DNA of 34,765 nucleotides, from the IMG/VR virus record IMGVR_UViG_3300011335_000591, positions 1-34,765 of that record, one strand, 5' to 3'. The first letter of the stretch is position 1; each line of letters begins with the position of its first letter. A program made the translations under genes and the position numbers. The notes below the pieces were generated by a model. The model did no database searches, had not been told where the DNA came from, and saw only the letters and a list, made by a program, of their open reading frames with translations. This DNA comes from a virus. Taxonomy: Duplodnaviria > Caudoviricetes. Shown here piece by piece: positions 1 to 34,765 of the stretch.

Positions 1-10
1 GGTTCCGAGG
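1..10. repeat. Left copy of 10-bp terminal direct repeat GGTTCCGAGG (candidate cos cohesive end)
   Basis: Identical to 34756-34765; lies upstream of the packaging genes, where cos sits in lambda-like phages. Confidence 0.6.
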
Positions 11-92
11 CGCGACTTTTTTGTGCGAATTGACTCATCAACCTTTATGTCAAACACTTATACCATAAATCTTGCGTAACTTTTTTAACCCT

Positions 93-1292
93 ATGAAATA
101 CCCCTGCCTACTAACCAAAAAAATAAACGAAATCTCCTCGGCAAAATATAACCCAAGAAAAATTACCGATGAAGCGATGGGTCGATTGACCAAGAGCCTA
201 GCGGAGTTTGGAAACATCCAGCCGATCACTTGGAATGTGCGAACTGGGAATGTGGTGGGAGGCCACCAGAGGCTCAAAGTCTATAAGGCTATGGGCAAAA
301 CCGAGGTGGATGTTTGGGCGGTCGATCTAGATGAGCAGAAGGAGAAGGCGGCCAACATCGCCCTCAACAAGTTAAGCGGAGAGTTCGATATGCCAATGCT
401 CAAAGATATCCTAGAAGAAATCGATACTGGCGATCTAGATATGGAAATTACTGGGTTCGGCATGGACGAGATTGCTTTGATGATGGAGGACGCACACCCA
501 GAAATCACCGAGGACGAAGTACCAGAAGTTCCAGTCGATGCGATCACCAAGCCGGGTGACTTGTGGCTTCTTGGTGAACATAGGGTGCTTTGTGGGGACT
601 CAACAAGCGAGGCAGATGTGTCTAGGCTTATGAATGGAGAAAAGGCAGATATGGTTTTTACCGACCCGCCTTATGGGGTCAATTACGATGGAGGACACGC
701 AACAGATAAGCGGAGAGAAAAACTTAAAAACGACAACTCCACGCTAATCTACGATGACTCTGTTCCAAATATGTTTAAGCACTCGAAGGATGAGGCCGCC
801 CTATACTTATGGTTTGCCGCCACCAAGTCGCTCCAAGTCCTCCAAGTCCTCCAAGTCCTCCAAGTCCTCCAAGCAAATAATTATGTAATTCGCAGTTGGC
901 TCATTTGGAATAAAAATCAAGCTCAATTTGGAGCTATTGGAGCACAATATAAACAGAAACACGAACCCTGCTTGTATTGTTTCAAAAAAGGAGAAAGCCC
1001 ATATTGGAACGGCCCAAACAACGAAGTTTCTGTTTGGGACGAAAAGCGTTCAAGAATAAACGAATTTCACCCGACACAAAAGCCAGTAGAACTATCCGGC
1101 AGGGCATTGGCAAATTCTTGCCCAGCAAGCGGCTTGGTTCTTGATTTATTTCTGGGTTCTGGTGCAACTCTTATTGGTGCAGAGCAAACAAAACGCAAAT
1201 GCTACGGAATGGAAATCAGCCCCAACTACTGCGATGTGATTGTGAAGCGATGGGAAAACCTTACTGGCAAAAAGGCCACGCTTGCCAAATGA
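93..1292 (+). CDS. ParB-like N-terminal domain fused to N6-adenine/N4-cytosine DNA methyltransferase (beta class)
   Basis: YNPRKI...VVGGHQRL ParB-like motifs; LGEHRVLCGDST, FTDPPY, HPTQKPV, LDLFLGSG motifs. ATG at 93 preferred over the track start at 72. Confidence 0.92.
   Translation: MKYPCLLTKKINEISSAKYNPRKITDEAMGRLTKSLAEFGNIQPITWNVRTGNVVGGHQRLKVYKAMGKTEVDVWAVDLDEQKEKAANIALNKLSGEFDMPMLKDILEEIDTGDLDMEITGFGMDEIALMMEDAHPEITEDEVPEVPVDAITKPGDLWLLGEHRVLCGDSTSEADVSRLMNGEKADMVFTDPPYGVNYDGGHATDKRREKLKNDNSTLIYDDSVPNMFKHSKDEAALYLWFAATKSLQVLQVLQVLQVLQANNYVIRSWLIWNKNQAQFGAIGAQYKQKHEPCLYCFKKGESPYWNGPNNEVSVWDEKRSRINEFHPTQKPVELSGRALANSCPASGLVLDLFLGSGATLIGAEQTKRKCYGMEISPNYCDVIVKRWENLTGKKATLAK
831..873 (+). 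repeat. 9-bp tandem repeat (CTCCAAGTC)x4 plus a partial copy, in frame (LQV)x4-LQ
   Basis: Read directly from sequence. Confidence 0.95.
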
Positions 1293-1325
1293 ATGAGGAC
1301 TATCCCTCCGCAGTTACCCTAGCCA

Positions 1326-1919
1326 ATGATTACCCAAAAAGAACTCCGAGAAAAGTGGGGCATCGACGCGGGGCAGTTGTCTAGAATGGTAAAGCGAGGT
1401 ATGCCCCTTACAAGCGAGTCAGACGCTCAAAGGTGGAGGCTCGCCAACCAGAAGCGAGTGAGCAAGAATCTCCACGCACCATCCCCGACCTCCTCCGAGC
1501 CATTGAAGGACTCGGATGCCGAGTCATACAAATCGAAAACCTCGCTTGGCAGATTGAATCGAGCGAAGCAAGCGGAAGTAGTTGCTTACTCATTGGTAGC
1601 TACGGCGGCAAACAATCAAAACCCAGTAGCGATGCGGGCGGCGGTTCAAGGATGGGGCGAAGCAAAAAAGCGAGTCGCAGAAGCCGAAATGGAACACGCT
1701 CGCTTCGAGGAAGTAACCAGAGTGCTTGTGAGAATGGACGAGGTGCGGGAAGTGTTCGGCAAGTGGTTGGGAGCAATTAGAAACCTAATGGATGCAATGC
1801 CTTCCAGCTTGGCCGCACGAGCAAACCCAAGTGACCCAGAGTGTGCTAAAAGGGCTATTCAAGAGGGCATCGATCAAATCTTTGTGACCATCCAGAAAGC
1901 AGAAGGAGCGTTCAAATGA
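1326..1919 (+). CDS. Terminase small subunit (lambda Nu1-like)
   Basis: N-terminal HTH ending in GMP, coiled coil, C-terminal LV..DEV...IRNLMDAMP.SLA pattern; upstream of TerL. Confidence 0.8.
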   Translation: MITQKELREKWGIDAGQLSRMVKRGMPLTSESDAQRWRLANQKRVSKNLHAPSPTSSEPLKDSDAESYKSKTSLGRLNRAKQAEVVAYSLVATAANNQNPVAMRAAVQGWGEAKKRVAEAEMEHARFEEVTRVLVRMDEVREVFGKWLGAIRNLMDAMPSSLAARANPSDPECAKRAIQEGIDQIFVTIQKAEGAFK

Positions 1920-2053
1920 TACTAGGACTAAAAATTGGGGTTGGGATAGTGCTTGGAATCGTGCTACTTAATATAGCGTTCTGGGCTTGCGTTATTCTCG
2001 CCTATCTACTCGCTACTTTATTTGAGTGCATCGGGAAGTGGATTAACAAATGA
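1916..2053 (+). CDS. 45-aa hydrophobic membrane peptide (MILGLKIGVGIVLGIVLLNIAFWACVILAYLLATLFECIGKWINK)
   Basis: Manually translated; ATGA overlaps at both ends. Confidence 0.65.
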   Translation: MILGLKIGVGIVLGIVLLNIAFWACVILAYLLATLFECIGKWINK

Positions 2054-2124
2054 ATGAGTGCTTTCTTGTCATCATCGCCACTCTCGGCCTACTAGGATTG
2101 ATTCTGCCATTCTTTGACGAATGA
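2050..2124 (+). CDS. 24-aa hydrophobic peptide (MNECFLVIIATLGLLGLILPFFDE)
   Basis: Manually translated; ATGA overlaps at both ends and fills the gap exactly. Confidence 0.55.
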   Translation: MNECFLVIIATLGLLGLILPFFDE

Positions 2125-2426
2125 AACGCTCTCCCCTTAAACGCAAAACCCCGCTCAAGCGAGGCGGGAAACTACGCCGAGTCTCTGCAAAGAGAAAAGG
2201 CCAGAACGAAGTCTATCGTGATGTAAGGGAAAAGTTTTTAACCAACAATCCGGTATGCCAAGTTTGCCAACACAAGATGGCGAGCCAAGTTCACCATAGG
2301 CGAGGGAGGTTTGGGGATAGGCTAAATGAGGTGGAGTTTTTCTTGGCTGTTTGTTTCGAGTGCCATCACGAAATCCATCACAAGCCAGCTTGGGCATACG
2401 CAAAAGATTATATGGTCAAGAGATGA
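2121..2426 (+). CDS. HNH endonuclease (terminase-associated)
   Basis: CQVC...VHH...LAVCFECHHEIH; basic N-terminus; adjacent to TerL. Confidence 0.85.
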   Translation: MKRSPLKRKTPLKRGGKLRRVSAKRKGQNEVYRDVREKFLTNNPVCQVCQHKMASQVHHRRGRFGDRLNEVEFFLAVCFECHHEIHHKPAWAYAKDYMVKR

Positions 2427-4210
2427 ACCAGATCGATGAGGCCAAGAACTTTGCCCGCCTTTTGTTTGAGCCAAGGGAACAACTCTCAATTCCAGAGTGG
2501 GCAGAGAAAAACCTAACCCTTTCCGCAAGAGTAACGAACATTCCCGGTGCGTACTCGACCAACCTCACACCCTATGTCCGTGAACCGCTAGAGGCTTTTG
2601 GTGATGATTCGATTCGCAGGGTGGTGTTGGTATGGGGGGCGCAAACAAGCAAGACCACAACGATTCTAGCTGGCCTAGCGTACCGAGTAGCAGAGCGACC
2701 TTGCCCCGCCTTGTGGGTGATGCCTAGTGAGCATTTGGCAAGATCATTTACAGAAACCCGATGGCTTCCTATGGTGGACGATTGCCCTGCACTAGCCAAG
2801 GAACGGCCAGAGAATACAGACCGAATTAAAATCCTAGAGCAACACTTTAAGCGATGCTCGGTATGGTGGGCTGGCACAAGCCCCTCGGCTCTTTCCAGTC
2901 GCTCGATTGCGTTGCTCTGCATGGATGAGGTCGACAAGTTTCCAGAGCAAGCAGGGTCGGGGCGAGAGGCCAACCCAGTACAACTTGCCGAGGCTAGAGT
3001 TAGCACCTATCCCAATCATTTAATCATAGCAACCAGCACCCCGACAACTGCCGACTCAATTATTTGGAGCGAATGGCAAAAAGGGGATATGCGATTCTAT
3101 TTCGTGCCTTGCCCTCATTGTGGGCATAAACAAAAACTGATTTGGGGGCAAGTGAAGTGGGATGAAGCCGCCAAGATCGAGGATGGGGTTTATGATTTCA
3201 AACTGGTGAAATCTAGCACCCACTACGAGTGCGAGGAGTGCAAGGGCAAGATTACAGACGGACAGAAAACCAAGATGCTTCGTGAGGGCGAATGGAGGGC
3301 AACCAATCTCAAGGGTGAGCCTAACCGCAGGAGCTATCACCTCAATGGCATCTACGCCCCTTGGGTTAGCTTTGGGAGCTTGGCAGTCAAATACCTTCAA
3401 GACAAACACAACGGAATCATCGGCCTGCAAGACTTTGTGAACCGAGTCCTAGCCGAGCCTTGGATGGAACACGAAAGCGAGAAGATGGAAATCGTGGCGG
3501 GCGACTACAAGATGGGAGAGGTCAGAGTGAACGAGAAGCTGATTATGGCTTGCGACATCCAAGAGGCGGGGGGCTTCCACGCTTGGTGCGTTGTTAGGGC
3601 TTGGGATTTGGAGGGGAGGTCAAGGCTTGTGTGGGCTGGGAGATTAGAAACTTGGGGAGACATCCAAGCCAAGGCCGAGGAGTTTAAGGTGGAGAGCAAG
3701 TGCGTTTTCTGCGACTCGGGCGATCAAACCCGAGATGTTTATTTCAACTGTTGCAAGAACGGCTGGATGGCGTTGCTTGGCTCAGATCGCACCAGCTTCT
3801 CCGAAATTGTAGACGAGCGAAAACTACAACGCCCCTACGCTCGAATCGCCAATGGCGACCCATTCAGCGGTAAGGCAGTTCAATCAAAGGCAGGGTGGAA
3901 GTGGAAGTTCTGCCCAGTTTGGCGGTGGAGCAATCCAGTATTCAAAGACATCCTCTCCAACCTTTTGAAAGAACCCGGATACATAGCCCTCGACACTCCC
4001 GATGTTTGGCGAGTCCACATCGAGGCAGAGGTGAAGGTGAGAGTGAAGAATCCTATGACCGGAAGGGAAAGGCTTGTGTGGAAGCAAGTCGGGAAGCATA
4101 ATCATTTAATGGACTGTGAATGTATGTCGATTGTCGGTGCGGCTTTATATGGTCGATTAAAAGTCTCTCCCGCAAGTTTGACAGAGGAGGAGGTGAATGG
4201 CGAAGGGTGA
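2423..4210 (+). CDS. Terminase large subunit, GpA family
   Basis: TPY.REP, Walker A GAQTSKT, Walker B LCMDEVD, STPT, FVPCPHCG, ACDIQ nuclease motif, NHLMDC. ATG 2423 overlaps the HNH stop (ATGA). Confidence 0.95.
   Translation: MNQIDEAKNFARLLFEPREQLSIPEWAEKNLTLSARVTNIPGAYSTNLTPYVREPLEAFGDDSIRRVVLVWGAQTSKTTTILAGLAYRVAERPCPALWVMPSEHLARSFTETRWLPMVDDCPALAKERPENTDRIKILEQHFKRCSVWWAGTSPSALSSRSIALLCMDEVDKFPEQAGSGREANPVQLAEARVSTYPNHLIIATSTPTTADSIIWSEWQKGDMRFYFVPCPHCGHKQKLIWGQVKWDEAAKIEDGVYDFKLVKSSTHYECEECKGKITDGQKTKMLREGEWRATNLKGEPNRRSYHLNGIYAPWVSFGSLAVKYLQDKHNGIIGLQDFVNRVLAEPWMEHESEKMEIVAGDYKMGEVRVNEKLIMACDIQEAGGFHAWCVVRAWDLEGRSRLVWAGRLETWGDIQAKAEEFKVESKCVFCDSGDQTRDVYFNCCKNGWMALLGSDRTSFSEIVDERKLQRPYARIANGDPFSGKAVQSKAGWKWKFCPVWRWSNPVFKDILSNLLKEPGYIALDTPDVWRVHIEAEVKVRVKNPMTGRERLVWKQVGKHNHLMDCECMSIVGAALYGRLKVSPASLTEEEVNGEG
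4178..4199 (+). promoter_or_regulatory. TTGACA-N13-ATG late-gene motif (spacer contains GGAGGTGA SD)
   Basis: Recurrent motif, see findings. Confidence 0.5.
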
Positions 4211-4430
4211 TTTTCTCGGGCTACCCCTTGCCACCCTAACTTCGTTGCGTGATAAATATATCACTTGTCTTGAAGCGATAGCGGTGGCGGGCTCAAGCTA
4301 TTCGATCGCAGGCCGTTCTTTTTCAAGGGCGAACCTCGGCGAAGTCCGTGATACTATCGCAGAATTGACCCTAGCCATTGAGTCTGCCAACGGCACTCGT
4401 ATCCGCACCACTTACGCAAAGTTCTCGTGA
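4197..4430 (+). CDS. Head completion protein (lambda gpW-like)
   Basis: 77 aa between TerL and portal; SYSIAGRSFSRANL pattern. Confidence 0.75.
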   Translation: MAKGDFLGLPLATLTSLRDKYITCLEAIAVAGSSYSIAGRSFSRANLGEVRDTIAELTLAIESANGTRIRTTYAKFS

Positions 4431-7210
4431 AAAAAGCACAGCTAAATTTAATCGACAAAGCCGTTGCATTTCTGAACCCGCAGGGGGCAGTTAATCGGAT
4501 GATTGCACGGCAGAAGCTCGTCAACTTCTCTTACGATGCGGTCAAATATACAAGGGAACGCAAGGGGCCGAGTTCTCTTTCTGGTGCGGAAGATTATCGT
4601 TCCAACTACGACCGAGTAGAGTTAATGAAAAGGGCGAGGGACTTGGCCGAAAATGTTGGCCTTGTTCGCTCTATCTTAATGAAGTTCGCTAGTCATACCG
4701 CCGCCAATGTCTCCTACCAAGCCAGAACCGAGAATCCAGTAGTCAATACCGAGGTTGAGGCGTACTGGGCAGAGTGGTGGGACAAGTGCGACCTAACCAC
4801 AAGACATACCGGCTCAACGCTTATGCAAGTGGCGATGATGTCGATGCTACGAGACGGAGATTTTTTGATAGTCCTCGTGAGAGACAAGGATGGCAACCTA
4901 AAGATTCAAGGCATCGAGGCAGATAGGTTGGGTGACCCATTCAAGGTTTATACAAGCCTAGATTTGATCGGTGGAATCCATATTGATCGAGATACTGGTG
5001 CGCCGAGTGCCTACGACATCTACAACCGAAGCATCGGGGATTTCTACACCTACCAAGCAACTATCCCCTCAAGCCAAGCCTTTCACTTATTCGACCCACT
5101 CCGCATTGACCAGTACCGAGGAATCTCCGCTTTCCATACCGCAATCAATGACGCAACCGACATATACGATATAATCAACTTCGAGAAGATGGCCGCTAAA
5201 AATGCAAGCTCACAAGCTGGCATCGTGAAGCGCAATAACAACAATGCCTCCGACCTATCCTCGCTTACGAACGATGAGGATTTGAATGGGAACACGATTA
5301 AGCTAGAGGCGATTGAGTCTGGCAAAATCTCCTACCTAGAGCCGGGTGAAGATATTATTTTCCCAGACGGCCCGAGCCGACCAAGCGGAGCGTTTGCCGA
5401 GTTCCATAAGATTCTTTTGCGGAACATTTGCCTTGGGCTTGGCATCCCCTACTCATTCGCCGTTGACCCTTCCGCTATGAGTGGCCCGACCGCCCGCCTT
5501 GAGATGCAACAAGCAGGCCGAACCTTCCGCAGATACCAGAAGCTCCTAGATGATAAAGTTCTTCGCCCCATCAAGAACATCGTAATTGCAGACGGAGTAG
5601 CAAGAGGATTGATCGAGAACAATGTCGGGACAAGAACCACTAAGGGCATCTTTAACTTTGGGGCGAATGTGTCTATTGATTTGGGCAGAGAATCCGCTTC
5701 AGCAATCTCCGAGTTCAAGACTGGACTCCGCACCGCCGCCGACATCTACGCAGAGCGAGGCCAAGACTTTGAGAGTGCTATGAGGCAAAGGGCTATTGAG
5801 GCCAAGCTGATTAAGGACTTGGCAGAGAAGTATGGAGTAGCCCCAGAAACCATTTCCGATATTGTCACACCGACACCGCCACAACCGCAACAACCTCCCG
5901 CCCCTGCACCCAAACAAGTAGCACCCACAAAGGAGCAACCAGAGGAGGGCGAGGATGAGGGTGGAGACCAGAAACCCATTCCAGAAGACCCGATTGACCC
6001 ATCCTCCGAGGAGCTAGAGGTTAAAAAAAAAGATACTGAAGAGGCGTTAGCTAAGCTCGACCCAGCATCCATTAAAATGCTGATCGAGGGAATGATGGGA
6101 GGGATTGAGTTGGCAAAGTATGATGGGATTGATTTCACCCCACCAGAGGGAGCAAGGGAGGCCGCCAAAAGAGCCTTGAATGTTAGAGAGACAAAACCAT
6201 CCAGCCAAAGGGGAATGACTCCGGTGGGCATCGCTAGGGCTAGGGATTTGCAGAATGGCGTGAAACTCTCCCCAGATACAGTCAAGAGGATGCTGAACTT
6301 CCTAACTCGCCACGAAGTCGATAAGAAGGGTGCAACTTGGGACGAGCAAGGCAAGGGCTGGCAAGCGTGGAATGGATGGGGTGGCGATGCTGGTTATGCG
6401 TGGGCAAGGAAAGTAGTTGGACAGATGGAGGCAAGGGATAAGAAAGAACTAGCAGAACCAGCCTCTTGCCCAATCGCAACTCAAGACATCAAAACTAATT
6501 TAGCCAATAGGCAGACAGCGGTTGATGATGCAAACTACGGCCCAGCCAATCCAAACGAGCCAAACGAGGACTACTGGAAAGCCAAGGCAGACGAGTTCCA
6601 AGGCGATGTAGCAACGGCCAAGAAAATGCTTTGTGGTAATTGTGCGGCTTTCGACCAGAGAAGCAAAGTTCTAGGGTGCATCAAGAAGGGGATTGGAGAG
6701 GATGCAAACGAGGTGGCTATTGGTGGCGATCTGGGTTACTGCGAGATTTTTGACTTCAAGTGTGCCGCTAAAAGGACTTGTGATGCTTGGATTGTGGGTG
6801 GGCCGATTACCGACAAGAAAGAGGAACTAGCCCGACCAGTCTCCCAAACACCAGCCCCTCCCAAGGAGAGAATCAAAGGCTCGAAGGAGAACCCAGAAGG
6901 CACGGCATCCACCCGAAGCAAGGCTGGTGATATTGAGATTTCAGACGAGAATGAGGAGGCACTCAAGAACAAGATCGCCGAGTTCAAAGACAAGCATCCA
7001 ACAAGGAAAGCCCCTAGCCTTGGAGCGTTAAAGAAAGTGTTTCGTAGGGGGGCGGGTGCGTTCTCGACTAGCTTTAGGCCAACGATTACCGGGGGAAAGC
7101 CTAACTCTAGGAACGCTTGGGCTATGGCTAGGGTGAACAAGTTTCTCAAGATGGCTGGCGGGGGAGAGGTTAAAGAGAGTTATCGCAAGGCAGACGGCGA
7201 TCTTCTTTGA
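4427..7210 (+). CDS. Portal protein (lambda gpB family) with ~400-aa C-terminal multi-domain extension
   Basis: RARDL..N, LRDGD, IEADRL, R..QYRGIS, ISYLEPGE motifs in the first ~480 aa, then a Pro/Glu linker and three extra domains. Confidence 0.92.
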   Translation: MKKAQLNLIDKAVAFLNPQGAVNRMIARQKLVNFSYDAVKYTRERKGPSSLSGAEDYRSNYDRVELMKRARDLAENVGLVRSILMKFASHTAANVSYQARTENPVVNTEVEAYWAEWWDKCDLTTRHTGSTLMQVAMMSMLRDGDFLIVLVRDKDGNLKIQGIEADRLGDPFKVYTSLDLIGGIHIDRDTGAPSAYDIYNRSIGDFYTYQATIPSSQAFHLFDPLRIDQYRGISAFHTAINDATDIYDIINFEKMAAKNASSQAGIVKRNNNNASDLSSLTNDEDLNGNTIKLEAIESGKISYLEPGEDIIFPDGPSRPSGAFAEFHKILLRNICLGLGIPYSFAVDPSAMSGPTARLEMQQAGRTFRRYQKLLDDKVLRPIKNIVIADGVARGLIENNVGTRTTKGIFNFGANVSIDLGRESASAISEFKTGLRTAADIYAERGQDFESAMRQRAIEAKLIKDLAEKYGVAPETISDIVTPTPPQPQQPPAPAPKQVAPTKEQPEEGEDEGGDQKPIPEDPIDPSSEELEVKKKDTEEALAKLDPASIKMLIEGMMGGIELAKYDGIDFTPPEGAREAAKRALNVRETKPSSQRGMTPVGIARARDLQNGVKLSPDTVKRMLNFLTRHEVDKKGATWDEQGKGWQAWNGWGGDAGYAWARKVVGQMEARDKKELAEPASCPIATQDIKTNLANRQTAVDDANYGPANPNEPNEDYWKAKADEFQGDVATAKKMLCGNCAAFDQRSKVLGCIKKGIGEDANEVAIGGDLGYCEIFDFKCAAKRTCDAWIVGGPITDKKEELARPVSQTPAPPKERIKGSKENPEGTASTRSKAGDIEISDENEEALKNKIAEFKDKHPTRKAPSLGALKKVFRRGAGAFSTSFRPTITGGKPNSRNAWAMARVNKFLKMAGGGEVKESYRKADGDLL

Positions 7211-7230
7211 CACTATCTCGATGATTTATG
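7207..7230 (+). promoter_or_regulatory. TTGACA-N15-ATG late-gene motif
   Basis: Recurrent motif; no SD in the spacer. Confidence 0.5.
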
Positions 7231-8304
7231 CCCCTACCCATTCCTTCCGCTGACGAATCCGAACAAGACTTTGTTTCCCGCTTTATGGGAGACGAGCAAG
7301 CCATCAGCGACTTTCCAGAGGAGCAACAAAGGGCGGCGGTTGCCTATTCCACCTATCGGGACGAGGAACTAGAAGAAACCGAGCTAGGTGGAGTTTCAAT
7401 TTTGGAGGTAGGTGAGGCCAAGGGACACGACCTTTTCGTGGATAAAACAAGCCTAGAGACTGCCCTCAAACTTATGGGAAGTGCCAAGAATGGCGTGAAG
7501 GTCAAGATGAACCACGGAAGCGGATTGGATGCAGTCGTTGGGTTCGCAAGGAATCCACGCATTGAAGGGGACAAACTGATTGCCGACCTTCGCCTACTTC
7601 GCAACTCTCCCCACTATGGCCTCATTAAAGAGATGGCGTCCGAAGCCCCCGACCAGTTCGGCGTTTCCCTAGCCTTTGTAAATGAATCCGAGACGATTGA
7701 TGGTAAGGATTATATTCGACCCCAGAGCATCGCCTCTGCTGATTTAGTTTCCAGCCCAGCCGCCACGAACGGATTGTTCGAGGAGATGGTGAAGTTTATG
7801 GAAAAACTCGGTTATGTGCAGGGTGGCAAGACCATCCCAGCCGTATCCAAAGAAGCCGTGGAGGAAGCTCCACTTGACAAAAAGGACAAAACAAATATGG
7901 AAAACACAGATTACAAAAAAGATATGGACGAAATTAAGGTTCGTCTCGCCGCCTTGGAAGAGGCGATGAAACCCAAGGATGAGGAAGAGAAAGAGGAAGT
8001 TAAAGCCGAGGAAGCTCCCAAGGCCGTCATCGAAAAAGAAGATGAGGACAAGAAAGAGGAGAAAACCGAGGAAATGAGCGAGGTTGTGAAGAAAGTTCTA
8101 ACCGAGTTCGGCATTAAGCCCATCCCCGCCTCCCCTTCAATCGAAGTTCCTTCCGAGAAAAAGGAAGAACCCAAAACTTTTGAAGCTCTCGTGGCCGCCC
8201 ATAGCGACTACGGAACAAGCAAGCTCAAGGCGATGAAAGCCGTGATGCTCTCCAACCCCAAAGAATACACCGAGGCATTGTCTCGTGGTATTACTAAACT
8301 CTAA
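7228..8304 (+). CDS. Prohead protease/scaffold with a small N-terminal accessory domain
   Basis: Between portal and capsid genes; MNH...VVG...FGVS...DLVSSPAA protease-like motifs; acidic coiled C-terminal scaffold. Confidence 0.8.
   Translation: MPLPIPSADESEQDFVSRFMGDEQAISDFPEEQQRAAVAYSTYRDEELEETELGGVSILEVGEAKGHDLFVDKTSLETALKLMGSAKNGVKVKMNHGSGLDAVVGFARNPRIEGDKLIADLRLLRNSPHYGLIKEMASEAPDQFGVSLAFVNESETIDGKDYIRPQSIASADLVSSPAATNGLFEEMVKFMEKLGYVQGGKTIPAVSKEAVEEAPLDKKDKTNMENTDYKKDMDEIKVRLAALEEAMKPKDEEEKEEVKAEEAPKAVIEKEDEDKKEEKTEEMSEVVKKVLTEFGIKPIPASPSIEVPSEKKEEPKTFEALVAAHSDYGTSKLKAMKAVMLSNPKEYTEALSRGITKL
7897..8304 (+). CDS. Nested in-frame scaffold protein (lambda Nu3-like internal start)
   Basis: In-frame ATG preceded by TTGACA (7874) and AAAGGACAAAACAAA, a 15-mer identical to the leader of the gene at 28609. 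Confidence 0.6.
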   Translation: MENTDYKKDMDEIKVRLAALEEAMKPKDEEEKEEVKAEEAPKAVIEKEDEDKKEEKTEEMSEVVKKVLTEFGIKPIPASPSIEVPSEKKEEPKTFEALVAAHSDYGTSKLKAMKAVMLSNPKEYTEALSRGITKL

Positions 8305-8323
8305 ATAAAAGGATAATACTAAA

Positions 8324-8683
8324 ATGGCAACAAACATTGACGGCGGTGCAGTTCGCACCTTTAACTTCGCCACAGCGATTTCGGCTTACCGATTCGTTGA
8401 GATTCACACGGACGGCACGGCTCGTGCGGCTGTTTCCGGTTCTGCTCGTTGCGTTGGCTCAACCATCAGCGATGTGGCGGCTAATGACAACGGAGCAGTT
8501 AAGCTGTTCTACCCAACCTTCTTTGCAACTTCCGAGTACGGAATCACCGCTGGCAACCTTGTTGCTACAACTGGTTCTGGCCTTGTGACCACAGCGGCGG
8601 CCAATGTCGGCGTTGTCGGAGTTGCTCTCGAAACTGCTCTTGCTGATGCAGTCATCGAGGTTGCAGTTCCTCTAACCCAGTAA
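8324..8683 (+). CDS. Capsid decoration/cement protein (DUF2190-like)
   Basis: 119 aa Ala/Gly/Val-rich, VVGVALE...D.VIEV end; immediately before the capsid gene. Confidence 0.75.
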   Translation: MATNIDGGAVRTFNFATAISAYRFVEIHTDGTARAAVSGSARCVGSTISDVAANDNGAVKLFYPTFFATSEYGITAGNLVATTGSGLVTTAAANVGVVGVALETALADAVIEVAVPLTQ

Positions 8684-8712
8684 TTTAACCAACCCAGAAA
8701 GAATATAAATAT

Positions 8713-9678
8713 ATGGCATACGTAAGCGGTGGTACAACGATTCGGGCAGACATCAACCAAGCGTTGATCGAAGCCCCTCAAGCCGATGTCGGTTTGATCG
8801 GAGCGAATTTGCTCCCTTTGCAGAATGTTGATGCGAAAAGCGGAACATACCTCAAAGTTCAATTAGCTGGTGGAGAATTGCTCTCCAACAATGCACTCGC
8901 TCGTGAAAGCGGTTCTAGCTACAGCCGAGGAATTCGTTCCTTCGCTTCTGCAAACTACGCAACGAACGAGGTAGGATTGGAAGAGCTTGTGCCGGATGAT
9001 AGTGCAAAAGATTTGAATCGGTTCTTTGCATACGAGGCCGAAACTGCGAAGTTCTTGCTTCGTCAGTTGAAGCTCTCCCACGAGAAGCGGGTGGCCGATC
9101 TTCTCTGGAACGCAACGACTCCCTTCACAATCGCTGACCAGACTCGTGCAGTTGCCTATACGCAAGCGTTAGTTGCAACAGTCGATGTGGCTCGTGATGT
9201 GGCGGCGGCCAAATTGGCTCTTGCCCAATATGGCTATGAGTCCAACTGCGTTGCGATGTCGGCGAATGTGTTTGAGTTAATCAGACGCTCCACCCTCTTG
9301 CAGAATCAGTTCTTCGGAGTTGTCTCGAATACTGGCGCTCGTTTGCTCTCTGAACAAGAGATTGCGGCGGCTCTGGGAGTTCAGAACCTCCTCGTTGGTC
9401 GTGCGGCTTATAATACCGCCGGCAAGAACAAGACCTACTCTGGTTCGTTCATCGTTCCGGACACCAAGATCATCGTTGGTCAAGTGTCTGGTGGTGAGTT
9501 CACCGCTGGTGGAATCGGACGCACCTTGGTCTGGTCGGGTGACTCGGCTGGTGGTTTCGTCTCTGAAAGCTATCGTGACGAATCTCGCCGTAGCCAAGTG
9601 TTGCGTGTGCGTATGAACACCGACGAGGTCGTGATTGACCCGAATGCGGCGGTTCGTATCACCACAAACTTCGCCTAA
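8713..9678 (+). CDS. Major capsid protein (lambda gpE-like)
   Basis: 321 aa, head-module position, strong downstream terminator. Confidence 0.85.
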   Translation: MAYVSGGTTIRADINQALIEAPQADVGLIGANLLPLQNVDAKSGTYLKVQLAGGELLSNNALARESGSSYSRGIRSFASANYATNEVGLEELVPDDSAKDLNRFFAYEAETAKFLLRQLKLSHEKRVADLLWNATTPFTIADQTRAVAYTQALVATVDVARDVAAAKLALAQYGYESNCVAMSANVFELIRRSTLLQNQFFGVVSNTGARLLSEQEIAAALGVQNLLVGRAAYNTAGKNKTYSGSFIVPDTKIIVGQVSGGEFTAGGIGRTLVWSGDSAGGFVSESYRDESRRSQVLRVRMNTDEVVIDPNAAVRITTNFA

Positions 9679-9704
9679 AGAATTGTTGGTTGTTTCATAG
9701 GAAT

Positions 9705-9741
9705 GGGGGGAGGGCGAAAGCTCTCCCCCCTTTTCTTTTTT
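9705..9741 (+). terminator. Rho-independent terminator
   Basis: GGGGGGAGGGC-GAAA-GCTCTCCCCCC followed by TTTTCTTTTTT. Confidence 0.92.
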
Positions 9742-9781
9742 GACATCCTTATGAGCTAAAATCCTTAACCCCGAAATCCCC

Positions 9782-11434
9782 TTGAAATATCCTATCTCAA
9801 TCTATTTAATTGCAGGCAATGAAGAAGAATACATTGGCCGATGTTTGGAAAGTTTCAAACCCATTTCAGCGGAGCTTGTTGTGTGCATCGCTAGGGGGAA
9901 CGCTGTTCCAGACAAAACAGAAGAAATTGCCAAAGGTCTGGGTGCGAAAATCGTTCACTACCAGAATCAAAGAACTGATTGGCCTCACATAGACGATTTT
10001 GCAACTGCTAGGAACACGGCACTAGAGGCTTGTTCGAGCGAGTGGTGTTTATGGGTCGATGCTGACGATGTAATGGCCGAGGATGGGGCAAAGGCGGTCG
10101 AAGAGGCTATTGACCTTGCCATTCAAAAAGACGCTCACCTCGTGGCGTTAAAATACAATGTAGACAACGCTGGCCTCATCCCGCTCCGAGAAGAAATTTC
10201 CAAGAAAGGCACTTGCTACTGGAAAAACCGAGTCCACGAAATGCTTGTCACTAAAGAGCCAAACAAGACGATTGGGGTGGACAAGATTTTCCGCATCCAC
10301 AAGCCCGCTGGATATAAGCCCAAAAGTGCCGAAAGGAACTTTAGAATCCTAGAGGACACGCTTTCAACCGCCCCCAACGCCCTTTATTACCAAGCCCAAG
10401 AATACTTTTTGTCTGGCAAATACGACAAGTGCATTGATTCCAGTATGCGAGCCTTGGGCTTCTCGGAGCTAGAGGACACACTTCGCTATGATGTCTTGTG
10501 CAACCTCGGGAGGTGCGTTCCAGAGAACGAGAGGCTTTCTTATCTTGGACAAGCAGTAGCCTTGCAACCAGACCGCCGAGAAGCTTATTTTTATATAGCA
10601 AATCATTGGGCGGGGAAGGGCAACTGGCTAAAGACGTATGGTTCGGCAAGGGCTTGTATGACCTTGCATAGACCAAAAACCCACTACTGGAATCTTGTCG
10701 AGGCAATCTACAACTGGCAAGCAATGGACTTATACGAGACAGCCTCGGTGTGCGTGGGAGAAACTGGCGAAGCTGAAAAGATTAAGAAGATGCGACCCGC
10801 CCCCAAGATCAGCATTATCCACGCTACAAGAGGAAGGCCACAAGTCGCTTGGCAAAGACGCTGGCAATGGCTTTCCCTAGCTCAAAACCCACTAGAAATT
10901 GAGTGGCTGTTTATGGTCGATCACGACGAGGCCATTGACTACACCCCCCACCAAGCAATCCGAGTGAACCCCGGAGGCATCGTCAACGCTTGGAACGCAG
11001 GGGCAAAAATAGCCAAGGGGGACATTATCGTTCAAATGAGCGATGATTGGACACCACCCCGCCATTGGGATACCCTAATTTTGAACGCTATTGGGGATAC
11101 AAAGGCAGAGAAAGTGTTGGCAGTATCAGATGGCCTCCGAACCGATAAGCTCCTCTGTATGGCGATCTTGACGCAATCTAGGCTCAAGAAGCAGGGGCAT
11201 CTATTCCACCCCGACTACCAAGACTCGGACGGCATATACTCGGATAATGAGTTCACAGAATCAGCACACCAAGACGGAGTGGTAATTGAGGCTAGACAAA
11301 TACAATTCAAGCACGAGAATCCGATGTTCGCAGGGGGCAACCCAGACGAGCAACTAAAAAACCACAACAAGCCGGAGTTCTACGAGAAAGGGAAAGCAAT
11401 CTATGAAAAACGCAAAGCAAATAATTGGATGTAG
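9782..11434 (+). CDS. Double glycosyltransferase: GT2 + TPR repeats + second GT-A domain
   Basis: NEEEYIGRCLES, DFATARN, WVDADD, RVHE; TPR-like helices; second domain AWNAGA..AKGDIIVQMSDD. Confidence 0.88.
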   Translation: MKYPISIYLIAGNEEEYIGRCLESFKPISAELVVCIARGNAVPDKTEEIAKGLGAKIVHYQNQRTDWPHIDDFATARNTALEACSSEWCLWVDADDVMAEDGAKAVEEAIDLAIQKDAHLVALKYNVDNAGLIPLREEISKKGTCYWKNRVHEMLVTKEPNKTIGVDKIFRIHKPAGYKPKSAERNFRILEDTLSTAPNALYYQAQEYFLSGKYDKCIDSSMRALGFSELEDTLRYDVLCNLGRCVPENERLSYLGQAVALQPDRREAYFYIANHWAGKGNWLKTYGSARACMTLHRPKTHYWNLVEAIYNWQAMDLYETASVCVGETGEAEKIKKMRPAPKISIIHATRGRPQVAWQRRWQWLSLAQNPLEIEWLFMVDHDEAIDYTPHQAIRVNPGGIVNAWNAGAKIAKGDIIVQMSDDWTPPRHWDTLILNAIGDTKAEKVLAVSDGLRTDKLLCMAILTQSRLKKQGHLFHPDYQDSDGIYSDNEFTESAHQDGVVIEARQIQFKHENPMFAGGNPDEQLKNHNKPEFYEKGKAIYEKRKANNWM

Positions 11435-11657
11435 GCAATCGCAAAAGGGGGAGCATACGAAGGGGCTTGGTATAATTAAATTCGGAAAGTCTCGCCCTGA
11501 CACCACCAAGTATGTGAAGGTTGATATTACCTATGACGAAAAAGCAGAGAAAGATTTGTACGAGTGTGGGATGATTGCGTTAAAGCACGATAAGGAAGCG
11601 GTGATTCAATATGTGATCGTGAAGGCTCTTACTGGATACGCAAAGTGCAAGAAGTAA
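11403..11657 (+). CDS. Hypothetical protein
   Basis: Fills the gap between GT and MTase genes; start uncertain. Confidence 0.5.
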   Translation: MKNAKQIIGCRQSQKGEHTKGLGIIKFGKSRPDTTKYVKVDITYDEKAEKDLYECGMIALKHDKEAVIQYVIVKALTGYAKCKK

Positions 11658-12253
11658 GCATTAACGATTCATTCGGTAAAGCCCTTGCAAAGTATAGCGA
11701 GGGATTGGATGTTGGCCTAGAGATCGGGGGAGGAACTGGGGACGGCTCGACTCAATGCATTAGGACAAAAAGGCTATTCAGCATTGAGAACCACCCAGAC
11801 CGCATCGGCAGACACTCGATGAATCTATCTGCAAGGGGAGGCGTTTCAGTCAATGGAACTGCAACCTTGTCGAAATTCTGGATGAACAAGAACGACATCG
11901 AGGAGTTCTACCGAATCACAAAAACCAATCTCAATCAGTACCCCATCGAAACAATCCTAGGCTGGCACAATGTATGCCTTGAAACCGCCTACCCATACTC
12001 GACCAACGCAATCGAGGACATCCACTTTGAGCATAATGTGGACTTTGACTTTGTGCTAATTGACGGCTCTCCTTTCTCGGGTGAGGCAGAGTTGCGTTGC
12101 GTTCGTCCTTTTCTAACAGACAAAGCAATCATCGCCCTAGATGATGTGAACGACATAAAGAACCACACCAACTACAACAAGCTCAAGGGATTTGCCAAAC
12201 TGCTCTGGGAAGATTGGTCTGTGCGTAATGGTGCGGCCATATTTGAACTATGA
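11645..12253 (+). CDS. Class I SAM-dependent methyltransferase
   Basis: LEIGGGTGDGST, VLIDGS, ALDDV motifs. Confidence 0.8.
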   Translation: MQEVSINDSFGKALAKYSEGLDVGLEIGGGTGDGSTQCIRTKRLFSIENHPDRIGRHSMNLSARGGVSVNGTATLSKFWMNKNDIEEFYRITKTNLNQYPIETILGWHNVCLETAYPYSTNAIEDIHFEHNVDFDFVLIDGSPFSGEAELRCVRPFLTDKAIIALDDVNDIKNHTNYNKLKGFAKLLWEDWSVRNGAAIFEL

Positions 12254-12762
12254 CCAAGGGAATCATCGCATCGGAATCACCCGAAATCCATTGGCAACAT
12301 CTCAATGTAGCTGGTGGCAGGGTGCTTGACTTGGGGTGTGCGTTCTGGACGGAAGCAGAAAGGCAAGAGGCCAACGGAACGACCAAGTATTTTCTATCTC
12401 AAAAACCAGAGTTTTATATGGGGGTGGACATAAACCAAGGAGACATTCAAACCCTTTCTCAACAATACCCACAAGGAAAGTTCTTGTGCGAAAAGGCAGA
12501 CTCCGCACCTCAAATGAACACTTGGATAACAGAGAATTCTATCACCCACATTAAGTGTGACATCGAAGGAGATGAGACTCAACTTCTGCAAATTGGGAAT
12601 GTCCATAATCTAAAAGAAATTGCCATTGAGCTACACTATTCAGACGCTTGGCTAAATGAGTTTGTAGCTTGGTTTGGTTCGATTGGGTTTGAGTGCTACC
12701 GGCACGACTCGGCTTCTTTTTGTCCAGAGATTAGCGTTATTTATGGGCGATTGAAATGCTAA
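12250..12762 (+). CDS. FkbM-like SAM methyltransferase
   Basis: VLDLGC, GVD, IKCDIEGDE, IELH motifs. Confidence 0.78.
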   Translation: MTKGIIASESPEIHWQHLNVAGGRVLDLGCAFWTEAERQEANGTTKYFLSQKPEFYMGVDINQGDIQTLSQQYPQGKFLCEKADSAPQMNTWITENSITHIKCDIEGDETQLLQIGNVHNLKEIAIELHYSDAWLNEFVAWFGSIGFECYRHDSASFCPEISVIYGRLKC

Positions 12763-13523
12763 CCATCTTTACCGTCGTCCTCAATGGGATGCCCTATATT
12801 GAAAGGCATCTTGCAGAGTTTCAAAAGCTCAAGATTCCTTGGCAATGGAGGATTGTAGAGGGAGTTAGCGAGCCTCTTGGATGCACTCGATGGTGCAAGC
12901 AAGTTCCCGACAAATGGCACAAGGACTTCAAAAGCATTGACGGAACGCACGAATATCTCGAGAGCATTAGGTGCGAGAATGTTTCTGTTTATTGGCGGGC
13001 AAAGCCTTTCCCCGGCAAGCTGGCGATGATTAACGAGGCGTTGCAGGGGGTGGAGAATGGCGTGGTGATGCAGATGGATTCTGATGAGATATGGAGAGCC
13101 GACCAACTAGAGGCAATCTTTGGGCATCTCAAAGGATGCGAGGATGGGAGAGGTATGCAGTTTCATTGTAACTACTATGTTGGGCAGAATAAAAAAGTAG
13201 TGACTAGAGATGGCTTTGGCTCGAATTGGTATGAATGGTTTCGGGCGTGGAAGTGGGGGAAGGATGTTCACTTTACCAGCCACGAACCACCCAAGCTGAA
13301 TGTCCAATCGATGATGATTCCAAGGGGAGTGACAGAAACTTGGGGGCTAACCTTTGACCACTTCGCCTATGCCACAAAGGAGCAAGCACAATTCAAAGAA
13401 GATTTCTATGGGTATAAGGGGCTAGTCGAGGGATGGGAAAAGCTACAACAAACCACAAGTCCAGTTCGGTTGAGAGATTACTTCCCATTCATAACAGATA
13501 AGAGCGTAGTCGATGAGTGTTAA
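12756..13523 (+). CDS. Glycosyltransferase (GT2-like)
   Basis: VLNGMPYI, SIDGT.EYL, MQMDSDEIW (DxD). Confidence 0.8.
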   Translation: MLTIFTVVLNGMPYIERHLAEFQKLKIPWQWRIVEGVSEPLGCTRWCKQVPDKWHKDFKSIDGTHEYLESIRCENVSVYWRAKPFPGKLAMINEALQGVENGVVMQMDSDEIWRADQLEAIFGHLKGCEDGRGMQFHCNYYVGQNKKVVTRDGFGSNWYEWFRAWKWGKDVHFTSHEPPKLNVQSMMIPRGVTETWGLTFDHFAYATKEQAQFKEDFYGYKGLVEGWEKLQQTTSPVRLRDYFPFITDKSVVDEC

Positions 13524-14184
13524 AAGTATTAAGTATTCGCAGAGGCTAGGGGATGTTCTTCGTTGCCTTCCTGCTTGCAAGTACCTAGCCGACCAAGGCC
13601 ACGAAGTTTTCTTTGATTGCTTCCCTCAATATCATTCGGTCTTTGATCTTGTCTCCTATGTAAAAGCGGGGAGCAAAGGGGATGTTTTAGATTTGGAGAT
13701 ATGGCCGAACAAATATGAGGCTTACCGCAAAAGCAAAAGAAGCTGGACGGACTTTGTATATAGTCACCCAGAGATAAAGGACGCAGACAAGACGAACATT
13801 ATCTTCGACAAGCTAGATGATAAACCAGCCGAAGGACTTCCAGAGTCTTACAACCTAGTGGCCGCCTTTGGCAATAGCCAAGGATTCTATCGCAATCCTC
13901 TCGACATAATCACCAAGGCAAGAACTGATATGGGCAAAGACAACTTCTATGTGATGACCCCCCCAGAGATTCAGATTCAAGGGCTTTCTACCTACACCGC
14001 CCCATCGGTTGAGCAGATGGCAAAGGCAATTAGAGGGGCAAAGGATTTCTGGGCAATCAATAGTGCGCCCATCATTCTTGCGTCAGTAGTGAGAAGGGGC
14101 AAACCGACTGCCTTCTTTCCCCAAAAGAACGAGTGGGAGACTGACAACATATTTGATTTTGAGGGGATGTTTAAGATGGATTGA
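13513..14184 (+). CDS. Glycosyltransferase (GT9/heptosyltransferase-like, GT-B)
   Basis: RLGDVLRCLP N-terminal and INSAP..LAS C-terminal motifs. Confidence 0.65.
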   Translation: MSVKSIKYSQRLGDVLRCLPACKYLADQGHEVFFDCFPQYHSVFDLVSYVKAGSKGDVLDLEIWPNKYEAYRKSKRSWTDFVYSHPEIKDADKTNIIFDKLDDKPAEGLPESYNLVAAFGNSQGFYRNPLDIITKARTDMGKDNFYVMTPPEIQIQGLSTYTAPSVEQMAKAIRGAKDFWAINSAPIILASVVRRGKPTAFFPQKNEWETDNIFDFEGMFKMD

Positions 14185-14203
14185 CATAGGAGGTGATTTT
14201 ATG
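14181..14203 (+). promoter_or_regulatory. TTGACA-N14-ATG late-gene motif (with AGGAGGTGA SD)
   Basis: Recurrent motif. Confidence 0.5.
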
Positions 14204-14518
14204 GCTGGCACTATCAGCACCTCCTATTTTGCAACGGACTTGTCCTATATGATTCAAGACCTATACCAATCCGTGACTGGCTTGGGTTCGTCCTCTGTTT
14301 CTGCCTCCGTTACCGACCTATCCACGGCAAGCGAACTTGAAATAGGCGGGGAGGTATTTAGAGTCACCCAGAGCCTAGTTGTTTTGGCTTCTGGAATCTC
14401 TGCCCCAGTCATCGGCTCTCTTTGCACAGTTAGTGGAGTGGAGCGTATGATCGGAGGATTTTCGCAAAGCACCGATGGGCTTTCCTATACCATCGAACTT
14501 GCGGAGATTACGACCTAA
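14201..14518 (+). CDS. Head-tail joining protein (gpFII-like)
   Basis: ~105 aa, beta-rich, first gene of the tail module; strong SD before ATG 14201. Confidence 0.55.
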   Translation: MAGTISTSYFATDLSYMIQDLYQSVTGLGSSSVSASVTDLSTASELEIGGEVFRVTQSLVVLASGISAPVIGSLCTVSGVERMIGGFSQSTDGLSYTIELAEITT

Positions 14519-14934
14519 TGGCCTCGATAGAGAGGGAGGTTGAGAACGCCCTCCTTAATGTTGTTTCTGGAATTACTGGGGTGAACTTCTTTACAAGCGA
14601 GAGGGGAACTGCTAGGACAATGCCCAGCGTCACGGTTCAAGCCACCATCAGCGGGGAGGAGCTTGTGCCTTTCTCTGGTGTATTCAAAACCCCCGCCTCT
14701 ATTACCTATGTGGCAAGGGCAGACACAACCGCAAGAGCCGACTTCGATGCCAAGTTTTATGACATATTAGAGCAACTTTATCGTGACCCAGACTTGGCAA
14801 GCTACCTCACAACCAACTCAAACATCACTTTCTATGTGGCAAAAGTGACTGGGGATACCCCCGCCGTGATAAGTCAGAATAGAACTTGGTCAAGAGCTAT
14901 GACTTTAGACATAACGGCAACGGCAAAGAAATGA
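14518..14934 (+). CDS. Tail terminator/completion-like protein, paralog A
   Basis: Size and position; aligns by eye with the next gene. Confidence 0.5.
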   Translation: MASIEREVENALLNVVSGITGVNFFTSERGTARTMPSVTVQATISGEELVPFSGVFKTPASITYVARADTTARADFDAKFYDILEQLYRDPDLASYLTTNSNITFYVAKVTGDTPAVISQNRTWSRAMTLDITATAKK

Positions 14935-15422
14935 ACCAGAGCGTCCAAATCAATATCGAGGATGCCATTGAGAATCTTTTGGCTAATGTTCCCAACCTAA
15001 ATACCTATAAGACTAATCGGGTGGGGGCAAAGCTATTCCCATCAGCCACAATCTCTGCATCGGTAGGGGGTCAGCTCCTCGGCAACTACACCGGAGTTTA
15101 TGAAGTTGCCGTAACAATCGACTACTCCGACACGGCGGCCAAGATTAGCCAAGAGGCTTTTGACGCTGAATACTGCTCTATCTTTGAGGCTTTCTATTCT
15201 GAAACCCCTCCTCTCTTTACCAAGATACAAAACAATATAGTGGATACAAAGGTTTATACGGCACGGATTACTGGGCAGACTCCAACCATTCGTACAGCCA
15301 AAAGGGCTTGGCAGAGGGGCTTGAAGATGAGCCTAATTTGTACCCCATCAGAGCTAGACAATGGCTTGCGATTCTTGGATTTCAGCGAAGAGCGAAACTC
15401 TATGTATGTGGCCGTGATTTAA
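14931..15422 (+). CDS. Tail terminator/completion-like protein, paralog B with C-terminal LDFS..NS.Y extension
   Basis: ATGA overlap; colinear similarity to the upstream gene. Confidence 0.5.
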   Translation: MNQSVQINIEDAIENLLANVPNLNTYKTNRVGAKLFPSATISASVGGQLLGNYTGVYEVAVTIDYSDTAAKISQEAFDAEYCSIFEAFYSETPPLFTKIQNNIVDTKVYTARITGQTPTIRTAKRAWQRGLKMSLICTPSELDNGLRFLDFSEERNSMYVAVI

Positions 15423-15438
15423 CAAGGAGCTTGAGAAT

Positions 15439-16341
15439 ATGGCACTTTCCATTTTAGACGGCAACCAATCGGCAACTACGCTTTCAACCATCCTTTCAAG
15501 CGGGCAACACATCACCGCCCATACAGTTGTTAGTCTTGGAACTCAAGCGATTACAGATATGCGAGGCGCAGTCAGCGGGAGCGTTGTCTCAATCTCTAAT
15601 TTCCCCGCCTCCCAATCAACCACCTTCGGGGCAGTTACCGGAAGCGTGTCCGTTTTGAACTTCCCCGCATCGCAAACTGTCACATTTTCTGACGCATCCC
15701 TAACCAACACCCAACTCCGAGCAAGCGCAGTTACCGTGGGCGGGACAGTCACGGTTGGAAACTCAGTCACAATCAGCTCCCTCCCCGCCATCTCTGGCAC
15801 GGTGACGGCGAACCTTGCTCAAGGAATAATTTCGACAAGTGAAGATGTCGGCAGTAATGCCCCAAGACTGGTTGCGGGGGTTTTTGATTTTAACGGAATC
15901 CAATTTGGAGATAATAAGCCCTTCCCCATCTCTGGCACAGTCACCATTGGCTCTGCCCTCCCCGCTGGCACAGCCCAGATCGGCTCTGTTACGGCATCCA
16001 TATCAAACAGCGTCACGATTGCGTCGCTCCCTGCGATTAGTGGCACGGTCACCGCCAACACCTTTGCCGTTCAAGGCACGGCCGTCACAACCTCTAACTT
16101 CACCAGCACAACGGCTTCTACCGTGCTGGCTAATTACAATGCGAACAGGGAAGTGCTGACGATTTTTAACGAAGGGGCGGGCAACCTTCATATCTGCGCT
16201 GGGGCAACTTGCACGACGATTGCCTATCAAGTGCGTCTATCAGCGGGTGATTATTACGAGGTGCCAAATCATCAAACGACCATCACCCACTCGGCCGTGT
16301 TCGCCACCGCTGGCACGGCCAGGGTGACGGAAGTTAGCTAA
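15439..16341 (+). CDS. Ser/Thr-rich fibre/whisker protein with internal repeats
   Basis: NFPASQ x2, NSVTI.SLPAISGTVTAN x2, PISGTVT; jelly-roll-like C-terminus. Confidence 0.65.
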   Translation: MALSILDGNQSATTLSTILSSGQHITAHTVVSLGTQAITDMRGAVSGSVVSISNFPASQSTTFGAVTGSVSVLNFPASQTVTFSDASLTNTQLRASAVTVGGTVTVGNSVTISSLPAISGTVTANLAQGIISTSEDVGSNAPRLVAGVFDFNGIQFGDNKPFPISGTVTIGSALPAGTAQIGSVTASISNSVTIASLPAISGTVTANTFAVQGTAVTTSNFTSTTASTVLANYNANREVLTIFNEGAGNLHICAGATCTTIAYQVRLSAGDYYEVPNHQTTITHSAVFATAGTARVTEVS

Positions 16342-16351
16342 GGAGGGGAAG

Positions 16352-17119
16352 ATGCCTCTCATTAAGAATCCAAGTAATATCGATAACCTTCTTTTTTCTA
16401 CTGGAAGGTTACGGACAGGGCGAGTTGGCCCCGCTGGCGTATACACAAAAGCAACTGGAACAGGCGCATCTGCTGCGGTTGCAAATACTGCTGGTCTGCT
16501 TATGATAATTAACGCTGGGACTGCTGCGTCTAGTACTGGCAAGGTTGGATATCTCGACCCAACAGTTTCACAAATGACTGCTTCGCTTGGGCTCATTGAT
16601 TACAGCAGGCGTATTAGATTTTCGATTGGTGGTCAGATGGGAATGGCATCTACAAATTCAGTTATTAGAATCGTATTTGGCGGCACTGGCAGTGCGACTG
16701 ATGCCCCGCTTGCTGGCGTGAATGGGCTTACTGCAAAAGGATTTGGTGCTGAATTTGCCCTTCAATCTGGGGTAATACAAGCAAGGCTCATAGGATTTAA
16801 TGCTTCATATTTAACCCCGACCTCTTACACCACGCTAACAAACGGATTTGGACTTGCCGCATCTGACACTCGGTTTTTCGGCGTTGTGATTGAGTCTGAC
16901 GGAGGCGGAAATATCAATCTCTACGGAGCAGACTCATCGACAAATCCTAACATCAATATCGGACAGACTCCATTACTAACCCTAACTGGTGGGCCAACCA
17001 ACTCTACAAGCTCCAATCGAAACGGTCCAGAGGTTCATTGTTCAAATTCTTCATCTCTTCCAACATCATCTCCATCTGCAATCTTTCAAAGCACATTTTG
17101 GCTACTGGACGTACAATAA
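16352..17119 (+). CDS. Putative virion fibre tip/lectin-like protein
   Basis: Gly/Ser/Thr-rich beta protein following the fibre gene; AAGGAGG SD. Confidence 0.5.
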   Translation: MPLIKNPSNIDNLLFSTGRLRTGRVGPAGVYTKATGTGASAAVANTAGLLMIINAGTAASSTGKVGYLDPTVSQMTASLGLIDYSRRIRFSIGGQMGMASTNSVIRIVFGGTGSATDAPLAGVNGLTAKGFGAEFALQSGVIQARLIGFNASYLTPTSYTTLTNGFGLAASDTRFFGVVIESDGGGNINLYGADSSTNPNINIGQTPLLTLTGGPTNSTSSNRNGPEVHCSNSSSLPTSSPSAIFQSTFWLLDVQ

Positions 17120-17244
17120 TGCCCCTCCTCCTCCTCACCCTCTTGCTCTGCTCCTGCTCGCCACGGCCAGCAAGCAACACAGGACTGCCGAACTACAGCG
17201 ATATGCAAGCCGCCGAGGACGCAGGGCAAACGCCAAGCAAATGA
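17119..17244 (+). CDS. 41-aa lipoprotein (MPLLLLTLLLCSC...)
   Basis: TAATG overlap, hydrophobic signal with lipobox-like LCSC, ATGA overlap downstream. Confidence 0.6.
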   Translation: MPLLLLTLLLCSCSPRPASNTGLPNYSDMQAAEDAGQTPSK

Positions 17245-17411
17245 GCAAGGACGAACAAGCCTGCAAAGCTCTGCAATACCTACTAGACGAGGGCTTTATC
17301 TCGTTAGGCTACATCGACGGCAAACCAGCCGTTCACCTCACTACGAGCCTTGCAGACGCACAGAAAGCGATTCTAGGACTGGCCAAAGATTCAGCCGATT
17401 GGTGGAAATGA
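17241..17411 (+). CDS. 56-aa hypothetical protein
   Basis: ATGA overlaps at both ends. Confidence 0.6.
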   Translation: MSKDEQACKALQYLLDEGFISLGYIDGKPAVHLTTSLADAQKAILGLAKDSADWWK

Positions 17412-17662
17412 GTGCAGACCAAGTAGCTGATCTGAGGGAGAGGCTCGCAAGAATCGAGGAGAGGCAGACCAATATAATCTCGATTTTGGAACGCCACACT
17501 AGCGAGCTTGCCCAATGGACAGCCAAAATTAACAGCAAGGTAGATACCCTAGAGAGAGAGTCGCACACCATTAAAACAAAGCTCTGGTTGGTAGCCCTAG
17601 TGTCGGGGGCGGTATTTTCTACAATATGGGAATTGATTAAGGTGCGGGTGTTCCCACGATAA
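17408..17662 (+). CDS. Coiled-coil plus C-terminal TM protein (XhlA/holin-like)
   Basis: RLARIEERQ coiled coil followed by a hydrophobic helix. Confidence 0.55.
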   Translation: MSADQVADLRERLARIEERQTNIISILERHTSELAQWTAKINSKVDTLERESHTIKTKLWLVALVSGAVFSTIWELIKVRVFPR

Positions 17663-17684
17663 TTTGACACAAGCAAAGGGGATT

Positions 17685-17720
17685 ATGAAAAACACACTTT
17701 CTAACGAGGTTTCAATCTAA
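17685..17720 (+). CDS. 11-aa leader ORF (MKNTLSNEVSI) coupled to the tail tube gene
   Basis: ATG 15 nt after TTGACA (17664); its TAA overlaps the next ATG (TAATG). Confidence 0.4.
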   Translation: MKNTLSNEVSI

Positions 17721-18076
17721 TGGCGGCCGTCACGATTGGCACGGCGGGCTTGTCTTTTGGCTTGGTTGCTGAAGCTGGCATCGGACTGGTTCAGAGCTTT
17801 TCAGAGGCTCGTAATGTAGAGAAGAACGAGGTGAAAAATAATCAGGGGGATATAGTTGCGATTGGATATTTCAACGCTACGACCTCCTACTCGCTTTCCG
17901 TTGCTATTACTGGTGCTTACAATGTGACTGCTGGGGCGGCTCTTGCGGCCTTGGCGAATGCAACCACGGCAATAGGCAACGGCTCTCTCCGCATCGACTC
18001 CATCACGATTAACAAATCAAACGATGCGTTTACTACCCTAGACATCTCGGCTACCGGATATCCGAACGTAACTTAA
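17720..18076 (+). CDS. Major tail (tube) protein
   Basis: 118 aa beta-rich; upstream of chaperones and tape measure. Confidence 0.65.
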   Translation: MAAVTIGTAGLSFGLVAEAGIGLVQSFSEARNVEKNEVKNNQGDIVAIGYFNATTSYSLSVAITGAYNVTAGAALAALANATTAIGNGSLRIDSITINKSNDAFTTLDISATGYPNVT

Positions 18077-18111
18077 TAGAGGTTCTAATCCTCTAATGAA
18101 ATCCTAAACTT

Positions 18112-18486
18112 ATGACCGAAGCCTATTGGGGAACGACTAACATAAAAGTGGCGAGTGCCGTTGCTTCCTTTGGGGCAAAGCCAAGACAGCTAGACCCGGT
18201 AACTAGGACAATCAAAGAGGATGGAAGCACCCAAGCAACCTTCTGGTTCGAGGCTGGGGCAGGGGCAGAGGCCAAGGCAGAGATGGAGCGCCCTTGGTCA
18301 GAAATGAAGAGTGACCCAGAAAGCCCTATCCGATATGTGCGTGCCGCCTTGGAGAACCGAGAAACCTTCTTGGGACTGCTTAAAAGAGCCGTTCCGGTGC
18401 GGGTGATACAAAGGGGCGGGCAAACTCTTCTCATCTCAGAAAACGCAACCTCGGAACAAAGAAGGGCAATCCTAAAGCATCTATGA
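18112..18486 (+). CDS. Hypothetical protein (tail region)
   Basis: ORF with ATGA coupling to the next gene. Confidence 0.6.
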   Translation: MTEAYWGTTNIKVASAVASFGAKPRQLDPVTRTIKEDGSTQATFWFEAGAGAEAKAEMERPWSEMKSDPESPIRYVRAALENRETFLGLLKRAVPVRVIQRGGQTLLISENATSEQRRAILKHL

Positions 18487-18863
18487 GCATATCCCTCGAT
18501 GAAGAACTAAACTCGGCCTTTATATCCCCAGACAAAGAATATATGGGGGAAAAACTTGCCCCTTACACGGAGGGCTCAAGGTTGTTACTCATGCAAGTAA
18601 GAGACGATAACGATTCATCTATCTATTTTATATGGTCGTTTATCTATGTTCACATTCTCCTAGCCAAGAACAAGAAAGAGGCGATCAAACTGGCTTGGAA
18701 TCGGGACTTGTTTCGTGAGAAGATTATGGATTTTATTGAAGGCAAGACAGAAGCAGACCGAGATGAGGCCACTCAAATCGTCTCTAACATCTTGGACGAA
18801 GCCCAGAAGGGTAAGGTGGAGGCCATCCCAGCACCTCACCAAGCCGAACTGGGAAACGCCTAA
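18483..18863 (+). CDS. Tail assembly chaperone (gpG-like)
   Basis: Ends in slippery G GGA AAC; upstream of the tape measure gene. Confidence 0.8.
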   Translation: MSISLDEELNSAFISPDKEYMGEKLAPYTEGSRLLLMQVRDDNDSSIYFIWSFIYVHILLAKNKKEAIKLAWNRDLFREKIMDFIEGKTEADRDEATQIVSNILDEAQKGKVEAIPAPHQAELGNA

Positions 18864-19069
18864 CGCCAGCGGGAACAGCTAGCTTTGTGTTCTCGTTGGC
18901 AGAAAAAACAGGATGGAGCGTGGAGTATATCTTATGGGAGTTGCCTCTCGCCCTTATGACACAAGCGAGCCACGCCTATCTATGGATGAACGGGGTGAAG
19001 TGTCGCAGGGTTGGGGGCGTAGGAGGGGAAGAATTGGTGAACCTAGAAAAACTGCTGGGGTTAACATAG
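18851..19069 (+). CDS. -1 frameshift extension of the chaperone (gpGT-like)
   Basis: GGGAAAC at 18851-18857; the -1 frame is open from there to 19069 (...LAEKTGWSVEYILWELP...). Confidence 0.8.
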   Translation, partial: GKRLTPAGTASFVFSLAEKTGWSVEYILWELPLALMTQASHAYLWMNGVKCRRVGGVGGEELVNLEKLLGLT

Positions 19070-19079
19070 GACAAAAAAT

Positions 19080-19868
19080 ATGATTACCGTGGAGCTATTA
19101 AACCAAGCGAAGTTTATGCACAAACTTCAGCAGTATCAGAAAGCCTCAAAGAAAAATATGGCTGATGTAATAAATTCAAAGCTAGGTGATGTTGCTATTA
19201 CTGCAATCGGAACTACGTACCGAACAACCGCGGCAAAGATCGCCTCTGAACTTCAAAGAGTGGAGGGCAAGGTGGTCACAAAAAAAGTATTTAAGCCAAT
19301 AGGGTTCACGAAAAATGGCAAGGCGAAGAGAAGAAAAATTGGTGAATATGCAGTAGGCTATAAAGCAAAAAACGTAAATTTCATAGGAACGTACAAGCTA
19401 GTGAACTGGTTGCTTAAGAATCGAGGATTACCAACGCTTGGAAAAACCAAACAAGGGACTGGTGGACTTGGAATGGGAACAAAACCCGGAACAATCGGTG
19501 CCTTGGCCAGAAGGCTGGTTGCTGGCAGAAAAAATGCTGTAAACTACATACGAAACGGCTGGGCGGCGGCGGCCTATGCTTTTGGCAAATCCCCCTCTTT
19601 GACTAAGGGAGATTATAGCAAGGAGGCCATAAAGAGACTAGGTGGTGGTGAAAAGGCAGACAGTAAAACAAGTCTAATGGAAGGATTCATATTCAATCGT
19701 GCTGGTTATTTAGACACCAAGAGCTACCCGACTAAAAAAAGGTCTGTATCTGGTGCGGCAAAGATGGGGATTCCGGGACTAAAGATGGCTATTGATAAAG
19801 TTATGAACGATATGAATGTTTATCTTGCCCGCAAGAACAAAGAGGCGAGTGACAAATTGAAGTTATAG
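19080..19868 (+). CDS. Basic tail completion/neck protein (lambda gpZ/HK97 gp10-like)
   Basis: Very Lys/Arg-rich; tail module position. Confidence 0.45.
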   Translation: MITVELLNQAKFMHKLQQYQKASKKNMADVINSKLGDVAITAIGTTYRTTAAKIASELQRVEGKVVTKKVFKPIGFTKNGKAKRRKIGEYAVGYKAKNVNFIGTYKLVNWLLKNRGLPTLGKTKQGTGGLGMGTKPGTIGALARRLVAGRKNAVNYIRNGWAAAAYAFGKSPSLTKGDYSKEAIKRLGGGEKADSKTSLMEGFIFNRAGYLDTKSYPTKKRSVSGAAKMGIPGLKMAIDKVMNDMNVYLARKNKEASDKLKL

Positions 19869-19869
19869 T

Positions 19870-21345
19870 ATGGCTGACGCAACTCAAGAACTAATGCTCC
19901 GAGTCCGAGGGGACAATAGCGGAGTAGACAAGGCAGTCGCCGGGACAGAGCGGGCAGTCAAAAAACTTACAATTAGTGGAGAAAAGGCCGGTGGTGCATT
20001 TAAGAACTTTAGCCGTAGTCTTTCAGAGGCAAGAAACGCAAGCGATGTGGCATCATCGGCGGCAGAAAGTCTTTCGCAGATAGTTGGAAAATCTTTAGTT
20101 GGTGCGGTGGCAATTGGAGCGGTAAAGTTATTTACAGACCAGATTACCCGCATGGGCGAAATGCTTAAAGAGACAGCAACCAACGCACAAAAATCTTTTG
20201 ATGATATAGAAAAAGCTGGGAAAGCCATGAACCTATCAGAGGCCATAGCCCAAACAGCTTCCATTGATACAAATATTACTGCTATCAATAACAAATTATC
20301 CGAACTTAACAGAAGCCCATTTCAAAATTTCATAGCTGGAGCAACTGGTGCAAAGGCAGAGCTTGAGGCATTACTTAAAACCGAAACACGATTAAGGGAT
20401 TTCAAGCTTGCCGAAGGAATTACGGCACAAAACATAAATGAAGAAAGGCTGGCCGGACTGACCGAAGAAGAGAAACAACTTGATGCAATTTCTGAAGAAT
20501 ACAAGAAAAGAAATAAGGAAGCCGAATCAATAACAAACCCAGCGGCTCGAAAGCAATTCCAAGACCAAAGCGGAGAGATATATGCTAGAGATAGAAACGC
20601 CCTAATTGATAAGCAGGCAAAGGAACGAGCAGGCAAAGAGGCCGAGCTGAAAAAATTAGATGATAAGCAAGCCAAGGAGAGTGCAGAGCTGCAAATTAAG
20701 TTTGATAAAATGGTTTTTGATGCCGAACAAAAACTAGCAGACCAAGCAGAGTCCAGAGAGAAGCAAACCGAGCAAGAGAGAGTGCAACGAAAGATAGACA
20801 ACAACAACCGAATTTATAGGGAAGAACGCTACAACATAGATGAAAAGATTAAGATAGAAAGCGATGCTGATGATAGGAAATTTCAGCGTCTAATCCGTGA
20901 CGCAAATAGGGCTAGGGAGCAACAGAAAAGAACTTCTGAAACGGCCACCGGAGCGGCGGGCGGCGTGCTTGGTGCAAGTAGGGCTGGTCAACAAGCCCTC
21001 GATGTGGCAAGAAAGCAAAGAGAGCGACAACTTAAAACAGAGAACTTTAAGGTTGCCGAGAAGATTGCACCAACCCAAAGGGACAGAGAAAAGCTGGCCG
21101 CCCAACAAGCCGCAGGGGAGATGCCCTCGTTGGGCGAGCAGATTCGTGGAGGGCTAAGTGGGGTTGACCCATCACAACTTGCTAGGGAAGCGGCGGCAAG
21201 CAAGTTTGAAAGGGATAGGACTTTCACAAGGAAGACTACTCAATCTGGCAATCTAGGCGAAGAACAAAGTTCACTATCAGCAGAAACTCTGACAGCACTT
21301 AAGACTCTAGTGGATTTGATGAAATCTGGAACGGTGGTAAAATAA
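19870..21345 (+). CDS. Tape measure protein (short, 491 aa)
   Basis: L.LRVRGD N-terminus, long helical Ala/Glu/Lys-rich body; follows the chaperones. Confidence 0.8.
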   Translation: MADATQELMLRVRGDNSGVDKAVAGTERAVKKLTISGEKAGGAFKNFSRSLSEARNASDVASSAAESLSQIVGKSLVGAVAIGAVKLFTDQITRMGEMLKETATNAQKSFDDIEKAGKAMNLSEAIAQTASIDTNITAINNKLSELNRSPFQNFIAGATGAKAELEALLKTETRLRDFKLAEGITAQNINEERLAGLTEEEKQLDAISEEYKKRNKEAESITNPAARKQFQDQSGEIYARDRNALIDKQAKERAGKEAELKKLDDKQAKESAELQIKFDKMVFDAEQKLADQAESREKQTEQERVQRKIDNNNRIYREERYNIDEKIKIESDADDRKFQRLIRDANRAREQQKRTSETATGAAGGVLGASRAGQQALDVARKQRERQLKTENFKVAEKIAPTQRDREKLAAQQAAGEMPSLGEQIRGGLSGVDPSQLAREAAASKFERDRTFTRKTTQSGNLGEEQSSLSAETLTALKTLVDLMKSGTVVK

Positions 21346-21346
21346 T

Positions 21347-21997
21347 ATGGCAAGTCTAGTCATCGGCTCAGCAATCAGTTCAAAGGTATTGCAAAGGCAA
21401 AACTTAAATAAAGAACCCAATGGATTAGAAACAATCATTGAAGCTTACGCCATCCAAACCGCAAACAGAGACACAGTTATTCCACAGAAGGACACGCTTC
21501 ACTCTGCTTTTTCATCTTCTACAAAGAAATACTCAAGAATGGTTGTGGAGTCTGTAACCACAGAAGAACAAGACGGCGGTATTACTCAAATGCTTGTTAC
21601 CTTTGTTGGCTTAACCTCCTCAACTGGATTGCCACCAGCAATAGTGCGCCTTATTCCAACACCCGATGCGGGCATATTCGGCCCCCCTCTTATTGTTGAA
21701 GCAGAGTTTATTACCGATATAAATGAATCACAATTTATTAAGGGCAATATCAATGCAACTGCTGAAATTAAGTTGGGGAATATTTCTTTTGGTCAGGTAA
21801 ATCAAATGCCCCCATTTATTAACGGAACAAAAATGCCAGAAAATCCAATAGCTCCGTACACCGGACAACAACAAGGTCTTAGCCTAAACAGTTATTTTGG
21901 CTATTGCACAGACTCGCACGCTTGTGAACGCAGGGGGTTGTTTCTTGTTGCAAGAACTACATATAAAGAGGTTCAAGCAGGCTTTCGGTTTGCATAG
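21347..21997 (+). CDS. Putative distal tail/tail tip protein
   Basis: Directly after the tape measure gene. Confidence 0.5.
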   Translation: MASLVIGSAISSKVLQRQNLNKEPNGLETIIEAYAIQTANRDTVIPQKDTLHSAFSSSTKKYSRMVVESVTTEEQDGGITQMLVTFVGLTSSTGLPPAIVRLIPTPDAGIFGPPLIVEAEFITDINESQFIKGNINATAEIKLGNISFGQVNQMPPFINGTKMPENPIAPYTGQQQGLSLNSYFGYCTDSHACERRGLFLVARTTYKEVQAGFRFA

Positions 21998-22002
21998 GGT
22001 CT

Positions 22003-22245
22003 ATGAGAGAAAACCAACTAACAGAGCTTCAAGGAACATCAATTCTGACGAAGTCTTTTTTCAATAAACTGATAAGAAGGATTGAAGCTACCAAGCCCCT
22101 AGCTGGTTCTGGAATCACCATAACAGAAAAAGAGAATGGATTTGAAGTTTCTTTTGGAGCTGGTGGCGGTGGATTCCAAGAAGTCACTCTGAATGTTTGC
22201 TTAAATGGAACGCCGAGCACAATCACAGTTCTTGCCAAAGCCTAG
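22003..22245 (+). CDS. Small tail tip protein
   Basis: PLAGSGITIT motif typical of virion proteins; position. Confidence 0.5.
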   Translation: MRENQLTELQGTSILTKSFFNKLIRRIEATKPLAGSGITITEKENGFEVSFGAGGGGFQEVTLNVCLNGTPSTITVLAKA

Positions 22246-22268
22246 AATTGACACAACGGGACACTTAA

Positions 22269-23915
22269 ATGGCTCAAAGTCTAGACATCTACATTGACAC
22301 AACCAATGGAAACCTAGTGGCCGCGGGGTCGGCTAGGAATGGCACGCTCCCCACTCTTACCCGCAACGACTCCTATAACCTCCGAGTTCGTTTGCAAGAG
22401 AGAGATCAAAGCGGATTCCTACGAGATTTAGATTTAACCGGTTCTTCAATTAAGCTGGGCATTGGCGGGATTGATGGCGACCCAACAGACGGACAATTTA
22501 AGCTGGTTCTCAACAGCGTAACCTCAAATGCTATTTCTTTCAATGCGACTCCACTACAAGTTTATACCGCTATCTCTGGTATTGCTGGTACTGGTGTTAC
22601 TGTAACGACCTATGGGAATGAGCAATTCGCCTATCTTATTACTTCCGCAACCCTAAACACGGCAATGTCTTTCGGGGGGGATGCCTTTACCCTTTTCCCC
22701 ACTAGCTCGGTTCTTGTAAGCACCCGCAGATTCCCAACCGCATCGGTTGCCGCCCAGCAAGTTGTCCGATTGGTTCGCAACCCCGCCGTGTTTGCAGATA
22801 CATTCGTGGCCTCACCTACGGCTGGGGTCTTGTCTCTAACAAGAACACAAATTGGCTCGACTACTGCCAACAAAAATGAAACTTATGATCTAGCAATAGG
22901 TTCAGATGCAGAGGGCGGTTCGGTTATTCTTAATTTTGGAGCTAACTCAACAACCGCCATTCCGATTGGAGCAAGTGCGACCAGCTTTGCCGAAGCCTTG
23001 AGTGCCGTGACTGGGGTGGGTAGTGGGAATGTGAGCGTTGATGTGGGCAACAATGCTGGGAACTATTCGATTTCTTTTGTCCGCAACCTTGGCCTTACAG
23101 CTCTTACAAACAATCTAACGCTTGATGCGAATGGGGTTATCTTCGGCAGCTTCTTACAGACTACGGTAACGATGGCAACCGCCGAGCTTGAGGAATTGTT
23201 TTCCGAAACTGGCGCAGACACAATCACTCCCAAGATTGAGGTTGAGCTAACGCAGAACGGAACACCCAAGACGGTTCTTCAAACTGATGTAACTGTTCGT
23301 AGGGATTTATTGACCACCGGATCAGCCGTTCCCGCCGCACAGGCCAGCTACCTTACCGCCGCCGAGAGTTTCGCCGCCTTTGTTCGCAACTCTACGACTG
23401 GGGTAAATTCAACGGCTGGAAGTCTTGCCGATTCCTCTGCCGTTACCTCTGTAAATTATGGAGCAAGGACGCTTAACAATAGCTCCGGCACGGCAGTCGT
23501 TAGTTATGGTGCGGGGCTTTCTTTTGCCAACACTCCTCTTGGCTTTTATGGGGCAACTGTTACCGCGCAACCTGCAAACATCAATGTTGTTTCTGGTCTA
23601 ATCAATGTTGGGCTAATCGCAAGCGGCACAACCTACGGAGTGCTTCCGCAATCTCCAAGAACCGTCACCACCCTAACCTCTGTTTCCTTTGGGACGGTTG
23701 CTGGTAACGACCAGCATTATCGGGATGTGGTTGTTACTGGTGCGGCAGTAAATGACATTGTTTTGATTGGATTGCCATCGGCAGTTTCAGCTGGGGCAAT
23801 CATTCAGGGCGTGGCCTACAAGGCGAACACCGTCTGCCTCTCTTGCACAAATGCAGATACAGGCTCGCTCGCCATTAACACCGCCACCTATCGAATCACG
23901 GTCATCGGTTATTAA
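22269..23915 (+). CDS. Tail fibre/baseplate protein
   Basis: 548 aa Thr/Ser/Ala/Gly-rich; two T..I...A repeats; C-terminal VTGAAVNDIV domain; preceded by TTGACA-N15-ATG. Confidence 0.7.
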   Translation: MAQSLDIYIDTTNGNLVAAGSARNGTLPTLTRNDSYNLRVRLQERDQSGFLRDLDLTGSSIKLGIGGIDGDPTDGQFKLVLNSVTSNAISFNATPLQVYTAISGIAGTGVTVTTYGNEQFAYLITSATLNTAMSFGGDAFTLFPTSSVLVSTRRFPTASVAAQQVVRLVRNPAVFADTFVASPTAGVLSLTRTQIGSTTANKNETYDLAIGSDAEGGSVILNFGANSTTAIPIGASATSFAEALSAVTGVGSGNVSVDVGNNAGNYSISFVRNLGLTALTNNLTLDANGVIFGSFLQTTVTMATAELEELFSETGADTITPKIEVELTQNGTPKTVLQTDVTVRRDLLTTGSAVPAAQASYLTAAESFAAFVRNSTTGVNSTAGSLADSSAVTSVNYGARTLNNSSGTAVVSYGAGLSFANTPLGFYGATVTAQPANINVVSGLINVGLIASGTTYGVLPQSPRTVTTLTSVSFGTVAGNDQHYRDVVVTGAAVNDIVLIGLPSAVSAGAIIQGVAYKANTVCLSCTNADTGSLAINTATYRITVIGY

Positions 23916-23944
23916 CGCAGGGCAGTTGCCCTAACGAAATCCTT

Positions 23945-24622
23945 ATGGCTTTTCTGTTTCCAAAATCCTTTCCTTTCTGCATAGCTCCAGAAGAAGAAAC
24001 CAAGGATATTCCCGTAGGCATTGGAACAGATTACCCAATCGGAATGAGCCTAGCTGACGCAATGTTTCTTTTTTGGAAAAGCAAAACATTTTCATCCACA
24101 GTAAATTTTACTGGTACTGCCGTAGTCGGCCCACCAACCAGCCAATCCTTTACCTCGACTTATTCTCAAAATGGCGTATTAAATCAAAGAGAAGGGGTGG
24201 TGTGGCCGGACAAAATGTCTGAAATGATTTGCAATCCTAATTCAAATTATTTCATTGGCGAAGCAACTGGAACTGGCAGTATTACAGATGTGATTAGCCC
24301 AAGCCTCGGTACAACTGTTATTCTTTTCAGCGATGACATAATAATTAGGGACAAGAAATTCTATCCATCCATTGAAGTTGCTTCTTTTATTGAAGGGTTT
24401 GGAGGAGGATTTCTTCAAGGTGCAAGGATTAGCTCTCTTCTACCCGAGCCACCCTATGGCTTAAATATCCCTATACAAATTGCCGATGCGTTAAAAATAA
24501 ACATTAACGAAACAGAGTATAAGGGCGATTTATTTATGGTGATAAATGTTACCGATCTGCCAGCACCCCCGCCTACTGCATCCTTTGTGATAGACGGACT
24601 TGTTGATCGTGAGGCCGCATAA
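23945..24622 (+). CDS. Hypothetical protein, probably a variable tail-tip component
   Basis: FPFC...YPIGMSL..AM.LFWK N-terminus; follows the fibre gene. Confidence 0.55.
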   Translation: MAFLFPKSFPFCIAPEEETKDIPVGIGTDYPIGMSLADAMFLFWKSKTFSSTVNFTGTAVVGPPTSQSFTSTYSQNGVLNQREGVVWPDKMSEMICNPNSNYFIGEATGTGSITDVISPSLGTTVILFSDDIIIRDKKFYPSIEVASFIEGFGGGFLQGARISSLLPEPPYGLNIPIQIADALKININETEYKGDLFMVINVTDLPAPPPTASFVIDGLVDREAA

Positions 24623-24655
24623 TCTATTGTCACCCTTTGACACCCCCCCCTTCTT

Positions 24656-24826
24656 ATGAACCAAATCTTAACCTTCGTTCAGTCTCAAGATGTGTTTGCG
24701 TGGGTAGGTGCTTTGGTTGCCCTTCTCTCTGCCGTGATTGCCGTTGCTTCTTTGATTCCCGGTGATGAGCCGGAGGCGACCCTAACCAAGATCGTTTCGT
24801 TCCTCAGCAAGTTCTCGAAGAAGTAG
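24656..24826 (+). CDS. Holin-like 56-aa membrane protein
   Basis: Manually translated MNQILTFVQSQDVFAWVGALVALLSAVIAVASLIPGDEPEATLTKIVSFLSKFSKK; first gene of the lysis cassette; TTGACA-N13-ATG. Confidence 0.7.
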   Translation: MNQILTFVQSQDVFAWVGALVALLSAVIAVASLIPGDEPEATLTKIVSFLSKFSKK

Positions 24827-24829
24827 GTT

Positions 24830-24991
24830 ATGTTTGAGGCCGCCATCGCCTCGCTTGCAGGAGTTGTTGGGATTGTTTTTTGGTGGCTTAAAAATAGGGC
24901 TAAGACCCGCAGGGAAAGGGACGATGATGAAATTGCTTACAATCGAAAGCTCCGTGATTCGGAGGTCGATTCTTGGATTCATCGCCGCTAG
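24830..24991 (+). CDS. i-spanin-like 53-aa protein
   Basis: Manually translated; N-terminal TM (MFEAAIASLAGVVGIVFWWL) plus charged helix; overlaps a lipoprotein gene in the +1 frame. Confidence 0.6.
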   Translation: MFEAAIASLAGVVGIVFWWLKNRAKTRRERDDDEIAYNRKLRDSEVDSWIHRR

Positions 24992-25202
24992 TTTGCTTTG
25001 TGGGTGCGTAACGACCCGCCCTTACGACATTGGGCAAGTCCCGAACCAAGATTCGATTAGCGACTTCATTATGCGGTGGGACAAGCTCGACCGAACCAAG
25101 GCAACCCCAGAAGAATACAGAGAGCTTTTTGGGCAATCGCTCAAAACGATTTCTCGACTTGTGGAGGAGAATGAACGACTCCGAAAGAGGCTCGATCAAT
25201 GA
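24924..25202 (+). CDS. o-spanin-like lipoprotein
   Basis: RRSILGFIAASLLCGC lipobox; start could be 24924, 24927 or GTG 24954. Confidence 0.6.
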   Translation: MMKLLTIESSVIRRSILGFIAASLLCGCVTTRPYDIGQVPNQDSISDFIMRWDKLDRTKATPEEYRELFGQSLKTISRLVEENERLRKRLDQ

Positions 25203-25705
25203 CGATTCGGGAGGCCGTGGAGAGGTCAAGAGGCCACATAGAAAAGTGTGAGTCTAGTTTCGGGAAGAGGGTGGGGGCTTGGTACTCGGAGCTGATGAGC
25301 AAAAAGATTCCAGTTTTGATCTACTGCTCGGTCAGAACCCCCCAAGAGCAAGAGGAACTATATGCTCAAGGACGGACAAAGGCAGGGAAGAAAGTCACAA
25401 ACGCTCGTGGAATACCCCCGCAATCGCTCCATATTGACCAAGGTAAAGGCTCTCACGCCATTGACTATGTTCCCCTAGCCCGCACTCCTAGTGGTGATCT
25501 ACTTGCCTCTTGGGACGATGACCAAGGCTATTCAATTACCCGCAAGATTGCAGAGAAGCACGGCTTGCGTGGATTGGATTGGGAACAGCCCCATTTAGAA
25601 GATGCGAATATCTCTGGATGGAGGGAGCTTATCTCTCCGCAAAAGCAAGAAGTGAACAAGCAAAAGATTTCTCTAGTCAGCAAGCGTCCGTGGTCTAGTC
25701 GTTAA
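25199..25705 (+). CDS. Endolysin, M15 family L-Ala-D-Glu peptidase
   Basis: RT.QEQ.ELYAQGRT, VTNARG..QSLH, AID, WEQPHLE motifs. Confidence 0.9.
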   Translation: MTIREAVERSRGHIEKCESSFGKRVGAWYSELMSKKIPVLIYCSVRTPQEQEELYAQGRTKAGKKVTNARGIPPQSLHIDQGKGSHAIDYVPLARTPSGDLLASWDDDQGYSITRKIAEKHGLRGLDWEQPHLEDANISGWRELISPQKQEVNKQKISLVSKRPWSSR

Positions 25706-25708
25706 TGG

Positions 25709-26071
25709 ATGACATCACAGCAGGGAGTGGAGAAAACAACTCAAAAACATTTTACAAAAAAACACGAACTCCACATGACCACGCTTCAAATGGCGGCGGT
25801 CGAATCGATGGAGAAAAAATACAAGCGGGGAGTTGAGGAACACGGCGGGACAAAACTTTGGGAGATGCCAGCAGTAAGGCTCGTTGAGAATGCGATCGAG
25901 GAAGCAACCGACCAGCTAACATATCTTTTGACCCTTCGTTCCCAGATGCACATCGTTATGGAATTAGCTAGGGATGGATGCACGGATGAAACATTGACAA
26001 ACCCTCGAGCAAGAGAGTGTTGCAATCTTATTTACACAACTCTAACTGGACAATCTAAACCCCCTTTATGA
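25709..26071 (+). CDS. All-alpha NTP pyrophosphohydrolase-like (MazG-like) protein
   Basis: KKYKRG.EEHG...AIEEATDQLTY pattern. Confidence 0.45.
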   Translation: MTSQQGVEKTTQKHFTKKHELHMTTLQMAAVESMEKKYKRGVEEHGGTKLWEMPAVRLVENAIEEATDQLTYLLTLRSQMHIVMELARDGCTDETLTNPRARECCNLIYTTLTGQSKPPL

Positions 26072-26808
26072 AGCCAATTAGGTTTGTCGCTTGTGGAGAT
26101 ATCCACGGCGACGAACAAGACGCTCCATCGGTGAAAGCCCTGCTTGCTTTTACCAAGGAATACCAGCCCGATCTCGTGGTTTGCATCGGCGACCTCTGGG
26201 ACTTCCGAGCGATAAGAAAAGGGGCGGGCGATGAGGAACAAGCATCGAGTCTGCAAAAGGATTGGGACTGCGGGGAAGAGTTCATTCGAGAGTTTTTTAA
26301 GTTTGGGGATGAGAGAATCTTTTTAAGGGGCAACCACGATGAACGCATTTTTGATATGGCTAGTAACAGCCGAAGCGGTTTGGCTCGTGACTACGCCAAC
26401 GATGGGATAGAGAATATCGAATTGATAATGAAGGAGACCAAGGCGAGGATGTTTCCCTATGATTCTGTTGCTGGTATCTACAAGTGCGGTGGGCTTTCAT
26501 TCGTCCACGGCTACGGCCACGCAATGCACTCAGCCAAACAACACGCCGATGCCTACGGCGATGTTATCTTTGGGCATACCCACGCCATTGATTATTTCCG
26601 TAGCGTCTCCATAGACAATCGTTCCGGCTGGAATATTGGTTGCCTTACCGGGCTGCGGCCATCGTATAATAGGAATATGATGAGGCGTATGCGCTGGCAA
26701 CACGGCTGGGCGTTCGGAGCTATCTACCCAGACAAGACACACGAAGTTTTCCAAGCACGGCAGAGGGGCAACAAGTTTTATTTGCCCACCGACATAAAAG
26801 CATTTTAA
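26068..26808 (+). CDS. Calcineurin-like metallophosphoesterase
   Basis: GDIH, GDLWD, GNHD, HG, GHTH motifs. Confidence 0.9.
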   Translation: MKPIRFVACGDIHGDEQDAPSVKALLAFTKEYQPDLVVCIGDLWDFRAIRKGAGDEEQASSLQKDWDCGEEFIREFFKFGDERIFLRGNHDERIFDMASNSRSGLARDYANDGIENIELIMKETKARMFPYDSVAGIYKCGGLSFVHGYGHAMHSAKQHADAYGDVIFGHTHAIDYFRSVSIDNRSGWNIGCLTGLRPSYNRNMMRRMRWQHGWAFGAIYPDKTHEVFQARQRGNKFYLPTDIKAF

Positions 26809-26810
26809 TT

Positions 26811-27083
26811 ATGAAGGCACAAAATCCTTGGCAGAAACTTTTGCAACAACACATTAAAGATAGATTTGCACCCCCAGCACCCGAAGGATATTATACGATT
26901 GAGCAAGTCAGCAAGATATTAGGCAAAACAGAAGTCACGACAGCAAGGATTCTCAACCAAATGCTTGAACAAAAAAAAGTAGACGCAAAAAGACATCCAT
27001 TCGTTATCCCATACAAAGATCGATTCGTGGTTCGACAACTCAAAGTATTCAAAATACTACCCCCAAAGCACCCACAGAAGTAG
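26811..27083 (+). CDS. Winged-helix DNA-binding protein
   Basis: YTIEQVSKILGKTEVTTARIL. Confidence 0.6.
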   Translation: MKAQNPWQKLLQQHIKDRFAPPAPEGYYTIEQVSKILGKTEVTTARILNQMLEQKKVDAKRHPFVIPYKDRFVVRQLKVFKILPPKHPQK

Positions 27084-27133
27084 GGTGTTTATAGGTAGTT
27101 ACAAACATTCGTTAAAATAAGATAAATAAACCC

Positions 27134-27170
27134 TTTACAAGTTGGTGGAGTGTGGTAGGGTTGGGGTATG
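27134..27170 (+). promoter_or_regulatory. Sigma70-like early promoter, probably leaderless
   Basis: TTTACA-N16-TAGGGT with TGn extension, A/T-rich UP region, ATG 6 nt after the -10 box, no SD. Confidence 0.6.
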
Positions 27171-27362
27171 AAAACAACAAAATTGACTTGGGAAAAAAGA
27201 GTTCAACGCCTTGAAAAACTCGGGGCAGACAGAAGCGATGCACAATCAGTAGTCGATGCGGAGGACATCGCAAATAAATCAATGAAGAAGGTTATTAAAG
27301 ACAAGCTCGCACAAAAAGGAATCTCTAGGGACTGGATGAGCAAGCACCTAGAAATCATATAA
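27168..27362 (+). CDS. Hypothetical early protein (64 aa)
   Basis: First ORF after the promoter. Confidence 0.65.
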   Translation: MKTTKLTWEKRVQRLEKLGADRSDAQSVVDAEDIANKSMKKVIKDKLAQKGISRDWMSKHLEII

Positions 27363-27381
27363 AGAAAGGAAGCCAAACCAA

Positions 27382-27474
27382 ATGAAATACCTCAAAGCCT
27401 ACACCCTCCTCGCCTTCGGCATCCTCATCGGAATGGGCGTGTGCCAATGGATTGATTTTCTCTTGACCAAGTAA
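27382..27474 (+). CDS. 30-aa membrane peptide (MKYLKAYTLLAFGILIGMGVCQWIDFLLTK)
   Basis: Manually translated; GAAAGGA SD upstream. Confidence 0.55.
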   Translation: MKYLKAYTLLAFGILIGMGVCQWIDFLLTK

Positions 27475-27497
27475 ATCCAAGGAGCATAAATCCTCAA

Positions 27498-28067
27498 ATG
27501 AAATCCTTCCCCCTCCCCGCAAGACCGCAAGCCTCGGGAGTTCCAGCGTGGCACATCGAGTTCAAAAAAGATACAGCTATCGAAGGTAAGGCGAATGGCT
27601 GGCGTGGCTTGTTTCATCAAAAGACTGGCATCGGATATAATCGCCACGGAAAGATTGCATCCAACCACAACCTAATGGTTGAGCGTCTCGCAAATGCTGG
27701 CATCAAAGCCCCCTTCATTGATTGCGAGATTATGGGGCAGAGGACAAAGACTGGGAAAGGAACGATAGTGGTTATGGATGCCTTCGACCCCGAGAATCCC
27801 AAGCCCTACGCCGAAAGGATGAAGGATATCGAACACCTAGAAGCCGTCACCTTTGATATCCCAAACAACAAGCTCCTCCGCTTTGTCCGTCTCGCCCACC
27901 ACAAGATCAATGCAATCTGGGAGGAGATGAACTTTCAAAACAATAAGGCGGGTGAGGTGATCTGGGAGGGGTTCGTGATGAAGTCCTTGGACGATGGGAA
28001 ATATCCATTTATCACCAACCCCAACTACTGCTCTCCATCGTGGCAGAAACAGAGAATACGCTGGTGA
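27498..28067 (+). CDS. Minimal ATP-dependent ligase-like nucleotidyltransferase (adenylation domain only)
   Basis: Motif I EGKANGWRG, III IDCEI, IIIa VMDA, IV EGFVMK, V WQK; no OB domain. Confidence 0.75.
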   Translation: MKSFPLPARPQASGVPAWHIEFKKDTAIEGKANGWRGLFHQKTGIGYNRHGKIASNHNLMVERLANAGIKAPFIDCEIMGQRTKTGKGTIVVMDAFDPENPKPYAERMKDIEHLEAVTFDIPNNKLLRFVRLAHHKINAIWEEMNFQNNKAGEVIWEGFVMKSLDDGKYPFITNPNYCSPSWQKQRIRW

Positions 28068-28288
28068 TTATTTTCCTCGTAGCTTTCTTCGGCCTTCTGA
28101 TTCTGCAAGGCGTGAGGATATTTGCAAAGCACATCGATCAGCAGAACTATGATCGAAGGCAGTTCTATCTGTTCGTTGCCGCCGAGTTAGATAAGATGGA
28201 CAAGATCGTGGCCGAGGGTAACCAGCCCAAAGAACCAAAGCAACCAGAGCTAGTCCTGCCAACAAAGAACTGGGTGGGGCGTAACTAA
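28064..28288 (+). CDS. Membrane-anchored hypothetical protein
   Basis: GTGA overlap; N-terminal hydrophobic helix. Confidence 0.55.
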   Translation: MIIFLVAFFGLLILQGVRIFAKHIDQQNYDRRQFYLFVAAELDKMDKIVAEGNQPKEPKQPELVLPTKNWVGRN

Positions 28289-28612
28289 ATGAAGCTAACC
28301 CCATCAACCAAGTTCGATCTTCTATGGAGAAGCCTTGGTGGTTGGGGGCTGGTCAAGGAATACAAGTTTGTAGATGGCAGACGCTTTCGGTTTGATTACT
28401 ACCACCTCAACGGCGTAGCCATCGAGTTAGAGGGTGGGGTTTGGACGAGGGGCAGGCATACCAGACCCTCCGGATTTCTTAATGATATGGAGAAGTACAA
28501 CCTCGCCGCCTCAATGGGCATCTTAGTTTTCCGCATACCCTCCCACGACATTAGCACCAAGTGGCTTTCCCCGATAATCGAAACCATCAACCGAAAGGAC
28601 AAAACAAAATGA
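28289..28612 (+). CDS. PD-(D/E)xK endonuclease (DUF559/Vsr-like)
   Basis: RRFRFDY...AIELEGGVW..GRH...DMEKYN. Confidence 0.8.
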   Translation: MKLTPSTKFDLLWRSLGGWGLVKEYKFVDGRRFRFDYYHLNGVAIELEGGVWTRGRHTRPSGFLNDMEKYNLAASMGILVFRIPSHDISTKWLSPIIETINRKDKTK

Positions 28613-28833
28613 ATGATGATAGCGGTCGGTACAGCGACTACATGACCAAAGTTCCAATGAAACCACGCCTCCCGAATGAAAGCCTAGACGATTGGATTGT
28701 GCGAAGCCACGGAGCGTTCCCCGATACAGAGTTCGATAGTCGGAATGACTTTAGGTTTTTGAACCTTCCCAAGACACAGAAAGAAAACGCCGAAGGCTTT
28801 GGCGTATTCGATGACGGACAACACAAACTATAA
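28609..28833 (+). CDS. Hypothetical protein
   Basis: ATGA overlap and AAAGGA SD. Confidence 0.6.
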   Translation: MNDDSGRYSDYMTKVPMKPRLPNESLDDWIVRSHGAFPDTEFDSRNDFRFLNLPKTQKENAEGFGVFDDGQHKL

Positions 28834-28851
28834 ACCAAGGAGAAACAACCA

Positions 28852-29658
28852 ATGAATAATGAAATAGCAGTACACAACGGCAACGGAGTCTCGAACCATA
28901 TCCGGCAAGCAACGGATGTGGCTGGGGCTTGTCGTGCCATAGTCAAAGAAACTTGCCAACGGATAGGCCAAAAGGATTATGTCCGGGTTGAGGGCTGGCA
29001 AGCCATCGCAGTTGCCCACGGATGCGTAGCCTCTGCCCGAGATGTTGAAAGATTAGAGGACGGCTATCGGTGCATCGGTGAAGTTAAGAGGATGGACAAC
29101 GGCCAAGTCATCTCCCAAGCCGAGGGGTTTCTGGGTGACGATGAGCCGATGTGGGAAAAGCGTCCGACCTACGCCAAGCGAGCGATGTGTCAGACGAGGG
29201 CAATCAGCAGGGCTTGTCGTTCAGCATTCGCACACATTGTAGTCCTAATCGACAAGAGCCTATCCACTACCCCAGCCGAGGAAGTTCCTTATGGGGGCTT
29301 CCAAGATATCAACACGGAAAAGTTTGAGGAAGCACCCAAGGCTGAACCCGCAAAGATCAGCAAAGCAGACCTAGCGGATATCACGGCCAAGCTCAACGCC
29401 CCCAATAAGACCAACGGCACAGAGCCTCGTGATATGGAGCTGAAGTTTGGCAAGTATAAAGGCTCGACCCTGCGACAGATCGCCGCCTTTGGAGAGAAGG
29501 GCTTGGACTATCTTGACTGGTTGAGCAAACAAGAACTGAAACCCGGTAAGGACGGCCAACCCTACAAGAACGACATCATCAGAAACGAGATCATCCAAGA
29601 GATTCTTCTCGAGAGTGAAGCGTTAAGCAAAGGAAGCCCAGATGAAATCCCATTCTGA
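28852..29658 (+). CDS. Putative ssDNA-annealing/recombination protein with FGKYKG domain and SSB-like tail
   Basis: YVRVEGW, AMCQTRAISRA.R, TPAEE; LKFGKYKG...YLDWL; ends DEIPF. Confidence 0.65.
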   Translation: MNNEIAVHNGNGVSNHIRQATDVAGACRAIVKETCQRIGQKDYVRVEGWQAIAVAHGCVASARDVERLEDGYRCIGEVKRMDNGQVISQAEGFLGDDEPMWEKRPTYAKRAMCQTRAISRACRSAFAHIVVLIDKSLSTTPAEEVPYGGFQDINTEKFEEAPKAEPAKISKADLADITAKLNAPNKTNGTEPRDMELKFGKYKGSTLRQIAAFGEKGLDYLDWLSKQELKPGKDGQPYKNDIIRNEIIQEILLESEALSKGSPDEIPF

Positions 29659-29830
29659 ACTCATCCAAGACATCCTTAATGATGTGAGGAGTAAGGCCGC
29701 CGACCTCGAAAGAGAACGATGTGCCGACCTCGTGCAACAACTGGCAGACGGAACAGAAGATGCAGTCATCACCGGAATCTTAAACGAGGTTGTGCTTGCA
29801 ATTAGGAGGCTCGGAGATGTCAGCCGTTGA
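29642..29830 (+). CDS. Hypothetical protein
   Basis: ERERCA motif common in small phage ORFs. Confidence 0.6.
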   Translation: MKSHSELIQDILNDVRSKAADLERERCADLVQQLADGTEDAVITGILNEVVLAIRRLGDVSR

Positions 29831-30038
29831 TGTTCAAGTTCCAGAAACCAAATGGTCAATGCTTGTTTGGAAAACACTAAAGGAGAAACCACATAACGAT
29901 GAAAGAGTTCTTATGGATATCGGCGGTGAGGTTGTTGTCGGTCGTTTCGTTGATGATTCGTTTGTCTCTCGAAGCTGGGGACATTCTGAAAATGATGTTC
30001 GGCTTTGGGCAAGCTGGCCGAAAGCACCCAAATGGTGA
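29817..30038 (+). CDS. Hypothetical protein (DUF551-like)
   Basis: W....EKP....VL...V..W...P..P pattern; AGGAGG SD. Confidence 0.55.
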   Translation: MSAVDVQVPETKWSMLVWKTLKEKPHNDERVLMDIGGEVVVGRFVDDSFVSRSWGHSENDVRLWASWPKAPKW

Positions 30039-30181
30039 GTTTCCTTTCATCCATCGGGAAAGTTTTGTGGGAGTTATTCGTGGTCGGTATAGGATGCTTG
30101 AGTCTGTTTCTCACCATTCTATTTGCGAGCGAAATGTTGTGGGATTTAATAAAAGATATATGGAGGAGAATTAAAAAATGA
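30032..30181 (+). CDS. 49-aa membrane protein (MVSFLSSIGKVLWELFVVGIGCLSLFLTILFASEMLWDLIKDIWRRIKK)
   Basis: Manually translated; overlaps the upstream stop and the downstream ATGA. Confidence 0.55.
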   Translation: MVSFLSSIGKVLWELFVVGIGCLSLFLTILFASEMLWDLIKDIWRRIKK

Positions 30182-30387
30182 GCGTTAAAAGATTAAGCCT
30201 TGTCGATGAGTTTCACGGATTGGTTAGTAGAAGATTAAAAGACTTGTTTAAGAGATTGAACCACGCAGAAGTGGAAAACTTTAAGGATATCATCAGCCAC
30301 CTTGACTACTCGCATCGTATAACCAAAGAGCTACTGGAGCGTGCCAAGAAATACCAAAAGCGAGATGTGGAAAAGGCAAAGAAGTGA
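30178..30387 (+). CDS. Hypothetical helical protein
   Basis: GGAGGAG SD; coupled to neighbours. Confidence 0.65.
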   Translation: MSVKRLSLVDEFHGLVSRRLKDLFKRLNHAEVENFKDIISHLDYSHRITKELLERAKKYQKRDVEKAKK

Positions 30388-31151
30388 AGCGAGATTCTTT
30401 CTGGTTTCCCTTTGAGCCGAACCGCTGGCTATCTAACGAGAAGCTATCGTTGGTGAGTCTCGAGGCCAAGGGGCTATGGATTCACCTAGTCTGCCTCATC
30501 TACAAGGCCAACGCCGGCGGCAGGCTGGTTATCAACGGCAACCCGCCCACCCCAGAACAGATCAGCCGAATGGTTGGGCAAGATGCCAACCCACTTCTAA
30601 AAGAGCTTGAGGTTGCAGGGGTTTATGAGATTAAAGATGGGGCAATCTACCACGGCGGCACGGCTGAAACCCTAGCAGATATGAACAAAAGATCGGCTGG
30701 GTACGCTTCAAGATCAACCAAAGATAGACCATCTATGAGCCATAGATGCGCCATAGATGAGCCATCTATGCACCATCTATCGTCCATAGATGAGCAAAAG
30801 ATGGGACACAATAACAATAACAATAACAATAACAATAAGAAAGAGAGAGGGGGCTTGCGCCCCACGCACGCTGAATGGATTGCCTTTGCTAAAGAAATTG
30901 GGTGGAGGCATACGGATGCGGAGTCGGCTTTTGATTACTACCAGAGCAACGGATGGAAGGTCGGGGGCAGGGCATCGGTCAAGGATTGGAGGGCTTGTGC
31001 CAGAAATTGTCAGCGCAGAAGCAACCAACAACCAACCAAAGGAAACCAACCAATGAAGAAACCAATCAAATCGGGGTGCGAATCCCCTCCAACTTACAAA
31101 ATTATGGGCTTTCAGACGCTTGAGGCGTGGGAAAAGGCAGGGTGTCCGTGA
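30384..31151 (+). CDS. Replication initiator protein
   Basis: WFPF....WL...SLEAKGLWI.L N-terminus, central iteron linker, FDYYQSNGWKVG...KDWRA C-terminus. Confidence 0.82.
   Translation: MKRDSFWFPFEPNRWLSNEKLSLVSLEAKGLWIHLVCLIYKANAGGRLVINGNPPTPEQISRMVGQDANPLLKELEVAGVYEIKDGAIYHGGTAETLADMNKRSAGYASRSTKDRPSMSHRCAIDEPSMHHLSSIDEQKMGHNNNNNNNNNKKERGGLRPTHAEWIAFAKEIGWRHTDAESAFDYYQSNGWKVGGRASVKDWRACARNCQRRSNQQPTKGNQPMKKPIKSGCESPPTYKIMGFQTLEAWEKAGCP
30718..30838. repeat. Putative replication origin: 11-bp periodic iterons (CCATAGATG/CCATCTATG) followed by (CAATAA)x5
   Basis: Six good units at 30729-30794 plus degenerate flanks; AT-rich repeat at 30809-30838. Confidence 0.8.
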
Positions 31152-31543
31152 ACGACCTTGTTTTAGCGGCCACAATCCATAGGGTGAAGCTATGCGAGGA
31201 CAAAATTGCCCAATTTGAGCAACTCATAAGCACACTCACCGCCCAAATGGCTCATAATCGCTCAGAATTGGCCTCCAAAGGGCTGGCAAACCTAGTTATG
31301 GGCACAACCACCCCCCTAGACATCCCAAGGGAGCTACGGCCAACCTTCGGGCGTTATCGGGCAAGGGGAAATCGTTCCCACAACACAGTCCAGAAGCGGT
31401 GGGGTATTTGGAAGGCTCAATATGAGTCTGGGCTAACAGTAAAGGAGATTGCAAACGCTTGGGGGTGTCATCATTCCTCAATCGTGAACGCAAAAAGCAA
31501 AAACTTCACGGCTCGGAAGTCAACTGGGAGGGCAATCAAATGA
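31148..31543 (+). CDS. Coiled-coil plus C-terminal HTH protein
   Basis: GLTVKEIANAWGCHHSSI; GTGA overlap. Confidence 0.65.
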   Translation: MNDLVLAATIHRVKLCEDKIAQFEQLISTLTAQMAHNRSELASKGLANLVMGTTTPLDIPRELRPTFGRYRARGNRSHNTVQKRWGIWKAQYESGLTVKEIANAWGCHHSSIVNAKSKNFTARKSTGRAIK

Positions 31544-31806
31544 TAGCCTTGCTAGAAGCAGAGCAGTTTGAGTTGCCCTTTATGCGAACCACGCACCCAG
31601 TAAAGACGGAAGGCCACGACCAGAACGCCCGCATCCTAGCCCACTTGCAGGCAGGCCGAACACTCACGGCTCTGGAGGCGCTGGAATGGTTCAAGTGCTT
31701 CCGCTTGGCAAGCCGAGTGTGCGACTTGCGGAAGGCTGGACACGATGTGCAGAAGCGAACCATAAAGACGAACAGCGGAAAGAGCGTAGCGGAGTATTAT
31801 TTATGA
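31540..31806 (+). CDS. Winged-helix protein
   Basis: QNARILAHL..G.TLT.LEA...F.CFRLASRV.DLR..G motif; ATGA overlaps. Confidence 0.75.
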   Translation: MIALLEAEQFELPFMRTTHPVKTEGHDQNARILAHLQAGRTLTALEALEWFKCFRLASRVCDLRKAGHDVQKRTIKTNSGKSVAEYYL

Positions 31807-32471
31807 GTTTTGGCGGCGATAGCTCAACAGTAGAGCTTCCCCTATTCCAAGGGGAGGATGGCGGTGCAATTCCGACCTCGCCGCTCCAACTTTTGTTTAG
31901 GCCAATCAAATATATTACGGCGAATAACTTCTTAGTGAAATGGCATTACCTGCACAGGCAAGCCCCAACAAGTTTTTCGTATGGTGCATATTTTTCTGGA
32001 GAAATCATAGGAGCCTGTACCATAGGCAAACCAGCGAGCCATACCCTTCTTAGTGGAGTTGCTGGCAAGGAAAGGGCGGCTGATGTTTTTGAATTAAACA
32101 GACTATGTTTTTTGGATGAAGCCCCGAAAAATTCAGAAAGCAGATTCATCGGATGGGTGATTAGGCAAATGGCAAAATCTACAATCCTAGTTTCATATGC
32201 AGACACGGCACAGGGACACTCTGGGATTGTATATAAAGCAACAAACTGGATTTACACGGGCACAACAATCCCATTTACAGACTACACCCTTGGAGGGTTA
32301 GACCATAGGAGCGTGCCCAAGCATTTAAGAGATAAGTCAAAGATGCAAAAAGTAGTCCGTAGTAAGAAGCATCGATTCGTTTATTTTTGCAACCCAGAGG
32401 ACAGAATGCTTCTGAAGTGGGGTGTAGAACAACCTAAAACTACCCCTTGCATCAAACCAGACTCAAAGTAA
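31803..32471 (+). CDS. mom: Mom-like GNAT-fold DNA adenine modification enzyme
   Basis: HYLHR, ELNRL, KNSESRFI, LVSYAD..QGH.G.VYKATNW.Y.G, KHRFVY motifs; ATG 31803 overlaps the upstream TGA. Confidence 0.85.
   Translation: MSFGGDSSTVELPLFQGEDGGAIPTSPLQLLFRPIKYITANNFLVKWHYLHRQAPTSFSYGAYFSGEIIGACTIGKPASHTLLSGVAGKERAADVFELNRLCFLDEAPKNSESRFIGWVIRQMAKSTILVSYADTAQGHSGIVYKATNWIYTGTTIPFTDYTLGGLDHRSVPKHLRDKSKMQKVVRSKKHRFVYFCNPEDRMLLKWGVEQPKTTPCIKPDSK
31813..31888 (+). tRNA. tRNA-Gly(TCC)-like cloverleaf, non-canonical, inside the mom coding sequence
   Basis: GCGGCGA/TCGCCGC acceptor, T73, CCA, GCTC/GAGC D stem, TCCCC/GGGGA stem around TATTCCAA, GGCGG/CCG(A)CC T stem. Confidence 0.8.
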
Positions 32472-32486
32472 GTTGCAAACTTGATG
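32447..32486 (+). promoter_or_regulatory. Sigma70-like promoter, probably leaderless
   Basis: TTGCAT-N16-TAAGTT, then 6 nt to TTG ATG; same geometry as 27134. Confidence 0.45.
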
Positions 32487-32780
32487 AACGAAACCTATAC
32501 AACGCCCGAGGTAAAGGCGAATGGCATCCTTACTGACCGCTACCCCGGCAAGGAACTAGAAAAACTTTACGCCACGACCCGCAACCAAGCCACGATTGAT
32601 ATGCTTCGAGACGCCGTGTTCACGCTAATCACCAACGAAATCCCAACCTGCACGATTGCGGAAGTGCTAAAGAAAACCCACGGAGCAATCCAGTACCACC
32701 TTCGATATCTTGAGGGCAGGGGCAAGATCAAAAGGCCAAATAAGAGGTGTCATTGGACGGAGGTGAAGCGTGAAGATTAA
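32481..32780 (+). CDS. HTH DNA-binding protein
   Basis: TIAEVLKKTHGAIQYHL. Confidence 0.7.
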   Translation: MMNETYTTPEVKANGILTDRYPGKELEKLYATTRNQATIDMLRDAVFTLITNEIPTCTIAEVLKKTHGAIQYHLRYLEGRGKIKRPNKRCHWTEVKRED

Positions 32781-33324
32781 CAAGATGGAGGCCAAGGCAA
32801 TCGAGGCACAGATCGATAAACTCAAGACCCCGATTGACAACGCAGAAGGCAAAAGAACCAAGGGAGACGAATCCCCATCGAGACGCTATCAGCACCTATG
32901 CGAGCGACTCCACTTCTTAACGATGAAAAAAGCCATCATCATCCTAGCCATCACGCTCTTAACCTCGGTGCAGGGTGCGAACATCCTCATTGAAACCCCA
33001 AAGCCACCAGCCAAGAAAACCATCAAGGCTCGCATCACGGCGTACTGGCTAGGCGAGGACGAGTTTGGTTGGAAAAGCTCAACTGGAAAACGGTTGGTTT
33101 CTGGCAAGTCTTGTGCCGTTGACCCAAAAATTATCCCCTACGGAACGACCCTGCTAATCGAGGGCAAGGCATATCACGCCCACGACACCGGAACGGCAGT
33201 CATATCACGAAAGGCATCGGGCAAATCTAGGTTGCCAGTCGTTGACCTTTTCTACGCATCAGAACGGCAGGCGAGGCGGGAGTTGGCGAGGGTAGGACGG
33301 ACAGCGGTTGTGGAAATCCAATAA
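32770..33324 (+). CDS. 3D-domain (Asp-Asp-Asp) cell-wall glycosidase-like protein
   Basis: ITAY, AVDPKIIPYGT, DTG, VDLF; signal peptide from the internal ATG 32923. Confidence 0.8.
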   Translation: MKINKMEAKAIEAQIDKLKTPIDNAEGKRTKGDESPSRRYQHLCERLHFLTMKKAIIILAITLLTSVQGANILIETPKPPAKKTIKARITAYWLGEDEFGWKSSTGKRLVSGKSCAVDPKIIPYGTTLLIEGKAYHAHDTGTAVISRKASGKSRLPVVDLFYASERQARRELARVGRTAVVEIQ

Positions 33325-33863
33325 TGAACTACCAAGGGCAAGGCCAAGACCCAGCGGATAGCATCTTGGCTAGTTACACCCCCAACATGGCAGACCATAT
33401 CGACACGCTGGAAGATCGAGTAAAGGAACGGCTCGCCAAAATGAAGGCGATGAACCCCAGCATCGACCTCGACCAGCTAGCCAAACTCACGGCAGAGGTG
33501 GTTGAGCAGACGATAAAGCACGAAGGCGATTCCCAAATGTTGAGGCATCGAAGGGACGATACCTTGGACGAATCGCTACTAGCCCTAGCATCGAACCGAA
33601 GCCCCGACTCTCTGACCTCCATCGCCAAGCGTTACATCAACCCAAGCACCGGCAAGCCATACACAAGGGCGGCCATCTCGGCACGGCTTACGGAGTTGAG
33701 CCAACGAACCGGGCTAGTTTTACGCATCCAACGGAGCGAAAGGGTGAGGCAAATCTACAAGGAACGAGCCTTGAGGGTGCATAAAAAGAGGCGTGAGGAA
33801 TGCCCAAAATGGAACAAGGAAGCGTGGGAAAAAGGCATTAAAAAGCGAGGGAAAAAACGGTGA
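33324..33863 (+). CDS. HTH protein, candidate late transcription regulator (sigma region 4-like)
   Basis: SLTSIAK...TRAAISARL helix pair; position at the end of the early region. Confidence 0.45.
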   Translation: MNYQGQGQDPADSILASYTPNMADHIDTLEDRVKERLAKMKAMNPSIDLDQLAKLTAEVVEQTIKHEGDSQMLRHRRDDTLDESLLALASNRSPDSLTSIAKRYINPSTGKPYTRAAISARLTELSQRTGLVLRIQRSERVRQIYKERALRVHKKRREECPKWNKEAWEKGIKKRGKKR

Positions 33864-34156
33864 CAACTGGGTCAAAAGTTGTGTGCGTGGACGATAGATT
33901 TCCACCAGACATCATCGCCTACTACAACGCACTACCAATCAAGGATAGGCAGTACACCATCAGGGGCATAGGCATAGGGGTGGTGCTGAACGGAGAGGCA
34001 GGGGAAGTGGTGGTCTATTTAGAGGGCTTAAACAACCCCTGCTCAACGACCCCACCCCACCCGGAGCGAGGATTTGCACAGCATAGATTTCGAGAGATCG
34101 AACCAGCCCCAGCGGAGGAGGCAGAGATTGAGGAGCTTGAGGAGGCTCTAGTCTAG
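33860..34156 (+). CDS. Hypothetical protein
   Basis: GSKVVCVDD...YTIR...RFR pattern seen in small phage proteins. Confidence 0.6.
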   Translation: MTTGSKVVCVDDRFPPDIIAYYNALPIKDRQYTIRGIGIGVVLNGEAGEVVVYLEGLNNPCSTTPPHPERGFAQHRFREIEPAPAEEAEIEELEEALV

Positions 34157-34221
34157 CCCAAAAAACCAAGCCTTTTTAACCCACGAAACCACAACCACAA
34201 CCACAGAAAGACATCCTAAAA

Positions 34222-34695
34222 ATGAGCGAAAAACAAGTCGGAATGGAGCTACAAAAAACGGTGAGGCAGTTAGAAAAGGCCAAGGAAAATGCCATACAAC
34301 AGATGGGGGAGGCCATCGGACTAGCGGCAGACGCAGGGGACATCCTGCTATCGGCACGGACAGAGGGGCTAGACCTAGATGCCATCCAAGAGATCGCACA
34401 AATAAACGGTGAGCAGGCAAGGCGATATGAGCGTGTGGCCAAGGCAAGGCCATCCCTCCAAGCCCCTACCCCCGGTGGCCTCAAGCAGTTAGCCCTATGG
34501 ACTGGGCTACTACCAGACCCTATTGAGACCAGTAACCCCAAGGCCGAGCAGGCTTGGCATAGCTACATCATTAAGGCTAGGCAATGGCTAGCACGCAAGA
34601 GCATAACCCAATGGACACCAGCCCAACGCACCCAGTTCGTTGAGGAGGCAAGGCCAATAGTCGAGGCGTTCAAGGAGGCGGGGGGGGAGCTATGA
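34222..34695 (+). CDS. Hypothetical protein (DUF3102-like)
   Basis: AGDILLSAR...ARRY.RVA pattern. Confidence 0.55.
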   Translation: MSEKQVGMELQKTVRQLEKAKENAIQQMGEAIGLAADAGDILLSARTEGLDLDAIQEIAQINGEQARRYERVAKARPSLQAPTPGGLKQLALWTGLLPDPIETSNPKAEQAWHSYIIKARQWLARKSITQWTPAQRTQFVEEARPIVEAFKEAGGEL

Positions 34696-34755
34696 GAGGG
34701 GTATGCACAAGCACAAAAACTAGGAGGCTTCCAAACGCAAAAACCCCACCAAACA

Positions 34756-34765
34756 GGTTCCGAGG
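34756..34765. repeat. Right copy of 10-bp terminal direct repeat
   Basis: Identical to 1-10. Confidence 0.6.

Follow-up and report, generated by a model that had tools for sequence, protein, structure and literature searches.

A non-canonical tRNA-Gly-like RNA at the mom loci of phages and bacteria, and its possible role as a glycine carrier

Described systems and how the locus compares

A tRNA-Gly-like element at a mom gene has been described in the ssrA islands of Dehalococcoides, where a 76-bp "pseudo-tRNA" lies in the first 150 bp of a mom homolog in 16 modules (McMurdie 2011, PMC3146451). That account, in its available text, gives no function for the element; it predates the chemistry of Mom and covers one genus and a fosmid. 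The use of Gly-tRNA by Mom, which an earlier note on this DNA had mentioned, is published for the enzyme of phage Mu: it moves glycine from Gly-tRNA-Gly to N6 of dA, works with each of the three tRNA-Gly isoacceptors of E. coli and not with mischarged tRNA-Ala, and depends on its unstructured residues 11-19 (PMC13219725). Donor tRNAs of a related kind are known from Staphylococcus aureus, in which the tRNA-Gly species NP1-NP3 are the donors for FmhB, FemA and FemB, show low EF-Tu binding and are preferred by the transferases (PMC7826273).

We analysed a virus record of 34.8 kb (the whole stretch is referred to as the window). Compared by description, its RNA resembles the Dehalococcoides pseudo-tRNA in length (76 nt), 5' location in mom, NCC anticodon (DCC in theirs) and short loop. 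Dehalococcoidia/Chloroflexota copies are also located 5' and in frame (with ParB adjoining in the locus L299), and those from Dehalococcoidia MAGs score 72-77 bits with our RNA model. The T-stem bulge, the 3', tandem, inverted and D-armless forms, and the breadth among phages are not described in the available text of that account. The window protein shares with Mu Mom the family, the fold and six key residues (8BV8; Silva 2026, PMC13219725); Mu relies on host tRNA-Gly and, unlike the window, lacks this kind of RNA at its mom locus, and the two proteins differ at R151 and W48. With NP1-NP3 the window RNA shares the glycine identity, a TGC T loop and possibly an extra anticodon-stem pair (PMC7826273), but NP1-NP3 have stand-alone genes in the chromosome of a staphylococcal lineage and serve the cell wall, whereas the RNA described here occurs on phages and islands, overlaps the frame of the enzyme, carries a T-stem bulge and has a proposed role in DNA modification. 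Because bulge and context differ, we take the resemblance to the NP type as one of working principle only.

A term search of the available main text of PMC13219725, its preprint and one supplement returned no mom-linked tRNA, and in the mostly open literature that was covered we found no paper joining a mom-embedded tRNA-like element with the Gly-tRNA donor. The embedded element (PMC3146451) and the Gly-tRNA donor (PMC13219725) are already known, separately; what is added here are the D-armless, tandem and inverted forms and the cultured phages that carry the RNA.

The mom gene of the window and the RNA within it

The Mom-like identity that the earlier note gave to the gene is confirmed by domain, family and fold. 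PF25680 covers residues 30-205 of the protein (E 5.7e-35, 121.3 bits versus a curated cut-off of 27.1), phrog_1384 is matched as well, Mu Mom (8BV8) is matched by sequence, and a fold search with the predicted model returns 8BV8 at rank 1 (E 1.1e-12, TM 0.66; GNAT fold). In the alignment, H58, Y59, R111, S124, D149 and Y159 of Mu Mom correspond to H48, Y49, R100, S113, D134 and Y144 of the window protein, and W48 is not conserved. Because R151, which is essential in Mu, aligns to A136 (with R in 0/21 other alignment rows), the chemistry of the window Mom itself, expected to be the formation of N6-carbamoylmethyl-dA from Gly-tRNA, is presumed rather than read from the alignment. Residues 1-20 are predicted to be disordered and have low confidence in the structure model.

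The stop codon of an upstream winged-helix gene overlaps the start of mom (Table 1), and the two genes are likely to be translationally coupled through this ATGA. A longer mom frame from an ATG at 31686 is interrupted by stops in several relatives. Further upstream, a 255-aa ORF (30384-31151), which is probably a replication initiator, has a poly-Asn run (HNNNNNNNNNKKER, 30685-30720) between two domains and no Pfam match.

Table 1. Features of the mom locus in the window (positions in the window)
Feature	Position	Strand	Basis
Winged-helix (HTH_39) gene; its TGA stop overlaps the mom ATG at 31803 (ATGA)	31543..31806	+	
Mom-family GNAT gene, 222 aa	31803..32471	+	PF25680, phrog_1384, 8BV8 by sequence and fold
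tRNA-Gly-like RNA, 76 nt, non-canonical	31813..31888	+	sequence, Rfam, fold, covariation
Acceptor stem, 5' strand (G1 at 31813, C2, G3)	31813..31819	+	sequence, fold, family counts
D arm, 4-bp stem and 7-nt loop; missing from many relatives	31822..31836	+	fold, family counts
Anticodon arm, TCC at 31846-31848; CC are the GlyRS determinants C35/C36	31838..31855	+	
T arm, bulged A at 31875 between pairs 50-64 and 51-63	31860..31877	+	Rfam, fold
Acceptor 3' strand, discriminator U73 (31885), encoded CCA (31886-31888)	31878..31888	+	

The cloverleaf reported by the earlier note, with its fully paired acceptor stem (7/7), U73, CCA and TCC, holds up on sequence reading, Rfam and fold, and translation of the ORF agrees that these nucleotides make up codons 4-29 of mom (GGDSSTVELPLFQGEDGGAIPTSPLQ), the catalytic domain starting straight after the CCA. 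On the tRNA-finder check suggested there the results are split: the Rfam tRNA model (RF00005) scores 32.3 bits, above its gathering score of 29 (E 0.0042), and is the sole Rfam match in the window, but ARAGORN finds 0 genes in the whole window and, among 49 close loci, calls eight, seven of them with undetermined identity. The cloverleaf is the minimum-energy fold of the RNA (-34 kcal/mol, z -3.27; equalled by 2/200 shuffles). We reject a chance fold.

Set against a canonical decoding tRNA-Gly, the window RNA has the cloverleaf, the 7-bp acceptor stem, N73 and CCA, as well as all GlyRS determinants (G1-C72, C2-G71, C35, C36 and U73) and the identity pair G3-C70; it lacks the 7-nt anticodon loop, the unbulged 5-bp T stem, the UUC T loop and the GG of the D loop. 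Its anticodon loop has 8 nt, or 6 nt if a possible sixth pair extends the stem, and its T loop opens with UGC. A promoter and terminator scan of 30000-33500 gave hits at chance level and none at the RNA element. The RNA runs X1-X3 contain 7-9% of the words; they consist of contigs only and are silent on expression and RNA ends.

Conservation, forms and distribution of the RNA

The element is present in 48 of 49 close loci, a figure that is biased because one search word lay inside it, and a core-only alignment made from the close loci located it ahead of 70 of 80 loci, many of them near-duplicates. Among 59 copies aligned with MAFFT, every pair of the acceptor and T stems is formed (100%), and there are 240 double changes versus 86.8 in shuffles. 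In 64 copies collected from the protein side, in an alignment fitted to the RNA model, 92.1% of the pairs are formed (35-41% in slid controls) and 19 of the 21 pairs have double changes; the covariation counts ignore kinship. Both silent (C50A/G62T, column numbering) and residue-changing (G4C/C69G, C5A/G68T, C11T/G23A) compensatory changes are found. The 102 distinct copies on the 3' side of mom, from two of the clades sampled below, comprise 85 that are read through (19, 14 and 52 by frame), 10 that hold a stop, 6 located after the stop and one that is inverted, and the peptide is unable to explain such copies. Selection acts on the RNA, beyond the peptide, as follows from the covariation and the independence from position and frame. 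The earlier note proposed to ask whether homologs keep the peptide and lose the pairing or the glycine identity; the opposite is seen, pairing and glycine identity being conserved and peptide and frame not.

The coding side of the 5' copies has to be weighed against this, since the RNA might be a fossil, i.e. a tRNA gene or attachment site that was captured and turned into an N-terminal peptide, with the fold left over. All 96 translated 5' copies are free of in-frame stops, Leu-Phe is encoded at the anticodon in 54 of these 96 versus 0/50 3' copies, some Mom proteins without the RNA fold keep a similar N-terminal peptide, and Mu Mom needs its residues 11-19, all as such an origin would predict; a start codon is absent within 30 nt past the CCA in 69 of 111 5' copies. 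This explanation nevertheless has to face compensatory changes of both kinds, copies in three reading frames or outside the coding region, and the low confidence of residues 1-20 in the model, and we regard it as very improbable. Stem covariation and frame- and position-independence largely refute the fossil or attachment-site remnant, and a constraint on the peptide alone is rejected by stem covariation, the three reading frames and the non-coding copies.

In L001-L048 (relatives of 31813-32417) the RNA is identical at 61-76 of 76 positions, and identity in the Mom domain that follows ranges from 33 to 90%; in L029 an identical RNA is followed by a Mom core with 40% identity. The catalytic cores look as if they were swapped like cassettes at the CCA boundary, judging by these identities, perhaps with a change of target specificity. 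The sliding-clamp binding consensus is QL[SD]LF, and the 5'-copy peptides ELPLF, QLSF and QDLF (window 31827-31847; L589, L557, L571) resemble it as putative clamp-binding motifs.

A pattern built on DNA only, which combined the T arm and its bulge with the 3' strand of the acceptor and the CCA, found at least 120 viral loci (about 500 estimated), and a Mom match is present at 78 of the 80 viral pattern loci with long flanks. In 67 of the 120 loci the element is followed in frame by Mom, and in 29 Mom precedes it in frame; Mom uses a different frame in 7 and the opposite strand in 2; at the 15 where it was undetected, 13 flanks are of 300 nt or less and one is truncated. Among 97 pattern matches in genomes, 54 are Mom-linked, in assemblies that carry the labels Chloroflexota, Acidobacteriota, Verrucomicrobiota, Bacillota, Proteobacteria and several more; the 43 without Mom mostly have poor acceptor pairing and are unrelated sequences caught by the pattern. 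Since the pattern fixed some identity bases, three further Mom clades were also sampled, starting from protein matches: the best 80 of 595, 574 and 462 were taken, a choice that leans towards the seeds, themselves carriers of the RNA. Within these best 80 of each clade the RNA is present at 79, 53 and 39 loci (model matches 76, 42 and 39, plus 3, 11 and 0 found by the descriptor only), and in two of the clades it is absent from 27/80 and 41/80. On a rough tree (FastTree only) the RNA occurs in every sampled Mom clade, its position tracks the clade and its absence is repeated. The tree labels follow a strict descriptor, which marks L038, L061, L110, L390, L416, L553 and L600 as "none" despite a positive model match and mislabels L402, so the number of losses counted on the tree is too high. 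Tandem pairs were found in L408 and in Psychrobacter phage vB_PmaS_Y8A, and 5' embedding in mom is one arrangement among several.

Analysis of 133 distinct protein-side model matches reveals which parts of the RNA are kept. G1-C72, C2-G71, the CC in the anticodon loop (expected by chance in about 32% of shuffled 8-nt windows) and the bulged A in the T stem are invariant (133/133), G3-C70 is found in 127, U73 in 122 (A73 in the other 11), and CCA is encoded in 122; the model may favour bulged, identity-keeping copies, and it also detected unbulged ones. The T loop reads TTC in 23 copies and TGC in 56, the wobble base varies freely, and 60 copies are D-armless forms of 67-70 nt. Forms of this size (e.g. 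L408:1865-1932, L436:1603-1670, L445:1436-1504) have an extended, internally bulged anticodon stem in place of the missing D arm and fall into at least two subtypes. The D arm, the T loop and the wobble base, which have decayed in this family, are the features that decoding needs by the anatomy of tRNA. We reject an ordinary decoding tRNA on its non-canonical loops, the D-armless forms and the decayed wobble base and T loop. The elements that the earlier note listed as GlyRS identity (acceptor pairs, U73, C35/C36) agree with the bacterial determinants G1-C72, C2-G71, C35, C36 and U73 (PMC10464925) and are kept across the family; U73 in addition shields Gly-tRNA-Gly from the DTD deacylase (PMC6097841).

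Among cultured phages, the RNA is present at 5 of 14 mom loci scanned with flanks of 500-700 nt. Salinibacter phage B2_17 carries it annotated as tRNA-Gly. vB_PmaS_Y8A carries two D-armless copies in tandem, neither of them annotated, in the interval from mom to the terminase small subunit (OQ059336 7786-7926; L596:1162-1302); a further mom gene is located at 39393-40157 of this phage. In Arthrobacter phages Sicarius2 and Martha (L597:1101-1174, L598:1101-1174) the 3' end of mom overlaps a tRNA-Gly(UCC) that is unbulged and lacks an annotation, and Microbacterium phage MenE (L600:1151-1225) has an annotated, unbulged tRNA-Gly(CCC) on the opposite strand, just past mom. The same flanks hold no such RNA in Mu, JD024, phiEf11, phiSA_BS1, A511, Riggi, JeffCo, Lupine and LP65 (9/14). 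A blastn search of cultured phages with the 76-nt RNA gave no match, and the cultured copies were located only through Mom. Since Mu and eight other cultured loci are devoid of it, Mom does not generally require the RNA.

The unbulged Arthrobacter and Microbacterium copies, nearer to ordinary tRNA-Gly and in MenE annotated so, raise the question of a general phage glycine tRNA or decoy, which would buffer the Gly-tRNA pool against host defences that cleave or acetylate tRNA, or serve other transferases, and would sit beside mom through shared late expression. Five further records (L190, L264, L284, L287, L293; incomplete or of unstated completeness) have the RNA and no Mom above the Pfam cut-off, one of these copies ending a C5-methyltransferase gene, which points the same way. 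On the other hand, the adjacency of Mom at nearly all long-flank viral matches and the presence in all sampled Mom clades are not what a general tRNA predicts, and the non-canonical loops and D-armless forms speak against decoding; we consider this reading improbable. In L264 the copy (1501-1580) forms the end of a gene for a C5-cytosine methyltransferase (PF00145), an apparent terminase small subunit following directly downstream, in an assembly where no Mom was found.

A probable glycine carrier for Mom

The reading that we favour, and hold to be probable, is that the RNA is a private, non-decoding glycyl carrier, which would be cut out, charged by the host GlyRS and spent by Mom. Its observed basis is the fold, the covariation, the retained GlyRS determinants, the decay of decoding features, the linkage to Mom and the independence from position and frame. 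The tRNA-like RNA would be released from the mom transcript by RNase P at the 5' end and by trimming at the 3' end, with CCA added where it is not encoded; the host glycyl-tRNA synthetase would then charge it, the T-stem bulge would keep the charged RNA from EF-Tu and the ribosome, and Mom would move the glycine to adenine in phage DNA. Each embedded transcript could yield either the enzyme or the RNA, which may also cap the level of the toxic Mom. Because Mu Mom accepts all three E. coli isoacceptors, a requirement of GlyRS accounts better for the constant CC than one of Mom does.

The role given to the bulge draws on two described facts: EF-Tu sequesters ordinary Gly-tRNA from FmhB, so that a low-affinity isoacceptor feeds the transferase (PMC7826273), and 50-64 and 51-63 are two of the three pairs that set EF-Tu affinity (PMC3239215). 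Its effect on EF-Tu is our extrapolation, because the available main text of PMC3239215 mentions no bulge. By the table in that paper the T-stem pairs seen most often in the family (G49-C65, G50-C64, C51-G63) do not count as strongly weakening for EF-Tu, and the unbulged Arthrobacter and Microbacterium copies also argue against escape by means of a bulge. The carrier reading as a whole is opposed by the A73 of 11/133 copies, by the five copies in Mom-less records, by the loci that lack the RNA in cultured phages (9/14) and in two clades (27/80 and 41/80), by the missing R151 and by the ability of Mu Mom to function on host tRNA-Gly (PMC13219725). Charging of a tRNA that lacked the D arm was very inefficient with the GlyRS of Lactobacillus (PMC10464925), which sits awkwardly with the 60 short forms.

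A different use of the same fold would be regulatory: it could limit Mom through tRNA-processing nucleases, or act as an uncharged mimic that binds Mom or GlyRS, with no glycine passing to DNA. Mu keeps the toxic Mom under tight control (bioRxiv 10.1101/861617), excision of an embedded copy would take out the start or stop codon, and the element was repeatedly lost on the Mom tree (with the overcounting and imperfect labels described above), all of which suits such a role. Yet a cis operator fails for post-stop, tandem, inverted and divergent copies, and neither a processing signal nor a Mom inhibitor has a clear use for the invariant CC and G1-C72/C2-G71. We judge regulation without glycine transfer unlikely; a regulatory role can co-exist with the carrier as its side effect. 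A pure 5' operator is rejected by the copies that are located after the stop, in tandem or inverted.

The earlier note had seen in the locus a module of an enzyme and its own glycyl carrier. Of this, the pairing and the glycine identity, conserved beyond peptide and frame, stand; the RNA is not required by Mom generally and 5' embedding is not universal. More tentatively, the family may be a widespread two-part system, in which the mom mRNA would also be the precursor of an orthogonal, ribosome-blind carrier with an invariant T-stem bulge, reducible to a D-armless RNA of 67 nt, the dual-coded transcript giving enzyme or co-substrate.

Most copies are missed by standard tRNA finders, and the family is accordingly under-annotated. 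Since it needs Gly-tRNA, Mom has to compete late in infection with EF-Tu and with protein synthesis. If true, a private carrier would explain how many phages afford dense DNA modification, would show donor tRNAs of a dedicated kind to serve anti-restriction in phages as they do the cell wall in staphylococci, and would provide natural rules for charged tRNAs that avoid the ribosome. The cultured phages that carry the RNA make the question of the carrier directly testable.

What the first reader, a model, noticed from the sequence alone, without database searches (positions are those of the whole stretch)
31813..31888. The tRNA-like element looks tuned to be charged but not used in translation
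Seen: deviations are confined to the non-identity parts. The D-loop AACAGTA has A in place of G18, and the T-loop TGCAATT has G in place of U55, so both partners of the G18-U55 elbow contact changed while G19-C56 and U54-A58 are kept. The T stem has a bulged A (GGCGG/CCGACC), and the anticodon loop is 8 nt (or 7 nt with a distorted stem). Established: the T stem sets EF-Tu affinity, and staphylococcal non-proteinogenic tRNA-Gly species for cell-wall synthesis have altered GG/TTC motifs and bind EF-Tu poorly. Inference: selected escape from EF-Tu, and possibly from anticodon nucleases, rather than random decay.
Basis: partly seen in the sequence, partly recalled or inferred. Interest (0 to 1): 0.75.

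Follow-up and report, generated by a model that had tools for sequence, protein, structure and literature searches.

The report
Glycine tRNA hidden inside Mom gene
This phage writes a glycine-tRNA-shaped RNA, in reading frame, into the start of its gene for a Mom-family enzyme (a family whose studied member takes glycine from charged tRNA to disguise DNA), and the RNA is likely cut out and used as that enzyme's private glycine carrier rather than for making protein.

Summary
Mu Mom takes glycine from Gly-tRNA-Gly. Searches on the RNA alone found this element family beside or inside mom in 74 of 80 loci, at the 5' or the 3' end. Ordinary unbulged tRNA ends were beside mom in 1 of 140. Across 162 distinct copies, glycine identity is kept (G1-C72, C35C36, U73), the stems covary and the T-stem bulge persists, while positions 33 and 34 drift. 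This fits charging without decoding, not decay. Two corrections: A18/G55 is a compensated elbow swap (G55 went with A18 in 47 of 47), and the '8-nt loop' is a 6-nt loop closed by a covarying pair; its extra base likely keeps a stop codon out of frame. Best reading (0.62): a Mom-dedicated glycyl donor released from the mom mRNA. Main rival: a cis-acting tRNA mimic. Excision, charging and EF-Tu escape are untested. Not found in nine literature searches; this scan noted the embedded RNA once before on other DNA.

The parts
31813..31888 (+). tRNA-Gly(UCC)-like cloverleaf with encoded CCA; also codons 4-29 of the Mom ORF
   Evidence: covariation in 52 homologs
31813..31819 (+). acceptor stem 5' strand (pairs with 31878-31884): G1-C72, C2-G71, G3-C70; U73 at 31885; CCA at 31886-31888
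   Evidence: glycine identity set from PMC9976931
31826..31832 (+). D-loop with A18 (31829) and G19 (31830); A18 covaries with G55 (31866)
31838..31855 (+). anticodon arm: 6-bp stem and 6-nt loop (31844-31849), C35C36 at 31847-31848, one extra base 5' of the anticodon
31860..31877 (+). T arm: G49-C65, G50-C64, C51-G63, with a bulged A at 31875 in the EF-Tu contact region
31803..32471 (+). Mom-family GNAT gene, 222 aa; ATG overlaps the upstream stop (ATGA); Mom domain residues 30-205; first ~25 residues predicted with low confidence (likely disordered)
31540..31806 (+). upstream winged-HTH gene whose stop overlaps the mom start (likely translational coupling)

Best explanation
The element is a glycine-tRNA-like cloverleaf written in frame into the first codons of a phage mom gene, and it likely serves as a private glycine carrier: it would be cut out of the mom transcript by host tRNA-processing nucleases, glycylated by host GlyRS, largely ignored by EF-Tu and the ribosome, and used by Mom to put glycine on adenine in phage DNA. 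Shown: position and frame, conserved structure, glycine identity set, T-stem bulge, tight link to mom at either end, drift of decoding positions. From the literature: Mu Mom uses Gly-tRNA-Gly; EF-Tu reads pairs 49-65, 50-64 and 51-63 and can starve a glycyl transferase by sequestering its tRNA. Inferred: excision, charging, weak EF-Tu binding caused by the bulge, use by this Mom. A likely consequence of the embedding is that one transcript gives either enzyme or donor RNA, because excision destroys the message; this would also limit a toxic enzyme.
For: (1) Link to mom. An RNA-only pattern scan gave 74 of 80 long-flank loci with mom adjacent: 34 with mom downstream, 40 upstream (one of the 40 below the Pfam cut-off); 3 more are cut short by contig ends and 3 show no Mom. 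With the bulge base left free, 59 of 65 A-bulged cloverleafs were mom-adjacent. Unbulged control: 1 of 140 matches, 1 of 50 glycine-like. (2) RNA structure is selected: 97.6% of cells paired, 17 of 22 pairs with two-sided change, slid controls 44-54%; RNAalifold finds the cloverleaf unprompted. (3) Charging marks kept, decoding marks free; base 38 is paired in 115 of 126 copies against 5 of 38 control UCC tRNAs. (4) The bulged A stays while flanking pairs change: 40 of 40 protein-found copies, 7 T-stem types. (5) Four unbulged mom-side copies have weak EF-Tu pairs instead (+1.1, +1.4, +1.1, +0.5 kcal/mol, worked by hand from Table 2 of PMC3239215, with sequences; control mean -0.33). (6) The 3' end matters: 90 of 96 protein homologs with the peptide have Gln at the CCA codon with no selection for it, and the base after CCA is free. 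(7) Position is flexible (82 at 5', 71 at 3'; not open in the mom frame in 14 of these 153; non-coding in Salinibacter phage B2_17), as expected for a trans-acting RNA. (8) Mom chemistry: PMC13219725.
Against: No expression, processing, charging or EF-Tu data. Mu Mom works with all three ordinary E. coli tRNA-Gly species, and most mom genes have no element nearby: present at 14 of 80 viral and about 22 of 56 prokaryote loci chosen by the Mom core; absent in Mu, phiEf11, JeffCo and phiSA_BS1. The window's T-stem pairs alone score only +0.1, 0.4 above the control mean, so the EF-Tu claim rests on a bulge that the published model does not cover. The window's leader has G at -1, seen in 1 of 104 control tRNAs and 14 of about 152 elements, which is atypical for RNase P. 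Mu Mom R151 aligns to Ala136 here, and this enzyme's activity is unshown. 25 of 71 3'-class copies lack a full D arm, and some lack CCA.
Confidence: 0.62

Rival explanations
1. Cis-acting tRNA mimic: the cloverleaf stays in the mRNA and is bound by Mom (or GlyRS), or simply blocks the ribosome, to hold down a toxic enzyme; it is never released as a donor.
For: In 65 of 78 in-frame 5' copies a start codon lies within 36 nt upstream, 49 of them overlapping a stop. In 6 of 8 copies with no upstream start, the acceptor strand holds a Shine-Dalgarno-like motif and the D-loop holds the start codon, against 1 of 69 others. Mom overexpression is lethal and tightly regulated in Mu (10.1101/861617, passages). 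The window's leader is atypical for RNase P.
Against: 71 copies lie at the 3' end of mom or past its stop, where they cannot gate mom initiation. Conservation stops at CCA or the discriminator. An EF-Tu-site bulge, or weak T-stem pairs, would be pointless for an RNA that is never charged.
Confidence: 0.2
2. Decoy or sensor: the RNA is released and perhaps charged, but works by soaking up a host tRNA-targeting defence or GlyRS rather than feeding Mom.
For: The sealed, non-canonical anticodon loop could resist or bait anticodon nucleases (inference). Mom does not need a special tRNA.
Against: It does not explain why the RNA sits in or beside mom in 74 of 80 loci, while ordinary tRNA ends do so in 1 of 140.
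Confidence: 0.08
3. A working translational tRNA (glycine supplement or +1 frameshift suppressor).
For: Passes the Rfam tRNA cut-off; elbow and CCA are kept; the window copy has U before the UCC and one extra loop base.
Against: Position 34 is A in 40 of 159 copies and U33 is absent in 74. The extra base is mostly confined to the 5' class (59 of 80, against 3 of 44 in the 3' class), where 43 of 58 copies would have an in-frame stop without it.
Confidence: 0.05
4. Relic or recombination anchor: an old tRNA or attachment site absorbed into the ORF and kept for its peptide or as homology for swapping mom genes.
For: Near-identical elements precede very different Mom bodies: 0-3 mismatches in the element against 47-79% identity over the next 300 nt. 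The 5' element is scattered over the Mom tree (15 changes, at least 8 forced). The same frame is used at both ends of mom.
Against: Two-sided base-pair changes, with amino acids changing to match. The peptide region has low model confidence, pLDDT 45-60. No integrase among the 48 window ORFs scanned with PHROGs or the 16 scanned with Pfam. Non-coding copies exist.
Confidence: 0.05

Closest known systems
Non-proteogenic tRNA-Gly NP1-NP3 of Staphylococcus aureus, donors for FmhB/FemA/FemB (PMC7826273, passages read; PMC3239215, passages and section 10 read)
   Same: Glycine identity kept, predicted weak EF-Tu binding through the T stem, an extra pair in the anticodon stem, and a GNAT-fold glycyl transferase as the consumer.
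   Different: Phage-borne; lies inside or beside the transferase's own gene; uses a bulged A rather than A49-U65/U50-A64/A51-U63; the target is DNA, not peptidoglycan; no biochemical proof here.
Phage Mu Mom, Gly-tRNA-Gly-dependent adenine hypermodification (PMC13219725: abstract, sections 9, 10, 13, 14 and passages read; PDB 8bv8)
   Same: Pfam Mom domain; H58, Y59, R111, S124, D149 and Y159 have counterparts.
   Different: Mu uses host tRNA-Gly and has no such element; Mu controls mom through Com; R151 is not kept here; the main text mentions no phage-encoded donor tRNA.
Irregular tRNAs of Mukai et al. (8/4 and 9/3 allo-tRNAs, bulged A51a SelC* tRNA-Cys; PMC5389517, passages read)
   Same: Non-canonical acceptor/T branch, a bulge, and some species charged but not used in translation.
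   Different: Those have 8/4 or 9/3 branches with a bulge at 51a; this has 7/5 with the bulge on the 3' strand at 63/64, glycine identity and a mom link.
thrS operator and other tRNA mimics in mRNA (recalled, not checked here)
   Same: A tRNA-like structure at the 5' end of an mRNA for a tRNA-binding enzyme.
   Different: Here it is a complete cloverleaf with CCA, inside the coding sequence, and it also occurs at the 3' end.

Membership tests
tRNA (Rfam RF00005) | Score above the family cut-off; cloverleaf supported by covariation | tested here: met
   32.3 bits against 29; 17 of 22 pairs with two-sided change
canonical elongator tRNA | G18 and U55; 7-nt anticodon loop; unbroken 5-bp T stem | tested here: not met
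   A18, G55, 6-nt loop closed by a covarying pair, bulged A; ARAGORN finds nothing
bacterial tRNA-Gly identity | G1-C72, C2-G71, C35, C36, U73 (PMC9976931) | tested here: met
   All present in the window; G1C2G3 160, C35C36 159, U73 155 of 162 copies. The DNA patterns fixed 70-72 and U/A at 73.
bacterial tRNA-Gly identity | Glycylation by GlyRS | not testable with these tools
   needs an aminoacylation assay
staphylococcal non-proteogenic tRNA-Gly | T-stem A49-U65, U50-A64, A51-U63; lineage confined to staphylococci | tested here: not met
   Window has G49-C65, G50-C64, C51-G63 plus a bulge; found in phages and Chloroflexota MAG contigs; absent at the mom of Staphylococcus phage phiSA_BS1
staphylococcal non-proteogenic tRNA-Gly | Weak EF-Tu binding | tested here: inconclusive
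   Additive model gives +0.1 against a control mean of -0.33 and +0.6 for the staphylococcal NP pairs; the bulge is not modelled
Mom (PF25680) | Profile match and relation to the solved Mu Mom | tested here: met
   Pfam 121 bits against 27, E 5.7e-35; PHROG 1384 E 1e-46; 8bv8 E 1.3e-8
Mom (PF25680) | Active-site residues H58, Y59, R111, S124, D149, R151, Y159 | tested here: inconclusive
   Six of seven kept (H48, Y49, R100, S113, D134, Y144); R151 aligns to A136
Mom (PF25680) | Makes 6-NcmdA from Gly-tRNA-Gly | not testable with these tools
   needs nucleoside LC-MS
attP in a tRNA gene | Partial canonical tRNA copy next to an integrase | tested here: not met
   Whole, non-canonical cloverleaf; no integrase hit among the ORFs scanned

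The most novel reading that the evidence does not exclude
A widespread phage gene design in which an enzyme's mRNA contains its own co-substrate: the mom transcript is either translated into Mom or cut to release a ribosome-excluded glycyl-tRNA that Mom consumes. [quoted passage not shown] A bulged A at 63/64 is a new EF-Tu antideterminant.
Probability: 0.4. Interest if true: 0.92.

Novelty: new variant of a known kind. Interest (0 to 1): 0.82.

Why it matters
Dedicated non-ribosomal tRNAs are proven only in staphylococci (PMC7826273). A phage family of them would answer how Mom gets Gly-tRNA past abundant EF-Tu during infection. It would also show a full tRNA overlapping a protein-coding frame under dual selection, and supply natural EF-Tu antideterminants and an A18/G55 elbow variant for tRNA engineering. 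It explains a tRNA-derived peptide on many annotated Mom proteins, and the RNAs are mostly invisible to ARAGORN and Rfam. Culturable examples exist (Arthrobacter phages, Salinibacter phage B2_17), so the idea is directly testable.

Tried and rejected
RNA evidence: four metatranscriptome runs held only small shares, as contigs. Pieces cover part of the element (one contig 31744-31901), but contigs show no ends, strand or level, so nothing is concluded. The tblastn match to Staphylococcus phage phiSA_BS1 starting at residue 9 was spurious: no element there. blastn of the element against cultured phages: no match. No sigma-70 promoter in 30300-32800 (0 found, 2.4 expected). In 161-nt context the MFE fold differs from the cloverleaf, but the centroid keeps it (z -0.63); not informative. 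An upstream ATG at 31686 was rejected as the start, because relatives have in-frame stops between it and 31803. A18/G55 as a ribosome-escape mark was rejected (covariation). A search for literature on an A18-G55 pair gave 0 papers, so its geometry is unverified. RNase P leader preference: elements resemble control tRNAs only loosely and may be shaped by codons. The FastTree of 183 Mom cores has long branches, and a few rows (L488, L443, L507) may be mis-extracted; it is used only to show scatter. One false parse (L125) was dropped before the 162 count. The 162 set includes copies only if they were mom-adjacent, so its 153 of 162 is not used as an association figure. Supplement file 1 of PMC13219725 could not be read and the bioRxiv supplements are closed; homolog sequences or remarks on tRNA neighbours there were not seen.

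Full report
Observation. The window is a near-complete tailed-phage record (terminase, portal, major head protein, endolysin; 95% complete). It passes the Rfam tRNA cut-off (32.3 bits against 29), folds as a cloverleaf (z -3.27) and is missed by ARAGORN. It is the genome's only tRNA-like match.

Setting. The cloverleaf lies inside an ORF that starts at 31803, overlapping the stop of an HTH gene (ATGA), and it encodes residues 4-29. Residues 30-205 are a Mom domain (Pfam E 5.7e-35; PHROG 1384; PDB 8bv8 E 1.3e-8). Six of seven Mu active-site residues have counterparts; R151 aligns to Ala136. AlphaFold2 gives the core pLDDT above 90 and the first three blocks of ten residues 45, 49 and 60. Mu Mom transfers glycine from Gly-tRNA-Gly to adenine N6 in dsDNA, needs the 3' ribo-A, accepts all three E. 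coli isoacceptors and rejects Gly-tRNA-Ala (PMC13219725: abstract, sections 9, 10, 13, 14 and passages read).

Protein-first evidence. The first locus scan was biased, because one pattern came from the element's peptide: 48 of 49 loci carry the element in frame, behind several unrelated upstream genes. A search with the Mom core only (residues 32-205) returned 577 proteins; 96 of the best 120 carry the tRNA-derived peptide, and 90 of those 96 have Gln at the codon that holds the CA of CCA. Among loci picked by core motifs, a covariance model built from 52 elements found the element at 14 of 80 viral loci, and at about 22 of 56 prokaryote loci, mostly Chloroflexota MAG contigs (L174 is an ordinary tRNA by inspection, and the distant hits in L177 and L183 were not counted). 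Most mom genes therefore lack a neighbouring element, including Mu, phiEf11, JeffCo and phiSA_BS1.

RNA-first evidence and control. A DNA pattern for the bulged T arm, acceptor end and CCA, holding no Mom information, returned 120 loci out of about 740 estimated. Of the 80 fetched with long flanks, 34 have mom directly downstream (33 in frame) and 40 have it directly upstream (one below the Pfam cut-off); three are cut by contig ends and three show no Mom (the 16 weaker downstream hits checked are all Pfam Mom). With the extra base left free, 81 of 119 matches were mom-adjacent: 59 of 65 distinct cloverleafs with a bulged A at 63/64 and 5 of 14 with another bulge. The same pattern without the extra base gave 1 of 140 matches, and 1 of 50 glycine-like tRNAs. 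The family is thus tied to mom, at the 5' end (82 distinct copies) or the 3' end (71), never both.

What is conserved. I parsed 162 distinct copies. Acceptor stems are fully paired in 153. G1C2G3 is kept in 160, U73 in 155 (A73 in 7; the patterns allowed only U or A) and C35C36 in 159. These are the bacterial glycine identity elements (PMC9976931, passages). Decoding features drift: U33 in 85 of 159; position 34 U 111, A 40, C 6, G 2. In an ungapped alignment of 52 copies of the window's build, 97.6% of cells pair and 17 of 22 pairs show two-sided changes, while slid controls give 44-54%; RNAalifold recovers the cloverleaf. These counts are sequences, not events, and the DNA patterns fixed parts of the T arm. 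The 40 copies found through the protein were not selected on the T arm: all 40 have the bulged A, in seven T-stem types. This is selection on RNA structure, not decay.

First, G55 occurs with A18 in 47 of 47 assignable copies and never with G18; G18 goes with U55 in 47; A18/U55 occurs 4 times (leaving out the set where U55 was fixed). Both states occur within several acceptor-stem types, which suggests repeated switching. G19 is kept in 127 of 133 copies with a full D arm. The elbow is probably rebuilt, not broken. I found no paper on the pair. Second, the 8-nt loop is a 6-nt loop closed by a pair kept in 50 of 52 copies. Base 38 is paired in 115 of 126 copies, against 5 of 38 control UCC tRNAs, although control GCC and CCC tRNAs are paired in 12 of 12. 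The extra base belongs mainly to the 5' class (59 of 80, against 3 of 44), and in 43 of 58 such copies its loss would put a stop codon in frame, so it is at least partly a frame keeper.

EF-Tu. The three T-stem pairs set EF-Tu affinity (PMC3239215, section 10 and passages), and EF-Tu inhibits the glycyl transferase FmhB by sequestering ordinary Gly-tRNA (PMC7826273, passages). The window's pairs sum to +0.1 kcal/mol, against -0.33 for 49 control tRNAs and +0.6 for the staphylococcal donors; the bulge lies between two of these pairs and is not covered by the model. Four mom-side copies without a bulge have weak pairs instead (BarretLemon +1.1, Wyborn +1.4, L379 +1.1, L182 +0.5, worked by hand); 7 of 49 controls reach +0.5, one of them L379 itself. 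This is suggestive only.

Translation through the RNA. The element is open in the Mom frame in 80 of 82 5' copies (other frames 13 and 18) and 59 of 71 3' copies. A start codon lies within 36 nt upstream in 65 of 78, and 49 of these overlap a stop. In 8 copies with no upstream start, 6 have a Shine-Dalgarno-like motif in the acceptor strand plus a start codon in the D-loop, and 5 have a -10-like box 6-7 nt before G1, against 1 and 2 of 69 others (five share one acceptor type and may be related). In the 3' class the stop usually follows within 15 codons, or the element lies past the stop, as in Salinibacter phage B2_17. Cutting the tRNA out would separate start from body in the 5' class, or remove the stop in the 3' class. 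Hence the inference that each transcript gives either enzyme or donor RNA, which would suit an enzyme that is lethal on overexpression in Mu (10.1101/861617, passages).

Mechanism and rivals. The most likely reading (0.62) is a Mom-dedicated glycyl donor: released by host processing, charged by GlyRS, kept from EF-Tu, consumed by Mom. Against it: Mom does not need a special tRNA, most mom genes lack one nearby, the window's G at -1 is unusual for an RNase P leader, 25 of 71 3' copies lack a full D arm, and no RNA data bear on it. A cis-acting mimic (0.2) fits the 5' class, but not the 3' and free-standing copies or the conserved 3' end. Decoy (0.08), translational tRNA (0.05) and relic or recombination anchor (0.05) fit worse. 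Exchange of Mom bodies behind an unchanged element is nevertheless evident.

Novelty. It works like the staphylococcal non-proteogenic tRNA-Gly but is not a member of that family. Nine searches of the open library (listings seen, with seven papers opened as cited, among them PMC5389517 and the 2023 Mom preprint in passages) showed no report of a tRNA within or beside mom; subscription journals and one supplement file were not covered. My reading was written down before the look-up of earlier notes. Verdict: a new variant of a known kind, with an unusual dual-coding design; interest 0.82.

Noticed in passing
L559:1231-1301 (Arthrobacter phage BarretLemon), L557:1201-1271 (Wyborn): Unannotated tRNA-Gly(UCC)-like cloverleaf overlapping the 3' end of mom, without bulge or CCA but with weak EF-Tu pairs; similar DNA in 22 Arthrobacter phage records, with similarity ending near the discriminator. 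Rfam misses it.
   Followed up: partly
L556:1457-1529 (Salinibacter phage B2_17): Bulged-A element directly after the mom stop, non-coding, no encoded CCA, annotated simply as tRNA-Gly.
   Followed up: partly
L558:1305-1379, minus strand (Microbacterium phage Antuna): A tRNA-Gly(CCC) with an ordinary T stem faces mom from the opposite strand just after its stop.
   Followed up: no
3'-class loci such as L190, L196, L214, L267: 25 of 71 3'-class elements lack a full D arm (many 69-71 nt) yet keep the acceptor stem, bulged T arm, CC and CCA: possibly minimal D-armless bacterial-side tRNAs.
   Followed up: no
L001-L048, junction at window 31888: Near-identical elements precede Mom bodies of about 30-90% amino-acid identity; identity drops just after CCA, suggesting exchange of catalytic modules at the tRNA 3' end.
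   Followed up: partly
L170:2434-3010: Element followed by about 500 nt of non-Mom sequence before the Mom core; possibly an intron or insertion in mom.
   Followed up: no
L192, L198, L228, L277: Bulged elements with no Mom hit in the flanks held; L198 follows a glycosyltransferase.
   Followed up: no
window 9782-14184: A run of five or six genes between the major head and tail genes, two with glycosyltransferase family 2 matches (one below the cut-off), the rest unassigned; possible virion glycosylation cluster.
   Followed up: no
window 72-1292: ParB-N plus N6/N4 DNA methylase fusion with a short tandem peptide repeat; a second DNA-modifying gene in this phage.
   Followed up: no
window 30725-30840: Short repeated and inverted 9-10-mers followed by a hexamer repeat coding poly-Asn inside a DnaD-like replication gene; possible origin iterons.
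   Followed up: no
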